Notes under the pieces: generated by a model
Seen by the model: only the letters and a program-made list of their open reading frames with translations
Told to the model about the DNA's origin: nothing
The model's database searches: none
NCBI GenBank assembly: GCA_020849765.1
Contig: JADLAY010000017.1
Location: forward strand, 44,906 to 108,905
Reading direction: 5' to 3'
DNA length: 64,000 bases
Source of the DNA: Anaerolineae bacterium
GTDB lineage: Bacteria > Chloroflexota > Anaerolineae > Aggregatilineales > Phototrophicaceae
Shown here: positions 1 through 64,000 of the stretch, piece by piece
Numbering within the stretch: position 1 is the first letter of the stretch
How the letters are laid out: each line of letters starts with the position of its first letter
Position numbers and translations under genes: made by a program

Positions 1-1575
1 GGCGTCGCCGCCCTGAGCGCGGTGCCCGGCGCGGTCGTGGTTACTGAGGTCGCCTGCCGCCTGCGCCCCGTGAGTTGGATCGCGATTGCGCTCGTCGTTG
101 CCCTTGCGCTCCCGGTAATGGCGCCGCGCTATCCCAACGTCGTCATCGACGAGCCGGTCACGCCGGGCACCAGCATCCGCTACGAGAGCATCTCCGGCAA
201 CCTGGGCGCGGTCGCCACGGCGGAGTACACGCCGCGCTGGGCGCAAGAACGCCCGCTGGCGGAAGGCTCACCCCAATTCTTCGACGATTGGCGCTGGAAC
301 GTCTACGTCTTGCGCGGTAGCCTGCCGGACGACGTCACGATCACAAGTGAGGACGGCGCACAGCGGACGGGCACACGCATCACCATCGACGCGCCGCAAG
401 CGTTCGCGCTCGACGTGCACCAGTTCTACTTCCCCGGCTGGGCGGCGACGCTCGACGGTGCGCCGGTCGAGATCGCGATTGCCGAACCGTACGGCACCAT
501 GCGCATCCAGATTCCGGCGGGCGAGCACACGCTCGAAGTCTGGTACGCAGGCACCGATGCACAGCACACCGGCGATCTGCTGACGCTGGCCGGGCTGGCG
601 ATCTGCGGGCTGCTGCTGACGCGTCGCAAGCAGAGCACGCCGACCGCCTACGTGGACGACGACAGGCGCACGGGATGGATCGTCGCTGCCGCTGCGATCG
701 TGTTCGCGCTGGTCTACGCCGGGATGGCGAGCCGCCCGTCAACGGATGCGCCGTTCACGCCGCCGCAGAATCTCTCGGCGGCGGGCGGCACGTTCGCGGA
801 TGCTGAGGGGACGCCGCAGATCGAACTGCTCGGCGTGAACCTGTCGCAAACGGACGCGATTCAAGCGGGCGACTGGCTCTACGTCGATCTGTACTGGCGC
901 GCGCTCGGCCCGCTCGACCCCGGTTGGCGCTTCGCCCTGACGCTGATCGACCCGACGCTCAGCCTCGTCTGGGCGCAGAGCGATACCGGCGCGCCCGGCG
1001 GCTTCGACCCGACCATCTGGCCAAGCGATCGCTACGTCGTCGACCGGCACGTCCTGCGCATCCGCGAGGATGGCCAACCTTACGTCGCTGATCTGGCCCT
1101 GCGCATCTACAACGAAGATGGCGACGAGCTGACCTACACGGGCGCCCCGCTGCCGTCGATCCGCATCCTCAACCCGACCTGCCCCGCGCCGCCCGTTGAT
1201 TCGACGCCGGTCTCGCTCACGTTTGGCGATGCAATCTCGCTGCGGACCTATTCATGGGAGCAGGATGGGGATACGGCGCGACTCAGGCTCGACTGGACGA
1301 CAAAGACGCCCTCCGGTGAGGACTACGCCCTGTTCATCCATTTTATGCGGGGTGATGAGCTGCTGCTGGCGGCGGATCGCTCGCCGCTTGACGCGTATCC
1401 GTCGTACCTGTGGACGGCGGGCCAATGCCTCGTCCACTATTCGGCCGTCGAGGTGCCGCCCGGCGCCGACCGGGTACTGATCGGCTTCTACGACCGCGCG
1501 ACATTAGCGAGGCTGCCCGCACACGGCAGCGCTGTGACACTCGAAAACGACGGCCTCGTCATCCGGCTGGATTGA
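1..1575 (+). CDS. hypothetical membrane protein, C-terminal portion (frame open to the window start; gene begins upstream)
   Basis: ORF 22..1575 has no in-frame stop back to base 1. Several hydrophobic segments (VSWIAIALVVALALPVMA, LLTLAGLAICGLLLT, GWIVAAAAIVFALVYAGMA). No recognisable catalytic motif. Confidence 0.5.
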   Translation, partial: GVAALSAVPGAVVVTEVACRLRPVSWIAIALVVALALPVMAPRYPNVVIDEPVTPGTSIRYESISGNLGAVATAEYTPRWAQERPLAEGSPQFFDDWRWNVYVLRGSLPDDVTITSEDGAQRTGTRITIDAPQAFALDVHQFYFPGWAATLDGAPVEIAIAEPYGTMRIQIPAGEHTLEVWYAGTDAQHTGDLLTLAGLAICGLLLTRRKQSTPTAYVDDDRRTGWIVAAAAIVFALVYAGMASRPSTDAPFTPPQNLSAAGGTFADAEGTPQIELLGVNLSQTDAIQAGDWLYVDLYWRALGPLDPGWRFALTLIDPTLSLVWAQSDTGAPGGFDPTIWPSDRYVVDRHVLRIREDGQPYVADLALRIYNEDGDELTYTGAPLPSIRILNPTCPAPPVDSTPVSLTFGDAISLRTYSWEQDGDTARLRLDWTTKTPSGEDYALFIHFMRGDELLLAADRSPLDAYPSYLWTAGQCLVHYSAVEVPPGADRVLIGFYDRATLARLPAHGSAVTLENDGLVIRLD

Positions 1576-1612
1576 CGGGCCGCGTTGTGGGGGTTGTGAG
1601 AAGGCTTTTCAA

Positions 1613-1813
1613 TCAGCCGGTTTGACGCACTTCGTCGTCTTCGTCCCAGGCACCGCGTTCCTGGCCCTCGCCGAGCAGGTGCGAGCGGGCTTCGACGACC
1701 TGTTCGAAGTCAACCGGAGCCGGAGCGATCCTGGCGACGCGAGCGTCTTCACCTGAGCCGTCGACCACTTTCGTGCCGAGCGCATCATTCGGGCGGAAGT
1801 TGTCGTGGGTCAT
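1613..1813 (-). CDS. small acidic protein (66 aa), paralog of 2021..2329
   Basis: Start MTHDNFRP preceded by AAGGAAAACGATC-ATG. C-terminus SHLLGEGQERGAWDEDDEVRQTG is near-identical to the C-terminus of the 2021..2329 product. About 100 bp of upstream sequence is also duplicated. Confidence 0.55.
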   Translation of the reverse strand: MTHDNFRPNDALGTKVVDGSGEDARVARIAPAPVDFEQVVEARSHLLGEGQERGAWDEDDEVRQTG

Positions 1814-1899
1814 GATCGTTTTCCTTGCCGGGATAGATGTGCAAAATTTCACAATCAAACCCGTATTAAATCGGAAAACGTGACCCTTCGCAAAGGGAT

Positions 1900-1915
1900 T
1901 GTGACATTTGTCACT
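1900..1915. promoter_or_regulatory. CRP/FNR-family-like palindrome TGTGA-N6-TCAC(T) upstream of small acidic protein gene A
   Basis: About 14 nt upstream of a TTGCGA-N17-TTTAAT sigma70-like promoter on the minus strand. The paralogous region at 2409..2424 keeps only the TGTGA half-site. Confidence 0.35.
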
Positions 1916-2020
1916 AACGAAAACGGCGATCAGGTGACGATCTGCCGCCAGCGGAGTTGTGCTGCTGGGCGCTCGCCGATCGATCCTGAGCGCCGCAGCA
2001 GTCTTCGTCAGATGCGACGC

Positions 2021-2329
2021 TCAGCCCGATTGGCGAACGTCGTCGTCTTCATCGGCCTTGCCGCGTTCCTGCCCTTCGCCGAGCAGACGTGAGCGCCCCT
2101 CGTCGTGATCTTCTTTGTCCGGTGACTTCGTTGACGCTTTGACGTCACGGACGTCTTCGCCCTCGTCGTCGTTCGCTTCATTCTTCTTGCCAAAGGCGTA
2201 GTCACCGTGCGGATCGTCGTCCGCCTTGCTCGCTGGTGTGCGCCCACGCCAACTCACGGACGTCGTATTCTGCAGCGGCGGCGCTTCCTTGTCCTTGCCG
2301 TCCTTCGGCTTTTGTTTGTCGTCGCTCAT
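2021..2329 (-). CDS. small acidic K/D/E-rich protein (102 aa), paralog of 1613..1813
   Basis: Internal start MSDDKQKP of the longer 2021..3112 ORF, preceded by AAGGAAACCATC-ATG. C-terminus SRLLGEGQERGKADEDDDVRQSG shared with the paralog. The longer N-terminal extension overlaps the GT4 gene on the other frame and is rejected. Confidence 0.55.
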   Translation of the reverse strand: MSDDKQKPKDGKDKEAPPLQNTTSVSWRGRTPASKADDDPHGDYAFGKKNEANDDEGEDVRDVKASTKSPDKEDHDEGRSRLLGEGQERGKADEDDDVRQSG

Positions 2330-2415
2330 GATGGTTTCCTTGCTGGATATGACCGTAAAGATTACGACCTTCCCGATCTTAGACCGAAAATGCGCTGCCG
2401 CAAAGGACTTGTGAC

Positions 2416-3543
2416 CTATCTCGCTCCCTGCTGGGTGACCCAGCGGTAGACGGCGTCGATCTGCTCGACCATCGCCGCGAGGCTGAGCGATTCCGCTGTC
2501 CGTCGCGCCTCCACCCGCGCCGCCGCCAGCCGCGCCGGATCGTCGAGCAAGCCCCGGATGGCCGCCGCCATCGCCCCGGCATCGCCCACCGGCACGGCGA
2601 CGCCCAGGCCGCGATGATCCGGCAGCATGCCGACCGCGGTGCCGACTGTGGGCAGGCCGCAGGACGCCGCTTCGAGCGTCGCCAGCGGGCCGGTCTCCGT
2701 CCAGGTTGCCATCAGGTGCAGCGCCGCGCGCCGGTAATGGGCGGGCAGGTCGAGGTGATCGACGCGCCCGATCCAGCGCACGCGCTCGGCCACGCCAAGC
2801 TCGACCGCCAACCGTTCGAGCCGCCCCCGCTCCGGGCCGTCGCCGATCACCTCGAGCGTCACGTCGGCGGGTAGCAGCGCCAGCGCGCGCAGCAGCAGCG
2901 CCTGATCTTTGATCGGGATCAGTGAGCCGACGTGGATCAAACGCCGAGGGTCGTAATCGCCGCCGGGCGTGAAATGATCCGTATCGACGCCGAGACAGAC
3001 GCGCTGCAAACGCTCGGCAGGCACGCGATAGCCGGCCCGCCCGATCAGGCCGTCGCTGTAGGCACAGGTCGAGAGCACGGCATCTGCCCGCAGCGCCTGA
3101 CCGACGATCCACCGGCTGAAGCGCGAGCGCTGCAAGCCGTAGCCGACTTCGGGGAAGCTGACCAGTTCACCGCCCAGGATCGAGACGACCGACGGCAGGC
3201 CGAGCTGCCGCCCTGCCCAGGCGGCCAGCGCGCCGGTCTCATCCGCCCACAGGCCATGGAGCAGATCGAACGGCGCCTCACGATGGAGCCGCCGGATCAC
3301 CCGCAGCGCATCGGCCCACAGCAGCAAACGACGCGCGCCGCTGGCTTGCGCCCAGCCAAGCGCCGTCACACCGACGCCGTCGATGCGATAGCGGTCGCGC
3401 CGGTGTGGATAGCGCAGGGCGATCACGTGGACGTCGTGCGTCTCGGCCAGCCGCGCGATCGTGCGCCGCCAGACCGGCAGCGCCCAGTCGGTCTCGTCAG
3501 TGCTGTGGCCGGGGATCAGGATGCCGACGCGCAAGCGCTTCAC
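2416..3543 (-). CDS. glycosyltransferase family 4 (GT-B, group 1)
   Basis: 375 aa. GT4-type C-terminal half (HLMATWTETGPLATLEAASCGLPTVGTAVG and surrounding) with an N-terminal Rossmann-like half. 4-bp overlap with the downstream GT39 gene suggests an operon. Confidence 0.85.
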   Translation of the reverse strand: MKRLRVGILIPGHSTDETDWALPVWRRTIARLAETHDVHVIALRYPHRRDRYRIDGVGVTALGWAQASGARRLLLWADALRVIRRLHREAPFDLLHGLWADETGALAAWAGRQLGLPSVVSILGGELVSFPEVGYGLQRSRFSRWIVGQALRADAVLSTCAYSDGLIGRAGYRVPAERLQRVCLGVDTDHFTPGGDYDPRRLIHVGSLIPIKDQALLLRALALLPADVTLEVIGDGPERGRLERLAVELGVAERVRWIGRVDHLDLPAHYRRAALHLMATWTETGPLATLEAASCGLPTVGTAVGMLPDHRGLGVAVPVGDAGAMAAAIRGLLDDPARLAAARVEARRTAESLSLAAMVEQIDAVYRWVTQQGAR

Positions 3544-5156
3544 GGTCGCACCTCGTAGAGCGTGAAGTTGCCGTAGCGCCCGATTTCGTCCAGGCCGCGC
3601 GTCTCACGCAGCCAGCGGACGGCGATCTCCGGGCTGAGGCCGCGCCATTGATTCTCGATCTGCCAGCGGTTGATCAGCAGATAATCGGTCGCCCCATCGC
3701 GCGCGCCGGCCAGCGTCTCCGGCGTCTGATCGTAGAGTTCGCGCGGCTCGAAGCGGGTGTAGCGGCGGAGGGGCAGCGCCAGCCCCAGGGCATAAACGCG
3801 CGCGTCGGGCGGGAGCTGCGTCTCCAACCAGGCGATCACCTGCTTGTCTTCGCTCTGGCGGGCGATGAAGGCCCTCGTGTAATCGACGCCGGTCGCGATC
3901 ATCTGCCCCAGCCCGACCGTGCAGACGATCAGCGCCAGCGCGAGCGCAAACCTGCGAACGCGATGCTGAAGCGTGAGCAACGCCTCCAGGCCGAGCGCCG
4001 CCAGCAGTGCGACCGCCGGGACGACGATCAGTGGGAAGCGGATGTTCTGGTACGGTGTCCCGGCCAGGAAGGCGTATGGCAGCAGCAGCCAGCCGAGGGC
4101 GAGGAGAGTCAGTGGTAGGGGCGCCCTCACCCTAAATCCCTCTCCCTGATGGAGAGGGACTTTCACGAGATCTTTTCGCTCCCCTTCTCCCTGAGGGAGA
4201 AGGGGCTGGGGGATGAGGGTCACAGGAGTCTGTCGTCTCTGCGACAGCGTCAACGCCCACTGCTTCCGCCATAGCAGCGCATAGACCCCAACGGCGACCA
4301 GCGGCGCGAGCCACGGCGACAGATAGATCGGCGCGTAGACCGGCTGCGCGTAGAAGGCGGCGTTGGTCGTCGCATACTCGAAATGTCCGTCGGCGTTGTC
4401 GAACGTGCTGCGCAGAGCATTGGCGGGCGACCAGCCGATCACCCACGGATGATCGAGCGCCGGGTAGGGATTGTTCAGGCTGTAGGCCGTCTGCGCGAGG
4501 ACGATCGGCAGCGCGCACAGAGCGGCGATCCCCAGGTGACGGAGCCTGGCGCGCATCGCGATCAGGGCCGCGATCCAGACCGGGACGAGGCCGAGGTAGA
4601 TCCAGCGCGTGACGACGGCGCAGACGAGCGCGACCGCCGCCAGGGCCAGCAAACCCCCACGCCCCGTGCGACCATAGTGCATGAGACCGAGCGCACTCAA
4701 ACTTGCCCAGAACAGCGCCGGAATATCCGACATGAGGACGACGCTCGACTGGATCGCCTGGCCGCCGACGGCGACGATCAGCCCGGCCAGCGCCGCGCTC
4801 CACGGGCGGCAGCCGCACTCGCGCGCCAGCAGGTAGACGATGGCACTGAGCGCGACGCCGATCAGCAGGCCGACCGCCTGCGCCGCGGCGATGCTCCCGC
4901 CGCTGACGGCGAAGACGAGCCCCAGCAGCGCCGGGTAGCCAAGCGGCCAGTAGAACGGCGGGATCGCCTCGCCATGCGCGAGCGCCGCCGACAGCCGCTC
5001 GGCGAAGTCGGCATAGGCGTAGGCGTCCTGGCCGTAAAGACCGTCGAAGCCCGCCCCGGCGAGCACGTGCAGGCGCAGCGCCAGCGCGACGAGGCAGACG
5101 AAAGCGAGGAGGAGTGAGTCGAGTGAAGGGCGAAGGCGGGGAGTCATACCACTCAC
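3540..5156 (-). CDS. glycosyltransferase family 39 / GT-C (ArnT/PMT-like) polytopic membrane protein
   Basis: 538 aa with more than 10 predicted TM helices. N-terminal loop DAYAYADFAERL is typical of PMT_2/ArnT-like enzymes. Carries an in-frame ~100-bp MITE-like insertion (PQPLLPQGEGERKDLVKVPLHQGEGFRVRAPLP). Confidence 0.75.
   Translation of the reverse strand: MSGMTPRLRPSLDSLLLAFVCLVALALRLHVLAGAGFDGLYGQDAYAYADFAERLSAALAHGEAIPPFYWPLGYPALLGLVFAVSGGSIAAAQAVGLLIGVALSAIVYLLARECGCRPWSAALAGLIVAVGGQAIQSSVVLMSDIPALFWASLSALGLMHYGRTGRGGLLALAAVALVCAVVTRWIYLGLVPVWIAALIAMRARLRHLGIAALCALPIVLAQTAYSLNNPYPALDHPWVIGWSPANALRSTFDNADGHFEYATTNAAFYAQPVYAPIYLSPWLAPLVAVGVYALLWRKQWALTLSQRRQTPVTLIPQPLLPQGEGERKDLVKVPLHQGEGFRVRAPLPLTLLALGWLLLPYAFLAGTPYQNIRFPLIVVPAVALLAALGLEALLTLQHRVRRFALALALIVCTVGLGQMIATGVDYTRAFIARQSEDKQVIAWLETQLPPDARVYALGLALPLRRYTRFEPRELYDQTPETLAGARDGATDYLLINRWQIENQWRGLSPEIAVRWLRETRGLDEIGRYGNFTLYEVRP
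4126..4224. repeat. MITE-like palindromic element, copy 1 (in-frame inside the GT39 gene)
   Basis: Ends CCCTCACCC...GGGGGATGAGGG. Internal hairpins CCCTCTCCC-TGA-TGGAGAGGGA and CCCCTTCTCCC-TGA-GGGAGAAGGGG. Confidence 0.7.
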
Positions 5157-5171
5157 CGCGCGCGATCCATC

Positions 5172-5293
5172 GCCAGGGACTCAAGCCCCTGGCTAGGGTT
5201 GCGCCCGGTGAACCGGGCTGCGATGGCCGACGCCACCCGAAAACTAGCCCCGTTTACGGGGCGCAGCCTCAGCCGGATGGTTAACCATCCGGC
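5172..5293 (-). promoter_or_regulatory. four consecutive perfect hairpins between the MerR gene 3' end and the GT39 gene 5' end
   Basis: GCCAGGG-ACTCAAGC-CCCTGGC, GCCCGG-TGAA-CCGGGC, GCCCCG-TTTA-CGGGGC, GCCGGATGG-TTAA-CCATCCGGC. Confidence 0.35.
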
Positions 5294-5335
5294 GGGCACC
5301 AGATCTGGCAACATCGTTCACTTTCGCTTCCCCAT

Positions 5336-6145
5336 TCATACCCGTTGCACCGGGAACTGCACCTCGGTTACGTAGGCATCCGGCGCGATACCCTCGGCGG
5401 GTCCGTGCAGATAGACCTCGCGGCTCGGCCCGGCGATCGGGTAGCCATTCTGCTCGATCCAGCGCATAACGGCGGTGTAGGCGGTGCCGATCGAGTCATA
5501 CTCGCCCTGGTAGATCGTCGTCACCATGTCCGCGCCGGGCAATGCGCGCACCTGGACGCGCCCGTCGCCCTCGCCGCCCACGATGGGCACGACGACCTCG
5601 ACGTCGCAGTCGGACTCGCGGTATTCGCCGTCGTGGAAGATCGCCATCAGCGGCCCGGTCGGCTGGATGCCGCGCGGCATCAGACTGCCGAACAGATCGC
5701 CGACGAGCTGGCCGGTGTGGCTGTAGGTCGGGATGGTGGCCCGCAGCGACGCTACCGTGAGCGACTCGACCGGCTTGAGCACGACTTCGTAGGCGGGCAG
5801 GTCGCCCTCGCGCTCGATCTGCTTGAGCCGCAGCATCAGTTGTTCCAGGCGCTGCTGCTCGGCGGCCATCTGCTGCTCGATCTCGGCGCGGCGCAGGCGG
5901 AACATGCCGCGCAGTTCGTCGGCGGAGATGTCCTCAGCGATCATCTGGCGGATCTGTTCCAGCGAGAAGCCGAGCGCCTTGAGCGCCAGAATGCGATTGA
6001 GGCGCGGCAGTTGATCTGCCGAGTAATAGCGATAGCCGGTCGCCGGGTCGACGCGCGCGGGCTGCAGCAGGCCCTCCTGATCGTAGAAACGAAGCGTCTT
6101 GACGGTGACCTGGCTCAACCTGGAGAATTCGCCGATTTTGAACAT
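5336..6145 (-). CDS. MerR-family transcriptional regulator with C-terminal GyrI-like effector-binding domain (BmrR/TipA-like)
   Basis: Internal start MFKIGEFSRLSQVTVKTLRFYDQEGLL (MerR HTH), coiled-coil linker, C-terminal GyrI-like domain. RBS AAGGACGAG upstream. The N-terminal extension of ORF 5336..6577 has no support. Confidence 0.85.
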   Translation of the reverse strand: MFKIGEFSRLSQVTVKTLRFYDQEGLLQPARVDPATGYRYYSADQLPRLNRILALKALGFSLEQIRQMIAEDISADELRGMFRLRRAEIEQQMAAEQQRLEQLMLRLKQIEREGDLPAYEVVLKPVESLTVASLRATIPTYSHTGQLVGDLFGSLMPRGIQPTGPLMAIFHDGEYRESDCDVEVVVPIVGGEGDGRVQVRALPGADMVTTIYQGEYDSIGTAYTAVMRWIEQNGYPIAGPSREVYLHGPAEGIAPDAYVTEVQFPVQRV

Positions 6146-6155
6146 GCACTCGTCC

Positions 6156-6186
6156 TTGACTCTCCCTTTAGGGGAGGGTGCATCAT
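6156..6186 (+). promoter_or_regulatory. MerR-type promoter/operator candidate (TTGAC, ~19-20 bp spacer containing dyad CTCCC-TTTAG-GGGAG, CATCAT)
   Basis: Lies in the 90-bp divergent region between the MerR gene and the GyrI-like gene. Confidence 0.4.
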
Positions 6187-6235
6187 GAGAGTAGTGTACG
6201 CCAGCATGCCCATCAGCACTACGCGGAGGAACGCG

Positions 6236-6859
6236 ATGCTCACCAAACTCGACCTCAAGAAAGATCTCAAACACCTGTACAACCCGTCGGCCAAGGACTT
6301 CAGCGTGGTCGAGGTGCCACCGCTGCGCTTCCTCATGATCGACGGCGCGGGCGATCCGAATACGTCGCCGGCCTACACGGATGCCGTCAGCGCATTGTTC
6401 GGCGTCGCTAACGCGATCAAGTTCGCCGTCAAGAAAGCGGGGCTGCTCGATTATGCCGTCATGCCGCTCGAAGGGTTGTGGTGGGCAGAGGATATGACGC
6501 AGTTCAGCACGGACGACAAATCGAACTGGCTGTGGACGGTCATGGTCGCCCAGCCGGAGGTCGTGAGCGAGGCGCACGTCGAGGCGGCACTGGCTGCGGT
6601 CAAACGCAAGGCGCCGTCACCCGCGCTGGATCGGGTGCGCTTCGAGATCTTCCACGAGGGGCTATCCGTCCAGATCATGCACATCGGCCCGTTCACGGCG
6701 GAAGGGCCGACCATCGCCCGCCTGCATGGCGAATTCATGCCCGCGCATGGCTACGTCGAAGCCGGGCAGCATCACGAGATCTATCTGACCGACGTCCGCC
6801 GCGCCGCGCCGGAGAAGTGGAAGACCGTCCTTCGTCAGCCGGTGCGCCCGCGCGGTTGA
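6236..6859 (+). CDS. GyrI-like small-molecule-binding domain protein
   Basis: Start MLTKLDLKKDLKHLYNP preceded by GGAGGAAcgcg-ATG. GyrI-like family fold signature (FLMIDGAGDPNTSPAY...). Transcribed divergently from the MerR gene. Confidence 0.7.
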   Translation: MLTKLDLKKDLKHLYNPSAKDFSVVEVPPLRFLMIDGAGDPNTSPAYTDAVSALFGVANAIKFAVKKAGLLDYAVMPLEGLWWAEDMTQFSTDDKSNWLWTVMVAQPEVVSEAHVEAALAAVKRKAPSPALDRVRFEIFHEGLSVQIMHIGPFTAEGPTIARLHGEFMPAHGYVEAGQHHEIYLTDVRRAAPEKWKTVLRQPVRPRG

Positions 6860-8085
6860 TCGCCGCCCAAACCGATCATGAGCGCGATGAAAGCCAGCGC
6901 CTCGACCAGCGCCAACGCTTGAGCTGCGCCCACCGCCCCTGCCCGCTCGATCAGCCAGGCGCTGGCGGCGAACTGGACGACGACCGCCGCGCCATTGACC
7001 AGATTGACCCGCGCTTCGCGCCCGCGCGCATAGCCATCAAGCGTACGCCCGCCGCGCAGCAGTCCGAAGGCGAGCGCCAGGCCGAGCCATTGCAGCGCCG
7101 GAACGGCGGGCGTGAAGTCCGCGCCGAAGACGAGCTCGATCAGCAGCGGGGCGAACAGTGCTAGCGCCGCGCCCGCCAGCACGCCATAGCCGAGCAAGCC
7201 GAGCAGCGCCCGGCGGAAGGTCGCCCGCAGGCGTTGAGGATCGGCGGCCAGGGCGCTCAAGGCCGGGAACAACGCGCCGAAGAAGGCGTTCGGCAGCAGG
7301 CGTGCGGCCTCACTGAAACGGTTCGCCGCCGCGAAATAACCCGCCGCATCCGCCCCGGCCAGGCTTTCGAGCAGGATGAAGCTCAGGCGCATCTGTGCGG
7401 CGAAGAAGACCGCCGCCAACCCGAAATGGCCGCTCGCGCGCAGCAGCGGCAGCACAGCCATCCGCCTCCCGCTCGGCGGCGCGTAATGGCGCGCGCGGTA
7501 GATCCACCAGGCTGCACCCAACTGCCCGGCTGAGGTCAGCGTGTTGATCAGGAAGACGAGCAGCAGGCGCGCGCTCATATCGGCGGATGGTTCCGTCAAT
7601 AGAGCCAGCGCCGTCAACGGCAGTTGCACGACCAGCATGCCGATATTCAGCCACGGGATCGGGCGCATGTCGCCGCGCGCGCGAAAGACCGCCGTGTAGG
7701 TGCTGAACAGCGGTTGGATCAGCACCAGCGGCGCGCTGATCTGCAAGCCGATGGCGGTCAGCGGGTCGGTGCTCAGGCTCGGCGCGGCGACGATCAAGAG
7801 CAGCGTCATGCCGCCGCCCATGATCTGGCGGGCGCGCACCGCCGCTCGCACGAGATCACCGCGGCGCGCCTCGTCCTGCGCGATCTCACGCGTCAGCAGT
7901 GTGCCCAGCCCGAACTCGACCCCCAGCGCCAGCGGCATGACCCAGGCCAGCGCCACGCCGTAGATGCCCAGCCCCTCTGCGCCGAGCGCCCGTCCGATCA
8001 GCGCGGCGAGCAGGAACGACAGCCCGGCCGTGCCGACATTGCTGACGGCGAGCGTGATCGTGTGGGTGGAGAGTCGTCCGCGCAT
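6835..8085 (-). CDS. polysaccharide biosynthesis protein / MOP-superfamily (Wzx-like) flippase
   Basis: 416 aa polytopic membrane protein, Ala/Leu-rich helices throughout, architecture typical of oligosaccharide flippases. Product assignment is moderate. Confidence 0.6.
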   Translation of the reverse strand: MRGRLSTHTITLAVSNVGTAGLSFLLAALIGRALGAEGLGIYGVALAWVMPLALGVEFGLGTLLTREIAQDEARRGDLVRAAVRARQIMGGGMTLLLIVAAPSLSTDPLTAIGLQISAPLVLIQPLFSTYTAVFRARGDMRPIPWLNIGMLVVQLPLTALALLTEPSADMSARLLLVFLINTLTSAGQLGAAWWIYRARHYAPPSGRRMAVLPLLRASGHFGLAAVFFAAQMRLSFILLESLAGADAAGYFAAANRFSEAARLLPNAFFGALFPALSALAADPQRLRATFRRALLGLLGYGVLAGAALALFAPLLIELVFGADFTPAVPALQWLGLALAFGLLRGGRTLDGYARGREARVNLVNGAAVVVQFAASAWLIERAGAVGAAQALALVEALAFIALMIGLGGDQPRGRTG

Positions 8086-8151
8086 GTTCCTCCGAGGCGG
8101 GTGTGATGCGAGGTCGATTGTAGCGGATGGCGACGCAAATCAGGTTGCGGT

Positions 8152-8199
8152 CTCATGTAGGGGCGAGGCGATGCCTCGCCCTGGGTCGCCCTACATGAG
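8152..8199. repeat. nested palindrome (CTCATGTAGGG-GCGAGGC-GAT-GCCTCGCC-...-CCCTACATGAG) in divergent flippase/MFS promoter region
   Basis: Inner GGGCGAGGC/GCCTCGCCC stem resembles the 32933..32960 hairpin. Confidence 0.45.
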
Positions 8200-8288
8200 A
8201 TGTGGCTGGCTCGCAAATCGTGGTTTGTTGGCCTTACATGGACTGCGGGTGATCGGCTATATTCATCCGGCGCAAAAATCATACCAGT

Positions 8289-9500
8289 ATGGTTCCACAA
8301 CGAAAGTCGCTACACATGCGGGCTCGCAAGGTTGACTACACGGCTGTCTTGATCGCTTATTTCAGTTTCATTGTGCTGGGGATGCCCGGCGCGCTGCTCG
8401 GTATCGTCTGGTCGCCGCACATGCGCGAGACGTTCGCGCTCGACCTGGACGGGGTCGCGGCACTCTATGCCACCGTCAGCATCGGTTATTTCGTCGCCAG
8501 TTTCATCAGCGGGCGCCTGTTCTCACGCTACAACATCGGCCTGCTGCTGACCGGGGGCTGCGCGATTGCGGCCATCGCCTTTACCGGGTATGCCCTGGCA
8601 TCGACATGGGGACTGGTCGTGGCGATCGGGTTTGCGGCAGGCTTCGGCGTCGGCATCCTCGACGGCGGCATGAATATCTACTTCGCCGCGCATTTCGATT
8701 CACGCCTGATGAACTGGCTGCATGCCTCGTTCGGCATCGGCGCGACGCTGGCGCCGTTCATCATCAACATCGTGCTGATCAACAACGGCTCCTGGCGCAT
8801 CGGCTACTGGATGATCGCCGGGTTGTACGTGCTGGTCGCCATCCTCTACTTCGTCACGCGCGCGCGCTGGCTGCCGCTCGATGGCGTGGTTGACCAGGCG
8901 AAAGCACGCAAAGGGACGCCCGTTCGGGATACGCTGCGGCTGCCGATCGTCTGGGTCGGGATCATCTTTTTCGTCCTGTTCGCCGGTCTGGAATCGAGTA
9001 CCGGCCAGTGGAGCAAGACGATTTTCAACGAGTCGCGCGGCGTCCCGGAGACCATCGCCAGCAACTGGGTCGGGCTTTACTGGCTCAGTTTCACCATCGG
9101 GCGCATCTTCTTCGGCTTCATCGTGACGCGCGTCGAAGCCAGCCGCCTGATTCGCATCTGCATGTTCGGGGCGTTGGCCGGGCTGGCCCTGTTCGTCTGG
9201 AATCCATTCCTGGAAAGCGGTCTGCTGGCGGTGGCGCTGTTCGGCTTCATGCTCGGCCCGATCTTCGCCATGATGGTGACGGCGACTCAGGAACGCCTGG
9301 GCGGCACGCATGCAGCCAATGCCATCGGCTTCCAGGTCGCCTCGTCGACGATCGGCATTGGCCTGATGCCGGGTCTGCTCGGCGTGGCGGGCGTCACCTT
9401 TGGCCTGGAGAGCATCACGGTCGCGCTGCTGGTCGTGCTGCTGATCATGACGGTCCTCTACGAACTATGGGGGCGGATGCCGGTGCGCATCGCCGCGTAG
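8289..9500 (+). CDS. MFS transporter
   Basis: 403 aa, 12 TM-like segments. MFS-like loop motif GRLFSRYNIG between TM2 and TM3. An alternative start at 8316 is possible. Confidence 0.8.
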   Translation: MVPQRKSLHMRARKVDYTAVLIAYFSFIVLGMPGALLGIVWSPHMRETFALDLDGVAALYATVSIGYFVASFISGRLFSRYNIGLLLTGGCAIAAIAFTGYALASTWGLVVAIGFAAGFGVGILDGGMNIYFAAHFDSRLMNWLHASFGIGATLAPFIINIVLINNGSWRIGYWMIAGLYVLVAILYFVTRARWLPLDGVVDQAKARKGTPVRDTLRLPIVWVGIIFFVLFAGLESSTGQWSKTIFNESRGVPETIASNWVGLYWLSFTIGRIFFGFIVTRVEASRLIRICMFGALAGLALFVWNPFLESGLLAVALFGFMLGPIFAMMVTATQERLGGTHAANAIGFQVASSTIGIGLMPGLLGVAGVTFGLESITVALLVVLLIMTVLYELWGRMPVRIAA

Positions 9501-9516
9501 CGTGGGTCAAGAATCA

Positions 9517-9545
9517 GAGGAGCAGCCTCTGGAATGCTGCTCCTC
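9517..9545 (+). terminator. hairpin after MFS gene (GAGGAGCAGC-loop-GCTGCTCCTC)
   Basis: 10-bp perfect stem immediately 3' of the stop at 9500. Confidence 0.5.
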
Positions 9546-9648
9546 AAACGTGCTATCGCTTCAGGTCGGCTGTTACGATATCCGGTCGCTCTCACCGCCA
9601 CTGCTCACAGCCGATGTAAATTCACAGTCTGTTCACCCAGACGTCGGC

Positions 9649-11004
9649 TTATGGAAGCCCCAACCCTCCTGGCAATCCGCCGCCACCGCCGCCCGTCACA
9701 TTGTTGACCACGTCGTTGACGTTTTCGACCACCGGGTCGACGACGCCACCCGTATCGCCGCCGGTCGTCTCATTCACGGTTTCGACGACCGGATCCACTA
9801 CGCCGCTGGTGCCGCCGGTATCCGCGGAATTGAGCACGTCGTTGACCGTATCGACCACCGGGTCGACGACGCCGCCCGTATCGCCGCCGGTCGCGTCATT
9901 CACCGCGTTGACGACCGGATCAATCACGCCGCTGGTGCCACCGCCCGTGCCCGTGGAGTTGAGCACGTCGTTGACCGTATCGACCACCGGGTCGACGACG
10001 CCGGTCGTATCGCTGCCGGTCACGCCATTCACGGTGTCCTGAACGCCGTTGACGATCGGGTCGATGACATTGCCCGCGCTATCGACGACCGGGTAGACGA
10101 TGTTGCCTGCGCTATCCACAACCGGCTCGATGATGTTGCCCGCGCTGTCGACCACAGGCTCGATCAGGCCGATATCGACGATGCTCGGATCGATGGTCGA
10201 GACGACGCCGGTGATCAGGTCGATGAGCGAGTCGGTATCGCTGATAGTGTCGTCGACGATAGTCACGACCGGAACATCCGAGCAATCACCGCCGACGGTC
10301 ACGTCTGAGACGGAGATGAGGCCGGTCGTGCCGTTATCATTGATCAGCAGCAGATCGCCCGTATCGACGCTGCCGACGACGGCCACAGGCGCTTCCGTGC
10401 CGACGGCAATCGCCGAACCGCCGCCTGAACTCGTCTGGATCGAGACGCCCGTCCCACCATTAGAACCCGCCAGGCACGACGTACTGGTCAGGTCGATGCC
10501 ACCCTCGATCAGCAGCGAGCCGTCGGCGGTCGTCGCCATCGAGGCCAGCAGGTCGAAGTTCTCTTCTGAGCAGGCAATGTCATTCGGATCGCCGGTCATC
10601 AGCATGAGGCCGTACCACTGCGCCTGCTGCGGATTCTGCGCCACGACATTCAACACATAGTTGGCACTACCGGGCACGATGCGCAGGCACATACCGCTGA
10701 CGCCGAGCTTCGCCATCATGACGTTCTCCAGCGTCAACTGGTCTGAGATGATGACGTTGAGCGGGTCCTGGTAGTCCTGGCTGGCCGCCATCACGTAAAT
10801 CGTCTGATTATTGAGCGCAGAGAAACGATACTGGTTGGACATCTGCGCGCCATTTACGTATTCCTGAACAATCTGGCCAAAGGGCAATACTGTGGGTACA
10901 GTCTGCGCGCCAGCGGGCTGAGCCAACAGCAGACTTACGAGCGATAGCATAATGAGAGCGACGAGGTAAGGTTTTTGGAGCCGCATACTGTCACTATCCT
11001 TCAA
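9649..11004 (-). CDS. secreted repeat protein (signal peptide, C-terminal tandem VVDPVVDTVNDVLN-type repeats)
   Basis: Signal peptide MRLQKPYLVALIMLSLVSLLLAQPAGAQ. The C-terminal half is built from tandem ~40-aa repeats encoded by ~120-bp DNA repeats. GGAGGA-TTAA-TTG start at 11004 or AAGGA-ATG at 10986. AT-rich upstream region. Confidence 0.7.
   Translation of the reverse strand: MKDSDSMRLQKPYLVALIMLSLVSLLLAQPAGAQTVPTVLPFGQIVQEYVNGAQMSNQYRFSALNNQTIYVMAASQDYQDPLNVIISDQLTLENVMMAKLGVSGMCLRIVPGSANYVLNVVAQNPQQAQWYGLMLMTGDPNDIACSEENFDLLASMATTADGSLLIEGGIDLTSTSCLAGSNGGTGVSIQTSSGGGSAIAVGTEAPVAVVGSVDTGDLLLINDNGTTGLISVSDVTVGGDCSDVPVVTIVDDTISDTDSLIDLITGVVSTIDPSIVDIGLIEPVVDSAGNIIEPVVDSAGNIVYPVVDSAGNVIDPIVNGVQDTVNGVTGSDTTGVVDPVVDTVNDVLNSTGTGGGTSGVIDPVVNAVNDATGGDTGGVVDPVVDTVNDVLNSADTGGTSGVVDPVVETVNETTGGDTGGVVDPVVENVNDVVNNVTGGGGGGLPGGLGLP
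9690..10060 (-). repeat. tandem ~120-bp coding repeats within the secreted repeat-protein gene
   Basis: Units such as gtcgttgaccgtatcgaccaccgggtcgacgacgcc...ggagttgagcac repeat at least three times. Approximate bounds. Confidence 0.6.
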
Positions 11005-11326
11005 TTAATCCTCCGATAATCTCAACATAAGGTGTCAACCGGACTTTATGACTAAAGGAAGAATTTGTGAATATATGCGCGAGATTTACATTCTTCACAG
11101 ATGGTTGATAGTGCAGACGTTCCGACGCTCAAATGCGCAAGCGCAGGTTGTCTCAAGGGTTCTTTAGGAAAACCTCAAGGGTCACTAGTAGCTAATATAA
11201 ACGACCTTGAAGCCCGATCTGCGGCTCCTGGGGGGATATTTGCTGCATAAATTCGTTGAAAAGTCGCTGGAAATGCATCTTCTGAGGCTCGGTTATTGCC
11301 TGACCAGCGCATTGCAGGCACTAGAG

Positions 11327-12199
11327 CTAACCCGATTCGTCGACGCCGTGGACGATGCCATCACGTTCGAACTCGATCCAGTAGTGATCGGCGAAGGCCG
11401 CCAGCGCGGGGATGCGCCCGATGCGATCGTCGAGCGCAGTGAGTACACGCAGCAACGGAGGGCGCCGCTCGATCACGCCATAGATGTCGCTCGGCGGCAG
11501 CCACAGGCCGAGCGGCTCGACGCGCGTCCGCCGGAACCACGGCGCGAAATCACGTGCCAACTTGCCGGGGGATGGGTAGAAGATGGCGGGGGCGGACAGG
11601 GCACGCCCTGTCCCTACAGGCAGGTCGTGATTTGTAGGGACGTCATGCTTGGCGTCCGCCGTCGTGCGCTTGCCTTCGAAGGTCGTCCCACCGCCCCAGC
11701 GCCGGAAAGCGACGTCGAATTCACCGTGCAGCGCATGCCAGCCGATCTCCCACAGGCACAGCGGCGGCATGACGCCGAAGGCCGCCCGCCCGCCCGGCGC
11801 CACGATCGTCGCCAGCCACGCCGCGAGAGGCTGCCAGCCGCTCAGGCAGTTGAGCACACCGAAGTTGGCGAAGACGAGATCGACCTTCTCCTCCGCCGGA
11901 TATGGATTCAAGTCGCTAAGGTCAAGATGTTCGACGCGCACGTTGGCATACCCGGCCAGCTTGGTGCGGGCGGCATCGAGCATCGCTTCGCTGGCGTCGG
12001 TCGCGATCACATGGACGCCGCGCCGGGCCAGATGCAGCGCATCCTCGCCCGTGCCGCAGCCGAGTTCGAGCGCCGTCTCGCCGGGCGCGATCAGCCGATC
12101 CAGCCGTGCGTGGACGCGTTCGCGCAGGTGACGCGCGATCGGCGAGTCCGTGAAGTCGGCGTCATAGGTCGGCGCGAGCGAGTCGAAAGCTGCAGGCAT
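11327..12199 (-). CDS. class I SAM-dependent methyltransferase
   Basis: SAM-binding motif ALELGCGTGEDA, DASEAML motif. Contains an in-frame copy of the 28-bp REP-like palindrome. Follows the radical SAM gene with a 6-bp gap. Confidence 0.85.
   Translation of the reverse strand: MPAAFDSLAPTYDADFTDSPIARHLRERVHARLDRLIAPGETALELGCGTGEDALHLARRGVHVIATDASEAMLDAARTKLAGYANVRVEHLDLSDLNPYPAEEKVDLVFANFGVLNCLSGWQPLAAWLATIVAPGGRAAFGVMPPLCLWEIGWHALHGEFDVAFRRWGGGTTFEGKRTTADAKHDVPTNHDLPVGTGRALSAPAIFYPSPGKLARDFAPWFRRTRVEPLGLWLPPSDIYGVIERRPPLLRVLTALDDRIGRIPALAAFADHYWIEFERDGIVHGVDESG
11591..11619. repeat. REP-like 28-bp palindrome (GCGGACAGGGCACGCCCTGTCCCTAC), copy in methyltransferase ORF
   Basis: Stem GGACAGGGC/GCCCTGTCC with ACG loop. 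28-bp identity with the 39079..39107 copy. Confidence 0.75.
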
Positions 12200-12205
12200 T
12201 GCGCC

Positions 12206-13702
12206 TCAGTCGACCAACCCGCCAACGATCACGGGCGGCGAGGCGGGCGGCAGCAGCGCCAGCCGGTCGAGTTCGGCGCGGGCGGCGGGCAGCGTCAGCG
12301 TGTGGTAGATCATGGCGGCGGTCTGGCGCAGCAGGCCGGGCGAAAGCTGGCGTGGATCGCGCAGCACGTCGCGCAGGGCGGCGCTCGTCTTGCGCGCGCG
12401 GTACTCCTTATGCACGACCGTGTGTAGTTGGCGGTAGAACTCGGTGCGATACGGCCCCTGGTAGAGCATGGCCAGGTCGGCGCTGTCGATCCAGTTGGCG
12501 CGCACGCCCAGCTCGTGCTTAACGTCCTCGTAGAACTTCGTCCCCGGCAGCGGATAGCTGACGCTGATGCCGATGTCGTCCGGCAGCAAGTCGCGCACCA
12601 TCTTGAGCGTCAGCTCGATGTCCTCGCGCGTCTCGCCGGGATAGCCGAACTGCAGGAAGAAGGCGACCTTGACGCCATGCGCGTGCAGTTGGCGCGTCGC
12701 CTCGTAGATCTGCTCGACGGTCGTGCCCTTGTCCATCGCGTCCAGGATCTTCTGCGAGCCGCTCTCGGCGCCGACCCAGACGATTTTCGCGCCCGCCCGC
12801 GCCAGCGCCGGGATGGTGCGCCCGCGCAGCAGCAGATCGACGCGATTGAGGCTCTTGAACGGGATGTGCACGTTTGCCGCGTCGAGTTGGTCGGCGAACT
12901 GCTCGATCCAGCGATCCTGAATGCCCATGATGTCGTCCATGAACCAGATGTGATCCGGCGCGAAGTTCTCCTGCAGCCAGCGCATTTCGGCGACGACGTT
13001 CTCCGGGCTGCGCACGTGATAGCGCTGGCCCCAGATCGGCTTGGCGCACCAGTTGCAGTGGAAGGGACAGCCGCGCGTCGTCACCAGGTTCATGCTGTAG
13101 TAGCCGTGGTGTTCGCGCCAGATGCGGGCGTACTTGTCGCGGTCGACCAGATCCCAGGCCGGGAACGGCAGCGAGTCGAGATCGGCGATCACGGGGCGCG
13201 GCAGCGTGCGCACGACCGTATCCGCACCGTCCAGGTAGGCGATGCCTGGCACGTCGGGCATTTCCGCACGGCCTAGCTGGTCGATCAGCTCCGGCAGCGT
13301 CGCGTCACCCTCACCGAGGATGACGGCATCCGCCCCAGCGTGCAGATAGGCGCCCGGATGATCGCTCGCATCCGATCCGCAAGCGATGACGACGCAGCCG
13401 CGCGCCTTGGCCATGCCGATCATTTCGAGCGCTGCCTCACGCATGCGCAGCAGGCTCATCTTGCTCAGGTAGTTGAAGTTGTCCTCGTAGATGACGGCGT
13501 AGCGCGGCTGATGCTGGGTCAGCGCGGCGTCCCATTCGCCCGTGCCCTCGCTGAGCATCGCGTCGAACAGCGCCACCTTGTAGCCGCGTTCACGCATGAC
13601 CGCCGCCGCGTAGAGCGTGCCGAGCGGCGGGTAGGGCTGCATCGCCTCGTAGAGCTTGGGGTCGAAGCGGAGGAAGTAGGATTGACCAAACAGGATGTCC
13701 AT
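12206..13702 (-). CDS. B12-binding domain-containing radical SAM protein (class B radical SAM)
   Basis: N-terminal cobalamin-binding-like domain, then CPFHCNWC (CxxxCxxC) radical SAM cluster motif. 498 aa. Confidence 0.9.
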   Translation of the reverse strand: MDILFGQSYFLRFDPKLYEAMQPYPPLGTLYAAAVMRERGYKVALFDAMLSEGTGEWDAALTQHQPRYAVIYEDNFNYLSKMSLLRMREAALEMIGMAKARGCVVIACGSDASDHPGAYLHAGADAVILGEGDATLPELIDQLGRAEMPDVPGIAYLDGADTVVRTLPRPVIADLDSLPFPAWDLVDRDKYARIWREHHGYYSMNLVTTRGCPFHCNWCAKPIWGQRYHVRSPENVVAEMRWLQENFAPDHIWFMDDIMGIQDRWIEQFADQLDAANVHIPFKSLNRVDLLLRGRTIPALARAGAKIVWVGAESGSQKILDAMDKGTTVEQIYEATRQLHAHGVKVAFFLQFGYPGETREDIELTLKMVRDLLPDDIGISVSYPLPGTKFYEDVKHELGVRANWIDSADLAMLYQGPYRTEFYRQLHTVVHKEYRARKTSAALRDVLRDPRQLSPGLLRQTAAMIYHTLTLPAARAELDRLALLPPASPPVIVGGLVD

Positions 13703-13973
13703 CGGCGGTCGGCTTTCGGCTATCCGCTGTCAGCCCTTCAATTGAACCGCAGCCTGCTCCCCCGCGCAAGCGCGAGCCGAAACGAAGGGAAAACTTATGA
13801 ACCACGGAGAGCACAAAGGGGAGATTCTTTGTGTCCTTTGCGCCTTTGCGGTTCAACATCCTCGTTCATTCCCATGATTCCTCGATACTCCCCACGCAGA
13901 GGTCTGCCTTACAATGAATATTATCGTGCAAAAAGATTGCTTCTGTCGTGCAGCCACGGAGGACGTCCAGCTC

Positions 13974-15467
13974 ATGAAACGTACTATCTTTGTGGGCATT
14001 CTTGCATCGCTTTTGCTGACGGTCGCGCCCGCCCTCGCCCAGATGCCCTTCGCCGGGCAGACGGTGATCGTGGCGACGCAGTCCGGCACCTCGATCGGCG
14101 GCCCCGTCATCGACTACCGGGAAGCCTGGGAAGCGAAAACGGGCGGTTTCGTCGAGATCATCCAGGTCCCCTTCGGGGAGTTGTTCGACACGATCATGAC
14201 CGATTTCAACGGCGAAGAGAGCGAGATCGACGTCATCATCTACGCGTCGGATTGGTCGGGTGACATCATGGGCGGCGGCCACGTGCTGCCGATCCCGGAC
14301 TCGATCAAGGAGCAAATCGATTGGGGCGACATCCTGCCGCTTTACCGCGAGCGGATCGCCGATTGGGGCGGCGTCACCTATGCGCTCCCGTTCGACGGCG
14401 ACTCGCACATGCTCTATTACCGCAAGGATCTCGTCAGCGCGGATTCGCCATTCGCCGCCGAGTTCGAATCGACCTATGGCTACCCGCTCGGCGAGCCGCA
14501 AACGTGGGCGCAATATGCGGACGTCGCCCAGTTCTTCAACGGGCGCGACGTCGAGACCGCCGGGCTGACCGCGCCGATCTTCGGCGTGATCGAGGCGCAG
14601 AAACCGGCGGCCCAGAGCTACTGGTTCCTGATGACGCGCGCCGCCGGCTATGCCAAAGTCCCCGGCGACCCGTGCTTCTTCTTCACCTGTACTGATGACG
14701 CGCCGATGCAGCCGCTGGTCAATACGCCCGGCTGGGTGCGCGGCCTCCAGGATTGGATCGACGTCAGCCCCTACGGCCCGCCGAACATGATCGAGTCGGA
14801 CGTGACGGCTGTCCGCCGCCTGTTCCCGTCCGGCCAGGCTGTGCTGGCACTCGATTGGGGCGACGTCGGCCCGCTGACGGTCGATTCGGCCCGCTCGTCG
14901 GTCAAGGATCTGGCGGGCTTCGGCGTGCTGCCGGGCGGCGACCAGTATTGGGACCCGTCGCTCAACAATGGCGCGGGAGATTGGGTCTCGCCGGAAGGCG
15001 GCGTCAACCGCGCGCCCTTCATCGCCTTCGGCGGCTGGGTGATCTCGGTCTCGGCACGCAGTGACGTGGCCGACGCCGCGCTCGACTTCGCCGCCTACAT
15101 GGCGGATAAGGATCTGGCGGGCGTGCTGGCGACGACCGGCGGCACCGGCGTCAATCCGCTGCGTGCCAGCCAGTTCGATAACATCGACCTCTGGATCAAC
15201 GCCGGGTTCAGCGAAGAATCGGCGCAGGAATATCTCGACGCCGTGCGCGCGACGATCGCCGATCCGAATGCCGTGCTCGACCTGCGCATCCCCGGCGCTG
15301 CCGAGTACTTCGCCGCCCTCGACGACGAGATCCACCATGCGCTGCTTGGCGAGGTGACGGCGCAGGAGGCGCTCGACGCGGTCGCCGCCGAGTGGGACGC
15401 GATCACCGACCGCTTTGGGCGCGACGAGCAGTTGACGCTCTACCGCCAGTCACTGGGGTTGGAGTGA
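13974..15467 (+). CDS. ABC transporter substrate-binding protein (family 1, sugar-type), secreted
   Basis: Start MKRTIFVGILASLLLTVAPALAQ (signal peptide). Large periplasmic-binding-protein-like sequence. No permease or ATPase gene adjacent. Confidence 0.85.
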   Translation: MKRTIFVGILASLLLTVAPALAQMPFAGQTVIVATQSGTSIGGPVIDYREAWEAKTGGFVEIIQVPFGELFDTIMTDFNGEESEIDVIIYASDWSGDIMGGGHVLPIPDSIKEQIDWGDILPLYRERIADWGGVTYALPFDGDSHMLYYRKDLVSADSPFAAEFESTYGYPLGEPQTWAQYADVAQFFNGRDVETAGLTAPIFGVIEAQKPAAQSYWFLMTRAAGYAKVPGDPCFFFTCTDDAPMQPLVNTPGWVRGLQDWIDVSPYGPPNMIESDVTAVRRLFPSGQAVLALDWGDVGPLTVDSARSSVKDLAGFGVLPGGDQYWDPSLNNGAGDWVSPEGGVNRAPFIAFGGWVISVSARSDVADAALDFAAYMADKDLAGVLATTGGTGVNPLRASQFDNIDLWINAGFSEESAQEYLDAVRATIADPNAVLDLRIPGAAEYFAALDDEIHHALLGEVTAQEALDAVAAEWDAITDRFGRDEQLTLYRQSLGLE

Positions 15468-15510
15468 GCCAAGACCTACATACGAATCCAACGGTTATTC
15501 ACTGCACATT

Positions 15511-15530
15511 GGGCGCATCACGATGCGCCC
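15511..15530 (+). terminator. hairpin after the substrate-binding-protein gene
   Basis: GGGCGCATC-ACG-GATGCGCCC followed by CTACTTGGCATTTGG. Confidence 0.5.
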
Positions 15531-15606
15531 CTACTTGGCATTTGGCTGTTGGTGGGTCAGAATGGCCTGCCAATAGCCGATCATTGCAACTGCCAAGAGC
15601 CAGCTC

Positions 15607-16797
15607 ATGACTGAACGCCTTTACTACGATGACTCGTACACCCATTCGTTCACGGCCACCATCACCGAGACATTGACCCACGACGGACACACCGCCGTCG
15701 TGCTCGAACGCACCTATTTCTACCCGACCGGCGGCGGCCAGCCCCATGACACCGGCACCATCGGCGGCGTACGCGTGCTCGACGTGTTCACACGCCCGGA
15801 GGACAAGGCCGTCGTCCACGTGCTCGACGGCGAGGCGGCGGGCGAGGTCAGCTGCGAAATCGACTGGGCGCGCCGCTTCGATCACATGCAGCAGCACACC
15901 GGCCAGCACATTCTCACCCAGGCGTTCGTCCAGACTGCGGGTACGTCCACCGTCGGCTTCCACCTGAGCGAGAACAGCGTCACCATCGACCTCGACGCAG
16001 AAGCGCTGACCCCGGAACAAATCGCCACTGCCGAGTCTCTGGCAAATCAAATCGTCTACAAAGACCGCCGGGTGACGACTCGCCTGATCGACCCGGAGGC
16101 CGCCGAGGGCGTACGCATGCGCCGCGTACCAGAGGCGCTGGCGACCAATGGTCTGCGCGTGGTCGAGGTAGAGGATTTCGATTCGACGGCCTGTGGCGGT
16201 ACACACGTCGCGCGTACGGGGCAGATCGGCGCGATCAAGGTCGTCGGGCTGGAGCGCTACAAAGGTGGCCAGCGCATCGAGTTCCGCTGCGGCTGGCGGG
16301 CACTCCACGACTACGACCTGCGCATCGGCGTGACGGGCCAGTTGACGAGCGCCCTGACCTGCGGCCTGGTCGATCTCCCGGCGGCGGTCGAACGCCTACA
16401 AAACACGAACCGCGACCGTGAGCGGACGATCAAGACGCTGCAAGAGCGGCTAATCGAATACGAGGCGGTCGATCTGCTGGCGAATGCGCAAGAGCGCGAC
16501 GGCGCGCGCTGGATCATCGCCGCCTTCGACGACCGGGATGCGGCGGCACTGCGCTGGCTGGCCGGGCGGCTCGTGCAGGAGCCAGGCGTGATCGTGCTGC
16601 TCGGCATCGGCGGTGAGAAGACGCACGTCATCTGCGCGCGCAGTGCGGAGCTGACGCAGGACATGAACGCAATGTTGCAGACGGCGTTAGCGCCGTTCGG
16701 GGGACGCGGCGGCGGTAAACCGGCGCAGGCGCAGGGTGGCGGCGAAGGAGCATCACGCGATCAGGTGCAGGCGGCGCTGGAAGCCGCGGCGGGCTGA
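15607..16797 (+). CDS. AlaX-type alanyl-tRNA editing protein (Ser-tRNA(Ala) deacylase-like)
   Basis: HxxxH zinc motif (HTGQHIL) and CGGTHV motif of the AlaRS editing/second-additional domain. 396 aa with C-terminal extension. Confidence 0.85.
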   Translation: MTERLYYDDSYTHSFTATITETLTHDGHTAVVLERTYFYPTGGGQPHDTGTIGGVRVLDVFTRPEDKAVVHVLDGEAAGEVSCEIDWARRFDHMQQHTGQHILTQAFVQTAGTSTVGFHLSENSVTIDLDAEALTPEQIATAESLANQIVYKDRRVTTRLIDPEAAEGVRMRRVPEALATNGLRVVEVEDFDSTACGGTHVARTGQIGAIKVVGLERYKGGQRIEFRCGWRALHDYDLRIGVTGQLTSALTCGLVDLPAAVERLQNTNRDRERTIKTLQERLIEYEAVDLLANAQERDGARWIIAAFDDRDAAALRWLAGRLVQEPGVIVLLGIGGEKTHVICARSAELTQDMNAMLQTALAPFGGRGGGKPAQAQGGGEGASRDQVQAALEAAAG

Positions 16798-16816
16798 GAG
16801 AATTCACACAAATTGT

Positions 16817-16840
16817 ACGGGCGGGATATATCCCGCCCGT
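16817..16840. terminator. bidirectional hairpin between convergent AlaX and cyclophilin genes
   Basis: ACGGGCGGGAT-AT-ATCCCGCCCGT. Confidence 0.55.
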
Positions 16841-16852
16841 GCATTGTTCCGC

Positions 16853-18094
16853 CTAGAGTTCCGCGGCGAAGATGTCCGACAGCAGCGCTTCGTAGAGCTG
16901 AGCGCCGACGAAGCGCGTCAGCCACAATTCCGGCCCGGACTCCTGATCGGCGGGGATGATGACCTCCGCCGTGGCGACGAAACGCCCGCGCTGCAAGTGA
17001 GTGAACGCGTGCGTGGCGTCCACATCACAGACGGTCTCGCTGCGCGTGTAGAGTGGGTACTTGAGCAGCACCGGGTTGCTCGGCGTGTAGCCATCGGCCT
17101 CGGCCAGCGTGTCCAGATAGCCATCGGTGATGGCGGCGTGCGCATCCGCGGCGCTCGCGTACGCATCGACCGTGTAGGCGACCTGCATGAACGGCAGTTG
17201 GCTCAGGTCACAGGTGGTCGTCTCAATTGAGTTGGCAACGCGATAGGCGTGATTGTGCGCAGCCAGGAAGTCGGCAAAGGCCGCCTGCTCGCTCTCCGGC
17301 GCGCTGGCCGCCGTCTCCTCGGTCGTGCGGATGCCGCTGCTGGCATCATCGACGATCAGGCCTTCGGGGACGTCCGGGCGAATGACGTCCAGGGCCGCTT
17401 CCACGTCTTCCGCGGTCGTTGTCGAGGTCTCATGCGCCGGCAGATCGACCGCCACTTCAGCCGGGTCGGTCAGGATGACGACCGTTTGCAGCGTCGTGCC
17501 CGGCTCGGGGTCCGTCTCCGGGTCGCGCAGGCGGATCGCGTCGACGTTCGACTGCCCATCGACCACCTTGCCGAAAATAGTGTGCTGGTAATTGAGATGC
17601 GGCGTCGGCACGGTCGTGATGAAAAACTGGCTGCCGTTGGTGCCTGCGCCCGCGTTCGCCATCGCCAGCAGGCCGGGCGTATCGAACGTCAGGTACGGCA
17701 GCAGTTCGTCAGTGAACTGGTAGCCGGGGCCGCTGGTGCCGGTCGCGGTCGGGTCGCCGCCCTGGGCCATGAAGCCCTCGATCACGCGGTGAAAGGTCGT
17801 GTTGTTGTAATAACCGTTGTCAGCCAGGAAGACGAAGTTGTTGACGGTCAGCGGCGTGTATTCTTCGAGCAAATCAATCGTGACCGGGCCGACGTCTGTG
17901 CAGAAGACAGCGTAGTAATCCGCGTTGGCTTCGAGCACCGTTTCCGGGTTTTCGTATTCGCGCGATGCGGGATCGGCGGCGGGCACGGCTTCGGCGCAGA
18001 TGTCCGCGGGGGTGCGCGCCTCTTGGGCGGCGGCGGGCAGCGTCATCGCCAGCACGAGCGCGGCGGCGATCAGCAGGGATAAGCAGCGTTTCAT
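16853..18094 (-). CDS. peptidyl-prolyl cis-trans isomerase, cyclophilin type, secreted, with C-terminal extension
   Basis: Signal peptide. Cyclophilin core FHRVIEGFMAQGGDP...GSQFFITTV...HTIFGKVV. Confidence 0.9.
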   Translation of the reverse strand: MKRCLSLLIAAALVLAMTLPAAAQEARTPADICAEAVPAADPASREYENPETVLEANADYYAVFCTDVGPVTIDLLEEYTPLTVNNFVFLADNGYYNNTTFHRVIEGFMAQGGDPTATGTSGPGYQFTDELLPYLTFDTPGLLAMANAGAGTNGSQFFITTVPTPHLNYQHTIFGKVVDGQSNVDAIRLRDPETDPEPGTTLQTVVILTDPAEVAVDLPAHETSTTTAEDVEAALDVIRPDVPEGLIVDDASSGIRTTEETAASAPESEQAAFADFLAAHNHAYRVANSIETTTCDLSQLPFMQVAYTVDAYASAADAHAAITDGYLDTLAEADGYTPSNPVLLKYPLYTRSETVCDVDATHAFTHLQRGRFVATAEVIIPADQESGPELWLTRFVGAQLYEALLSDIFAAEL

Positions 18095-18329
18095 CTAGAC
18101 TCTCCGTTCAGTCAGGCGGGAGGCTCAATGGTAGCCGATACGCCCAGCTTTGCCAGGGCGGGAGTTTGAGGACAGAGGCACGCCGAAGCACTCATAGTCA
18201 GCCAGACTGGCTTACCGACGTACCATTTGCCAGACGACTTAAGAGGATCATCCTCCCCCATTTTCACGGGGGTTTCGACACTTGGCGTAGAAGATTTACA
18301 AATTTCTTCTATTTGGAAATTATCATGCT

Positions 18330-19367
18330 ATGGCATACGGCAATCGTATGAACTTCTACGGCCACACAAGCCTGATGGAAGGGTCGGTGAATATGAGTTT
18401 GGAGACATCTCACGTGCAGTTGGCGCAAGCGATGGCACATCTCGAAAAAGATGAAACAGCCGAAGCGTTGCGCTTGCTGAATGACCTGATTGAAAAGGTC
18501 GACCTCCTCGACGCGCATCGTTTGCGCTTCACCATCTTGATAAAACGAATCGACAATCCCCATGATCTACGCGCATCACTGGACGTGTTGCGAACGGAAG
18601 CCCCTGATATATACAGCGCCGGGTTGGTGGAACTCGAGACTCAAATTCACAATCGTTTGAGCGAATTGCAGGACGGGATTACCGAAGCCACGCAGCGTGC
18701 CGAGATGCAGTCGTACCTCGACGAATACGACGCACTTGTGGTGTTGAGCGACCTGTTCCCCGTCATTCAGGTTGCCCGTGGGCTGGGCTATATGGCCGCC
18801 GCTCGCATCAGGGACAAAAAGGGGCAACCGGGCACCGAATCCCCCTACGAACATCTGCGGAGATTGCTCGCTAAAGACATGGCGGTCCCTTTCATGCGCG
18901 AACGTAATGAAACGGACAGCGTCGACGATACACAGGCCGAAAGGTGGCGCATGACCGCAGAACAGGCACTGTCTGCGGCGCTGATTTCCTTAACGCCGAA
19001 TCATCCATCCGTTGTCGAGATCCATGAAGTCTTAGGGATGCTCTACGAGGGCATGCATGAATACAGCAAGGCACTGCGGTCCTTTCAGGCCGCAATAGAG
19101 CACGGCAGCAGCAACATGGAGGACAAGGTACACGAACTCACAACGAAGATCAAACAGGAAACAGAGCGTCTGGCACTGGAGCGAGTCGATTCACTCCTGG
19201 CGAACCAACACCTGGACGAAGCCGAAACCTGCCTGGCGGAGTATGCGCCAGATGCGTTGACCGATGCCTGGCACTTACGTTATGCGGAACTCGCATTGCT
19301 ACGTGGTGACCGCGAAACAGCAATGCATCACTACGCCCTCATCCTGCCCCTTGTCCACAACAAATGA
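18330..19367 (+). CDS. hypothetical alpha-helical protein (partner of the downstream P-loop ATPase)
   Basis: 345-aa ORF with no recognisable motif. 15-bp gap to the next gene. Region looks lower in GC than its flanks. True start may be an internal Met (e.g. MSLETSHV). Confidence 0.55.
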   Translation: MAYGNRMNFYGHTSLMEGSVNMSLETSHVQLAQAMAHLEKDETAEALRLLNDLIEKVDLLDAHRLRFTILIKRIDNPHDLRASLDVLRTEAPDIYSAGLVELETQIHNRLSELQDGITEATQRAEMQSYLDEYDALVVLSDLFPVIQVARGLGYMAAARIRDKKGQPGTESPYEHLRRLLAKDMAVPFMRERNETDSVDDTQAERWRMTAEQALSAALISLTPNHPSVVEIHEVLGMLYEGMHEYSKALRSFQAAIEHGSSNMEDKVHELTTKIKQETERLALERVDSLLANQHLDEAETCLAEYAPDALTDAWHLRYAELALLRGDRETAMHHYALILPLVHNK

Positions 19368-19382
19368 GCAAGGAGATACCTG

Positions 19383-22124
19383 ATGGACTGGAATGATCCT
19401 TTCGTTGTGAGTAAAGCCTACGCGAAACTCCGCTCCATCGATCCGCCTGTCAATGCCGGATCAGATGCGGCTGTCCTTCCTCACGTGGCATTCAACGTGC
19501 CCGCCGATGACGTCAGGCGCCGAGCGCTTGCGGGTGTGCTTCATCTTCATCGCCAGGGTCGCCAGCAGTTTGATTTTCTGCCGCACCTGGAGACAGCCCT
19601 CCTATATGGCGACTTCGATGAGGAGACCAAACGCACGCTGCGCGCTGAAATCCGGGCGATTGAACGCGAGCGCCAGCAAGCTGCTTTTGCGACGATTCGC
19701 AGACTCAAGCGGAAGAAACTGCATGTCCAACCGAAACGCCGTTCGACAACCCGCCAACCCGCATCGTTTGTGATGCAGGTGACCGACGATAGCTGCATCG
19801 TCCGCTTTGGCTACCGGCTCACTAACGTGCGCGCAGTGCGCTTTGACATGCCCGTCGAGGCGGAAGGCGCGGCGTTACTCAGAACGCTGACTCAGGCTGT
19901 TGAAATCTGGAAAGACCGCCTCAGCCTGGGCCTTGAAGCTGACTTTACCTGGCGCTATTCCAGCGAGGCTCACCGTGTGAATCTGGAGTTGCTGGTTGAG
20001 CTTCATTTGCCGGAACCTGAAATGGCGGAGGAAGTCGTTCGTGGCCTACAAACCATCATTGAAAACCAACAGCCATTTCCCGAAGTCTATCATTTTGCGC
20101 GAATCGTCGAAAGGAAGCATCTTAAGAATTTCTACGGCAGCACATCGTTTGCCAGCGTCGCGGAGATCGTGCGCCATGAAGGTGTGATGGAGTATGAAGG
20201 GAAGAACCTCTATGTGATCTTTCCGGTGAAGGTGGATAGCGACCGCTTACACGATCTCATGGTCTACCTGCGTAGCGCAACGGATGGCAACGTCATCGAC
20301 ATCAAGATACGCCCCTCTGCGGTGACGCGCTCAGAGATCGATGCCGCTCTCGAGGCTATCACCATTGGCGTGAGTTATTATGACGAGGACAGCGAAGAGA
20401 TTCGGCTGAAAATGTCGGAAGGCGCGATCTTTGACCATCAATGGCTGAAAGCGCTGGATGCTTACCGGATGATGCTTTCCCAGATCCACAGCCAGGCTTA
20501 CGAAGTGCGCCTGCGTGTTGCCAGCAAAACGGATATCGACATCTTGCCGCTCGCCACGTTGGCCGGGCGTTCGCTCCTTGGCCTGGGAGCCTTCGACGTG
20601 ATTCCGGCGGCCTATGGTGCTCGGTCAATCGCCCTTGACGATCTGTCACCTCGCACCCGCGCCCCGGCAGAACTATCTCGGTTGCGCCGCATGTGGTCGC
20701 TTGTCGAAACAGCTTTTGTCACCCGCCTGCCACGACCATCTGCGGCGGGCATACCGGGAATCCCAATGACCCAGGTTAAGCCCCACCGGATACCCTCCGG
20801 GCTGCCTGAAGAGGGCTGTGTACTTGGACAGGTCACATCACAGGGAGAAACCACACCCACCCTGGTAAAACTACCTTACGTCGACCGCACACGACATGTC
20901 TATGTCGTCGGCCGAACCGGCACCGGCAAAACGACCATGCTGCATAACATGGCGCTGCAAGACATCGAAAATGGGCATGGTGTTGGGGTGATCGACCCCC
21001 ATGGCGACTTGATCGATGCGTTGTTGGAGCGCATACCGCACCATAGAGCCGGGGATGTTGTCCTGTTTGACCCTGGGGATATCTCGCGCCCGGTGGGTTT
21101 GAATTTGCTCGACGTGGAGGGCCCCATTGCGCAGAATTTGGCTGTCGCCGATTTTATTGGCTTGATGTACAGCATGTACGATCCGGGCCACACCGGGATC
21201 GTCGGCCCTCGATTCGAGCAAAGCGTGCGCAACAGCATGTACACCGCGATGGCAATACCCGGTGCGACCATCATCGACGTGCTGCGCATTATTAGCGATA
21301 ACCGGTACAGTCACGACGTCCAGAAGTATCTCACCGATCCGATTGTCAAAGACTATTGGGAGAAGATATACGACAGCCAGAGTGACTTTCATCGCAGCGA
21401 AGTCAAAGACTACATCACCAGCAAGTTCAGCCGCTTCACATCCGATCGTATGGTGCGGCAGATTATCGGCCAATCCAAGACCAGTCTCAATTTCGCCGAC
21501 ATTTTCAACAACAAGAAGATTCTGCTCGTCAATCTGGCGAAAGGGCGTATCGGCGAGTTCAACAGCCAGTTCCTGGGCTTCATTCTCGTATCGCAATTGT
21601 TGATTGCCGCATTCCAACGTGTGAACCAGGCTGTTGATCTGCGTATCCCATACTATCTGTACATTGATGAGTTTCAGAACTTCGCCACACCCGGCCTGGG
21701 GGCCATGCTTTCGGAGGGGCGAAAATATGGACTGGCGCTCACGCTGGCGCATCAATTCATCCATCAGCTGGATGTCAAAATCCGTGAAGCGGTTTTCGGT
21801 AACGTAGGCACTATCTGCGCTTTCCAGGTTGGGTTGCAGGATGCAGAGTATCTGGCTCGCGAGATGTACCCCGTCTTTGGCACTGACGATCTGGTCAATT
21901 TGCCAGCATATCATGCCGCGTCCAAGATTTTGGCGCACAAACAGACCCTGATGCCGTTTGTGATGCAGACGCTGCCCGAACAGAATCAGCCGCGAAAGGA
22001 AGTTGCTGACGCCATCCGGACTTTCAGTGGCCTGACATATGGGAGTAACGCGGCTGTCGTCGAAGACAACATTCGCGCTCAATTCGCGCTGCCCCTACAG
22101 AAACGTATGGAGCTGCTGACCTGA
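19383..22124 (+). CDS. FtsK/HerA/TraG-superfamily P-loop NTPase with large N-terminal domain of unknown function
   Basis: Walker A VVGRTGTGKT at about aa 505, IDPHGDL, Walker B YLYIDEFQNF, then EGRKYGLALTLAHQ (arginine-finger/Q motif typical of the HerA/FtsK/VirD4 clade). No TM segment. First ~470 aa uncharacterised. Confidence 0.75.
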   Translation: MDWNDPFVVSKAYAKLRSIDPPVNAGSDAAVLPHVAFNVPADDVRRRALAGVLHLHRQGRQQFDFLPHLETALLYGDFDEETKRTLRAEIRAIERERQQAAFATIRRLKRKKLHVQPKRRSTTRQPASFVMQVTDDSCIVRFGYRLTNVRAVRFDMPVEAEGAALLRTLTQAVEIWKDRLSLGLEADFTWRYSSEAHRVNLELLVELHLPEPEMAEEVVRGLQTIIENQQPFPEVYHFARIVERKHLKNFYGSTSFASVAEIVRHEGVMEYEGKNLYVIFPVKVDSDRLHDLMVYLRSATDGNVIDIKIRPSAVTRSEIDAALEAITIGVSYYDEDSEEIRLKMSEGAIFDHQWLKALDAYRMMLSQIHSQAYEVRLRVASKTDIDILPLATLAGRSLLGLGAFDVIPAAYGARSIALDDLSPRTRAPAELSRLRRMWSLVETAFVTRLPRPSAAGIPGIPMTQVKPHRIPSGLPEEGCVLGQVTSQGETTPTLVKLPYVDRTRHVYVVGRTGTGKTTMLHNMALQDIENGHGVGVIDPHGDLIDALLERIPHHRAGDVVLFDPGDISRPVGLNLLDVEGPIAQNLAVADFIGLMYSMYDPGHTGIVGPRFEQSVRNSMYTAMAIPGATIIDVLRIISDNRYSHDVQKYLTDPIVKDYWEKIYDSQSDFHRSEVKDYITSKFSRFTSDRMVRQIIGQSKTSLNFADIFNNKKILLVNLAKGRIGEFNSQFLGFILVSQLLIAAFQRVNQAVDLRIPYYLYIDEFQNFATPGLGAMLSEGRKYGLALTLAHQFIHQLDVKIREAVFGNVGTICAFQVGLQDAEYLAREMYPVFGTDDLVNLPAYHAASKILAHKQTLMPFVMQTLPEQNQPRKEVADAIRTFSGLTYGSNAAVVEDNIRAQFALPLQKRMELLT

Positions 22125-22566
22125 CAACCCGTAATGCAAAGGCAAGAATGCCACAGAGCATAAGGCGAAGACTGGCTTCAGGTGAGCAAGTACCAACGGC
22201 CAATGAGGCGAGAACTGCCGTCAGGGGTCGTCGGCAGTCACCTGTGGCAATACCCAGGACGTTCAACCAGCGGCGAAGATCGGCTTGAGGACGAGCGCGC
22301 CGCCGAGGCAGACGAAGATGTAGACGAGATTGACGACCGCGCGGGTCGCCCAGGGATGGTGCGAGAAATCGAGCCCGACCGCGCGCCCAACGATCACAAC
22401 GACGGTCGCCAGGTCGTGCAGGCCCGCCCGAAATGACGAACGTCATCAGCAGCGCGATCACACAGCGTGGGATTCGGCCTCTCACACGGAAGGCTCATGC
22501 AACCGATGCTAACGCGGCGGCGTATACGGGGTTACGACTCGTGAACACAAATGCAGGGCATTGATC

Positions 22567-23271
22567 ATGGCGAAGGCACAACCGCAGACGTCCAGGCGAC
22601 ATTCGTGGATCGGCCCGATCCTTGCCGCGGTGATGTTCATCGCCGTCACCGGCGGGCTGATCTACGCCATGAATACGCTCGGCACGGAGCGCTTGCAGCA
22701 GATCGTGCGCGACGCCGGGCCGCTCGCCCCGCTGATCTACATCCTGCTGCGCGCGGCGACCTACGTTTTCGCCCCGCTAACGACCGGCCCGATCCAGATC
22801 GCGAGCGGCGCATTGTTCGGCGTCTGGGGCGGCATTATCCTGTCGGTCATCGGCGAGACGCTCGGCGGCAGCATCAACTTCTTCATCGGGCGGCGCTTTG
22901 GGCGCCCGGTCGCGCTGCGGCTGGCCGGTGAGGAAGGGCTGAAGAAAGCTGAGGAGTACTACCAGCTCGTCGGCGATTGGCGCGGGCTGGTCGTCGCGCG
23001 GTTGGTGCTGTTCGCCATCTGGGACTTCCTCAGCTACGTGATCGGCTTCACGCCCGCGAAGTTCATCCATTACCTGCTCGTGTCGCTGTTCGTCGGCGCC
23101 ATCCCGACGGCAGCGGCCGTCTTCCTCGGCTCACAGTTAGGCGGCGACAATCAAACACTGCTGATCGTCGGCCTGATCGTCCTCTGCGTCGTCTTGCTGC
23201 TGCCGGTGCTGTTCAGCAAGCGCATCCGCCATTGGATGAGCACGCGCGGTTCCGCCAAACCCGGGTTGTAA
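22567..23271 (+). CDS. TVP38/TMEM64 (DedA-like, SNARE-associated) family membrane protein
   Basis: Polytopic membrane protein with family-typical G-rich motifs (FGVWGG, GETLGGSINFFIGRRFGR). ATG at 22567, with a TTG three codons upstream. Confidence 0.8.
   Translation: MAKAQPQTSRRHSWIGPILAAVMFIAVTGGLIYAMNTLGTERLQQIVRDAGPLAPLIYILLRAATYVFAPLTTGPIQIASGALFGVWGGIILSVIGETLGGSINFFIGRRFGRPVALRLAGEEGLKKAEEYYQLVGDWRGLVVARLVLFAIWDFLSYVIGFTPAKFIHYLLVSLFVGAIPTAAAVFLGSQLGGDNQTLLIVGLIVLCVVLLLPVLFSKRIRHWMSTRGSAKPGL
23158..23249 (+). repeat. direct repeat copy 1 (3' end of DedA-family gene)
   Basis: 92 bp, identical at about 89/92 positions to 24104..24195. Flanks the merB-like gene. Confidence 0.85.
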
Positions 23272-23359
23272 GCAGGTGATGGGTTTGCTGCAGCAGGGAT
23301 TAGCCGACTATACTGACACAAAGACTGAGTAGGCTATCAGAAGACAAACGGAGGCACGG

Positions 23360-24061
23360 ATGATGGATGCCAGTTTGATTCAACAAGCATATACCAGCAT
23401 TCAGCAGCACTTTGTCGAAACGGGACGCGCTCCACATTACACCGAATTAGCCTCGCTCCTGAGGATTACGCCCGACGAGGCACGCGCAGTCCAAAGCGCC
23501 GCAGCCAAAGCCGGTGTCGGGTGCTGGATTAGCGCAGACACCGATTACATCGCCTCATGGGCACCCTTCTCAAACATCCCCACCCAGTATCTCGTCACGG
23601 TAGACGGCCAACAAAAATGGTATGCGCAGTGAGGCCTGGAATCGCTGGCCGTGGGCTGGCTCTTTCCGGGCAAGGAAGTGCGCATAGAAGCGCGCTGTCT
23701 TGATTGCGGCGAGTCTATCCTCGTGCGCACAAAGGATGGCGAACTTCTGGACGCAAATCCGGACACCATTATCGGGCACATCAGCCTTCCCATCCGCCAA
23801 TGGGGAGCCGTCGCCAACGCCTTCCTCTGAAGTCACATCAATCTCTTCCGGTCGGAAGAACATGCGAAAAACTGGTTGCTCTATGATCCGTTGTCCGAGG
23901 AGTCGATCATGTCGCTGGCGGAGTGGATGCGGCTTGTCCGTGTCGGCTTGTGGCGCAACCGACTGCAGCCGGATTATCTCGCGCGGGTAGGCGAGTATCG
24001 CGCTGAGTTCCTGGCTACGGTGCATGAGATGGGCAAGACAGGCCCCTTCTGGCAGGTTTGA
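23360..24061 (+). CDS. organomercurial lyase MerB-family protein with two in-frame TGA codons (candidate selenoprotein, alternatively a pseudogene)
   Basis: The three same-frame ORF pieces (23360-23632, 23633-23830, 23876-24061) align end-to-end with MerB. This includes the N-terminal HTH-like region, and YAQ-TGA-GLE opposite YAW-C96-ALD99 and AFL-TGA-SHINLF opposite SFC-C159/160-HVHFF. GGAGG RBS before the ATG at 23360. Confidence 0.5.
23645..23659 (+). other. hairpin 12 nt downstream of first in-frame TGA (candidate bacterial SECIS-like element)
   Basis: CUGGCC-GUG-GGCUGG: 6-bp stem with two G-U pairs, loop GUG. Hand-folded only. Confidence 0.25.
23844..23859 (+). other. hairpin 13 nt downstream of second in-frame TGA (candidate bacterial SECIS-like element)
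   Basis: UCUUCC-GGUC-GGAAGA: perfect 6-bp stem with a GGUC loop, reminiscent of the G/U-containing apical loop of the E. coli fdhF SECIS. Confidence 0.35.
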
Positions 24062-24082
24062 TAGACCAGGAAACAACTTTAG

Positions 24083-24098
24083 AGAGCTGATGCTCTCC
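24083..24098 (+). terminator. small hairpin after merB-like gene
   Basis: GAGAGC-TGAT-GCTCTC. Confidence 0.3.
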
Positions 24099-24103
24099 AA
24101 ATG

Positions 24104-24195
24104 CTGCTGATCGTCGGCCTGATCGTCCTCTACGTCGTCTTGCTGCTGCCGGTGCTGCTCAGCAAGCGCATCCGCCACTGGATGAGCACGCGCGG
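24104..24195 (+). repeat. direct repeat copy 2 (duplicated 3' fragment of DedA-family gene, downstream of merB-like gene)
   Basis: Encodes a remnant MLLIVGLIVLYVVLLLPVLLSKRIRHWMSTRG, matching the C-terminus of the 22567..23271 product. Confidence 0.85.
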
Positions 24196-24321
24196 CACCT
24201 CCAAAGGCGACTGCTGAGCCGTAAATTCACACGAAACCCGCGAAACGTAGGTCACGAGTCGGGTAGCGCGGCGCATTCTGTGGCAGGATCGGGCCGTCGC
24301 TCAGCGAATGGAGTACTGCCC

Positions 24322-24717
24322 ATGACACATACTCAGACTCAGTCATCCATCACGCCGTTCATGCTCGTGATCGGCATCGCCGTCGCGCTCTTCCTCGTGA
24401 GCATCGTCGCGCCGTTTTACGCCCTGGGGCTGCATCTCGAACCGGCCAATCTGGTCGCGGGCGGCAGCTTCGATCCGAAAGGCTTCGAACTGACCGGTGG
24501 CTGGCTGCGCATGGTCGGCTTCCTCACGCTCACGCTCGGCCCGCTGGCCGTGGCCGTCTGCGGCGGCCTGATCGCCTTCCGCCTGCTGCGACGCGGGGAT
24601 CAGCTTCCCAGCCGTCTGCGCCTCTACGGGGTGATCAGCTGCGCGGCAGCCATCGGCCTGTGGCTGTTCATCTTCTCGCCGCTGGGCCGCTTGATCCTGG
24701 CCTGGTTTCTCGACTAG
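24322..24717 (+). CDS. hypothetical membrane protein
   Basis: Start MTHTQTQSS with GGAG 9 nt upstream. Four hydrophobic helices, no known motif. Confidence 0.5.
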   Translation: MTHTQTQSSITPFMLVIGIAVALFLVSIVAPFYALGLHLEPANLVAGGSFDPKGFELTGGWLRMVGFLTLTLGPLAVAVCGGLIAFRLLRRGDQLPSRLRLYGVISCAAAIGLWLFIFSPLGRLILAWFLD

Positions 24718-25862
24718 CCAGCAGGGCGAATACTCGAGGCAGCTTCGATATGAGCGGAGGCTGCCTCTGTCCATGCATCCGCATGGCCGATCGCCCCCTC
24801 CAGCACATCCTCTCGCAAGATCTGCCTCATCTTCTCCGGTTGTTCGTGGAACGGACTGTGAGCGGACTGCTCGAAGGTGTAGAAGCCCTTCAGAGGTGCT
24901 TTGATCTGCTCGAAGTATGCCCTGGCTTCCGGATAGGATGTCGTGTAATCGTGGCTGCCATGCACGAAATAGACGGGCAGCTTCAGTTCCGTCACCACTT
25001 GCGTCAGATCGGTGGCGAGGAGCTGCTCCCACAAGACGGCCCTGGAGAAGAACTTGCCGCGCCACAGGCTGATCTTTTCGCTGACCGTGTATTCCGGGCT
25101 CAGCCAAGATCGCAGGAAGATGCCCGTGATGACCGACCTCATGTCGCGCGTCGTGCCGATGCCAAGGCTGTGCATGGCGTCGTCGCGCAGTGCGTTGTAC
25201 GCCGCGGGCAGCCCATCCGTCATCGTGACGGGCGCTTGCTCTAGCTTGCGCGCCATCCTCCGGTTGCCGTTGGCCTTGAACTGCTGAAGCATGTAGTCGT
25301 AGGCCCACTTTTCGGACTTCAGCTGGTACGTCACCTGGCTGATGCCGATGTAGGCGTGATAGATTTCCGGTGTCCGTGCCGCGACTTGCAGACCGAGAAA
25401 GCTGCCCCAGGAATGCCCCATCAGGTAGATCTTGTCTTGACCAAAGCGCTGGCGCAGATAATTCGTGACTTCGAGCGTATCCGCGATCAGTTGCTCCACG
25501 GTGAGGGTCGCCGCGGACATCCCGGCATGGTAGGAGAGACCTGCGCCGCGCTGTTCCCACCAGCAGACGGTGAAGTCGTTCTCCAGATCCGCCGGATAAC
25601 GCCGGTTGAGGAAGTATGTCGGCATTCCAGGGCCGCCGTGAAGGAAGAGCAGCACCGGCTTCGATAGATCCTTGCTCCTGATGAACATGCCCTGGGCCAG
25701 GCCGTTGATGTTGACATGGATCTTTTCGGACAGGCTGCCCGTCAGTGGGTTGCCATCTTCATCGAGGAGCGGCGCCGGTCTTCCGTGACTCCAGAGCAGC
25801 AGCGCGCCGACCGGCATGAGAAGGCAAATCAACAGGATCGTGATTGCAGGCAACATAGGCAT
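24714..25862 (-). CDS. alpha/beta hydrolase (proline iminopeptidase / S33-like)
   Basis: HGGPG oxyanion motif, GHSWG nucleophile elbow, N-terminal signal/anchor. Confidence 0.85.
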   Translation of the reverse strand: MPMLPAITILLICLLMPVGALLLWSHGRPAPLLDEDGNPLTGSLSEKIHVNINGLAQGMFIRSKDLSKPVLLFLHGGPGMPTYFLNRRYPADLENDFTVCWWEQRGAGLSYHAGMSAATLTVEQLIADTLEVTNYLRQRFGQDKIYLMGHSWGSFLGLQVAARTPEIYHAYIGISQVTYQLKSEKWAYDYMLQQFKANGNRRMARKLEQAPVTMTDGLPAAYNALRDDAMHSLGIGTTRDMRSVITGIFLRSWLSPEYTVSEKISLWRGKFFSRAVLWEQLLATDLTQVVTELKLPVYFVHGSHDYTTSYPEARAYFEQIKAPLKGFYTFEQSAHSPFHEQPEKMRQILREDVLEGAIGHADAWTEAASAHIEAASSIRPAG

Positions 25863-25942
25863 CCCGTTTCGCAGAGGGAAGGAGGGAAAATCGCCGGGCT
25901 TTGTCTCCGTTTGTCGTTGGGGGAATTAAGGTCACGCTAGAC

Positions 25943-25975
25943 GTGCCGGAGTCCGATAAGGCCGAACTCCGGCAC
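25943..25975 (-). terminator. hairpin downstream of greA
   Basis: GTGCCGGAGT-loop-ACTCCGGCAC. Confidence 0.5.
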
Positions 25976-25999
25976 GATTCTGCGCCGCAGCCGAGTCCG

Positions 26000-26494
26000 T
26001 TACGACTCGTTTACAGGCGTGCGCCTGATACGGCGGATGATGTAACGCAGGGTGCCATCCGGCACTTTGACTTCGATCACGTCGCCCTTCTGGCAGCCGA
26101 GCAGGATCTTGCCGACCGGCGATTCGACTGAGACGCCGTCGCCCAGGTAGGCGACTTCCTCGTGGCTGCGCAGGACGAAGGTATCCGTTTCGCTGGTGTC
26201 GATGTCTTCGATGGTGACTTCGTCGCCCATGTCGACGCGATGCGGATCGGGATCTTCCTCAATGATCTCCGCCCGGTCGAGCACCGAACGCAAATAATTG
26301 ATGCGCTCGTCCAGATATTCTTTCTGCACGCGCGATTCGTAATCCGTGCCCTCGTCGTCCGGCTGCAGACCGCCCTCGCGGCGGATGTCGATCAGCTGTT
26401 CGGTCACCTGACGCTGGCGCTCGAGTAAAGCGTCGAGCTCGCGCTTGAGATTGTCATAACCCTGGCGTGTGAGTGTGAAGTTTTCAGCAGCCAT
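26000..26494 (-). CDS. greA: transcription elongation factor GreA
   Basis: 164 aa. N-terminal coiled coil (MAAENFTLTRQGYDNLKRELDALL) and C-terminal FKBP-like domain. GGAGG RBS. The N-terminal extension of ORF 26000..26707 is rejected. Confidence 0.9.
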   Translation of the reverse strand: MAAENFTLTRQGYDNLKRELDALLERQRQVTEQLIDIRREGGLQPDDEGTDYESRVQKEYLDERINYLRSVLDRAEIIEEDPDPHRVDMGDEVTIEDIDTSETDTFVLRSHEEVAYLGDGVSVESPVGKILLGCQKGDVIEVKVPDGTLRYIIRRIRRTPVNES

Positions 26495-26701
26495 TGCACG
26501 CCTCCAATTGTGCGTGTGGTGATTATCCTGAATTGTAGGGCCTTTTGCCCGGACATAGGACAGGGTTCGCGGGTGATGTTCGGCATGTTTACCGGTTGGT
26601 GAGTGAATGGCGACATCTATGGTAATCGCCCCTGTTTCTGTGTAGGATGGAGACTGACACGCGACTCTGGCGTAATGGAGTAGTAAAGCAAGGATAAGCA
26701 G

Positions 26702-27802
26702 ATGCATCGACTTTTTCTGATAGGGGCGGCGCTCGCGGCGGTTTTATTGATCGGCGTGCAGGTGACCGTCGCACAAGACCCGACGGCGACGACTGAGATG
26801 GCCGAGACGGTGGAGAGCCCCATCCCGGAGAACATTCGCCAGTCATTGCTGGCGGGTGGCGTCAATTTGCAGTTTGGCTTTTATGATACGGACAATTACG
26901 AGCCGGAGTCGTTTGACGAGGAACTGCCGTTGATCGCCGAGGCGGGCGCGCGCCACGTGCGGCTGCCGATCAGCATGGACATTCTCGAACGCGATCAAAC
27001 CGGGCGCCTGCGCAGCGACCGCTTCGCCGACGTCAAGCGCTTCGTCGAGCTGGCGCAGTCATACGGCCTGCTCACGATCATCGACGTGCACAACACCGGC
27101 CTGCGCGAATGCGACGGCTGCCCATGGACAGAAAATTACATGTGGGGCGTGGACGTGCCGAGTGTGCGCGAGCGCCACACCAGCCTGATGGTGGCGCTGG
27201 TCACAGAGTTGTATCGCAGTGGTCTGGATCGCGATTGGTTCGTCGTTCAGCCCGCCAACGAGCCGATCTTCTCCAGCAATCCAGGCGACTGGTACGCATA
27301 TCAGGCGGAACTGCTCGGCGAAATGCGCCAGGAGTGCCCGGACTGTGTGTTCTTCGCCATGGCCCACGACTGGCAGAGCATCCAGGCGACCGTCGACAAC
27401 CTCAATCCCCCGCTTGACGATCCGCTGCTCATCTACGACGTGCATTTCTACGAGCCGCTGGCGCTGACTCACTGCGCATTTCCGGGCCAGGAGAACACCT
27501 GCCTCGGATTGGAATACCCCGGCACGTTTACTTCGTGGCGCGGCGAGGAATACTGGGACAAGGCCAAGATCGAAGAGACCTTCCAGCCGCTCGTCAACTG
27601 GCGCGATCAGTATGGCGTGATGGTGCACTTCAGCGAGGTCGGCACTGCTGACCTGCTGGCCGAAGATGTGCGCGCCCATTACCTCGGCGACGTGGTGTCG
27701 ACCCTGCGTGAAGACGGCTTCGGCTACTCGATCTTCGAGTGGCACCGCAACTTCGGCGTCAAGGGCTTCCCGGACGTGCTGGCGGCGGTCTTCCCTAACT
27801 AG
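26702..27802 (+). CDS. glycoside hydrolase family 5 (cellulase-like), secreted
   Basis: Signal peptide. Conserved NEP acid/base motif (VVQPANEP) and nucleophile region HFSEVG. Confidence 0.8.
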   Translation: MHRLFLIGAALAAVLLIGVQVTVAQDPTATTEMAETVESPIPENIRQSLLAGGVNLQFGFYDTDNYEPESFDEELPLIAEAGARHVRLPISMDILERDQTGRLRSDRFADVKRFVELAQSYGLLTIIDVHNTGLRECDGCPWTENYMWGVDVPSVRERHTSLMVALVTELYRSGLDRDWFVVQPANEPIFSSNPGDWYAYQAELLGEMRQECPDCVFFAMAHDWQSIQATVDNLNPPLDDPLLIYDVHFYEPLALTHCAFPGQENTCLGLEYPGTFTSWRGEEYWDKAKIEETFQPLVNWRDQYGVMVHFSEVGTADLLAEDVRAHYLGDVVSTLREDGFGYSIFEWHRNFGVKGFPDVLAAVFPN

Positions 27803-27826
27803 AAACGGCCACAATCCCCTACGGAT

Positions 27827-27867
27827 AAAAACAGGCGGCGCATCGGTCAAAGATGCGCCGCCTGTTT
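27827..27867. terminator. bidirectional terminator between convergent GH5 and secreted-protein genes
   Basis: AAAAACAGGCGGCGCATC-GGTCAAA-GATGCGCCGCCTGTTT with flanking A/T runs. Confidence 0.7.
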
Positions 27868-27891
27868 GTTCTCGAACTGTGATACACGGAC

Positions 27892-28428
27892 TCAGCGGGC
27901 GAAGATCGAGATGGTGCCGCTCTCGCCGACCGAGCGCCCATCGACGAACTGCACGGTACTGCTGACGATCACATCCGCCAGGTACAGGTCGGCATACGCG
28001 CCGGACACCGACAGGATCACCCCGGTCGCACGGATGGTAGCCAGGTCTTCACCTTCGGGGTGATGGAAGTTGCCCGCATAATAGCCCTCGATCATGCCGG
28101 CCTCGGTTTCAATCGTGAACATGACCGTCACCTGATGAAATGGCGGTGACGGATTGGACGTCATCTCGCTGACGCGCGCCGTGATGGTGCCCGCGAGCGT
28201 GCCGCTCGCCGACCCCGCCGACATGATGCGGAAGGTCATGCGCCCGTCCGTCAGCAGTTCGATCGTGGGCGGCCCGGCAGCCGCGGTGCTGAAATCCACG
28301 ACGACGGGCGTGCTCGCAAGATTGATGGGTTCAATCATGTCCGCCTCCTGAGCCAGCGCCATGCCGGACAGGCCGACAATAGCGAGGCAGACGACCAACA
28401 GGGTGAGAAAGTGGCTTCGCTTCAACAT
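27892..28428 (-). CDS. secreted hypothetical protein
   Basis: Signal peptide MLKRSHFLTLLVVCLAIVGLSGMALAQ. Beta-rich 150-aa mature domain, no motif recognised. Confidence 0.6.
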   Translation of the reverse strand: MLKRSHFLTLLVVCLAIVGLSGMALAQEADMIEPINLASTPVVVDFSTAAAGPPTIELLTDGRMTFRIMSAGSASGTLAGTITARVSEMTSNPSPPFHQVTVMFTIETEAGMIEGYYAGNFHHPEGEDLATIRATGVILSVSGAYADLYLADVIVSSTVQFVDGRSVGESGTISIFAR

Positions 28429-28565
28429 GGTTCGCTCCTGAAATAGTGAATGGACTTCTCCAATGAACCATGTTCAGGCGGCAAACCGAAGGCGTCATCC
28501 GCACAAAAAACCGTACAATGATCTCATAATAGCTATTTTACGAAAACTCAGGCAATTTACGGGGT

Positions 28566-30917
28566 TTGATGGTTCAGGAAATCACCTTCAGTCAATGGCT
28601 CAAGACGCGGCGCAAACTGTTGGATCTCACACAGCAGGCGCTGGCGGATCGCATCCACTGCTCGGTCGAGACGATCTTCAAGATCGAAGCCGGGCAGCGC
28701 CGCCCCTCACCGCAGATCGCGCGGCTGATCGCCGACGAGCTGAACATCCCGGCGCATGAGCAAGACGACTTCATCGGCTTCGCGCGCGCCGAAGCGCCAA
28801 CCCGCCTGCACAGCCACCGAGTCGAGTTCACGCCCTGGCGCGACGCCTTCATTCCCCAGCACAATCTGCCGCTGCAGTTCACGGCGTTGATCGGGCGCGA
28901 GCAGCACGCCCAGGAAGCGCTCGTGCGCCTGCGCGAGGAAGACGTGCGCCTGCTGACGATTCTGGGGCCGCCCGGCATCGGCAAAACCCGGCTCGCGATC
29001 CAACTGGGCAGCGACGCCCTGCTCGACTTCCCCGACGGCGTCACGTTCGTCGAGCTGGCCTCCGTCACCCAGCCTGACCGCGTGATCCCGGCCATCGCCC
29101 GCACGCTCGACATCTCGATTGCCGGTCACAAGAAGCCGCTCGAAAGCCTGCAAGCCTATCTCTACGAGCGGCACACACTGCTCATCCTCGACAACTTCGA
29201 GCAAATCCTGGACGCAGCGCCCGACGTGCATGCCCTGCTGGCCGCCTGCCCGCTGATCAAGGTGGTCGCCACCAGCCGCGCGCCGCTCCGTCTGCGCGGC
29301 GAACGGCAGTTCCCGTTACAACCGCTGGCGCTGCCCGCACGCATCAACGATCTGAATGTCCACGGGCTGGCAGGCTATGCGTCCATCCAGTTGTTCGTCG
29401 ACCGGGCACGAGCTGTACAGCCCGGCTTCGCGCTGAGCGCCGATAATGCCGCCGCGCTGGCTGCCATCTGCGCCCGGCTTGACGGCCTGCCGCTCGCCAT
29501 CGAGATCGTCGCGGCGCAGGTGGCCGTGCTGCAACCGGAGGAAATCCTCGATCATCTGACCGGGCGGCGACTGCTGCAAAGCCAGGGCATGGCCGATGCT
29601 GATCCGCGCCATCAAACACTGAACGCTGCCATCGACTGGAGCTATCGCCAGCTTCATGACGACGAGCAGGTCTTCTTCCGGCGTATGGGCATCTTCGTCG
29701 ATGGCTGTGCGCTCGAAGCCGCTCAGGCTGTCTGCCAGCCGGAGCAGGACATTGTCCAGGTGCTGTCCAAGCTCGTGAGCATGAATCTGCTCAAACGCGA
29801 AACGGGCGCGGGGGGCGCATCCCGCTACCAGATGCTGGATACACTGCGCGCCTTCGCCCGCCAGGAACTGCATGCGCAAGCTGAATGGGATCCGCTTCTA
29901 TCACGCCACGCCGCTTATTTCCACGACTTCGCCCTGGCGCAAGAGGCGAGCGTGCGCAGTCACGGTCAGGTCGACGGCCTGGAGCGCGTCGAGCGCGAGC
30001 ACAGCAATCTTCAGGCGGCGCTGGATTACTTCCTGGCGACAGGGGCATGGGCGCAAGGGCTGACGCTGGCCGGGGCGCTGATCGAGTTCTGGGTCTATCG
30101 CAACCACCTGCTCGTCGGCCTGGATTACGTTCGCGCGTTCCTGGATGCCACGGCGGGCGATCCAGCGCTGCACGCGAGCCGGGCGCGGCTGTTGAACGGC
30201 GCGGCTATCCTGGCCTATTTTGCCGGGGATTATGCCGCCATCGGCCCCTATGCCGAAGCGGCACTCGCGGCAGCACAATCGGCCAACAACCCGCGCGAGA
30301 TCGCCTGGGCCTGCGCCAACCTGGGCATGATGAGCGGCGGCATGCACGATTTCGCAGCGGCGATCCGGTTCTTCGAGCAGGGCATGGCTGCAGCTCAAGA
30401 AGCCGATCTCCCATGGGAGACGGGCAGCCTGCTCAACGGCCTGGGCGAAGTCGCGCGCAGCCAGCGGCGCTATGAGGAAGCGATGCGCTACTACCAGCGC
30501 GGGCTTGCCGATGCCCGAAAGCTGGGGAATCACTGGCTCGCGGCGCACATCCTCGACAACATTGCGCACGCTGCCTATGCCCAGGGGCAGTTCGAGGTCG
30601 CCGCCGCATACACGCGCCAGAGCCTGGAGGCGAGCATGATCCTGGGCGACGAACGCGGCATCGCCATGTGCCTGGAGAAGATGGGCGGGATCGCCATCGC
30701 CAGCGGCGCGCCCGAACGGGCAGCGCACCTCCTCGGCGCGGCGGAAGCCCTGCGCAAAGCCAAGAACGCGCCGGTCGAGGGCATGGATGCCGAGGATTAT
30801 CATCGCTTCGTGGCCGACGTGCGCCAACAGCTCGCCCCGGATGCGCTCGAAGCAGCCTGGCAGTTCGGGGGGCAAACGCCCCTGGCGCAGATCATCGATC
30901 AGGTGCTCAACGGCTGA
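28566..30917 (+). CDS. XRE-type HTH + NB-ARC/AAA (STAND) ATPase + TPR-repeat transcriptional regulator
   Basis: N-terminal HTH (LTQQALADRIHCSVETIFKIEAG), Walker A GPPGIGKT, hhhhD Walker B LLILDNFE, C-terminal TPR-like repeats. Confidence 0.8.
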   Translation: MMVQEITFSQWLKTRRKLLDLTQQALADRIHCSVETIFKIEAGQRRPSPQIARLIADELNIPAHEQDDFIGFARAEAPTRLHSHRVEFTPWRDAFIPQHNLPLQFTALIGREQHAQEALVRLREEDVRLLTILGPPGIGKTRLAIQLGSDALLDFPDGVTFVELASVTQPDRVIPAIARTLDISIAGHKKPLESLQAYLYERHTLLILDNFEQILDAAPDVHALLAACPLIKVVATSRAPLRLRGERQFPLQPLALPARINDLNVHGLAGYASIQLFVDRARAVQPGFALSADNAAALAAICARLDGLPLAIEIVAAQVAVLQPEEILDHLTGRRLLQSQGMADADPRHQTLNAAIDWSYRQLHDDEQVFFRRMGIFVDGCALEAAQAVCQPEQDIVQVLSKLVSMNLLKRETGAGGASRYQMLDTLRAFARQELHAQAEWDPLLSRHAAYFHDFALAQEASVRSHGQVDGLERVEREHSNLQAALDYFLATGAWAQGLTLAGALIEFWVYRNHLLVGLDYVRAFLDATAGDPALHASRARLLNGAAILAYFAGDYAAIGPYAEAALAAAQSANNPREIAWACANLGMMSGGMHDFAAAIRFFEQGMAAAQEADLPWETGSLLNGLGEVARSQRRYEEAMRYYQRGLADARKLGNHWLAAHILDNIAHAAYAQGQFEVAAAYTRQSLEASMILGDERGIAMCLEKMGGIAIASGAPERAAHLLGAAEALRKAKNAPVEGMDAEDYHRFVADVRQQLAPDALEAAWQFGGQTPLAQIIDQVLNG

Positions 30918-31079
30918 CAAACAAGGGCGACTCTGGCCTGCCACGGCAGAATTTACGCCGTATTTACGCGACCCCCTAAACTGTAGGTGGCCCGCCACAT
31001 CAAATTTATCCTAAATTAAGAGGGTGCGGCGCGTGCTTCTGGTGCGCGTCGCTTCTATTTGTAGGGTGGGAGGTGGGCC

Positions 31080-32921
31080 ATGTTTGATTTCCTTATTATC
31101 GCGGTGCCAGTACTCGTGGTACTGGTCGTCCTGGTGGTCGTGCTGCCGGGCCTGCTGCTCGGCCTGACGATCATCGGTGAGCGCCAGGTTGGCGTCGTCG
31201 TCAAGCGCTTTGCAGTGAGCGGGAAGTCGCTGACTCCCGGCCAACTGATCGCGCTCAACGGTGAGGCGGGTTACCAGGCGGATACGCTGGCGCCAGGTTG
31301 GCATTTCGGTTACTGGTCGTGGATGTACAACGTCGTCAAAGTGCCGGTGACCGTGATTCCGCAGGGCGAAATCGGCCTGATCGTCGCGGCGGGCGGTGCG
31401 GCTGTCCCAGCGGATCGCATCCTGGGCAAAGTCGTCGATTGCGATAACTTCCAGGACGCGCGTGCCTTCTTGACGCATGGCGGCGAAAAAGGCCGCCAGC
31501 TCGGCATCCTGACGGCGGGCAGCTACCGCATCAACACGGCGCTGTTCACCGTGATCACACGGCGCAATGCCGACCAGAACGACATGAATCCGGACGATCT
31601 GATGGTCCGTTCGATCGAGCCGGATAAGGTCGGCATCCTGACGACGCTGGACGGCGCGCCGATTCTCGATGGTGAGATCGCGGCGCTGTTCCTGCCGGGG
31701 CACGATAACTTCCAGAATGCGCAGGCCTTCATCGACAATGGCGGCCAGCGCGGTCTGCAGGAGCAGGTGCTGCTGTCCGGCAGTTGGAATCTCAACCCGT
31801 GGTTCGTCAAGGTCGAGCAGGTGCCGATGACGGAGATCCCGATCGGCCACGTCGGCGTGGTCATCTCGTTCATCGGTAAGGCACACGTCGACATCAGCGG
31901 CACGGAGTTTAAGCACGGTGACCTGGTCAACACCGGTCACAAGGGCGTGTGGGCGATCCCGCTCTACCCCGGCAAACACCCGATCAACACGCGAGTCATG
32001 CGGGTCGAGCTGGTGCCGACGACCAACATCGTGCTCAACTGGTCGAACCGGATCGAAGCGCATCATTATGATGCCCGTCTGTCGTCGATCACTGTGCGCT
32101 CGCATGATGGCTTCGGCTTCAGCCTGGACGTCTCGCAGGTGATCCACGTCGGTGCGCTGGAAGCGCCGCGCGTCATCTCGCGCGTCGGCTCAGTGCAGAA
32201 TCTGGTCGATCACGTGCTGGAGCCGATCGTCGCCAACTACTTCCGCAATGCGGCCCAGTCGTACACCGTGCTCGACTTCCTGATCGCACGCAGCGATCGC
32301 CAGCACGAGGCGGCTGAACACATCGGGCGCGCGCTGCGGCTGTACGACGTCGAAGCCATCGATACGCTGATCGGCGACATCAACCCGCCGGCAGAGCTGA
32401 TGGCGACGCTGACCGACCGCAAGATCGCGGAGGAGCAGAACAAGACTTACCGCGTGCAGCAGGAAGCGCAGGCGCAGCGCCAGCAGCTCGTGCGCGCGAC
32501 TTCCCTGGCGGACATCCAGCAGGAGGTCGTCCACAGCGAGCAGGGCGTCAACATTGCCGAACTGCAAGCGCAGGCGGCCATCAAGCAGGCGAGCGGCGAC
32601 GCCGAGTCGATCAAGCTGCGCGCTCAGGGTGAAGCTGAGGCCATTCGTGCCCGCGGCGAAGCCCAGGCCGATGCTTACCGCGCCGGTGCCGAAGCGATGG
32701 GCGAGCAGGGCTACACCGCCGTGCAGCTCATGCAGATCGTCGGCGACCGCGGCGTGCGGATCATCCCGGACATCATGGTCGGTGGTCAGGGTCAGGGCGG
32801 CGGCAGCATGGTCGAGGCGCTGCTCGGCCTGCTCATGACGCAGCAGCTCGGCCAGGGGCACAAGCCGGTCACGGTCGAGTCCAACGGCGCGACCAACGGC
32901 AAGACTGAGCCGTCCGCGTAA
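31080..32921 (+). CDS. flotillin-like SPFH/band-7 family membrane protein (YqiK-like)
   Basis: N-terminal TM, two SPFH-like regions, Ala/Glu-rich coiled coil (EAEAIRARGEAQADAYRAGAEA) typical of flotillins. Confidence 0.85.
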   Translation: MFDFLIIAVPVLVVLVVLVVVLPGLLLGLTIIGERQVGVVVKRFAVSGKSLTPGQLIALNGEAGYQADTLAPGWHFGYWSWMYNVVKVPVTVIPQGEIGLIVAAGGAAVPADRILGKVVDCDNFQDARAFLTHGGEKGRQLGILTAGSYRINTALFTVITRRNADQNDMNPDDLMVRSIEPDKVGILTTLDGAPILDGEIAALFLPGHDNFQNAQAFIDNGGQRGLQEQVLLSGSWNLNPWFVKVEQVPMTEIPIGHVGVVISFIGKAHVDISGTEFKHGDLVNTGHKGVWAIPLYPGKHPINTRVMRVELVPTTNIVLNWSNRIEAHHYDARLSSITVRSHDGFGFSLDVSQVIHVGALEAPRVISRVGSVQNLVDHVLEPIVANYFRNAAQSYTVLDFLIARSDRQHEAAEHIGRALRLYDVEAIDTLIGDINPPAELMATLTDRKIAEEQNKTYRVQQEAQAQRQQLVRATSLADIQQEVVHSEQGVNIAELQAQAAIKQASGDAESIKLRAQGEAEAIRARGEAQADAYRAGAEAMGEQGYTAVQLMQIVGDRGVRIIPDIMVGGQGQGGGSMVEALLGLLMTQQLGQGHKPVTVESNGATNGKTEPSA

Positions 32922-32932
32922 GGCAGTATGCG

Positions 32933-32960
32933 GTGGGGCGAGGATTGCGCCTCGCCCCAC
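32933..32960 (+). terminator. hairpin after the flotillin gene (GTGGGGCGAGG-ATTGCG-CCTCGCCCCAC)
   Basis: 11-bp stem. Same GGGGCGAGG/CCTCGCCCC core as the 8152..8199 element. Confidence 0.55.
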
Positions 32961-32970
32961 TGCGATCTTC

Positions 32971-33291
32971 TCACCAGAACAGATCATCCTTCCGCTTTTG
33001 CTTCGAAACCCTCTTCCGTTCTCGCTTCGGCATCACAAATAGGTGCCAGATGATCGCTGTCAGGAGAAATCCGATCACCGGGCTGACCCCGCCCCCTTCC
33101 ATCCACCACAAGGTTTTTACAAACCCAAGACCTGGGAAAACATCGCGAGGATCGAGATCGGCCAGAAACTGCTGCCACGAGAGTTCAATCGCCAGGTATA
33201 TGATTGCGCCAACCACGAGTGTCGATATCACAAACAAGACGCCGAATTGCACATGCCGGGCAGTTTTGCGCTTTGGATCGTGATCGAACAT
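32971..33291 (-). CDS. small membrane protein (hypothetical)
   Basis: 106 aa, two TM helices, basic C-terminus. Weak RBS. Confidence 0.5.
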   Translation of the reverse strand: MFDHDPKRKTARHVQFGVLFVISTLVVGAIIYLAIELSWQQFLADLDPRDVFPGLGFVKTLWWMEGGGVSPVIGFLLTAIIWHLFVMPKRERKRVSKQKRKDDLFW

Positions 33292-33648
33292 GGGCCGGTG
33301 ACCTCTCGAACGCGGTCAAGAGCCTGCTTGATAAGGTATATACAGCCTCGGCCTCGGATATTCCCAGTCGACGCCGGGCGTAGGGATTTGGCGACGCCAA
33401 ATCCTCCACGTGAATCCCTGGCCTGCGACTATTTTCTGGCGGGGCCGGGGTGTGCCGCGTTATACTGCGCACATCTATCTGTAATCGCAATTCAAGAGCG
33501 CCCACGCGCCTCCGTCGCAGACAGATCATCGATCGGCTGGATGGTTCTAAGCGCGCTGATGGCGCAGAGTCCATCAACGAAAATGGACGGCATAGTTTAC
33601 AGATAGCGATACAGAATTATGCCTTTAAAGGAGGCGGTCTTGACTTAC

Positions 33649-34635
33649 ATGCCTGCAGAAACCCGTTATGATTCCATGCGCTACAACCGGACGGGACGCA
33701 GCGGCTTGCTGCTGCCTGCGGTGTCGCTCGGCATCTGGTACAACTTCGGCGGCGTCGATCCGCTGGAAAATGCCCGCGCCATGATCCACAAGGCATTCGA
33801 CCTGGGCATCACGCACATCGACATCGGCAACAACTACGGGCCGCCGCCCGGCTCGGCGGAAGAGACGCTCGGCCGCATTCTGCGCGACGACCTCTCCAGC
33901 TACCGCGACGAACTGGTCATCTCGGACAAGGCCGGTTACTACATGTGGCCCGGCCCTTATGGCGAGTGGGGATCGCGCAAGTACCTGATCGCGAGCTGCG
34001 ACCAGAGCCTCAAGCGCACCGGCCTCGAATACTTTGACATCTTCTACAGCCACCGGCCCGACCCGGACACACCGCTCGAAGAGACGATGGGCGCGCTCGA
34101 CTATATCGTGCGCAGCGGACGCGCGCTCTACGCGGGCATCTCGACCTACAGCCTGGAGCAGACGCGCGAAGCCTCACGCATCCTGCGCGAACTGGGCACG
34201 CCCTGCCTGATCCACCAGCCGCGCTACAACATGTTCGACCGCTGGATCGAGGACGGCCTGCTCGACGTGCTCGAAGAAGAAGGCATCGGCTGCATCGCCT
34301 TCTCGCCGCTGGCGCAGGGCATCCTGACCAACAAGTACATCCGCGAGATGCCGGATGATTCGCGGGCGCAGAAGCTGTCCGGTCGCTTCCACTGGGGCGA
34401 TGAGGTCAGCGAAGATCGTGTCGCTATGGTGCGCAAGCTGAACGAGATTGCCAAGGCGCGCGGGCAGAACATGGCCCAACTGGCCGTCGCCTGGGTGCTG
34501 CGCAACAAGGGCATGACCTCGGCGCTGATCGGCGCCAGCCGCCCGGAGCAGATCGAGGACGTGGTCAAGGCGCTCGACAACCTGGACTTCAGCGACGAAG
34601 AGCTGCAGGCCATCGAAGGCATCCTGGCCGGGTAA
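33649..34635 (+). CDS. aldo/keto reductase (YghZ/Gpr-like, Kv-beta type)
   Basis: N-terminus MPAETRYDSMRYNRTGRSGLLLPAVSLGIWYNFG parallels E. coli YghZ. AKR catalytic tetrad context. AAAGGAGG upstream. The earlier ATG at 33619 is also possible. Confidence 0.85.
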   Translation: MPAETRYDSMRYNRTGRSGLLLPAVSLGIWYNFGGVDPLENARAMIHKAFDLGITHIDIGNNYGPPPGSAEETLGRILRDDLSSYRDELVISDKAGYYMWPGPYGEWGSRKYLIASCDQSLKRTGLEYFDIFYSHRPDPDTPLEETMGALDYIVRSGRALYAGISTYSLEQTREASRILRELGTPCLIHQPRYNMFDRWIEDGLLDVLEEEGIGCIAFSPLAQGILTNKYIREMPDDSRAQKLSGRFHWGDEVSEDRVAMVRKLNEIAKARGQNMAQLAVAWVLRNKGMTSALIGASRPEQIEDVVKALDNLDFSDEELQAIEGILAG

Positions 34636-34648
34636 CTCAGGCGGCATT

Positions 34649-35185
34649 GTGCCGGATGTGATCACCGATCTCGCCGAGATCGAGCAGTTGGCGCGGGCGC
34701 GCCGCGACGAATTCGAGATCCTGCGCTACCAGTTGGAAGCGATGGACGACCTCGACGACGCGGCGCTCGACGCCTTTGTCGATGCGGTCGCAGCGCCGAT
34801 CGTTGCGGCCATCGACTGCACGCAGTGCGCCAACTGCTGCCGCTCGCTCCACGTCTACGTCACGGCGGAGGATGCGCAGCGCCTCGCCGATGGACTGCAC
34901 ATTCCCCTCGACGCCATCGAGACGCGCTACATCAATCGCGAGGCCGCGCAGGCGGACGATGAATGGGGCATGCTGCGCGCGCGCCCGTGTGCGTTTCTCC
35001 AGGGTAAGCTGTGTTCGGTCTACGCGCAGCGGCCGGATGCGTGCCGCCGCTATCCGCAGTTCACGCCGGACTTCCGCTGGACGCTGGCGGATACCCTCGA
35101 CGGCGCCGCCCTGTGCCCGATCATCTACAATGTGCTGAGCGAGATCGTCCGCCGCGTCGACGCGGGCGAACTGAAGGAATCCTGA
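34649..35185 (+). CDS. YkgJ-family (UPF0153) cysteine-cluster protein
   Basis: CTQCANCC and later Cys motifs characteristic of the Fe-S/zinc-chelating YkgJ family. Confidence 0.7.
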   Translation: MPDVITDLAEIEQLARARRDEFEILRYQLEAMDDLDDAALDAFVDAVAAPIVAAIDCTQCANCCRSLHVYVTAEDAQRLADGLHIPLDAIETRYINREAAQADDEWGMLRARPCAFLQGKLCSVYAQRPDACRRYPQFTPDFRWTLADTLDGAALCPIIYNVLSEIVRRVDAGELKES

Positions 35186-35188
35186 CGG

Positions 35189-35929
35189 CTAATCGCCCTC
35201 GTTATCTTCCGGGCGCGTCAGGCGCATGAAGGCGCGCTCCTGCGGGGAGAGGAAGGTCGGGTATTCGGTCTCGTCGTAAGCTTCGAGGATGCGGTAGCCC
35301 TCTTTGATGTAGCTGCGGATCGTGTGCAGGCTGATGCCCATCTCGTCCGCCGCCAGGTGCGCGGGCATGCCCTTGACGACGCACAACTCAATCGCCTGGC
35401 GCACGCGGTCGGTCAGATGCGGGTACTCGCGCTGCTTGGGCAGCACCGCCGCCGCGTGGATGCGGCTGGACATGTCGTCGCGCCGGCTAACCATGCGCGC
35501 GATCTCCTGCGTGACGAGGAAGTCATGATCGCGGGCGTAGACGATGGCCCAGGCGATTTGCAGGCGCACCTCGTGCTTGAGCAGGTAGGCGCGTGCCCCA
35601 GCACGATCCGCCGCGGCGATCAGGGCCGGGTCGGCGAACTGGGCCAGGCAGATGATCATGACATCCTTGATGGTCGAGCGCATCTTCTTGATCGCGCCCT
35701 CCAGCATCTCCGGGCCGCCCATGTGATCCGAGTCGAAGACGATGATATCCGGCAGTTCAGCCAGCGGCGTCTCCGCCAGGTAGGTCCACATCGCTTCAGC
35801 GCTCTCGGTCAGGAAGGTCACGCGCGTGCGCCGATCCCAGGCGAGGTAGCCGTTGATGGCCTGGAGGGCGTAGTAATCACTATCCAACAGCAAGACCTTG
35901 AGGTTGATATTGCTGATCGGGTCGTTCAT
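35189..35929 (-). CDS. LuxR/NarL-type response regulator (receiver-like domain + LuxR HTH)
   Basis: N-terminal REC-like domain (possibly atypical). C-terminal LuxR HTH (AHLAADEMGISLHTIRSYIKEG). Confidence 0.75.
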   Translation of the reverse strand: MNDPISNINLKVLLLDSDYYALQAINGYLAWDRRTRVTFLTESAEAMWTYLAETPLAELPDIIVFDSDHMGGPEMLEGAIKKMRSTIKDVMIICLAQFADPALIAAADRAGARAYLLKHEVRLQIAWAIVYARDHDFLVTQEIARMVSRRDDMSSRIHAAAVLPKQREYPHLTDRVRQAIELCVVKGMPAHLAADEMGISLHTIRSYIKEGYRILEAYDETEYPTFLSPQERAFMRLTRPEDNEGD

Positions 35930-36093
35930 GACCGTTATGCCCTTCTTGCCCCTGCGGCGTCCACCTGAAATGACCTTCTAAGTATACGCCATCACGCGGC
36001 GCTGAAAATAACAAACATCCTCACAATGTGCAGGCCCGGCAAATTGCGGTATGATCCGCCTCTGATGGCCTACAGCAAGCTGCGAGAGATCGT

Positions 36094-36366
36094 ATGACGA
36101 CCGAATCTCAGGGTCTGGCAAAATTCCCGCCCGTGCGCTGGGCAATGATACATCCGCGCCTCGCCGCCTGGATCGTGCTCTCCGTCGGCATGATCGTGCT
36201 CTTGATCGTCGAAGCGCGCGATGTCGGTCTGCTTCCAGGCCAGTGGCTTGCGCTGTTCGTCGCCTGCGTGCTCGTCTCCGGGCTGTGCATCTGGATCATC
36301 AGTTGGGAAGATGACGACGAGGAAGACGAGACGGTCGATGCCGACTCCGGCCAGAACTCGGCCTGA
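36094..36366 (+). CDS. small membrane protein with acidic C-terminal tail (hypothetical)
   Basis: 90 aa, two TM helices, DDDEEDE tail. Confidence 0.45.
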   Translation: MTTESQGLAKFPPVRWAMIHPRLAAWIVLSVGMIVLLIVEARDVGLLPGQWLALFVACVLVSGLCIWIISWEDDDEEDETVDADSGQNSA

Positions 36367-36380
36367 AGTCTGAGCCGCCG

Positions 36381-37010
36381 ATGGGCGACTATCCCCCAGG
36401 GTTCTACCTCCAGGCGGCCATTGAGACGCCCTGGAAAGTCCACAACAGCCTGATCCGCCACCTTGTCATCCCGGTGGCGCGCCTCAAGTTTGCGCTGGCC
36501 GGTATCCCCTGGCGGCGCGGATGGATGCTCTACGGCGTGCCGATCCTGCTCAAGCACCGCCAGAGCACGATCGCCATCGGCGACCGGCTCAGTCTGCGCT
36601 CGACGCTGCGCAGCAATCCACTCGGCCCCAATCACCCCGTCATCCTGTGCACCTGGCGCGAGGGCGCGCGCCTCATCATCGGCGACGACTTCGGCATGAC
36701 CGGCGGCTGCATCGTCGCCGAGCAGGAGATCGTCATCGGCAACCGCGTGACCATCGGCGCCAACTGCACGATCATGGACACCGACTTCCACCCGCTCGAT
36801 CCACAAACGCGTCACGCACGCCCGTACGACGCGGCCACCGCCCCCGTGCGCATCGAGGACGACGTGTTCGTCGGCATGAACAGCCTGATCCTCAAGGGCG
36901 TCACCCTCGGCGCAGGCAGCGTGATCGGCGCGGGCAGCGTCGTCACGTCCGACATCCCGCCCGGCGTGATCGCCGCGGGGGTGCCTGCGAAGGTGATCAG
37001 GGGGTTGTGA
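36381..37010 (+). CDS. hexapeptide-repeat (left-handed beta-helix) acetyltransferase
   Basis: Repeated [LIV]G-x4 hexapeptide motifs (IGANCTIMDTDFH, VFVGMNSLILKGVTLGAGSVIGAGSVV). Confidence 0.8.
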   Translation: MGDYPPGFYLQAAIETPWKVHNSLIRHLVIPVARLKFALAGIPWRRGWMLYGVPILLKHRQSTIAIGDRLSLRSTLRSNPLGPNHPVILCTWREGARLIIGDDFGMTGGCIVAEQEIVIGNRVTIGANCTIMDTDFHPLDPQTRHARPYDAATAPVRIEDDVFVGMNSLILKGVTLGAGSVIGAGSVVTSDIPPGVIAAGVPAKVIRGL

Positions 37011-37119
37011 GCGAACGTATCTGCGTTCATCTGACCACGTGTTGTCGAATATTTGCATCGTCGACTTACGAAATAGATAATAAACGTGGTGTACTTATTA
37101 GGAGTTCTTTCAAACCACA

Positions 37120-38775
37120 ATGCCTAGTGCATTCATCTCTTATCGCCGCGTCGAAAGCGCTGCCCTTGCCACGCTGATCGCCGTCACCTTGCAAGACAAG
37201 CATGGCATTGAAGTTTTCGTCGATACCCGCAGTACCGACGGTGGTGGCCTGTTTCCTGACCGCTTGCGCCGCGCCATTGAACATTGCGACGTATTCGTTT
37301 GCCTGCTTGGCGCGACGACGCTGGAATCCGCCTGGGTGATGGAAGAGATCGAACATGCGCATAACTTGCGCAAGACGATGATCCCGGTCTTCCAGGAACG
37401 TTACGTTCCGCCCAACCCAATTCCCAGCGTACACGTCGAAGCACTGCTGCAATCGGATGGATTGCAGGTTCTTGATGTGCGCAACGTGTACGTCGATCAA
37501 GCTATCTCCGACTTGGCGTCAATGATCAGAAGATCCGTCGGTGCTCCAATGCCGCCGCCCAGGCGAGGCATCGGGTTACCTCTGATTGCCGCAGTCTTGG
37601 TGTTGCTCGCGTTAGTCGCCCTTGGCATCTTCCTGGTGTCTCGCGCCATGGAATCCCCCACTTCAACAGCCAGTCCGACACAGATCGCGGGTGGTGTGAC
37701 CGCCAGCACCACCATCGAGCAACCCACCGCTGCACCGACAGAAGATGCGGCTGGCACACGGGTCGCCCAATTGCAGGCCAGCCTGACCGCCTTGGCGCAA
37801 CTTCAAATCGTAGGGGAAGAAACCGCGACGGCGGACGCCGCAACGCGTGGTGCTGCTGCACAAATCGATGCGACTTTGCGGGCAGCCGCGGACACCGCGA
37901 CCGCGGCTGCCCTCGCTATCACGCAATCCGTATTGGGTGAAACGGCGACTCAGCAAGCCATTGACGCGACCGCGATAGCTAGTGTATCGACAGATACTCC
38001 CACCCCATCCGCGACACCTACGCCTATCACACTGGAATATGCTTACGCCCAGGCAGTAAATTATGATGATGGTCAGGGAAATACGGCATGGACGCCTATT
38101 GCATATACGTTTGGGGATGGCGTGACGATGGTTCTAGTACCGACGGGCTGCTTTTTGATGGGTAGCAGCGAAGGTAATATTAACGAACAGCCCATCAATG
38201 AGCAGTGCTTTGTCGTGCCATTCTGGATCGACCAGACTGAAGTGACACAGGCCGATTTTGTACGTCTGAGTGGACAAAAGGCGGCCCCGAATGAATTTCC
38301 TGCTGACCAACACCCCGTTGAGAATATCACTTGGTTCGAAGCACGTAATTTCTGCGTGTTGCGGGGTGCGCGCTTGCCAACAGAGCGCGAATGGGAATAT
38401 GCAGCCCGCGGCCCTGAAGGATGGATCTACCCATGGGGAAACATGTGGGACACGAGCTATGCTGCATGGAACCGGAGTAGATCGCAAAGAACCGCCATCG
38501 TGGGAACAGCATCAAATGGGGTTTCCTGGGTCGGTGCACAGGATATGAGCGGCAACGTCTGGGAGTGGGCGAGCTCCCTTTACCAGCCGTACCCCTATGC
38601 GGCAGACGATGGACGAGAGGGGGATATGAGAGACCTTGCGGATGCTCAACGTGTGTTGAGAGGCGGTTCTTGGTACTACGTCAGTACTATTGGCCTACGC
38701 GCGCCTACGCGCAGCGGACTCGACCCAATAGCCAAAGACAATCTATTAGGTTTCCGTTGCGCCCGCGATGTCTGA
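37120..38775 (+). CDS. TIR domain - TM helix - Thr/Ala-rich linker - FGE-sulfatase (SUMF1-like) domain fusion protein
   Basis: N-terminus SAFISYRRVES and SAWVMEEIEHA (TIR alphaC SxW..E motif with the conserved Glu). One TM (LPLIAAVLVLLALVALGIFLV). C-terminal FGE-sulfatase signatures GNVWEWASS, RGGSWYY, GFRCARD. AT-rich promoter region 37010-37120. Confidence 0.8.
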   Translation: MPSAFISYRRVESAALATLIAVTLQDKHGIEVFVDTRSTDGGGLFPDRLRRAIEHCDVFVCLLGATTLESAWVMEEIEHAHNLRKTMIPVFQERYVPPNPIPSVHVEALLQSDGLQVLDVRNVYVDQAISDLASMIRRSVGAPMPPPRRGIGLPLIAAVLVLLALVALGIFLVSRAMESPTSTASPTQIAGGVTASTTIEQPTAAPTEDAAGTRVAQLQASLTALAQLQIVGEETATADAATRGAAAQIDATLRAAADTATAAALAITQSVLGETATQQAIDATAIASVSTDTPTPSATPTPITLEYAYAQAVNYDDGQGNTAWTPIAYTFGDGVTMVLVPTGCFLMGSSEGNINEQPINEQCFVVPFWIDQTEVTQADFVRLSGQKAAPNEFPADQHPVENITWFEARNFCVLRGARLPTEREWEYAARGPEGWIYPWGNMWDTSYAAWNRSRSQRTAIVGTASNGVSWVGAQDMSGNVWEWASSLYQPYPYAADDGREGDMRDLADAQRVLRGGSWYYVSTIGLRAPTRSGLDPIAKDNLLGFRCARDV

Positions 38776-39313
38776 TTGCGACCACACTTACCCCCAGCGC
38801 AAATCGCCTCGTCTCCGCGACTATGATTACGCACAATCCGGTGCATATTTCGTCACCATCTGTACCTATCGACGTGAGCATCTCTTTGGCGAGGTCGTCG
38901 ATCAACAGATGCATCTGTCGCGGATGGGATCGATTGCTCATGACCTGTGGTACACCATCCCCGATCATCATTCGCAGGTCGAACTCGATGCGTTCGTCGT
39001 CATGCCCAACCATGTCCACGGCATCATCGTTGTAGGGACGCCGCGTGCGGCGTCCGGCGGCGAGAATGATGGGCGATCGGCGGACAGGGCACGCCCTGTC
39101 CCTACGGAATCGCTCGGAGCGATCATCGGTGCGTACAAGTCCGCCGTGACACGCACCGTCAATCAGGCGATGAGGTTGGTCGCGCCGACGGTCTGGCAGA
39201 CGCGCTATGACCATCACATCATTCGCAGCGAGCACGATCTAGACCGCATCCGCGCCTACGTCGCCGACAACTCCGCGCGATGGCTGGATGACACGCTGTT
39301 CACAAAAGGATAG
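38768..39313 (+). mobile_element. REP-associated tyrosine transposase (RAYT, IS200/IS605-like Y1 HUH transposase)
   Basis: HUH motif NHVHGIIVV and catalytic Tyr context RYDHHIIRS. Start ATG overlaps the TIR-FGE stop (ATGTCTGA). Contains an in-frame copy of the 28-bp REP-like palindrome. Confidence 0.8.
39079..39107. repeat. REP-like 28-bp palindrome, copy inside the RAYT ORF
   Basis: Identical core to 11591..11619. Encodes SADRARPVPT in-frame. Confidence 0.75.
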
Positions 39314-39316
39314 CCC

Positions 39317-40732
39317 TCAGCACTCGGCGACGTTGACCGGGATCTGCACGGCGAGGCCGCCCTCTGCCGTCTCTTTGTACTTGTCGCTCATGTCGCGCGC
39401 CGTCTCCCACATCGTGCGGATGACCGCATCCAGCGAGACGCGCGCGTTCTGCGGTGTGCTCTCCAGGGCGATGTGCGCGGCGGTGATCGCCTTCATGGCG
39501 CCCATGGCATTACGCTCGATGCACGGGATCTGCACCAGCCCGCCGACCGGATCGCAGGTCAGGCCGAGGTGATGCTCCATCGCGATCTCGGCGGCCATCA
39601 GCGCCTGATCGACCGTGCCGCCCAGGCATTCGGTCAGCGCTGCCGCGGCCATCGCCGATGAGACGCCGATCTCCGCCTGGCAGCCGCCGAGCGCCGCGGA
39701 AATCGTCGCGCCCGTCTTGAACAGCCCGCCGATGGCGCTCGCGGTCAGCAGGAAGCGCAGCGAATCCGCCTCGCTCGCCTGATGCGCGCAGACGAAATGC
39801 ATCAGCACCGCCGGGATGACCCCGGCTGCCCCGTTGGTCGGCGCGGTGACGACTCGCCCGAAGGCGGCGTTCTCCTCGTTGACGGCCAATGCGAAGCAGC
39901 TCACCCACTTGACCGTGTCCTGGAATGTGCGCGGGCGCGACCGGATCGCTTCGATCCACGAGTCGCGGTCGTGGTAGGTCGCCACATCCATCAGCTTGCG
40001 GTGCATGTGCTGGGCGCGGCGCACGACGCGCAGCCCGCCCGGCAGATCGCCATCGGCATGGCAGCCGCGGTAGATCGAGTCGGCCATCGTCCCCCAGATG
40101 CGGCGCAGCCCGGCGTCGATCGTGACGTCGTCGCGCCAGGCACGCTCGTTTTCGCGTACCATCTCCCAGATCGACAGCCCGTGCCCGTGGCAGCAGTCCG
40201 CGATCTCGGCGGCGCTCATGCATGGATACGGCGCGGTGATCTCGTCCTCGCCGGTCGCCTCACCCTCGCGGACGACGAAGCCACCGCCTATCGAATAGTA
40301 GGTGCCTTCGACGGTCGATCCATCGTCGAGCCGGGCGCTCAGGCGGATGCCGTTGGGATGAAACGGCAGCGATCGGTTGTAGTGGAAGATCAGGTCGGCG
40401 GCGGGGTCGAAGGGGATGATCTTGCGACCCAGCAGCGCGATTTCGCCCGCCATCTCCGTCTGGCGGATGACGTGGCCGACGTGCCGCGTATCACAGCTTG
40501 CCGGGTCTTCGCCGCGCAGACCCATCAGCACCGCGATGTCGGTGCCATGGCCGCGACCGGTCTTCGCCAGCGAGCCGAATAGCTCGACCTGGACGCTCGC
40601 GACCGAGTCGAGATTGCCCGCCGCCTCGAGTTCGTACAGAAAGCGCTCGGCGGCGCGCCACGGCCCCATCGTGTGCGAACTGGACGGCCCGACGCCGATC
40701 TTGAAGATGTCGAAAACGCTGATCCGCTGCAT
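39317..40732 (-). CDS. sdaA: L-serine dehydratase (Fe-S dependent, single-chain alpha+beta)
   Basis: 471 aa. N-terminal motif [19 protein letters not shown] and C-terminal Cys ligands typical of SdaA. Confidence 0.9.
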
Positions 40733-40846
40733 GGTTTGTATCGCTCGCTTCTCGTGTGCGGAATTATACCTCCGGCGAGCGCATCCGTTGCACTCCCTGG
40801 TGTACAGTCGAGCAGATTTTCTTCCGCCCCCGAATGAAAGCCGTCG

Positions 40847-41458
40847 CTAGCGGAATCCATTCCACATCAGGTTCAGGTAGGCGGGCAGAATGTCCTTGAC
40901 GACCTGCTGCGCGGCCTGCTCGGCGGAGATCGGCAGGCCCTTCTCCAGCCACCACGAGGCAATCCCGATGAAGCCGGTGCTGTAGAACTGGAGCGTCATC
41001 TCCAGCGGATAGCCGATGTCGAGCTGCGGATGATCCCGCGTGATCGGCTCGAAGATCAGCTCGTTCAGCAGCGCCTGAAACAACTCGCGAAACAGTGGAT
41101 CGCCATGCTTGCCGAGCAGGGTTCGGTAGAAAGCCTCATGCCGCTCCAGGTGGTGCAAGACGTTCGCCACGACCGGCTCCAATGACGCCGGGTCCTGCTG
41201 CTTATCCCAAACTTTGTAGATTTCTGTGCGCACTTCGCCGAACAGGGTTTTCGCGCAATCTTCCAGCAGTTCGTGCAAGCCGCTGTAATGCAGGTAGAAC
41301 GTCGTTCGATGCAACCCGGCTTGCTGAGTCACGTCCTGGATCGTCAGGCTGGAGAAGCCCCTGTCCGCGATCAGCGCCATCAGCGCATTGCGCAGTAAGG
41401 CGCGGGTGCGAACGATTCGGGGGTCCTGGGTCGCGTCGTTCATCGATACCTTGTCCAT
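40847..41458 (-). CDS. TetR/AcrR-family transcriptional regulator
   Basis: TetR HTH (LTIQDVTQQAGLHRTTFYLHYSG). Start chosen at an internal Met of ORF 40847..41527 and may be off by about 15 bp. Divergent from the MMPL gene. Confidence 0.75.
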   Translation of the reverse strand: MDKVSMNDATQDPRIVRTRALLRNALMALIADRGFSSLTIQDVTQQAGLHRTTFYLHYSGLHELLEDCAKTLFGEVRTEIYKVWDKQQDPASLEPVVANVLHHLERHEAFYRTLLGKHGDPLFRELFQALLNELIFEPITRDHPQLDIGYPLEMTLQFYSTGFIGIASWWLEKGLPISAEQAAQQVVKDILPAYLNLMWNGFR

Positions 41459-41577
41459 ATTTGTCGAATAGACAACACAGGCCGTGGAAATGTCGATTTG
41501 TAATTCGAGCCTGTGCGTATAATACAACTTATCGACAGAATGTCGATTAGCGAACCTGCATGGTGTTGGCGCGCCAG

Positions 41578-41699
41578 CCTACCCTCAACCCCGTCCCCTT
41601 CTCCCTGATGGAGAAGGGGAGAAAAATCGGTTCTGAAAGTCCCTCTCCCTGACGACCAAAGGGAGCACCGAAGGTTGGGAGAGGGATTTAAGGTGAGGG
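41578..41699. repeat. MITE-like palindromic element, copy 2 (inverse orientation, TetR-MMPL intergenic region)
   Basis: Both termini match copy 1 ends in reverse complement (CCCTCAACCCCGTCCCCTTCTCCCTGA / GGGAGAGGGATTTAAGGTGAGGG). Confidence 0.7.
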
Positions 41700-41816
41700 C
41701 AACAAAGAGCACAACGAATGATGACCAAGTCACACTGAGTTCTGCCCCGCCAGCGCGGCCCCGTTCTTGTTTGTCTGTTGAACCGAGTACTTACCGTAAT
41801 CCATTCGCATTGATGC

Positions 41817-44423
41817 GTGAGGAATCACTTCATGTCCTATCGCCGTATCGGCGCGGCGGCCGTCCGCCTGCGCTATCCCATTATCGTCGCCTGGATTGCC
41901 GCCGCGGTCATCATCACGCTGCTGGCGCCGAATCTATCCGACGTGACGACTGCCGATCTCTCGCAGATGCTGCCGACCGACGCGCCGTTCAATTATGCCG
42001 CGGACATCTACAAAGCCGCCTTCCCCGACTCTGCGGACACGACCGGCGCCGTGATCGTCATCAAGACGACCGATGCCGAGGGCGTCCTCAATCAGGCTGC
42101 GCCCACCTTCGCCGAGCAAACCCGGACGCCCGCCGCTGAATTCATCAGCGAGCTGTGCGCGTGGCTGAGCAGCGACGACGCCCCAGAGCGCATCACCGGC
42201 GTGACCTGCCCCGTGAGCGCTGAGGAAGTCGCCGGGATGACGATCGACAGCAGCAACCAGGTCGCCATGGTTCCGCTCAACCTGGCGGATGGCGACGTCA
42301 TCTTCGAGCAGGTGGTCGCCGACCCGATTCGCGCCTGGATCGGTGAGCATCAGCCGGACGGCATCACCAGCTACATCACCGGGTCACAGGCGGTGATTTC
42401 TGCCTTCGTCGACGCGGCGCTGACGACGGTCGAGCGCACGCTGATCGTGACGGTCGCGCTGGTCGTGCTGCTGCTGCTGCTGATTTACCGCTCGCCGGTC
42501 AGCCCGATCATCCCGCTGACTGCCGTCACGCTGTCGTACCTGATCACGCGCGGAATCGTCGGCGTGCTTGCGGCCAACGTGCTGACCGTCTCCAGCTACG
42601 CCGACATCCTGCTCGTCGTCGTCATTTACGGCGCGGGCACGGATTACTGCCTGTTCCTGATCAGCCGCTTCCGCGAGGAGGTCGCCGGGCACCTGGCCAT
42701 CCCCGAAGCGACGATCACGACCGTCGAAAGCGTGGGCGAGACGATCGCCAGCAGCGCAGGGACGATCTTCGTCGGCTTCACGGCCATGGTCTTCGCGCAT
42801 TTCGGCGTCTTCAACGCCTCCGGCCCGACGCTGGCGATCGGGATCGTCATCTCGTTGATCGCGGGCCTGACGCTCGTGCCCGCGATGCTGTCCGCCCTCG
42901 GCAACCGGGCATTCTGGCCCGGCACAGCCAGGCACCGCGCGCAAGGCCGATTCTACGCCGCGACGTCGAACCTGGTCGCGCGTCACCCGGCGCTGATCAT
43001 GATCATCATCATTGCGGTGATGCTGCCGCTCGGCATCTACGGCTTCAACGCGCCGCTCAGCTACAGTTCGCTCGAAGATCTGCCGGATCACGTCGAGGCT
43101 AAAGCGGGCTTCAACGTGCTTGAGGATACGCTCGGCCCCGGCAACCTGGCACCGCTGACGGTCGTCGTCACCGAGCGCGACCCGGCCACCATGACCGGCG
43201 AGATCATCCAGCTCGAGTCCGATCTGCTGGCGCTTGACGGTGTCGCCGACGTCATGAGCCTGAACAATCCGGTCGGGCAAGGCGGCGAGATCAGCAGCCT
43301 GCTGCGCGTCGACAGCCAGCTGCGCCTGATCGGGAGCTTCCTCTCGTTGGGCAGCACGGAGACGATGCCCGATCTGCAATCGATCAACACGATGTTCGCC
43401 GGCATGCAGCAGTATCTTGACAATCTCGCGGCGAAGTTCCCCAGCATCGCCGATGACCCCGACCTGCTGACGCTCAAGCAGAGCTTCACCAGCCTGTTGA
43501 CCTTCGCGCAGCATCAGGCGGATGTGGCGCCCGCGCTCGAAAACCTGGCGACGCGCTTCGAGTCAATCGACGATCCCTACTTCGACATCAGCGAACTGGC
43601 GAACCTGATGCCCGCCGATTCTGGCATGGCCGAAGGCGCCATGTTCACGCAGTTGATCGACCAGTATCTATCGACCGACCGGCAGAATTACCGCATGACA
43701 GTCATCCTGACCGGCGACCCCAACAGCGGCCAGGCGCTGGATACGCTGCTCGAAATCCGCGGCGTGCTGGATCACTACAAGAACGGCGGCGAAGCAGTCG
43801 TCAACGGGCAGCCCGCCATGCTGGCCGACCTGCGCGACGTGCTCAACTCCGATCTCGTCCTGACCATCGGCGTCGTCAGCCTGGGCATCTTCCTCGTCCT
43901 GCTGGTGATGCTGCGCAGCTTCATCGCGCCGCTGTATTTGATCGCGACGGTGAGCCTGAGCTACTCGTTCACGATGGGGATCACCGATCTCGTATTCCGC
44001 ACCTTCTTCGGAGCGGAGAACGGCCTGTCATTCGTCATCCCGGTCTTCTGCTTCGTCTTTTTGGTCGCGCTGGGCGTCGATTACAGCATCTTCCTGATGG
44101 GGCGCGTCAAGGAAGAAGTCGCGCAGCGGGGCATCGGTGACGGCATCCACGAAGCGGTCGTCGCCACCGGGCCGATCATCACGTCGGCGGGCATCATCCT
44201 GGCGGGCACCTTTGGCTCGATGATGTTCGGCGATGTCGCGGCGTTGGCGCAGCTTGGCTTCTCCGTCGCCGTCGGCATTTTGATCGACACGCTGGTGGTG
44301 CGCACGATGCTCGTCCCGGCGATCACGCTGCTGCTGGGGAAGTGGGCCTGGTGGCCCGGCGGCACCGCGCAGGCGAACACAGAGGCGAAGGCCGTAAGCG
44401 ACGCCCGTCTGGCAAAAGGGTAA
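41817..44423 (+). CDS. MMPL/RND-superfamily membrane transporter
   Basis: 868 aa, two 6-TM bundles each followed by a large extracytoplasmic loop, typical MMPL architecture. Paired with TetR. Confidence 0.85.
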   Translation: MRNHFMSYRRIGAAAVRLRYPIIVAWIAAAVIITLLAPNLSDVTTADLSQMLPTDAPFNYAADIYKAAFPDSADTTGAVIVIKTTDAEGVLNQAAPTFAEQTRTPAAEFISELCAWLSSDDAPERITGVTCPVSAEEVAGMTIDSSNQVAMVPLNLADGDVIFEQVVADPIRAWIGEHQPDGITSYITGSQAVISAFVDAALTTVERTLIVTVALVVLLLLLIYRSPVSPIIPLTAVTLSYLITRGIVGVLAANVLTVSSYADILLVVVIYGAGTDYCLFLISRFREEVAGHLAIPEATITTVESVGETIASSAGTIFVGFTAMVFAHFGVFNASGPTLAIGIVISLIAGLTLVPAMLSALGNRAFWPGTARHRAQGRFYAATSNLVARHPALIMIIIIAVMLPLGIYGFNAPLSYSSLEDLPDHVEAKAGFNVLEDTLGPGNLAPLTVVVTERDPATMTGEIIQLESDLLALDGVADVMSLNNPVGQGGEISSLLRVDSQLRLIGSFLSLGSTETMPDLQSINTMFAGMQQYLDNLAAKFPSIADDPDLLTLKQSFTSLLTFAQHQADVAPALENLATRFESIDDPYFDISELANLMPADSGMAEGAMFTQLIDQYLSTDRQNYRMTVILTGDPNSGQALDTLLEIRGVLDHYKNGGEAVVNGQPAMLADLRDVLNSDLVLTIGVVSLGIFLVLLVMLRSFIAPLYLIATVSLSYSFTMGITDLVFRTFFGAENGLSFVIPVFCFVFLVALGVDYSIFLMGRVKEEVAQRGIGDGIHEAVVATGPIITSAGIILAGTFGSMMFGDVAALAQLGFSVAVGILIDTLVVRTMLVPAITLLLGKWAWWPGGTAQANTEAKAVSDARLAKG

Positions 44424-44487
44424 CCAACAACCACTCACCCCGCGCGTCATGGGATGCGCGACCCGTCAGACGGCGGTCGCATCCTAT

Positions 44488-44520
44488 GACGGGGCAAGAA
44501 AAAACCCGCGTCATTTGGCG
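44488..44520. terminator. bidirectional intrinsic terminator between MMPL gene and tRNA-Gln
   Basis: AAAAAA-CCCGCG-TCATTTGG-CGCGGG-TTTTT. A longer imperfect palindrome at 44441..44488 precedes it. Confidence 0.75.
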
Positions 44521-44522
44521 CG

Positions 44523-44593
44523 GGTTTTTATACTGGGGGACCTGGATTCGAACCAAGATCACCTGGGCCAGAACCAGGCGTTCTGCCGTTGAA
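44523..44593 (-). tRNA. tRNA-Gln (anticodon CUG)
   Basis: Hand-folded cloverleaf from the reverse complement: acceptor UGGGGGA/UCCCCCA with the U1-A72 pair typical of bacterial tRNA-Gln, U8, D-stem GUUC/GAAC, anticodon loop UUCUGGC, T-loop UUCGAAU, discriminator G. No encoded CCA. Confidence 0.75.
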
Positions 44594-44647
44594 CTATCCC
44601 CCATAGTTCGAAGCGAATAGTAGCACAGCCCCCACGCCCGATCAAGG

Positions 44648-46357
44648 CTAAACCCGCGCAGTTCCCAACGGAGTCGGCGCATCGGCGAAAGCGAGCGGCA
44701 AACGCACGCGGAAGGTGCTGCCTTTGCCAGGCATGCTCTCGACCTCGATCGTGCCTTCGTGCGCGTCGACCACCATCTTGGCGATGGTCAGCCCCAGGCC
44801 CAGCCCGGCGCGCGAAGGCGTGCGCGCACCATCGACTTTGTAGAACGGCTCGAAGATGCGCGTCAACTGGTCGGCGGCGATGCCCTCACCCGTGTCGCTG
44901 ACCTCGACCACCATGTGGCGGCGTTCGGCTTCGGCGCACAGGATGATGCGCCCGCCCTCGGCAGTGTGCGCCAGCGCGTTTTCGATCAGATGCGTGAAGG
45001 CGATCTGCAGTTTGGCCTCGTCGGCTTTGACGAATGGCAGGCCGTCATCCATCTGGACGAGGAAGGTCAGCTTGCGCGTGGTCGCCCTGGGCATGTAGTG
45101 CTCGTTGAGGCGGATCAAAAGCGGGCGGATGTCGACCGGCAGCGGTTTCGGATCGTTGACCGCGGTGATCAGCGACAGGTTGGCGATCTGTGTGTTCATC
45201 TGAAAGACGGAATCGCGAATCGCCGACAGGCTCTGATCGATGCGCTGGCTGTCACCGCCATCTTCCAGGATCTTGCCGATCACGTAGCGCGCGCTCTCGA
45301 CGCGGGAGAGGCGTGTGCGGAAATCGTGCGAGACGGCCTGCACGAACTGGTTGAGCAGCGCAAACCGCTCGTGCTGGAGGGTAAGCTGCCAGCGCTGTTC
45401 TTCCTCGCGTTTGCGCGCCGTAATATCGACCACCGCACCATAGTGGCCGATCACGCGTGTGTGGGCGACGTTCCAGTTCGGCACGCGTTTGATCGACAAC
45501 CAGCGCAGCTCGCCATCCTTGCGGAAGATGCGATATTCGCTTTCGACGAGCTGCCCGGAGATGACCGCCCGCAGCCCATCCTGCGCCTTGGCCATGTCAT
45601 CCGGGTGGACAATCGAGAGCACTTCCTCGGCGGGCAGTTCTTCAAAGCTGTAGCCGGTGATGTCCTCGAACGCGTCGGTGATCCACTCGCGCACGTAGCG
45701 CCCGCTGCTGTTGAGCCGGTGATAGAAGGTGTAATCCGACGTCAGGTCGGAGATCATGCGATAGCGATCCTGGCTGGCCTGGAGCGCATGCTGCTTGTTG
45801 GTCTCTTTGCGTTTCCAGTGATAGAGAAAGATCAGGCTGTAGATGCCCGCGATCAGGTTGAAGGCAAGCGGGCCTTCGATGATGTCTTGCAGCGGAACAC
45901 CGAGCACGTACGGCCCGCCGACGAACATCAGGGCACAATAGGTCAGCATGATCACGAACGCGCTGCTGATAGAGACAAACGACGCGGAGAAGATGACGAC
46001 GTTGATCAGGTAGTAGAGGATGTCCATGCCGCGATGCCCGGACAGCAGACCGGACACCAGCAGCGTGATCATGGTCGCTACGCCCGCCCCGGTGAGGACG
46101 GTCGCGCGCAGTTGGCCGTAACGGCTGAAGACGTAAGCGACGATGTAGAGGAAGGCGCTGGCGACGATGACCAGCACTTCGGCGGGGCGCTGGCGCCAGA
46201 CCAGGGGCAGGATGACGATGGTGCTGAAGAGGGACAGCAGCACCACCACCACGCTCAGCGAGGCGAGTGACTGCACATCGTAACGGCGATCGTCGTCCTC
46301 TACTTCGACCCAGGGCGCTGTGATCCTGTTCCAGAGGGACATGAATCGCGTGCGCAT
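44648..46357 (-). CDS. sensor histidine kinase (multi-TM sensor, PAS, HisKA, HATPase_c)
   Basis: H-box VSHDFRTRL, N/G1/G2 boxes (LIENALAHT, DTGEGI, GLGLGLTIAK). PAS domain mid-protein. No response regulator adjacent. Confidence 0.85.
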   Translation of the reverse strand: MRTRFMSLWNRITAPWVEVEDDDRRYDVQSLASLSVVVVLLSLFSTIVILPLVWRQRPAEVLVIVASAFLYIVAYVFSRYGQLRATVLTGAGVATMITLLVSGLLSGHRGMDILYYLINVVIFSASFVSISSAFVIMLTYCALMFVGGPYVLGVPLQDIIEGPLAFNLIAGIYSLIFLYHWKRKETNKQHALQASQDRYRMISDLTSDYTFYHRLNSSGRYVREWITDAFEDITGYSFEELPAEEVLSIVHPDDMAKAQDGLRAVISGQLVESEYRIFRKDGELRWLSIKRVPNWNVAHTRVIGHYGAVVDITARKREEEQRWQLTLQHERFALLNQFVQAVSHDFRTRLSRVESARYVIGKILEDGGDSQRIDQSLSAIRDSVFQMNTQIANLSLITAVNDPKPLPVDIRPLLIRLNEHYMPRATTRKLTFLVQMDDGLPFVKADEAKLQIAFTHLIENALAHTAEGGRIILCAEAERRHMVVEVSDTGEGIAADQLTRIFEPFYKVDGARTPSRAGLGLGLTIAKMVVDAHEGTIEVESMPGKGSTFRVRLPLAFADAPTPLGTARV

Positions 46358-46577
46358 CGTTTCGATGGAATTCCGCGTGATAATGATTGACCTCGACGAA
46401 CTGTTCCCCAGGCGTCCCCATGCCTCATTCACATTGCCAAACGTTGGTGGCAATCCGATGCTGTTCCGCGCGCATCCTGGCAGCGCTTTCGATCTTTAGT
46501 CGATCACAGTATACGGGCAATCTTCGATTCCGAGTCGCGTAATTGATCCGCCGTCCGCTTATGTTGGCGAATGCGCC

Positions 46578-48101
46578 TCAGCCGCCCACCTGCGCCAGCG
46601 CCAGGTCGATCCGGCGCAGCGTTTCGTCCTTGCCGATGATCTCCATCGTCTCGAAGGTCGGCGTCGAAATCGTCTGGCCGGTGACCGCAACGCGCAGGAC
46701 GCCGAACAACTGGCCGTTGCTCAGGCCAAGCTCTTCTGTCAGCGGCTGGATGGCATCGTGCAGCGCCTGCGTCGTGAAGTCGTCGACGCCCGCCAGCATT
46801 GCGCGCGAACGCGCCAGCGCCTGGGCCGTGGCCGCCGCGTCCATCTTCTTCTGGATGATCGCCTCGGCGGGCGCGGGCGTGAACTCCGGCTTGAAGAAGA
46901 AGCCCGCTAAGCCAACGACTTCGTTGAGCGTCTTGATGCGCGTCTGCACCTGCGGTGTCACCTTGAGCAGCAAATCCTGATCGACGGTCAGCCCGGCATC
47001 TTCGAGCGGCTTGCGCAGACGGGCGGCCAGTTCGTCGACCGGCAGTTCGCGGATGTGCAGGCCGTTGAGCCATTCGAGCTTCTCGGTCGGGAAGGTCGAG
47101 TTGGCCTCGTTGATGCGTTCGAGTTCGAAGCGCTCGACGGCATCTTTGATGTAGAAGAATTCGCGGTCATCGCCAAAGTTCCAGCCGATGTTGGCCAGGA
47201 AGTTATCCAGCGCCTCCGGCAGATAACCGGCTTTCATGAAGTCGTGCGCCATGACCGGGATCGGGTTGCCGTGCTTATCCTTCGGCGGCTTGCGTTTGCT
47301 CAGCTTGCCCTTGCCGTCCGGGTTGAGGATGACCGGCAGATGCGCATAGATCGGCGGCTCCCAGCCGAACGCCAGCCACAACTGCCAGTGCACCGGCAGC
47401 GACGGCAGCCATTCGACAGCGCGCATCACGTGCGAGATCTCCATAAAGTGATCGTCGACGACGTGCGCCAGATGATAGGTCGGCAGGCCGTCGGCCTTGA
47501 GCAGCACCATGTCCTGGAGCGTGGCATTTTCGAAGACGACGCGCCCGCGTATCACGTCCTCGATGGCCGTGTCACCTTCGAGCGGCATCTTGAAGCGGAC
47601 GACCGGCACGCGCCCCTCCGCTTCGAAGGCGGCGCGCTCGTCGGCGCTGAGCGTGCGATGCTGGCGGTTGTAGCCCGGCGGCTGCTTGCGCGCCATCTGC
47701 TCCTTGCGCATCTGATCGAGTTCTTCCGCCGTCTCGTAAGCGTAGTAGGCTTTGTCGTTTTCGATCAGCCAGTTCGCCCATGTCTGATAGAGTTCCCGCC
47801 GTTCGCTCTGGATGTAGGGGCCGTAATCGCCGCCGACGTCCGGGCCTTCATCCCAGTTCAGACCCGCCCAGCGCAGCGCCTCGGTCAATTCTTCGAGCGA
47901 GTGCGGCTCGTAGCGTTTCTGGTCGGTGTCTTCGATGCGCAGGATGAACCTGCCGCCGTGGCGCCGGGCGAACATCCAGTTGAAGAGCGCCGTGCGCAGG
48001 CCGCCGATGTGCAGCGAGCCGGTCGGGCTGGGCGCGAAGCGTGTGCGCACGGGACGGTTGGGTATCGGTTCAGTCACGAGTCGTCTCCTGAGGGTCGACA
48101 T
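46578..48101 (-). CDS. gltX: glutamate--tRNA ligase
   Basis: HIGH region PSPTGSLHIGG, LRIEDTD, KLSKRK (KMSKS-type) motif. Confidence 0.9.
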   Translation of the reverse strand: MSTLRRRLVTEPIPNRPVRTRFAPSPTGSLHIGGLRTALFNWMFARRHGGRFILRIEDTDQKRYEPHSLEELTEALRWAGLNWDEGPDVGGDYGPYIQSERRELYQTWANWLIENDKAYYAYETAEELDQMRKEQMARKQPPGYNRQHRTLSADERAAFEAEGRVPVVRFKMPLEGDTAIEDVIRGRVVFENATLQDMVLLKADGLPTYHLAHVVDDHFMEISHVMRAVEWLPSLPVHWQLWLAFGWEPPIYAHLPVILNPDGKGKLSKRKPPKDKHGNPIPVMAHDFMKAGYLPEALDNFLANIGWNFGDDREFFYIKDAVERFELERINEANSTFPTEKLEWLNGLHIRELPVDELAARLRKPLEDAGLTVDQDLLLKVTPQVQTRIKTLNEVVGLAGFFFKPEFTPAPAEAIIQKKMDAAATAQALARSRAMLAGVDDFTTQALHDAIQPLTEELGLSNGQLFGVLRVAVTGQTISTPTFETMEIIGKDETLRRIDLALAQVGG

Positions 48102-48330
48102 GAGTGCGGATGATGAATGGCGGCATTATACCAGTCGTCGCCAGGGATTTTGAGCCGTGAGGGGAAAAGAAATAAGGGCACGCTTGTGGCGTACCCTTAT
48201 GTATCGCGATGGTGAGCGACGTAGGCTTGAATGATCGCGTTAAATTTAGAGTAGGGCACTTTTGCGTAAAAAAGAATTAAGGAATCTCAATTCTTCCAAC
48301 ACATCTCAATTTACTAACAAAAGTGCCGTT

Positions 48331-50619
48331 TCAAGTGGGCGACACGGGGTTACCCGCAAAGCCGTCCTCGTCCTGCGCCGACGTGCCTTCGCTCTTGTGC
48401 AGTTGCTTGCGCGCCTGCTGCCCTCGCGATCCGTTCGGGTCGAGCGCGAGCGCCTGCTCAAAATGGGCGCGCGCCGCGTCCGGTTGGCCGCACTGCTGCA
48501 GAATCTGCGCATATTCGACGTGCATCGAGGCAGCGATCACGAGCAGCTTCATCGCGCGGTCGTTCGCCGTCTGGGTGGCAAGCGCCAGCGCCTCATCACA
48601 GCGCGCATTGAAGGCCAACGCGAGCGCGTGCGACATCTGCCTGCCCAAGCGGCCATAATCCGCCAGCGCATTGCCGATCAAGGGCCGCGAGTCAAACTGA
48701 CTCGCCACGTCGATCATGTCCAGCGCCCGCGCCGGGTCGGACTCCGTGTTCAGGTAGTAATGTGCAAGACCCTCGTAGCCGATCGCCAGCTCCGGCGCGA
48801 GGCGAGTCGCCGCCTCGAGATACGGCAGCGCCTCGTCGTGGCGCTCCATGTTGATCAGGCAGTAGCCGATGTTCGCGACCAGCATGGCGACGTTCTGCTG
48901 CGCCATAACGCCAGGTCTGCGCACAATCTCGCGCAAGAGCGGCAGCGCCTCTTCGTGCCGCCCCGCCAGCAGCAGCCCGTAGATCTGCCAGATCGGATTG
49001 CCATGTTTGGCGGCCTGCGCGTCGGTCTCATCCGGCGGATAGCCGTTGCGTTCCAGCAGGTGATCATAGTCGCCATGCATGAGCAGACGGACGTTCGTCC
49101 GCGTGTTCGTGTCGCCGAGCGAGAGCAGATAACCGCTGACGAGCGAGCGCGCGAGAACGTAGCCCAGCCCCGCGCTGAGGGCGAACTCGACTGCAATGCG
49201 CGCAGAATCGATCAATTCCGTGAGCACGAACAGCATGCCGGTCATCGCGATCAGCATGAACGCGACCTGCACGAAGTAGCTGAGGATGAAATGCCGGGCA
49301 TTCAAGGGATTGGGCACTGCGTCTTGCGCGTCGAATTCCGGCAGCGACGCCAGGATGGCGCGCGTTTCGGCCCAGCGGCGGCGGCTCTGTCGAAAATTCG
49401 GGATGTAGCGCAGGAAGAAATCGGCGGCGATCAGCAGCAACGGCGTGAGCAGGGAGAGCATCGAACCGGCAATGATACCGTCAGGATCATCGACCGATGC
49501 GGTGGTACCACGATTGAACACGGTCAGCAGGAGCGAGTCATCCGGGCCGGGGGCGAGTTGAACCGGAACCCCGTCCCCCACGTCAGGCAGATTCGCTCTC
49601 CAATGCCAGGTATCGTCCTCGTAAACGTAGACGGCGTCGCCGCTACCTACCCATACGCGCTCACCCAGGACAGCGCCAGCCCAGATGTAATCTTTCATGC
49701 CAATCGAATCCGGCCAGAATTCTTCAGTCTTGCCGTCACGGGTATCAAGGCGCTGCACGCCATAGCCATCCAGATACCAGATCGCCTCACCGGTGGCGCC
49801 GACCAACGAAAGGTACCCGTAGTACTGCGCGGACTCTGAACCCGCGGGCTGCCAGCCATCGCCATCGAAACGCCACAGCCCGCGGTAGCTCAGCCAGAGC
49901 GAGCCATCTGCCATGCGGATGAAGACCGGGGGATAAATCTCGTCGTAGAAATCCTCTTCAATCGACACCCCAGGCAGCGCTTTGATGACCGGCGTGTGCT
50001 TCCAGGCACCCTGCCAGAAGCGCGACAGATTGTTATCGGCGTCGATGACGAAGACACCGTACTCACCCGCGGCGATCGCAAGCGGGACATCCGTCAGCAG
50101 CGTGTCCCGGAACACCTCCCAATGCGCCCCATCAAAGTGGAAGATGTCGCTGCCCGTGGCGCCCCAGAGTTGCTCACCATCGGTGGTGATGCGTGTGTTA
50201 TCGTGCAGTTCGACGCCGGTCGAAAACGATGGATACGAAACCCACAGACCGTTGCGATAGCGACTGAGCAAGCCGCCATCGCCATCGACCGCCCACAGCG
50301 CGCCCGCGTCGTCCATGACCAGATTGATCGTATCCGCCATCACGTCGCCTGACGGCAGGTCGAAGCGGGCCCACTCGCCGCTCGCATCCAGGCGATAGAG
50401 TTGCAGTGAGGGCAGCGTGATTCGGTAGGTGAGGACGACTGCCGGGATCAGCAGAATCAGCAGGATGGCGGCGATGGCATAGAAGCGGATGCGGGCAGCG
50501 CGCCGGTAGCGCTTCCCCTGGGCGATCAAAGCGGGGAGATCGAGGTTGTCATGCGCGGCCAAGGGATGCTCCAGTGCATGTGACGATATCCTTAGCATAA
50601 GGCCGCGCACGATGTTCAT
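48331..50619 (-). CDS. membrane protein with periplasmic beta-propeller-like region and C-terminal TPR repeats (hypothetical)
   Basis: 762 aa. TM near the N-terminus and mid-protein. WxxDG/YxY-rich repeats. C-terminal TPR-like helices. Confidence 0.6.
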   Translation of the reverse strand: MNIVRGLMLRISSHALEHPLAAHDNLDLPALIAQGKRYRRAARIRFYAIAAILLILLIPAVVLTYRITLPSLQLYRLDASGEWARFDLPSGDVMADTINLVMDDAGALWAVDGDGGLLSRYRNGLWVSYPSFSTGVELHDNTRITTDGEQLWGATGSDIFHFDGAHWEVFRDTLLTDVPLAIAAGEYGVFVIDADNNLSRFWQGAWKHTPVIKALPGVSIEEDFYDEIYPPVFIRMADGSLWLSYRGLWRFDGDGWQPAGSESAQYYGYLSLVGATGEAIWYLDGYGVQRLDTRDGKTEEFWPDSIGMKDYIWAGAVLGERVWVGSGDAVYVYEDDTWHWRANLPDVGDGVPVQLAPGPDDSLLLTVFNRGTTASVDDPDGIIAGSMLSLLTPLLLIAADFFLRYIPNFRQSRRRWAETRAILASLPEFDAQDAVPNPLNARHFILSYFVQVAFMLIAMTGMLFVLTELIDSARIAVEFALSAGLGYVLARSLVSGYLLSLGDTNTRTNVRLLMHGDYDHLLERNGYPPDETDAQAAKHGNPIWQIYGLLLAGRHEEALPLLREIVRRPGVMAQQNVAMLVANIGYCLINMERHDEALPYLEAATRLAPELAIGYEGLAHYYLNTESDPARALDMIDVASQFDSRPLIGNALADYGRLGRQMSHALALAFNARCDEALALATQTANDRAMKLLVIAASMHVEYAQILQQCGQPDAARAHFEQALALDPNGSRGQQARKQLHKSEGTSAQDEDGFAGNPVSPT

Positions 50620-50743
50620 GCGTAAATGTGGCGCTCAGGCGAGGAGGTTTTTACGCATGAGGGATTGTCGAAAACGAGCACCGCTTCTTGCGCACGCCTG
50701 GGGTAAAATCAGCCGCATGAACCTCGATACTGTGAACCGGTAG

Positions 50744-52000
50744 ATGTCTATGGCAACCATTCGCGAACTTCGCTGCTCGCTCTGCAATCACACTTACGCG
50801 CCGGACGCCGTCGCCTACACCTGCCCCGTCTGCGGCGAGGTCGGCACGCTCGACGTGCTCTATGACTACGACGCCCTGCGCGCGACGCTCGACCGCGATG
50901 CGATCGGCGCCAGCCGCGAGGTGTCAATGTGGCGCTATCGAGCGCTGCTGCCGCTCGGCGACGATGCCGAAGTCCCGCCGCTGCGCGTGGGTGGCACGCC
51001 GTTCTATCACGCGCCGCGCCTGGCCGCCGATCTCGGATTGCGCGCGGCCTGGGTCAAGGACGACGGCCTCAACCCGACCGGCTCGCTCAAAGACCGCGCC
51101 AGCGCCATGATCGTCGCCCGCGCGCTTGAGGGCCGCATCCCGGTCGTCTCGACGGCGAGCACGGGCAATGCGGCGGCGGCACTGGCCGGGGTCGGCGCAT
51201 CGGTCGGTGCGGATCGCGTGCGGATCGTCATCTTCGTGCCCGCCAGCGCGCCGGAAGCCAAGATCGCGCAGCTACTCGTCTACGGCGCGACGGTCGTGCT
51301 GGTCGAGGATAGCTACGACGTCGCCTTCGACCTGTGCTTCGCCATCTGCCAGGAGCAGGGCTGGTACTGCCGCAACACCGGCATCAACCCGTTCACCGCC
51401 GAGGGCAAGAAGACCGTCGCCTTCGAGATCGCCGAGGCGCTCGGCTGGCGCGCGCCGGATGCGCTGGTCGTCAGCGTCGGCGACGGCAACATCATCGCCG
51501 GGGTGCACAAGGGCTTCAGCGATCTGCAGCGCCTGGGCTGGATTGACAGGATTCCGCGGTTGATCGGTGTACAAGCAGAAGGCAGCTCGCCACTCGTGCA
51601 CGCGTGGCAGAACGGCACCGCCGCGCAGGACATGCCGCCGGAAGATGCGCAGACGCTGGCGGACAGCATCAGCGCGGGCATCCCGCGCGATCGAGCCAAG
51701 GCGCTGCGGGCGGTGCGCGAGACGAACGGCGCCTTCATCGCCCTGCCGGATGAGGCGATCCTGGCGGCGATCCCGACGTTTGCGCGGCTGACCGGAGTCT
51801 TCGCCGAGCCGTCCGCCGCCTCAATTTACGCCGGGGCGCGACGTGCTGTAGAATTGGGATATCTACACCCGGAGGACGAGGTCGTCTTCCTGGCGACCGG
51901 CAGCGGCCTGAAGGACGTCCGCCGCGCGCAGCAATCCGTCAGCGGTGGGCTGCGCGTGCCGCCGACGCTGGAGGCGATCCGGCAGGTGTTAGGTCTCTGA
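50744..52000 (+). CDS. thrC: threonine synthase (PLP-dependent) with N-terminal zinc-ribbon
   Basis: CxxC...CxxC N-terminus and PLP-lysine motif GSLKDR. Confidence 0.9.
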   Translation: MSMATIRELRCSLCNHTYAPDAVAYTCPVCGEVGTLDVLYDYDALRATLDRDAIGASREVSMWRYRALLPLGDDAEVPPLRVGGTPFYHAPRLAADLGLRAAWVKDDGLNPTGSLKDRASAMIVARALEGRIPVVSTASTGNAAAALAGVGASVGADRVRIVIFVPASAPEAKIAQLLVYGATVVLVEDSYDVAFDLCFAICQEQGWYCRNTGINPFTAEGKKTVAFEIAEALGWRAPDALVVSVGDGNIIAGVHKGFSDLQRLGWIDRIPRLIGVQAEGSSPLVHAWQNGTAAQDMPPEDAQTLADSISAGIPRDRAKALRAVRETNGAFIALPDEAILAAIPTFARLTGVFAEPSAASIYAGARRAVELGYLHPEDEVVFLATGSGLKDVRRAQQSVSGGLRVPPTLEAIRQVLGL

Positions 52001-52013
52001 GGCGAACAGAACG

Positions 52014-52081
52014 CCTCACCCCCGTCTCGCTCCGCTTCGACTCCCCCTCTCTGTGCGCGGAGAAGGGGTTGGGGGGTGAGG
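52014..52081. repeat. MITE-like element, short copy 3 (thrC - GT2 intergenic)
   Basis: CCTCACCCCC...GGGGGGTGAGG termini with an internal CCCCCTCTC/GAGAAGGGG hairpin. Confidence 0.5.
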
Positions 52082-52177
52082 TTCATGGATAGGTCTTAGT
52101 TGAATTCGATGAGTGCACACGATCAGAAGCTTGATCTGGGCACCGCACATCCTGAAGGGCGAAATGGGGAACGGCAC

Positions 52178-53185
52178 ATGACATCACATCCCCGTTATTC
52201 AATCGTCGCGCCCATCTTCAACGAAGAGGGCAATATCCCCCTGCTCTATGACCGCATGTGTAGGGTCATGGACGGGCTGGGCGAACCGTGGGAGATGATC
52301 TGCGTCAACGACGGCAGCCGCGACCGCTCGGCGGAGCTGCTCGACGAACTGGCCGCGCGCGATTCACGGATCAAGGCGATCCACTTCGCGCGCAACTTCG
52401 GCCACCAGATCGCGGTCACGGCGGGCATCGACTACGCGCTGGGCGACGCGGTCATTCTGATCGACGCCGACCTGCAAGACCCGCCGGAGTTGATCGTTGA
52501 CATGGTCGAGCGCTGGAAGGCGGGCTACGAGGTCGTCTATGCCACGCGCGAACGGCGCGAGGGCGAAACGTGGTTCAAGATCTTCACCGCGCACATGTTC
52601 TACCGCGTCATCCATGCCATCACCGACGTGCACATCCCGGTTGATACAGGTGACTTCCGGCTGATGGATCGGCGCGTGGTCGACGTGCTCAAGTCGATGC
52701 GCGAGCACAGCCGTTTCATCCGCGGCATGACGAGCTGGGTCGGCTTCCGCCAGATCGGCGTCAGCTACGTGCGCGATCAACGGCACTCCGGCGAGACCAA
52801 ATACCCCCTGCGCAAGATGATCCGCTTCGCGCTCGATGCCATCACCGGCTTCTCGTTCTGGCCGCTGCAGATCATGATCTACGTCGCGCTGCTGCTCGGC
52901 GTGCTGGCGCTGCTGGCGATCCCGTTCGTGACGATCATGCGCGTGGCGACGGATACCCTCTGGTTCGAGGGTCAGGCGACCACCATCATCCTGCTGCTGC
53001 TGCTGAGTTCGTTCCAGTTGTTCTTCCTGTTCGTTCTCGGCCAGTACGTCGCGCGCACATATGACGAGACGCGCAACCGGCCGCTCTACGTCGTCGCGCG
53101 CACCGAGGGTTTCGACAGTCAGGATACGGACAAGCACCTGCCACTGCTGACCGAGGAAGCGTTCGAAGTCGAGAGCGGCGACTGA
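52178..53185 (+). CDS. GT2 polyprenyl-phosphate glycosyltransferase (DPM1/ArnC/GtrB-like)
   Basis: SIVAPIFNEEGNI, DGSRD, DADLQDPPE (DxD) motifs. Two C-terminal TM helices. Confidence 0.85.
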   Translation: MTSHPRYSIVAPIFNEEGNIPLLYDRMCRVMDGLGEPWEMICVNDGSRDRSAELLDELAARDSRIKAIHFARNFGHQIAVTAGIDYALGDAVILIDADLQDPPELIVDMVERWKAGYEVVYATRERREGETWFKIFTAHMFYRVIHAITDVHIPVDTGDFRLMDRRVVDVLKSMREHSRFIRGMTSWVGFRQIGVSYVRDQRHSGETKYPLRKMIRFALDAITGFSFWPLQIMIYVALLLGVLALLAIPFVTIMRVATDTLWFEGQATTIILLLLLSSFQLFFLFVLGQYVARTYDETRNRPLYVVARTEGFDSQDTDKHLPLLTEEAFEVESGD

Positions 53186-53494
53186 CCATCGTCGCGCCGT
53201 ATCGGCACAGTCGGATACTCCAGATCAATCACCTTACGGCGAAGTCGTGCAAATGGACAGAAAGTGTGCACGCGTTCGCCGGACGTTGAAACGCCTGGCT
53301 ATAGCTCATTAAGCGCACTAAAGGCGCTTCATTATCGTTCTTGGTCTATTCTAGCCCCTTCAGTGGGTTTGATTTTTGTTAGCCGTGCGGCTTCAGCCAA
53401 CGGCGGCAACAGCCGAATCATCCACAAGAAATGCATCGCCGTCCCCATCTGTCATCCATTCTCATCTTGTCACTGTCTTCAGACAAATATGAGA

Positions 53495-53519
53495 GGGTGC
53501 GCCGCGATGCACCCTTTTT
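53495..53519 (+). terminator. intrinsic-terminator-like hairpin with T-run in an AT-rich intergenic region (no plus-strand gene upstream)
   Basis: GGGTGC-GCCGCGAT-GCACCC-TTTTT. Confidence 0.45.
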
Positions 53520-53596
53520 CGATTCCTTTGCGTGCCTTTCCTCGCGTTTCGGGGTTTAATAAAACGTAGAGAGCGCCTCATGGCGGGGGGTAACAG

Positions 53597-53836
53597 GTGT
53601 TGCAAGACGATACGATGACACGAGAACAGCTCAAAGAAGTGTTGGAGTACCGCAAGCTGGTGCTGCTCTACGAAGCGGTCGATGCTGAAATCGATCAACT
53701 GATCATGCAGCACGGCGGGCGCAGCGAAGACATGCCAGACGCAGACCGCGACCGCTATCGCGATCTGGCACGCCAGCGCGACGATCTGCAGAACGACATG
53801 CGCGCGATGGAGCAGCGCCTGCTCGACGAAGAGTAG
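53597..53836 (+). CDS. hypothetical small acidic coiled-coil protein
   Basis: 79-aa ORF with a GTG start after a G-rich RBS. No homology recognised. Confidence 0.4.
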   Translation: MLQDDTMTREQLKEVLEYRKLVLLYEAVDAEIDQLIMQHGGRSEDMPDADRDRYRDLARQRDDLQNDMRAMEQRLLDEE

Positions 53837-53845
53837 CGCTCAGCC

Positions 53846-54436
53846 TTAATCGCGGCGCAGGATCAACCAACCCACGATCATAATCGCCGCCCCCGCCGCC
53901 ACCAGGAAGACCATGTTATCGGTTGGCGCGGGCGGGGCAGAGATGCGCGTGCGTTCCTCCTCGGTACGCGCACGACGACGCGCCAGTTCCAGTTCGAGAC
54001 TTTGCAACCCCATCGCCATCGCCCACCTGTGATTCGCGCTGAAGATCGGGCGCAGCAGCGGCGTCAGCGTCTTGAGCAGCGGTTTCTCCGCGCGGATCGT
54101 CCACTCGTAGGTCGCGACCACCCAATCGCCATCCTGCGCGAAGGTCCACTCCCCGTGGCCGACGAAATCACCCTTCGCCTCCAGCAAAATGCGCTTGCCC
54201 CGCTCGATCTCAGCCACGCGAAAGTCCCAGCGCAGCGTGTACGGCAGCCAGCCCTTGGTGTAGAGGCTGATCTCCTCGCCGATGCCGTTCGCATCGCCCG
54301 GCTTGATCCGCTGCACGCCCAGGTAGACGGCGGGCCACCAGCGCGGCAGATCGGTCGCGTCCGCCAGGACGTCCATCACCTCGTCGACCGTCCCCCACAC
54401 CCGCCACTGCGTGATGAAGTGATACTGGTTGTCCAT
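53846..54436 (-). CDS. SRPBCC-superfamily (polyketide cyclase/AHSA1-like) protein with C-terminal TM anchor
   Basis: Start MDNQYHF preceded by AAGGAG. Beta-grip-like sequence, hydrophobic C-terminus. Confidence 0.65.
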   Translation of the reverse strand: MDNQYHFITQWRVWGTVDEVMDVLADATDLPRWWPAVYLGVQRIKPGDANGIGEEISLYTKGWLPYTLRWDFRVAEIERGKRILLEAKGDFVGHGEWTFAQDGDWVVATYEWTIRAEKPLLKTLTPLLRPIFSANHRWAMAMGLQSLELELARRRARTEEERTRISAPPAPTDNMVFLVAAGAAIMIVGWLILRRD

Positions 54437-54637
54437 GCTGATGTGCTCCTTGGGCACTGTGACCGGATGGCGGGAATGCTAGCACGAAGGGGCGAGGATC
54501 TCCCATACTAGATGATCCGTAGCTGGCCGCAACAGCCTTGCCGCGTGCCTAAGGCGAGACCTCAGTCAGGGAATTCGAAGCTGGTTTCGGAAGCAATGCC
54601 TTGTCGGAGCGCCACTCGATAGGCACCAAAACGATCA

Positions 54638-55633
54638 TCAATGGCCACGGAGCCGCGGATGCGACGAAACATAAATAATTCGTGGCGGCTCTTGAAGTTT
54701 TGGCTTGATAATGTATCGATCAAGCTTATCAAGATAGTCAGGGCGCCGATAGATAAATGCAGATGTGAATGTCTGCCAGAATATGCGCGCTTCTGGCCGT
54801 GTCTTAGGGACTTCGTAGCCAAGTTTTGCCGCAAGATCCGGCAGATAAATGTCAAACGCCGCTTTAGCGAATTCGCCCCAGCTGATGGCGGCGGCGGTAG
54901 CTCGTTGCACCGCGAATACGGCGAACACAATCACAACAGGGATTATCCCAACAACCTCAACTCGTTTCTGCACCAATACGAGTACAACGTATTCCAGGAT
55001 AATCAGGACACTGATAAACCAGAAATTAAGCCACATGTTGGTCTTTGTCTGAGCTGTATCCAATTCTGTACGAAAATCCGCAGGAATTACAGATAACAGC
55101 CGCGGCCAACCCTCAATGCCTTCCAGGCCATACATGACACGTGAATAAACCTCAAAAGCCCGTATTGCGTTTCCAAAAGCGGTTGGCAGAATCCACTCCT
55201 CAGCGTCTGGAAACTCCTGAGCTTTCTTCTGTTGAAGTCGACTCCAATAGTCTTCAGCAGCTTCGCGCTCGGGAGTTCCTTCCTTCAGATTCCATGCCTT
55301 TTCACGCGCTGCCTCGACGTCCTTCTGAAGTTGTCTATAGCGGTTCAATTCCAGGGCCAGAAAGTAGTGGAATGGATTCCCCTTCTTCCCGTAACCCTCT
55401 AACAGTCGATACACGCCCAGATTGACCGCGTTCAACACAACCCCTGTGGCCCAAGACAGAAAGCCAAACAAGACGGTTTCTGCGAGAGGCGTCTGACCGG
55501 TAAGTAATGCAGGGAAAGTTATGACGCCGAAGCTTTGCAGGAGATATGCCGTTATGATCAGCAACGCGGCTGACGGGAGCACAAATCCTGTGGCGAAATT
55601 GCGATCAAGCAGTTTCGTGAGCTCACTAAACAT
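54638..55633 (-). CDS. 4-TM membrane protein (candidate effector partner of the upstream TIR protein)
   Basis: 331 aa. TM1-2 at aa ~15-75, ~120-aa coiled-coil/charged cytoplasmic region, TM3-4 at aa ~200-250. Region looks about 50% GC. 11-bp gap to the TIR gene. Confidence 0.6.
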   Translation of the reverse strand: MFSELTKLLDRNFATGFVLPSAALLIITAYLLQSFGVITFPALLTGQTPLAETVLFGFLSWATGVVLNAVNLGVYRLLEGYGKKGNPFHYFLALELNRYRQLQKDVEAAREKAWNLKEGTPEREAAEDYWSRLQQKKAQEFPDAEEWILPTAFGNAIRAFEVYSRVMYGLEGIEGWPRLLSVIPADFRTELDTAQTKTNMWLNFWFISVLIILEYVVLVLVQKRVEVVGIIPVVIVFAVFAVQRATAAAISWGEFAKAAFDIYLPDLAAKLGYEVPKTRPEARIFWQTFTSAFIYRRPDYLDKLDRYIIKPKLQEPPRIIYVSSHPRLRGH

Positions 55634-55644
55634 GGATGCCTCCT

Positions 55645-56118
55645 CTATTCGTCAGCGGCAGCAGTGGCTGGAGGCGGCGGCGGAGGCGGGTCAAGTGGCA
55701 GAGGTGAGGTTCCCTTGCCGGGAAAGAGAGCAAGACCAGGAAATGATCGACGCATCAGACCGTCCATGTAGTCAGTCATGTCGCGAAGGGTGCCAGGTAC
55801 GTCAGTCTCAAGGCGTTTCGCTGCGACTTCATCAATGCCTTCATCGAGTTGGATGGTGAGATAATACGTCGGCTTTTCGAGTGTGCGAGCGATTTCAATC
55901 TCACGTTGAACTTGTTCGGATTGAGTGGAACCATCTTTGATTACGACGATCACTGCATCACTATCCGCGATATAGTCATGAACGTAATTCGCCCAGTATT
56001 CACCAGGACGTATTTCCGCACTCCTGTTGGTTTCTATGCCGTTGAGATCGAGCCTATCCGCAATTCTACGGCTCAGATCGTCATCATCAGATGTGTGGGA
56101 TACGAATATCTTCGGCAT
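55645..56118 (-). CDS. TIR-domain protein (TIR_2/ThsB-like, 157 aa) with Pro-rich tail
   Basis: Start MPKIFVSHTSDDDD after GGGAGGTG. Motifs IFVSH, GEYW, SDAVIVVI, STQSEQVQREIEIA (conserved Glu). Low-GC region. Confidence 0.7.
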   Translation of the reverse strand: MPKIFVSHTSDDDDLSRRIADRLDLNGIETNRSAEIRPGEYWANYVHDYIADSDAVIVVIKDGSTQSEQVQREIEIARTLEKPTYYLTIQLDEGIDEVAAKRLETDVPGTLRDMTDYMDGLMRRSFPGLALFPGKGTSPLPLDPPPPPPPATAAADE

Positions 56119-56530
56119 ATCACACCTCCCTGACCTACGTGCCAGCAACTGACTATGATTAACCCAACCATATTGATCTCAAGCATATTATATGGTGAAT
56201 TGAGAAATATAGCCGAATAACGATCTGCAAGCAGAGTGTGGCGTGACATGCCTAAAGCCTTTGAGCGGTATCACGGTTCATAATCGTATCTCGTTCTTCT
56301 CAAGTTAATTTCATATCTCACCGCTATCGGCGCGAAGATGAATAGACAGGGTTAACAGGTCGGCGTGGATTCGGCTTTTGGGAACGCCCGCCCATAAAAT
56401 GGGACGGGCTACGGAATCGCCCTCTCCGAGGGCTATATCAACAGCGATCTCATCAGGAAGCCTTCGTAGGAGACGCCTGCTTAGACAGGGGATTTCATTC
56501 CCTGGCGACGAAACTCCGCAACAAAAAGAG

Positions 56531-56548
56531 GGATGCGCGCGGCGCATC
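56531..56548 (-). terminator. intrinsic terminator downstream of gyrA
   Basis: On the minus strand GATGCGC-CGC-GCGCATC followed by CCTCTTTTTGTTG. Confidence 0.65.
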
Positions 56549-56594
56549 TGCCACACTCATCCCTCATTATCTCGCATGACTGCCTTGTGAAACC

Positions 56595-59090
<2,496 letters not shown>

Positions 59091-59441
59091 AGATTCAGGC
59101 GTGAGGCAGGATACTGGCAGATACTGCCACGCACTGCGCTCCTTTCGTCATGTCACCGTCTTGAGTGTGGGTCTCGTGCAAAAATGGACACGGGCGCTAC
59201 CCTCGAAAATAGAGTGCGCCGGTGCATGATAACCGGGAAAAATGATACATGTCCATGTACGCATTTTATCATAAAAACGCCGATTTTTGAAGCGAACATT
59301 TGTGCGTACCACAACAATTACACTTGGCACGGATAAGAGAAAAGCATACGCTTATTTGATGAGCAAATGATGTGTGAGCTGTGCTCGCTACTGCTGAACG
59401 CTGCCGCTCAGGCTGCGCATCCGATGATCGTGAGGAGAACG

Positions 59442-60602
59442 ATGAAAGATCGGGGTTTCTCGTGGAGCAAATGCACAGGCATTGCACTGGCAATCCTGCT
59501 GCTGGTGCCTGCCCTCGCCGCCGCGCAAGAGGATCTGCCCGCACCGCAGTTTCTCTTCCGCCAGGATGACCGGCTCGTCCTGCTGGATGGCTACACGGGC
59601 GAAACATCCGAGCTGCCTTTCGCCGTCACAGCACTGGATCAATTCGCATGGTCGCCTGACGGACGCTACCTGCTCGCCCTGTTGAGGGAAGAAGACGGGC
59701 GCAGCTCGTGTCTCAATCTGTACGACGTGGATGCGCTGGCGTGGATTGACGATCAGCCGGTATCTTGTGGCTTAGGTCAGGCTCTTTTCACATCCGATAG
59801 CACCCGCATCTTCTACGCGACCAACGATGAGATCAACGGGACACTGTGGGAGTACGATCTGGCCGATGCCGCCAGCCAGGAACTCTATCAGACGACGTCA
59901 GGGACTGACCTCAATCCGTCATGGATCAATCACCTTGAGTGGTCGCCTACAGAGTTCTATCTGACGTTTCTCAATAATCACCAGATCATGGGTGGAACGC
60001 TCAACTCCCTGGTCGTGATGAATGCCCGCCATCACACCTATATTTCGTTGAGTGCGCCGGATACCTATTATGCCAGCTACTATCCCACATGGTCGGCGGA
60101 TGACGCGTGGTTCCTCGTGAAGCTCAAGGATGAGCATGTGACAAATGGGGTCATGCCGGTCACCAACCACGAGGGGGATGTGTACGTCGTCAACACGGAG
60201 AGCGGTGATTCCGTTCGCCTCACCTACACGCCAGGTGTCTCCGAACGGAATGTGCATTGGACGGACGACGGCGGCATCGCCTATTCCGTCTTTACTGAGC
60301 AAAAGACCACGCTCACCCTCGAGGAAGCGCTCGACGTCCCGGAGGTGCCCGCCAGCGAAATCGTGACCCCGGAACCGATTGATCCACAAGAGTATTTCCG
60401 CCCGACAGATACGTCAGATAATGGGTTGAGATCGCCCGATCCAAATATCACGACCTGGGTTACCTCCGATGGACATGGCCAAACACTGCTAAGTATCGGC
60501 GGTTACAGTGCGGATTTCAGCATCCCGATTGCCGATCCCACCATGGATTCGTCAATCCTGATTGGCTGGCGACCGACCGACGTGTCCTATCCGCTGGGGT
60601 AA
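59442..60602 (+). CDS. secreted beta-propeller (PD40/TolB-like) repeat protein
   Basis: Start MKDRGFSW after GAGGAG. Signal peptide. Repeated WSPDG/WSAD motifs. Confidence 0.6.
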   Translation: MKDRGFSWSKCTGIALAILLLVPALAAAQEDLPAPQFLFRQDDRLVLLDGYTGETSELPFAVTALDQFAWSPDGRYLLALLREEDGRSSCLNLYDVDALAWIDDQPVSCGLGQALFTSDSTRIFYATNDEINGTLWEYDLADAASQELYQTTSGTDLNPSWINHLEWSPTEFYLTFLNNHQIMGGTLNSLVVMNARHHTYISLSAPDTYYASYYPTWSADDAWFLVKLKDEHVTNGVMPVTNHEGDVYVVNTESGDSVRLTYTPGVSERNVHWTDDGGIAYSVFTEQKTTLTLEEALDVPEVPASEIVTPEPIDPQEYFRPTDTSDNGLRSPDPNITTWVTSDGHGQTLLSIGGYSADFSIPIADPTMDSSILIGWRPTDVSYPLG

Positions 60603-60760
60603 TCGCCGCATCCATCATCGAACGCCACAAACAAACCGAGGGCTGGCACTGCCAACCCCCGGTCTTGCTTGTTCTTCGATTTGCAGCCAGAAGCTAAAAA
60701 CTACCCGCCGAAAGCGCTCCCCCTCCGGCTAACAGCTAAAAGCTAACCACGAACGGCTAT

Positions 60761-63532
<2,772 letters not shown>

Positions 63533-63720
63533 AATGCCTCGGTTCTCACCAATCAACGTGAGCTACTAGCTTGACAAGCAGTTTCGCATTATAGCATAGC
63601 AGTATTGGCGATCTGTTAGAGAAGCAATGATGCTGTGTGTCGAAGCTGTGACACGTTTTTATGCATCCGCGGGGCGGCATAACGTGTTATTGTTGTGGCA
63701 TATCTCAGGGGGAAACCACC

Positions 63721-64000
63721 ATGTTCAACAAGCTGCAGAATAGTTGGGAACTCGCCAAGGCGAGCTGGGCCGTGCTTCAGTCGGATAAGGAGCTGCTGAT
63801 CTTCCCGGTCATCTCTGCCATCGGCTCGATCATCGTTTCGATCCTGTTCGCCATCCCGTTCTTTACCGTCGGGCTGGTCGAAAGCGCGCGCGGCAACGAT
63901 CCGGGTGTGTCGCCGCTCGGCTACGTCATCGGTTTTCTTTTCTACGTCGTCCTTTATACCGTCATCTTCTTCTGCAATACGGCCCTGGTCGGCGCGGCGC
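63721..64000 (+). CDS. hypothetical membrane protein, N-terminal portion (runs off window end)
   Basis: ATG after GGGGGA RBS. Two TM helices. No stop before base 64000. Confidence 0.4.
   Translation, partial: MFNKLQNSWELAKASWAVLQSDKELLIFPVISAIGSIIVSILFAIPFFTVGLVESARGNDPGVSPLGYVIGFLFYVVLYTVIFFCNTALVGAA

Follow-up and report, generated by a model that had tools for sequence, protein, structure and literature searches.

Within the 64-kb stretch of DNA analyzed here (the window), a gene for a RAYT, or TnpA_REP-like Y1 HUH transposase, occupies positions 38768 to 39313 of the plus strand as an open reading frame of 181 amino acids plus stop. It is preceded on the same strand by a gene of 551 amino acids (37120 to 38775) that codes for a TIR domain, a transmembrane region, and an FGE-sulfatase domain (Pfam TIR_2 and FGE-sulfatase). 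The two genes overlap by 8 nt, ATGTCTGA (38768 to 38775), in which the ATG of the RAYT at 38768 meets the stop of the TIR-FGE gene, just as originally predicted. The RAYT gene carries a pair of inverted REP-like hairpins in its own coding region, and a second doublet is found in frame inside a class I SAM methyltransferase gene on the minus strand (11327 to 12199), the homologs of which carry Methyltransf Pfam domains. For this locus, we computed gene family, hairpin anatomy, insertion status, homolog prevalence, conservation, and synteny.

The RAYT open reading frame matches the Pfam family Y1_Tnp (PF01797) with an E value of 3.8e-7 (30.7 bits against a cut-off of 23), and its score for the NCBIfam equivalog NF047646 (REP_Tyr_transpos) is 53.2 bits (E value of 2.8e-14), under the cut-off of 80. 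Judging from its sequence, the protein is kin of the RAYTs modelled by NF047646 and no equivalog of them. The E. coli TnpA_REP structure 4ER8 is its sole sequence match in the PDB, with the HUH, WQ, and Y-NP motifs aligned, and when the AF2 model was used in Foldseek, the top 30 PDB matches were all Y1 transposases, 4er8 among them. The earlier assignment to the RAYT-type Y1 HUH enzymes is therefore supported by the Pfam family, the NHVH motif, and the 4ER8 match. Compared with its counterpart in the syntenic stretch L110, the gene has a dN/dS of 0.23 and a dS of 0.38, the latter within the range of the neighboring genes (0.29 to 0.45); it is a resident, vertically inherited, domesticated hairpin-cutting transposase gene.

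The motifs of the family are largely in place. The HUH motif NHVH (residues 81 to 84, 39008 to 39019, plus strand, from the translation) has N81, H82, and H84 invariant in alignment A1, and its strand aligns to PEHMHCI of 4ER8. The motif WQTRYDHHIIR (39194 to 39226, plus strand), in which WQ are residues 143 and 144, corresponds by alignment to 4ER8 to residues W94...R104 of E. coli TnpA_REP, which have a role in GTAG recognition (PMC6006769). The Y motif YVADNS (39257 to 39274, plus strand) aligns to DYIYINP of 4ER8, which includes the catalytic Y115 and N119 (roles from PMC6006769), and contains the putative catalytic Tyr164 and the putative metal ligand Asn168, both invariant in A1. This alignment rules out RYDHHII as the catalytic-tyrosine motif; the position of its Tyr is occupied by F in 28 homologs. 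HUH, Y164, N168, W143, Q144, and R153 are all kept in A1. Two nearly invariant positions are not, as H takes the place of the acidic GTAG-contact residue, for which 112 of 116 homologs have D, and the residues that follow the catalytic Tyr are NS here and NP in 111 of 118; these substitutions make the present-day activity of the RAYT uncertain.

What had been described as a perfect 28-bp palindrome at 39079 to 39107 is actually a REP unit tagged with GTAG, whose stem has 9 bp and whose loop has 2 nt. On the plus strand, this unit (unit 2, 39082 to 39105) consists of the hairpin GGACAGGGC-AC-GCCCTGTCC (39082 to 39101, with 9-nt arms and a 2-nt loop) followed by the tag CTAC (39102 to 39105), so that it is GTAG-tagged on the minus strand, and it is read as DRARPVPT, in keeping with the SADRARPVPT reported before for the RAYT frame, which the translation bears out. 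Its description as REP-like also holds, since a hairpin with a GTAG tag is the type that RAYT enzymes act on. Upstream of it lies unit 1 (39032 to 39055, plus strand), a GTAG tag and the hairpin GGACGCCGC-GT-GCGGCGTCC, read as VGTPRAAS. The two hairpins are different and are separated by a spacer of 26 nt (39056 to 39081, plus strand), forming a REPIN-like inverted dimer of 74 nt (39032 to 39105) in the order GTAG-hairpin, 26 nt, hairpin-CTAC. The original prediction overlooked the doublet, as both the RAYT and the methyltransferase site hold two REP units.

The dimer encodes a loop directly after the HUH motif, which is a low-confidence part of the AF2 model. The core of the model has a pLDDT of >90, and residues ~90 to 115, between strand 82-89 (beta3) and helix 116-135 (alphaC), form a coil without secondary structure and with a pLDDT of 55 to 58. 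Distant orthologs lack the inserted segment (alignment A1), and the dimer amounts to ~20 residues extra compared with the homologs with the shortest loops, and not to the 9 to 10 proposed earlier.

In the methyltransferase, a copy of unit 2 is present at 11594 to 11617 on the minus strand. The earlier claim of an identical 28-mer in both genes stands as an exact recurrence, but the identical stretch has a length of 27 nt (39079 to 39105 and 11591 to 11617). The 26-mer that had been quoted occurs exactly twice in the 64-kb window, at 39080 to 39105 and 11592 to 11617, and no shuffle gave two occurrences. Similarly, GTAGGGAC was found four times, always in the four REP units, against an expectation of 0.5, and no shuffle reached four. 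The second hairpin of the methyltransferase doublet, GTAG-GGACGTCA-tgct-TGGCGTCC (11634 to 11657, plus strand), is degenerate and has one G.T pair (C.A on the other strand). Rfam at gathering thresholds gave one tRNA only in the whole window, with no match at either repeat site. Methyltransferase orthologs without the segment exist, and the same site holds REP-derived inserts that vary among close relatives (alignment A3), so the idea of an in-frame insertion in both genes, RAYT and methyltransferase, is confirmed by distant orthologs of each (A1 and A3). A recent insertion into the methyltransferase was ruled out, as its ortholog L192 has the same doublet.

The hairpins have changed very little. 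The two RAYT units are the same in L110, with 0 differences in 48 nt, compared with 66 in 448 nt (14.7%) over the remainder of the gene (P of about 0.0005), and with 3 differences in the 26 nt of the spacer, a region where L110 has an additional 18-nt partial duplication. The full conservation of both in-gene hairpins against a divergence of 14.7% shows that they are old and that their DNA sequence is maintained. Unit 2 of the methyltransferase is 100% kept in L192, so that three of the four hairpin units (the RAYT pair and this one) are unchanged between the two genomes. The degenerate hairpin shows 4 differences from L192, with a different uncompensated change in each lineage.

Other GTAG-tagged hairpins are scarce in the window. 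We found three extragenic ones, at 8157 to 8181 (plus strand, stem GGGCGAGGC), 15511 to 15534 (minus strand, stem GGGCGCATC), and 33380 to 33404 (plus strand, stem GGATTTGGC), the first of the same class with a different stem. The total is seven hairpins with five different stems in 64 kb, too few to show a high-copy cognate REP family for this genome. No REPs flank the RAYT within ~5 kb, and the region from 33404 to 56387 is devoid of GTAG-tagged hairpins except for the in-gene pair; in L110, the RAYT has no flanking GTAG-tagged hairpin in the stretch 5880 to 6570. This absence of flanking REPs is unlike the usual REPtron arrangement and counts against the explanation that we favor below.

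The in-gene hairpins are a widespread trait of the relatives of this RAYT. GTAG-tagged hairpins are present in the same loop in 68 of 76 metagenomic homologs (89%), with the loop position shared across an identity range of 35 to 50%; the loop hairpin is absent in the other 8, and some homologs have half-units only. A RAYT carrying its own REP, which the original prediction considered unusual, is a known trait of subclass 2.4 (PMC6006769). In the homologs, GTAG-tagged hairpins reach a density of 14.0 per kb in the loop, while the remainder of the gene has 0.18 per kb and the flanking sequence 0.41 per kb. For the 43 distinct loop hairpins of alignment A4, a formal count of covariation was dropped as circular, as the hairpins had been chosen by their pairing; instead, we asked how often a GTAG/CTAC tetranucleotide has a hairpin after it, and this is the case for 85% of them in the loop, 5% in the remainder of the gene, and 9% in the flanking sequence. 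Two reading frames are used through the GTAG (43 and 14 cases), and the one in which TAG would be a stop is not used at all. The stems vary between homologs, with complementarity kept, and the hairpin lies anywhere from 4 to 58 residues after the HUH motif, with 0 to ~120 amino acids inserted between NHVHGI and LGxIIGxYK in A1. A two-hairpin dimer with different stems, as found here, occurs in 11 of the 76 homologs, and a single double-foot hairpin is commoner (41 of 76). A stem common to flank and in-gene hairpin was found for 63 of 131 flank hairpins, and the share of identical in-gene arms goes from 0% at a RAYT identity of 30 to 40% up to 34% at 60 to 70%.

The 24-mer of unit 2 is itself an exact REP in several phyla, where, among the matches listed, it was found in at least 109 stretches, dominated by a Prevotellaceae MAG, and accompanies distant RAYTs. 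In other genomes, it forms at least 41 outward-tagged pairs, most of them with spacers of 27 to 31 nt, and no inward pairs, again among the matches listed.

In-gene REPs have been described as a unique feature of TnpA_REP subclass 2.4 (Quentin et al. 2018, BMC Genomics 19:475, PMC6006769), which is the RAYT Group 4 of Bertels et al. 2017. The feature, as read from the sequence, is real and a new example of an oddity described in 2018. The RAYT resembles the subclass in having NHVH, WQ, a length of 181 amino acids (~180 to 195 in the class), and no C-terminal tail domain, in the hypervariable insertion between beta3 and alphaC, in the GTAG-tagged hairpins within this insertion (two here, 39032 to 39105), and in its taxonomic range, which in the subclass extends to Chloroflexi-type lineages (Caldilineae in Bertels). 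The motifs listed for subclass 2.4 are NH[IFV]H for HuH, WQ for W, and YIxNNP for Y (Table 1 of PMC6006769); YVADNS keeps the Y and the second N of the last and has V, D, and S at the places of I, N, and P. In the canonical long REPs of the subclass, the foot is GT[AG]G and the lowest three pairs of the stem are G-C, double-foot REPs being the other type, while the REP here has a GTAG foot and a 9-bp stem starting with G-C, G-C, A-T (GGAC...GTCC; most homologs have GGGC). Further differences are the H at the GTAG-contact position, where D is conserved, the insert being a two-hairpin dimer with different stems instead of the commoner single double-foot hairpin, and the lack of REPs within about 1 kb, that is, of a REPtron arrangement; flanking REPs are found in the large majority of subclass 2.4 members, not in all (PMC6006769). 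According to the same authors, the inserted region is peripheral and "may have little impact" on activity. No biochemical test of any Group 4 or subclass 2.4 enzyme is reported in the cited RAYT literature.

Other known systems share only part of these features. E. coli TnpA_REP (RayT, YafM; 4ER8; Group 2) has the Y1 HUH fold, and its HUH, WQ...(D/E)H..R, and Y...NP motifs align, but it is ~17% identical to this RAYT and its gene has no internal REP. E. coli REPs and BIMEs have GTAG at the 5' foot of the hairpin and REPs paired in inverted orientation, although they have bulged stems and are extragenic, unlike the in-gene REPs described here. REPINs (Bertels and Rainey 2011) also consist of two inverted REP hairpins with a short spacer, but the element here is inside a coding sequence, and since its two arms have different stems, it cannot fold into one long hairpin. 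Rickettsia palindromic elements (RPE; Ogata et al. 2000) and the intragenic GTAG/CGTC REPs (Di Nocera et al. 2013, PMC3733652) are likewise in-frame palindromic repeats at permissive sites, with hot spots common to orthologs and host genes that stay intact; RPE differs in being longer and without a link to a RAYT, while here the RAYT itself is one of the host genes. The TnpA of IS200/IS605 has the fold and single-strand hairpin chemistry in common with the RAYT, which differs in being single-copy, syntenic, and without subterminal LE/RE hairpins, and in having N, not Q, after the Tyr. An IS200/IS605 insertion sequence was rejected, as NF033573 scored 19.9 bits against a cut-off of 55, and the gene is single-copy, has a dS like its neighbors, and has no flanking hairpins.

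All these data are best accounted for, with a probability that we put at roughly 0.82, by a RAYT of subclass 2.4 (Group 4) with its own in-frame REP dimer, tolerated in the protein and intact as DNA, next to an independent TIR-FGE gene. If it works like the Group 2 and 3 enzymes that have been studied, the protein would bind such hairpins on single-stranded DNA, reading the GTAG foot with its WQ..(D/E)H..R motif, and Tyr164, with the HUH-bound metal, would cut and rejoin the DNA, an activity that would spread REP copies through the genome. Hairpin binding, GTAG dependence, and cleavage at CT are established for other RAYT groups only (PMC8266576, PMC3479197), and from this analogy we infer that the protein is active on the in-gene hairpins and placed them there. 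The copies that survive would be those in permissive, disordered loops with the frame kept, presumably here the loop between beta3 and alphaC of the RAYT itself and one at the surface of the SAM methyltransferase; as REP copies would survive in such loops, the in-gene dimer would be the RAYT's own REP, tolerated by the protein and intact as DNA. The TIR-TM-FGE gene is probably a horizontally acquired, independent insertion just upstream of the RAYT that may now provide its transcription and translational coupling.

The original prediction went further and took both genes as co-transcribed and possibly co-mobilized. Co-transcription is plausible from the 8-nt overlap, the promoter-like site (37052 to 37081) upstream of the TIR-FGE gene, and the lack of any terminator-like site between the two genes. 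One mobile unit could also be suspected from the GC content, which is below that of the neighbors in both genes (0.52 to 0.62 in the TIR-FGE gene against 0.65 to 0.69). Co-mobilization is, however, contradicted by L110, with the order CxxCxxCC, regulator, 90-amino-acid ORF, Hexapep, RAYT, serine dehydratase, TetR, and MMPL, where the RAYT begins 29 nt past Hexapep in the same chromosomal slot without a TIR-FGE gene. Besides, the RAYT dS of 0.38 is inside the range of its neighbors, no REPs and no inverted or terminal repeats bracketing the pair were found in the window, and P0003, a 63%-identical RAYT homolog, sits in an unrelated neighborhood without a TIR-FGE-type gene, so that the positional conservation of the RAYT is limited to close relatives. 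A single mobile unit is thus very improbable, and the TIR-FGE gene is a neighbor outside the RAYT/REP system. Even less credible, to the point of being negligible, is that the palindromes are not REPs, being by-products of peptide selection or chance. VGT/VGA and xPT motifs do recur in the loops of the homologs, as VGT...VPT-type loop motifs under selection would, but the tag and hairpin are read in two different frames, the stems differ among homologs and are still complementary, identical units are found outside genes and beside RAYT genes, shuffles never reached the observed counts of the 26-mer or GTAGGGAC, and the encoded segment is predicted to be disordered in the AF2 model.

Two other explanations keep the hairpins as REPs. 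The RAYT could be an inactive relic and the hairpins decaying fossils of past REP activity, as suggested by the rare D-to-H and NP-to-NS changes, the lack of flanking REPs and the few REPs in 64 kb, and the uncompensated changes of the second methyltransferase hairpin in both lineages. We find this improbable, given that the open reading frame is intact with a dN/dS of 0.23 over a dS of 0.38, that the HUH motif, Y164, and N168, together with W143, Q144, and R153, are kept, and that three of four hairpin units are unchanged between the two genomes, the opposite of neutral decay. The reading with a tolerated dimer has its own difficulty, as in-gene hairpins that are almost universal and perfectly conserved are more than mere tolerance predicts. 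The dimer may instead be a selected part of the system and not a passenger, either an autoregulatory cis element (binding site) in its own gene or mRNA or a protected master or seed copy that links enzyme and substrate for joint inheritance and transfer. Pointing this way are the prevalence of 89% at one loop among homologs 35 to 50% identical, the hairpins without differences against 14.7% elsewhere in the gene, the in-gene hairpin that in homologs usually equals the flanking REPs and codiverges with the protein, the retention of the dimer here with any flanking REPs lost, and, among the matches listed, the same 24-mer with distant RAYTs in other phyla. On the other hand, the loop hairpin is missing from 8 of the 76 homologs and represented by half-units only in others, the position varies from 4 to 58 residues after HUH, and the region is peripheral with little effect on activity according to the authors of PMC6006769. 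Unit 2 is just as well conserved in its methyltransferase copy, in an unrelated gene, so that conservation goes with the REP itself and not with its location inside the RAYT. We hold a selected dimer to be an unlikely explanation.

The locus is a further case, from the Anaerolineae, of a peculiarity already documented for one RAYT subclass, in which the feature that seemed unusual is the rule. What is added to that description is quantitative, namely, that the in-gene REP has a prevalence of ~90%, usually equals the flanking REPs, avoids the stop-containing frame, and is, in this lineage, base-perfect over a gene divergence of ~15%. If the dimer were a selected part, this would explain why ~90% of a RAYT subclass keeps a perfect cognate hairpin at one loop and why the dimer survived here after the loss of flanking REPs, and an enzyme and substrate travelling as one gene would explain the identical REP units found with distant RAYTs across phyla. 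These figures sharpen the question of whether REPs located in RAYT genes are just carried along or have a working role in the partnership between RAYT and REP.

The gene at 38768-39313 (+) is a 181-aa ORF coding for a RAYT-type HUH enzyme, as had been read from the sequence. The protein has an above-threshold match to Pfam Y1_Tnp, although its score against NCBIfam REP_Tyr_transpos (53 bits) is below the equivalog cut-off of 80, and the top 30 Foldseek matches of its AlphaFold model (pLDDT 82 overall, core >90) are all Y1 HUH transposases. The only PDB sequence found by a profile of 35 RAYT homologs was E. coli TnpA_REP (4ER8), with an alignment spanning the HUH strand, the WQ..(D/E)H..R motif, and the Y...NP motif. 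Both of the latter motifs are modified in the window. In WQTRYDHHIIR (39194-39226), the D lies one residue earlier than in the homologs, leaving an H in place of the D found in 112/116 of them. The position aligns to E100 of E. coli TnpA_REP, which contacts GTAG (PMC6006769). YVADNS (39257-39274) has NS where 111/118 homologs show NP. These two substitutions may reflect a changed specificity or lost activity.

The repeat inside this gene was originally described as a perfect 28-bp palindrome shared with a methyltransferase gene. It is instead a hairpin (9-nt arms, 2-nt loop) with CTAC after it, and the identity between both sites extends over 27 nt. The 26-mer quoted in the original prediction occurs at only two sites in the window (39080-39105 and 11592-11617), a number of matches reached by 0 shuffles. 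The repeat is in frame in both genes, as stated, reading SADRARPVPT in the RAYT and keeping the frame of a class I SAM methyltransferase on the minus strand. A hairpin followed by CTAC is a GTAG followed by a hairpin on the opposite strand, and the GTAG tetranucleotide at the 5' foot defines the REPs bound and cut by TnpA_REP (PMC3479197, PMC8266576, PMC3733652). Each site contains two such units. In the RAYT gene, unit 1 (GTAG-GGACGCCGC-GT-GCGGCGTCC, 39032-39055) is separated by 26 nt from unit 2 (GGACAGGGC-AC-GCCCTGTCC-CTAC, 39082-39105), while in the methyltransferase the copy of unit 2 (hairpin-CTAC, 11594-11617) is separated by 16 nt from an imperfect unit (GTAG-GGACGTCA-tgct-TGGCGTCC, 11634-11657). 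The four occurrences of GTAGGGAC in the 64 kb are exactly these four units, and as single-stranded DNA both doublets are predicted to fold better than shuffles (z -2.9 and -2.3). No REPs flanking the RAYT were found in the window, a further reason for caution about its activity. Three more GTAG-tagged 9-bp hairpins, with other stems, are intergenic (8157, 15511, and 33380).

The window also carries a palindromic repeat family that lacks the GTAG tag, (T)CCCCTTCTCCCT-loop-AGGGAGAAGGGG(A), in three copies (4137-4159, 4181-4205, and 41594-41620). Further strong hairpins are found at 27829-27867, 44500-44529, 16817-16840, and 32933-32960: two terminator-like ones with A/T flanks and stems of 16 and 11 bp, a perfect 12-bp palindrome (ACGGGCGGGATA/TATCCCGCCCGT), and a GTGG-footed one (GTGGGGCGAGG...CCTCGCCCCAC) directly past a gene end. 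The sole Rfam match in the window is a tRNA gene (44533-44603, -).

Alignments with orthologs, the check proposed for the in-frame insertions, show that the REP segments are insertions in both genes. Across 35 aligned RAYT homologs, NHVHGI and LGxIIGxYK are separated by anything from a few to ~120 residues, and the REP-coded segment of the window protein (approximately residues 89-113) lies in this interval; the model shows it as a low-confidence coil, with strand 82-89 before it and helix 116-135 after it. The methyltransferase segment is missing from distant orthologs, while in close relatives the inserts at this site derive from REPs and vary, with both units, only one or the other, or none. 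The methyltransferase family has a second hypervariable insertion site (alignment columns ~105-150; proteins P0126, P0130, P0139, and P0195), where P0126 also has REP-like coded peptides (..NAVPT.., ..ACLVPT..).

A REP inside a RAYT gene had been considered unusual, but it is the rule in this family. A metagenome scan provided 80 homolog loci (proteins 35-50% identical), with the loop delimitable in 76, the syntenic relative L110 included, and GTAG-tagged hairpins were present in the loop-coding DNA of 68 of these 76. Tagged arms reach 14.0 per kb in the loop, compared with 0.41 in the flanks and 0.18 in the remaining gene sequence. As a test without selection on pairing, we chose the fraction of GTAG/CTAC tetranucleotides followed by a hairpin of ≥7 bp, which was 85% in loops, 9% in flanks, and 5% in the other parts of the gene. 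A single "double-foot" hairpin (GTAG-stem-loop-stem-CTAC) was found at 41 loci and the outward-tagged dimer of the window type at 11. The stems vary between homologs with their complementarity kept, and an identical in-gene arm is shared by 0% of homolog pairs at 30-40% protein identity and by 34% at 60-70%. At many loci, the in-gene hairpin is repeated in the flank, ~100 nt or nearer to the gene, and 63/131 flank hairpins have the same stem as the in-gene one. The loop GTAG is read as GTA-GGG (43 cases) or xGT-AGG (14), with 0 cases in the TAG-stop frame among the homolog loops. Five loops (L138, L184, L132, L163, and L182) contain tandem partial REP arms coding for low-complexity peptide repeats (VGAVQNVGAVQN..., GTTNMGTTNVGMTN..., NPSPQNPSPQ...), suggestive of slippage at the site or of repeated abortive insertion there.

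The exact 24-mer GGACAGGGCACGCCCTGTCCCTAC is common to at least six phylum-level groups (loci L001-L109, e.g., L003, L022, L026, L024, L071, and L086), the matches listed including Prevotellaceae, Muribaculaceae, Bacteroidaceae, Rhodothermales, Spirochaetaceae, Omnitrophota, and several Anaerolineae. Among these matches it is mostly extragenic and often paired with other GTAG-GGAC/GGGC hairpins, forming at least 41 outward-tagged pairs, mostly with 27-31-nt spacers, and no inward-tagged ones. In a Muribaculaceae contig (L098, 6930-7560), it adjoins a RAYT homolog of 34% identity that has no loop REP; at the 3' end, the reading frame of this RAYT runs through an array of these units (VGTGRALS..., VGKGRALS...), and a further one adjoins its start. 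One Prevotellaceae MAG has the 24-mer as a high-copy REPIN-like dimer, and in the Anaerolineae MAG BC1.4 it lies within a longer, MITE-like repeat of ~150 nt that has terminal inverted repeats (ggtagtggt...accactacc) of its own.

L110, a JGI contig, codes for a RAYT 81% identical to that of the window, and shares the gene order CxxCxxCC, regulator, 90-aa ORF, Hexapep, RAYT, serine dehydratase, TetR, and MMPL. The RAYT start does overlap the stop of a 551-aa TIR_2 plus FGE-sulfatase ORF, as originally noted (8 nt shared, ATG within ATGTCTGA), and cotranscription is plausible. The suggested comobilization is not supported: L110 keeps the RAYT slot without the TIR-FGE gene, its RAYT starting 29 nt past Hexapep. 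The TIR-transmembrane-FGE-sulfatase gene with its 110-nt AT-rich upstream spacer, which contains a promoter-like site, is an indel against L110 (37011-38775), and its GC content is 0.52-0.62 versus 0.65-0.69 in its neighbors. From this synteny, the lower GC, and the spacer, we conclude that the RAYT is a fixed resident gene and the TIR-FGE gene an independent indel, which looks like an acquired defense-type gene that displaced the original RAYT start region. The TIR part matches ThsB-like defense models (PADLOC, E 5e-11). Between window and L110, the RAYT (dN/dS 0.23, dS 0.38) is similar to its neighbor genes (0.09-0.20 and 0.29-0.45).

Units 1 and 2 of the RAYT show 0/48 nt differences from L110 versus 66/448 elsewhere in the gene (P ~0.0005). 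The spacer has three changes plus an 18-nt partial duplication in L110 (~6330-6350), which repeats the left arm and loop of unit 2 (GGCGGACAGGGCACGCCAAAC) directly upstream of the intact unit. The methyltransferase ortholog L192, found in the same sample, also carries this REP doublet, with unit 2 identical to the window copy and the other hairpin carrying four differences, including a separate uncompensated change in each lineage. As these relatives also contain the doublets, the insertions are older than the split of the genomes, and, as three of the four units are unchanged, these are preserved as DNA sequence, whether by selection or by homogenization.

Subclass 2.4 of TnpA_REP (Group 4 of Bertels) was defined by Quentin, Siguier, Chandler, and Fichant in 2018 by three motifs (NH[IFV]H, WQ, and YIxNNP), a protein length of 194 aa in the median, and a beta3-alphaC insertion that varies strongly and is modeled as peripheral; the predominance of REP insertions within tnpA_REP genes is its "remarkable and unique feature" (PMC6006769). 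Group 4 members are frequent among Cyanobacteria, Chlorobia, and Caldilineae (Bertels et al. 2017), and GTAG-tagged and intragenic REPs have been catalogued in many genes (Di Nocera et al. 2013, PMC3733652). Only for enzymes of Groups 2 and 3 is it established that they bind hairpins, depend on GTAG, and cleave at CT (PMC8266576, PMC3479197), and by analogy the window RAYT would act on its in-gene hairpins. Most likely, the RAYT is a domesticated Y1 nuclease/transposase working on GTAG-footed hairpins in single-stranded DNA, and copies of its REP persist where they entered permissive, disordered loops without a frameshift, its own loop among them. The main alternative, in which the REP inside the gene serves as a cis element under selection or as a linked master copy, we consider unlikely. 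As Quentin et al. already define this feature, the window RAYT is a further example of a described kind.

What the first reader, a model, noticed from the sequence alone, without database searches (positions are those of the whole stretch)
54638..56118. TIR-only protein plus 4-TM membrane protein: candidate Thoeris-like anti-phage module with an undescribed effector
Two minus-strand genes separated by 11 bp, in a segment that looks markedly AT-richer (about 45-50% GC) than the flanking gyrA and SRPBCC genes. This suggests horizontal acquisition. The upstream gene encodes a 157-aa TIR_2/ThsB-like domain that keeps the conserved catalytic-type glutamate (QREIEIA), so NAD-derived signal production is plausible. 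The downstream gene encodes a 331-aa protein with 2 TM helices, a 120-aa charged coiled-coil region, 2 more TM helices and no recognisable enzymatic domain. Known Thoeris effectors are SIR2/SLOG or TM-Macro proteins, and a 4-TM partner without a Macro domain is not a described architecture. By analogy with CBASS 2TM/4TM effectors it could be a signal-gated membrane-disrupting effector. A long (about 400 nt) AT-rich, hairpin-containing leader precedes the TIR gene.
Basis: partly seen in the sequence, partly recalled or inferred. Interest (0 to 1): 0.8.

Follow-up and report, generated by a model that had tools for sequence, protein, structure and literature searches.

The report
Peptide-tagged proteins with cognate membrane partner
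The TIR gene and the 4-TM membrane gene do belong together, but not as a Thoeris-like signalling pair: the membrane protein is from a large undescribed family that always follows one or more unrelated genes whose products share only a short tail peptide, which points to an unknown tag-and-membrane-receptor system.

Summary
Two minus-strand genes lie 11 bp apart in a low-GC island between gyrA and an SRPBCC gene. One encodes a 157-aa TIR_2 protein that keeps the catalytic-type Glu. The other encodes a 331-aa all-helical 4-TM protein with no match in any family library or to any known fold.

The Thoeris-like reading is not supported. The 4-TM protein belongs to a family with about 6,400 clusters at 50% identity. 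In 123 non-redundant loci it is the only conserved gene. The same-strand genes upstream are unrelated to each other: GroES/EL, HU, CspA, RecA, L20, RNAP omega, Hsp20, Type III restriction subunits, PLD-SNF2 helicases, a STAND NTPase, regulators and bactofilin. TIR appears only twice. These partners share only a peptide, roughly L-[PA]-G-[DEK]-x-T-T-x-x-P-P-P plus a charged tail. Up to five tagged genes precede one membrane gene.

The tag is conserved as a peptide, lies almost only upstream on the same strand, and tracks the membrane-protein clade. Proteins found by the tag alone lead back to the family.

The window's TIR tail (LFPGKGTSPLPLDPPPPPPP) is a degenerate tag.

Best reading: the membrane protein docks tagged cytosolic proteins at the inner face of the membrane. 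The biological role is unknown, and defence is plausible for this locus.

The parts
55645..56118 (-). Gene for the 157-aa tagged client protein: a TIR_2 domain followed by a linker and the C-terminal tag. The stop codon is 55645-55647.
   Evidence: ORF; sequence and GGGAGG Shine-Dalgarno; TIR_2 at E 7.6e-14; identical to NCBI MAG protein P0121.
55843..56109 (-). TIR_2 domain (residues 4-92). The catalytic-type Glu E73 is the codon at 55900-55902.
   Evidence: Pfam match. Alignment to SPARTA TIR-APAZ puts E73 on residue 77 (weak E-value; the catalytic role of E77 is from my own knowledge).
55669..55728 (-). Degenerate C-terminal tag, L131-P150 (LFPGKGTSPLPLDPPPPPPP), followed by a short acidic tail (ATAAADE).
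   Evidence: G134 falls in the only near-invariant non-Met column of the 91-partner alignment. The spacer-tolerant pattern PG[DNEKQR]x[TS][TSIV]x0-8PPP matches here, in 13/90 partners, in 1/2307 control C-termini, and nowhere else in the window's six-frame translation of 101,658 aa. It does NOT score with the canonical motif HMM.
55634..55644 (-). 11-bp junction with an AGGAGG Shine-Dalgarno sequence for the membrane gene. The tight spacing is typical of the family (modal gaps 2-15 bp).
   Evidence: Sequence; gap distribution; conserved junction TAA-CTTTGGAG-N-ATG in close relatives.
54638..55633 (-). Gene for the 331-aa 4-TM protein, a member of a large undescribed family and the proposed tag receptor or anchor.
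   Evidence: ORF. No family match. More than 120 homologues and 6,433 representatives at 50% identity. AF2 pLDDT 92.4. No fold relative.
55391..55399 (-). Invariant E79-G80-Y81 motif at the cytoplasmic end of TM2.
   Evidence: Invariant columns in alignment A1 and A3; topology.
55151..55189 (-). Conserved cytoplasmic motif L149-P-T-A-F-G-N-A-I-R-A-F-E161. F153, G154, N155 and E161 are invariant.
54851..54880 (-). Conserved motif W252-G-E-F-A-K-A-A-F-D261 just after TM4. G253 and D261 are invariant.
56532..56548 (-). gyrA intrinsic terminator hairpin. It marks the upstream boundary of the island and is not part of the module.

Best explanation
The 331-aa protein belongs to a large, undescribed family of inner-membrane proteins with four TM helices and both termini in the cytoplasm. 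Its conserved, aromatic- and charge-rich cytoplasmic face most likely recognises a short linear peptide tag. The consensus tag is L-[P/A]-G-[D/E/N/K]-x-T-T-(D-A)-P-P-P followed by a charged, usually Lys-rich, tail. The tag is carried, usually at the C-terminus, by whatever protein or proteins are encoded directly upstream in the same operon. In this window the tagged client is a TIR-domain protein of the NADase type.

The proposed mechanism is tag-mediated docking of the client at the inner face of the membrane. TIR and the membrane protein would then be linked by direct protein-peptide contact, not by a diffusible nucleotide signal.

Shown: the strict gene order, the specificity of the tag, selection acting on the peptide, co-variation of tag and membrane protein, tag plus membrane gene persisting as one unit while the cargo is swapped, and reciprocal retrieval.

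Inferred: physical binding, and the cytoplasmic location of the binding site.

Speculative: that docking holds potent proteins (TIR NADase, restriction nucleases, helicase-nucleases, STAND NTPases, transcription factors) at or off the membrane and releases or activates them when the envelope is perturbed, for example by phage. That would make this locus a membrane-anchored immune module.
For: 1. The family gene is the only conserved gene in 123 non-redundant loci.

2. 100 of 134 loci have a same-strand ORF ending within 120 bp upstream. These ORFs fall into 43 unrelated sequence clusters. The Pfam census gives 39 families, including DUF4332, RNAP omega, Cpn10, HU, TCAD2, Cpn60, CSD, TIR_2, RecA, L20, HSP20, Redoxin, RRM and LexA.

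3. The partners share only the tag. The motif HMM at >=8 bits gives 71 hits on the family-gene strand and 0 on the opposite strand, with up to 5 tags per locus, all but one weak hit (L033, 8.9 bits) upstream. A tag of >=5 bits lies within 600 bp upstream on the same strand in 58/97 loci, against 4/97 on the opposite strand and 0/92 downstream.

4. Selection is on the peptide: codon-position entropy is 0.58 / 0.22 / 1.57 bits. Tags within one locus are not recent DNA copies. The tag can sit in internal loops (L070 CspA, L123 DUF1269) or occur twice in one protein.

5. Tag similarity tracks membrane-protein identity among pairs with unrelated cargo: Spearman 0.23, with 2 of 2000 permutations as high.

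6. In close relatives, DNA homology runs from the membrane gene through the junction and tag codons and stops at the first tag codon.

7. Reciprocal test: a profile of the tag alone retrieved small proteins. All three I looked up (four contig places) lie in same-strand arrays ending in a 318-330-aa gene with no Pfam match. In L140 five tagged genes precede a family member at E 2.6e-126.

8. Topology by the positive-inside rule across 344 members puts the conserved motifs in the cytoplasm. Zinc-ribbon fusions at the C-terminus agree. Tagged clients are classic cytosolic proteins, or membrane proteins whose tag follows the last TM helix.

9. A second, unrelated TIR_2 protein (L060, E 6.9e-25) carries a canonical tag.
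Against: The window's own tag is degenerate and fails the canonical HMM; its assignment rests on a spacer-tolerant pattern refined after seeing the data, plus its position. The co-variation could partly reflect shared host lineage. The charge-covariation test between tag position +1 and the membrane protein was not significant. The invariant E/N/E/D/Y/W constellation could equally be an active site. About one third of loci lack an HMM-detectable tag, although many show visible variants. The range of clients, from primary rpoZ in a yicC-gmk-rpoZ operon to restriction enzymes, has no single obvious physiological rationale. A factor encoded elsewhere could be what recognises the tag.
Confidence: 0.5

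Rival explanations
1. Tag-processing enzyme. The 4-TM protein is a membrane-embedded enzyme (a protease, transferase or ligase) that cleaves or modifies the tag, for example on its Thr-Thr or Asp residues. This would resemble a cytoplasmic-face counterpart of the sortase, exosortase or myxosortase systems, rather than a passive anchor.
For: Invariant polar residues cluster at the membrane-cytosol interface: E79, Y81, N155, E161 and D261, with near-invariant R76, R158 and K257. One membrane gene serves up to five or more tagged substrates. The logic of one dedicated membrane protein plus a C-terminal signature on varied proteins matches the known sorting systems (PMC11980579, listed).
Against: There is no invariant His, Cys or Ser nucleophile and no similarity to any protease or transferase fold. 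The tags lack the TM helix plus basic cluster of the sorting signals, and the clients lack signal peptides. Internal tags in protein loops (L070, L123) would be destroyed by cleavage.
Confidence: 0.2
2. Toxin-antitoxin or abortive-infection pore. The 4-TM protein is a membrane-disrupting toxin kept closed by binding the tag of an upstream, well-expressed protein. Loss of the tagged partner, for example after phage shuts off host expression, opens the pore.
For: The gene order (neutraliser upstream, membrane protein downstream, tightly coupled) resembles toxin-antitoxin operons. Partners are often highly expressed proteins. There is defence-type cargo nearby.
Against: Many partners are stable housekeeping proteins, some of them primary copies. 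Arrays of five tagged genes are not typical of toxin-antitoxin systems. The family is essentially absent from phages and plasmids, apart from Ralstonia megaplasmids and one IMG/VR contig. There is no fold similarity to holins or pore formers beyond noise.
Confidence: 0.1
3. Translational device. The tag is a nascent-chain arrest or pausing peptide (poly-Pro followed by poly-Lys) that couples or regulates translation of the next gene, as RAPP-type arrest peptides do upstream of membrane-protein genes.
For: The tag usually lies 0-12 codons before the stop codon and a few bases before the next start codon. D-A-P-P-P followed by a Lys run is expected to be slow to translate (my own knowledge of EF-P-dependent motifs). 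Tag, junction and membrane gene are inherited as one DNA unit.
Against: RAPP arrest strictly needs the Arg: all 19 substitutions abolish it, and such peptides are typically small secretory or membrane proteins (PMC12992588). Here the position is Asp. The L-x-G-D-x-T-T core is at least as conserved as the Pro run. Many variants have no PPP at all (GLEGDSSTSFD, GLPGRPGTGSGGPGG). Some tags lie 26-144 residues before the stop codon or occur twice in one protein. Co-variation with the membrane-protein clade is not predicted by this model.
Confidence: 0.08
4. This is a Thoeris-like or CBASS-like system in which the TIR protein makes an NAD-derived signal that gates the 4-TM protein as a membrane-disrupting effector.
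For: TIR_2 domain with the catalytic-type Glu. Weak matches to ThsB HMMs. Low-GC island. Membrane effectors are known in CBASS and type II Thoeris (my own knowledge).
Against: The 4-TM family pairs with TIR in only 2 of about 120 distinct partners. It has no Macro, SLOG, SIR2, SAVED or other known ligand-sensing domain. No third gene is conserved. The feature shared by all partners is a peptide tag, not an enzymatic activity.
Confidence: 0.04
5. Export signal. The tag is a C-terminal secretion signal and the 4-TM protein is a minimal exporter or holin-like channel for folded cytosolic proteins.
For: A C-terminal, positively charged signal is reminiscent of type IV secretion substrates (my own knowledge). 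The cargo includes classic 'moonlighting' extracellular proteins such as GroEL, HU and peroxiredoxin.
Against: Clients include integral membrane proteins with the tag right after their last TM helix (L105 CbiM, L060, L005, and small single-pass proteins). They also include primary RNAP omega, 900-1200-aa helicase-nucleases and transcription factors that must act in the cytoplasm. No ATPase or energising component is conserved.
Confidence: 0.04

Closest known systems
Thoeris (ThsB TIR + ThsA SIR2-SLOG, or TM-Macro in type II)
   Same: A stand-alone TIR_2 protein with the catalytic-type Glu lies next to a membrane protein in a small island that looks horizontally acquired.
   Different: There is no SLOG, Macro or SIR2 sensor domain. 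The membrane family is not specifically linked to TIR. The link is a C-terminal peptide on the TIR protein rather than a nucleotide signal.
Kiwa (KwaA 4-TM + KwaB) and Zorya (ZorAB + ZorC/D): membrane-embedded defence hubs with cytosolic effectors (PMC11785009)
   Same: In both, a multi-pass membrane protein is physically coupled to cytosolic nucleic-acid-targeting effectors. Some tagged clients here are SNF2 helicase-nucleases with weak matches to ZorD and DrmD HMMs.
   Different: There is no sequence or fold similarity to KwaA or ZorA. Here one receptor takes interchangeable clients through a portable peptide, and many clients are housekeeping proteins.
Sorting-signal plus dedicated membrane enzyme pairs (sortase/LPXTG, exosortase/PEP-CTERM, rhombosortase/GlyGly-CTERM, myxosortase/MYXO-CTERM; PMC11980579)
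   Same: A short C-terminal signature on otherwise unrelated proteins, with a dedicated multi-pass membrane protein encoded nearby.
   Different: Those signals act outside the cytoplasm, need an N-terminal signal peptide, and consist of a motif, a TM helix and a basic cluster. Here the clients are cytosolic, the tag has no TM helix, and the membrane protein has no similarity to any of those enzymes.
RAPP-type translation arrest peptides (ApcA, ApdA, ApdP, SecM-like; PMC12992588, PMC7897499)
   Same: A conserved Pro-containing C-terminal peptide encoded immediately upstream of a membrane-protein gene.
   Different: The Arg is essential in RAPP and is Asp here. RAPP peptides are small secretory or membrane proteins that monitor localisation. 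Here the carriers are arbitrary folded proteins, tags can be internal or duplicated, and many variants lack the Pro run.
Bacterial hub-and-peptide interactions (beta-clamp-binding motif, SSB C-terminal tip, ssrA/SspB tags); from my own knowledge
   Same: Many unrelated proteins carry the same short linear motif that docks them on a single hub protein.
   Different: The hub here is an integral membrane protein. The clients are encoded in cis in the same operon rather than scattered around the genome.

Membership tests
Thoeris | ThsB-type TIR protein | tested here: inconclusive
   TIR_2 at E 7.6e-14. The ThsB_TIR Pfam model scores 19.9 bits, below its 21.2-bit cutoff. PADLOC ThsB models match at E 7e-4 and 3.6e-3. 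It is a generic TIR, not specifically ThsB.
Thoeris | ThsA effector with a SLOG or Macro signal-sensing domain (plus SIR2 or TM helices) | tested here: not met
   The 331-aa protein has no Pfam, NCBIfam or PADLOC match to SLOG, Macro or SIR2 at E <= 1. No fold match either.
Thoeris | Conserved co-occurrence of the TIR gene with the effector gene across genomes | tested here: not met
   The TIR protein has no close relatives. The effector family has TIR partners in 2 of about 120 distinct tagged proteins.
CBASS (2TM/4TM effectors) | A CD-NTase cyclase gene in the operon, and an effector with a nucleotide-sensing domain | tested here: not met
   No conserved third gene in 123 loci. No PADLOC CBASS match.
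Kiwa | KwaA homology, and a KwaB (DUF4868) partner | tested here: not met
Sortase/exosortase-like protein-sorting systems | A tripartite C-terminal signal (motif + TM helix + basic cluster) on proteins with an N-terminal signal peptide | tested here: not met
   The tags have no TM helix after the motif. The clients are cytosolic proteins such as GroEL, RecA, L20 and RNAP omega.
Sortase/exosortase-like protein-sorting systems | A membrane enzyme homologous to sortase, exosortase, rhombosortase or CPBP proteases | tested here: not met
   No Pfam or NCBIfam match. No fold match. No invariant His, Cys or Ser.
RAPP-type arrest peptides | An R-A/G-P-P core with an essential Arg, near the C-terminus of a small secretory or membrane protein | tested here: not met
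   The core is D-A-P-P-P or lacks Pro altogether. The Arg requirement is from PMC12992588. The carriers are cytosolic proteins of 50-1200 aa.
RAPP-type arrest peptides | Tag-dependent ribosome stalling | not testable with these tools
   Needs toeprinting or reporter assays.
New family proposed here (tag + 4-TM receptor module) | Membrane protein matching the family profile, with invariant EGY, FGN..E, W and WG..D motifs | tested here: met
   The window protein scores 381 bits against the family profile and carries all invariant residues.
New family proposed here (tag + 4-TM receptor module) | Immediately upstream same-strand gene ending in the L-[PA]-G-x-x-T-T...PPP tag | tested here: inconclusive
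   The window tail LFPGKGTSPLPLDPPPPPPP matches the spacer-tolerant pattern (1/2307 controls; unique in the 64-kb window), and its Gly aligns with the invariant tag Gly. It fails the canonical and iterated HMMs.
New family proposed here (tag + 4-TM receptor module) | Physical recognition of the tag by the membrane protein | not testable with these tools
Only indirect support is available.

The most novel reading that the evidence does not exclude
Bacteria have a widespread, portable system of a peptide tag and a membrane receptor. Any protein given the ~12-residue tag is recruited to a dedicated 4-TM hub at the inner face of the cytoplasmic membrane. Tagged proteins range from TIR NADases, restriction endonucleases and helicase-nucleases to RNAP omega, GroEL/ES, RecA, HU, transcription factors and bactofilin. 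Cargo genes are swapped freely in front of a persistent 'tag + receptor' unit. For loci like this one, the hub would act as a membrane-anchored immune platform that holds effectors in place or releases them.
Probability: 0.4. Interest if true: 0.9.

Novelty: categorically new. Interest (0 to 1): 0.85.

Why it matters
If the docking model is right, it reveals a general way of localising proteins in bacteria that is based on a short linear motif. Such systems are familiar in eukaryotes but almost unknown for the bacterial cytoplasmic membrane. The membrane family has thousands of members across Chloroflexota, Acidobacteriota, Cyanobacteria, Armatimonadota, Planctomycetota and Pseudomonadota, and no database model covers it.

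It would give a function-neutral handle, the tag, for finding the system's clients by sequence alone. It would explain a class of odd C-terminal extensions on housekeeping proteins such as GroEL, RNAP omega, L20 and HU. It would also suggest that some restriction enzymes, TIR NADases and STAND NTPases are deployed from the membrane, which bears on how cells avoid self-damage and meet incoming phage DNA.

The tag is short and portable, so it could also be useful as an engineering tool. The module occurs in cultured Ralstonia solanacearum and Paraburkholderia, so it can be tested directly.

Tried and rejected
- **AF2 co-fold.** There is therefore no structural test of binding.
- **AFDB Foldseek.** The library was unavailable.
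- **Canonical and iterated motif HMMs.** They do not pick up the window's tail, so I had to use a spacer-tolerant pattern calibrated on control C-termini.
- **Charge covariation.** The test compared tag position +1 (D/E against K/R) with membrane-protein columns. The best p was 0.0024 over 237 tests with only six secure K/R tags, which is not significant.
- **Recent DNA duplication of tags within a locus.** Rejected. Identity within a locus against between loci is 63% vs 58% for amino acids and 46% vs 40% at synonymous sites.
- **Tag as a DNA or RNA element, such as an attC-like site.** Rejected, because third codon positions are nearly free.
- **A conserved third gene** (ATPase, protease, cyclase). 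None was found.
- **Phage or plasmid carriage.** There were no phage matches. The only plasmid matches were Ralstonia megaplasmids. One of 2.9 million IMG/VR contigs matched.
- **Leader RNA.** No Rfam family, and the region includes gyrA's terminator.
- **Insertion repeats around the island.** Only a 17-nt, 88% inverted repeat, probably chance.
- **Literature.** Searches for the motif strings, for sorting-signal and linear-motif vocabulary, and for arrest peptides found nothing describing this module.
- **Tag-profile search of the large database.** It returned only proteins of 50-79 aa, so it did not give a full census of cargo.
- **'YvlD/DUF360' name.** One source gives this name to a Paraburkholderia homologue, but Pfam does not support it.
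Full report
**1.

The window carries two minus-strand ORFs 11 bp apart, at 54638..55633 (331 aa) and 55645..56118 (157 aa from the ATG). Each has a strong Shine-Dalgarno sequence. GC drops to 0.46-0.55 across roughly 54400-56600, against 0.60-0.67 in the flanks. The flanking genes are GyrA and a Polyketide_cyc/SRPBCC protein.

The upstream protein matches Pfam TIR_2 at E 7.6e-14 over residues 4-92. Its best matches among solved structures are weak (E about 0.3), but all are SPARTA TIR-APAZ TIR domains. That alignment places E73 (VQREIEIA) on residue 77, which I recall is the catalytic Glu.

The 'leader' is an ordinary intergenic region. It begins with gyrA's intrinsic terminator and has no Rfam match.

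**2. The TIR and 4-TM pairing is not conserved, but something else is**

The TIR protein has no close relatives in a database of 5.8 billion sequences. The membrane protein has more than 120 homologues at 29-46% identity. An exhaustive profile search finds 6,433 representatives (clusters at 50% identity) at E <= 1e-3 and 1,926 at E <= 1e-30.

The family alignment shows invariant E79-G80-Y81, P142, F153-G154-N155, E161, W176, G253 and D261. I collected 137 loci from genomes and metagenomes and found the family gene in 134 of them.

Clustering every ORF in 123 non-redundant loci shows that the family gene is the only conserved gene. No cyclase, ATPase, protease or other third component recurs.

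**3. The upstream partners are hypervariable and share one peptide**

In 100 of 134 loci a same-strand ORF ends within 120 bp of the family gene's start, often 2-15 bp away. These ORFs fall into 43 sequence clusters.

The largest apparent cluster turned out to be unrelated proteins joined only by a common C-terminal peptide, roughly L-[PA]-G-D-x-T-T-D-A-P-P-P followed by a Lys-rich tail. Degenerate versions appear on nearly all other partners, for example LPGEPTT, LEGDSTTD, LPGKPTTPPP and LHGKPVIDAPPP.

A Pfam census of 91 non-redundant partners hit 39 families:
- DUF4332 (5) and RNA polymerase omega (5)
- GroES (4)
- HU (3) and TCAD2 (3)
- GroEL (2), cold-shock domain (2), DUF1269 (2) and TIR_2 (2, counting the window)
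- RecA, CbiM, peroxiredoxin, ribosomal protein L20, a histidine kinase, RRM, Hsp20 and a LexA DNA-binding domain (1 each)

Tagged ORFs further upstream include:
- Type III restriction Res subunits in at least four loci, each preceded by an untagged Mod methyltransferase where the upstream sequence is available
- PLD + SNF2 helicases resembling DrmD
- an Avs-like STAND NTPase
- response regulators, and sigma-like and LuxR-like proteins
- a second, unrelated TIR_2 protein with a canonical tag

In L097 the tagged RNA polymerase omega sits in the canonical yicC-gmk-rpoZ operon, so primary housekeeping genes can carry the tag.

**4. The tag is specific, positional and selected as a peptide**

A motif HMM at 8 bits or more gives 71 hits on the family-gene strand and none on the opposite strand.

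In 97 loci with enough upstream sequence, 58 have a tag of at least 5 bits within 600 bp upstream on the same strand. That compares with 4 on the opposite strand and 0 of 92 downstream.

Codon-position entropy across 19 canonical tags is 0.58, 0.22 and 1.57 bits. The third positions are nearly free, so conservation acts on the peptide and not on a DNA or RNA site. The tags were chosen by their amino-acid pattern, so only the freedom at third positions is informative.

Tags within one locus are no more alike than tags from different loci, so they are not recent duplications. The tag can sit inside a loop of CspA (L070) or of DUF1269 (L123, whose homologue L106 lacks it). It can also occur twice in one protein.

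Across 61 anchored tags, the L-[PA]-G-[DEN]-x-T-T core is at least as conserved as the Pro run.

**5. Evidence linking the tag to the membrane protein**

- Tag similarity rises with membrane-protein identity even among pairs whose cargo is unrelated. Spearman is 0.23, with 2 of 2000 permutations as high, and mean tag similarity rises about six-fold across identity bins.
- In closely related loci, DNA homology runs from the membrane gene back through a conserved junction (TAA-CTTTGGAG-N-ATG) and the tag codons. It ends at the first tag codon, and upstream of that the cargo is unrelated. So tag plus membrane gene persist as a unit while the cargo is exchanged.
- The reciprocal test succeeded. 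A profile built from the tag alone retrieved 37 small proteins. All three I looked up lie in same-strand arrays that end in a 318-330-aa gene with no Pfam match, and two arrays begin with Mod-Res or a PLD-SNF2 helicase. In L140 five consecutive tagged genes, one of them a bactofilin, precede a family member at E 2.6e-126.
- The positive-inside rule across 344 members indicates that both termini are cytoplasmic, which puts the conserved motifs in the cytoplasm. Occasional C-terminal zinc-ribbon fusions agree. Tagged clients are cytosolic proteins, or membrane proteins whose tag follows the last TM helix.

**6. Where the window's TIR protein fits**

Its tail, LFPGKGTSPLPLDPPPPPPP-ATAAADE, is a degenerate tag.
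- Its Gly134 lies in the only near-invariant non-Met column of the 91-partner alignment.
- It matches the spacer-tolerant pattern PG[DNEKQR]x[TS][TSIV]x0-8PPP. That pattern occurs in 13 of 90 partners and in 1 of 2307 control C-termini. It occurs nowhere else in the window's six-frame translation of about 100,000 residues.
- PGK variants occur in other loci (L095, L004, L047, L109).
- However, the tail fails the canonical and iterated HMMs, and I refined the pattern after seeing the data. I therefore treat this assignment as probable, not proven.

**7. Mechanism**

The most economical reading is that the 4-TM protein recognises the tag at its conserved cytoplasmic face and docks the operon's proteins at the membrane. 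That face is rich in aromatic and charged residues.

A close rival is that the protein is an enzyme that processes the tag, because the invariant E/Y/N/E/D set could be an active site.

RAPP-type translational arrest is unlikely. The essential Arg is replaced by Asp (PMC12992588), many variants lack prolines, and tags can be internal or far from the stop codon.

Export is unlikely, given membrane-protein clients, primary RNAP omega and the lack of any energising component.

The toxin-antitoxin idea fits the gene order but does not fit the five-gene arrays or the stable housekeeping partners.

The Thoeris-like model fails its own co-occurrence test.

What docking achieves is unknown. The many nucleases, the TIR proteins, the STAND NTPase and the transcription factors among the clients suggest that potent proteins are held at the membrane and released from it. 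That would be functionally analogous to Kiwa or Zorya (PMC11785009), but this part is speculation.

**8. Distribution and tractability**

The family is found in Chloroflexota (including this Anaerolineae MAG and Nitrolancea), Acidobacteriota, Armatimonadota, Cyanobacteria, Planctomycetota, Vulcanimicrobiota and many Pseudomonadota. The last group includes Paraburkholderia, Trinickia, Bradyrhizobium, Nitratireductor, Aurantimonas and Geobacter.

It is absent from 50,697 phage records and occurs in only 1 of 2.9 million IMG/VR contigs. It is present on the megaplasmids of the Ralstonia solanacearum species complex, where the annotated upstream hypothetical protein ends in ...LMLPGEPGQTPTQFPLPPESDGD.

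**9. Novelty**

No Pfam, NCBIfam or PADLOC model covers the family, no fold relative was found, and full-text searches for the motif and for related concepts found no description.

The logic resembles the sortase and exosortase sorting systems and the hub-peptide interactions of the beta-clamp or SSB. It differs from all of them in compartment, in signal architecture and in the receptor protein.

Noticed in passing
window 56532-56548 (-): A GC-rich hairpin followed by a T-run sits just after the gyrA stop codon.
   Followed up: yes
window 54639-54655 and 56618-56634: A 17-nt inverted repeat (88% complementary) brackets the low-GC two-gene island. One arm is at the 3' end of the 4-TM gene and the other is inside the 3' end of gyrA. 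It is probably chance.
   Followed up: no
L097:3532-7104: The primary RNA polymerase omega gene, in the canonical yicC-gmk-rpoZ operon, carries a ~70-aa C-terminal extension that ends in the tag and is followed by the family gene. So the system is not limited to accessory genes.
   Followed up: yes
L087:6-6960 and L008:128-6966: Complete Type III R-M operons in which Mod is untagged and Res is tagged, followed by more tagged genes and the family gene. In L008 the mod gene is split over three reading frames while res is intact.
   Followed up: partly
L015:4561-6585 (Nitrolancea hollandica; L120 carries the same 674-aa architecture): A 674-aa family member is fused at its C-terminus to a GH76-like / (alpha/alpha)6-barrel domain. 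This is odd for a terminus predicted to be cytoplasmic.
   Followed up: partly
L139:4611-6480 (IMG/VR contig): The only viral-contig occurrence: a tagged GroES paralogue followed by the family gene, next to an ORF that looks (by eye only) like a terminase small subunit. It may be a prophage moron or lie at a prophage boundary.
   Followed up: no
L090:3099-4460: An untagged protein with pentapeptide repeats plus a TIR domain lies two genes downstream of a family gene whose partner is a tagged RecA.
   Followed up: no
P0025, P0134, P0026; L112:2640-3614: A few family proteins (about 4-6 of 368) carry a tag-like motif at their own C-terminus, for example ...LMAGNSTTDAPPPDVKKKKQKGK. This could mean self-association or autoinhibition.
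   Followed up: partly
L070:93-332 and L123:2-292: The tag is inserted in internal loops of a cold-shock protein and of a DUF1269 protein, with the native sequence resuming afterwards. The DUF1269 homologue in L106 lacks the insertion.
   Followed up: partly
L068, L073, L082, L087 tag-coding segments: The DNA string GCCCCGCCGCCTGATGTCAAGAAG (coding for APPPDVKK) recurs in tags from different loci of the low-GC canonical clade. It could reflect codon bias or exchange of tag segments between loci.
   Followed up: no
L138:4392-6179 (Ralstonia solanacearum CP023017.1, CJO94_17790/17795): The module is present on megaplasmids of cultured Ralstonia solanacearum-complex strains. Both genes are annotated as hypothetical, and there is an unusually long gap of 150 bp between them.
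   Followed up: partly
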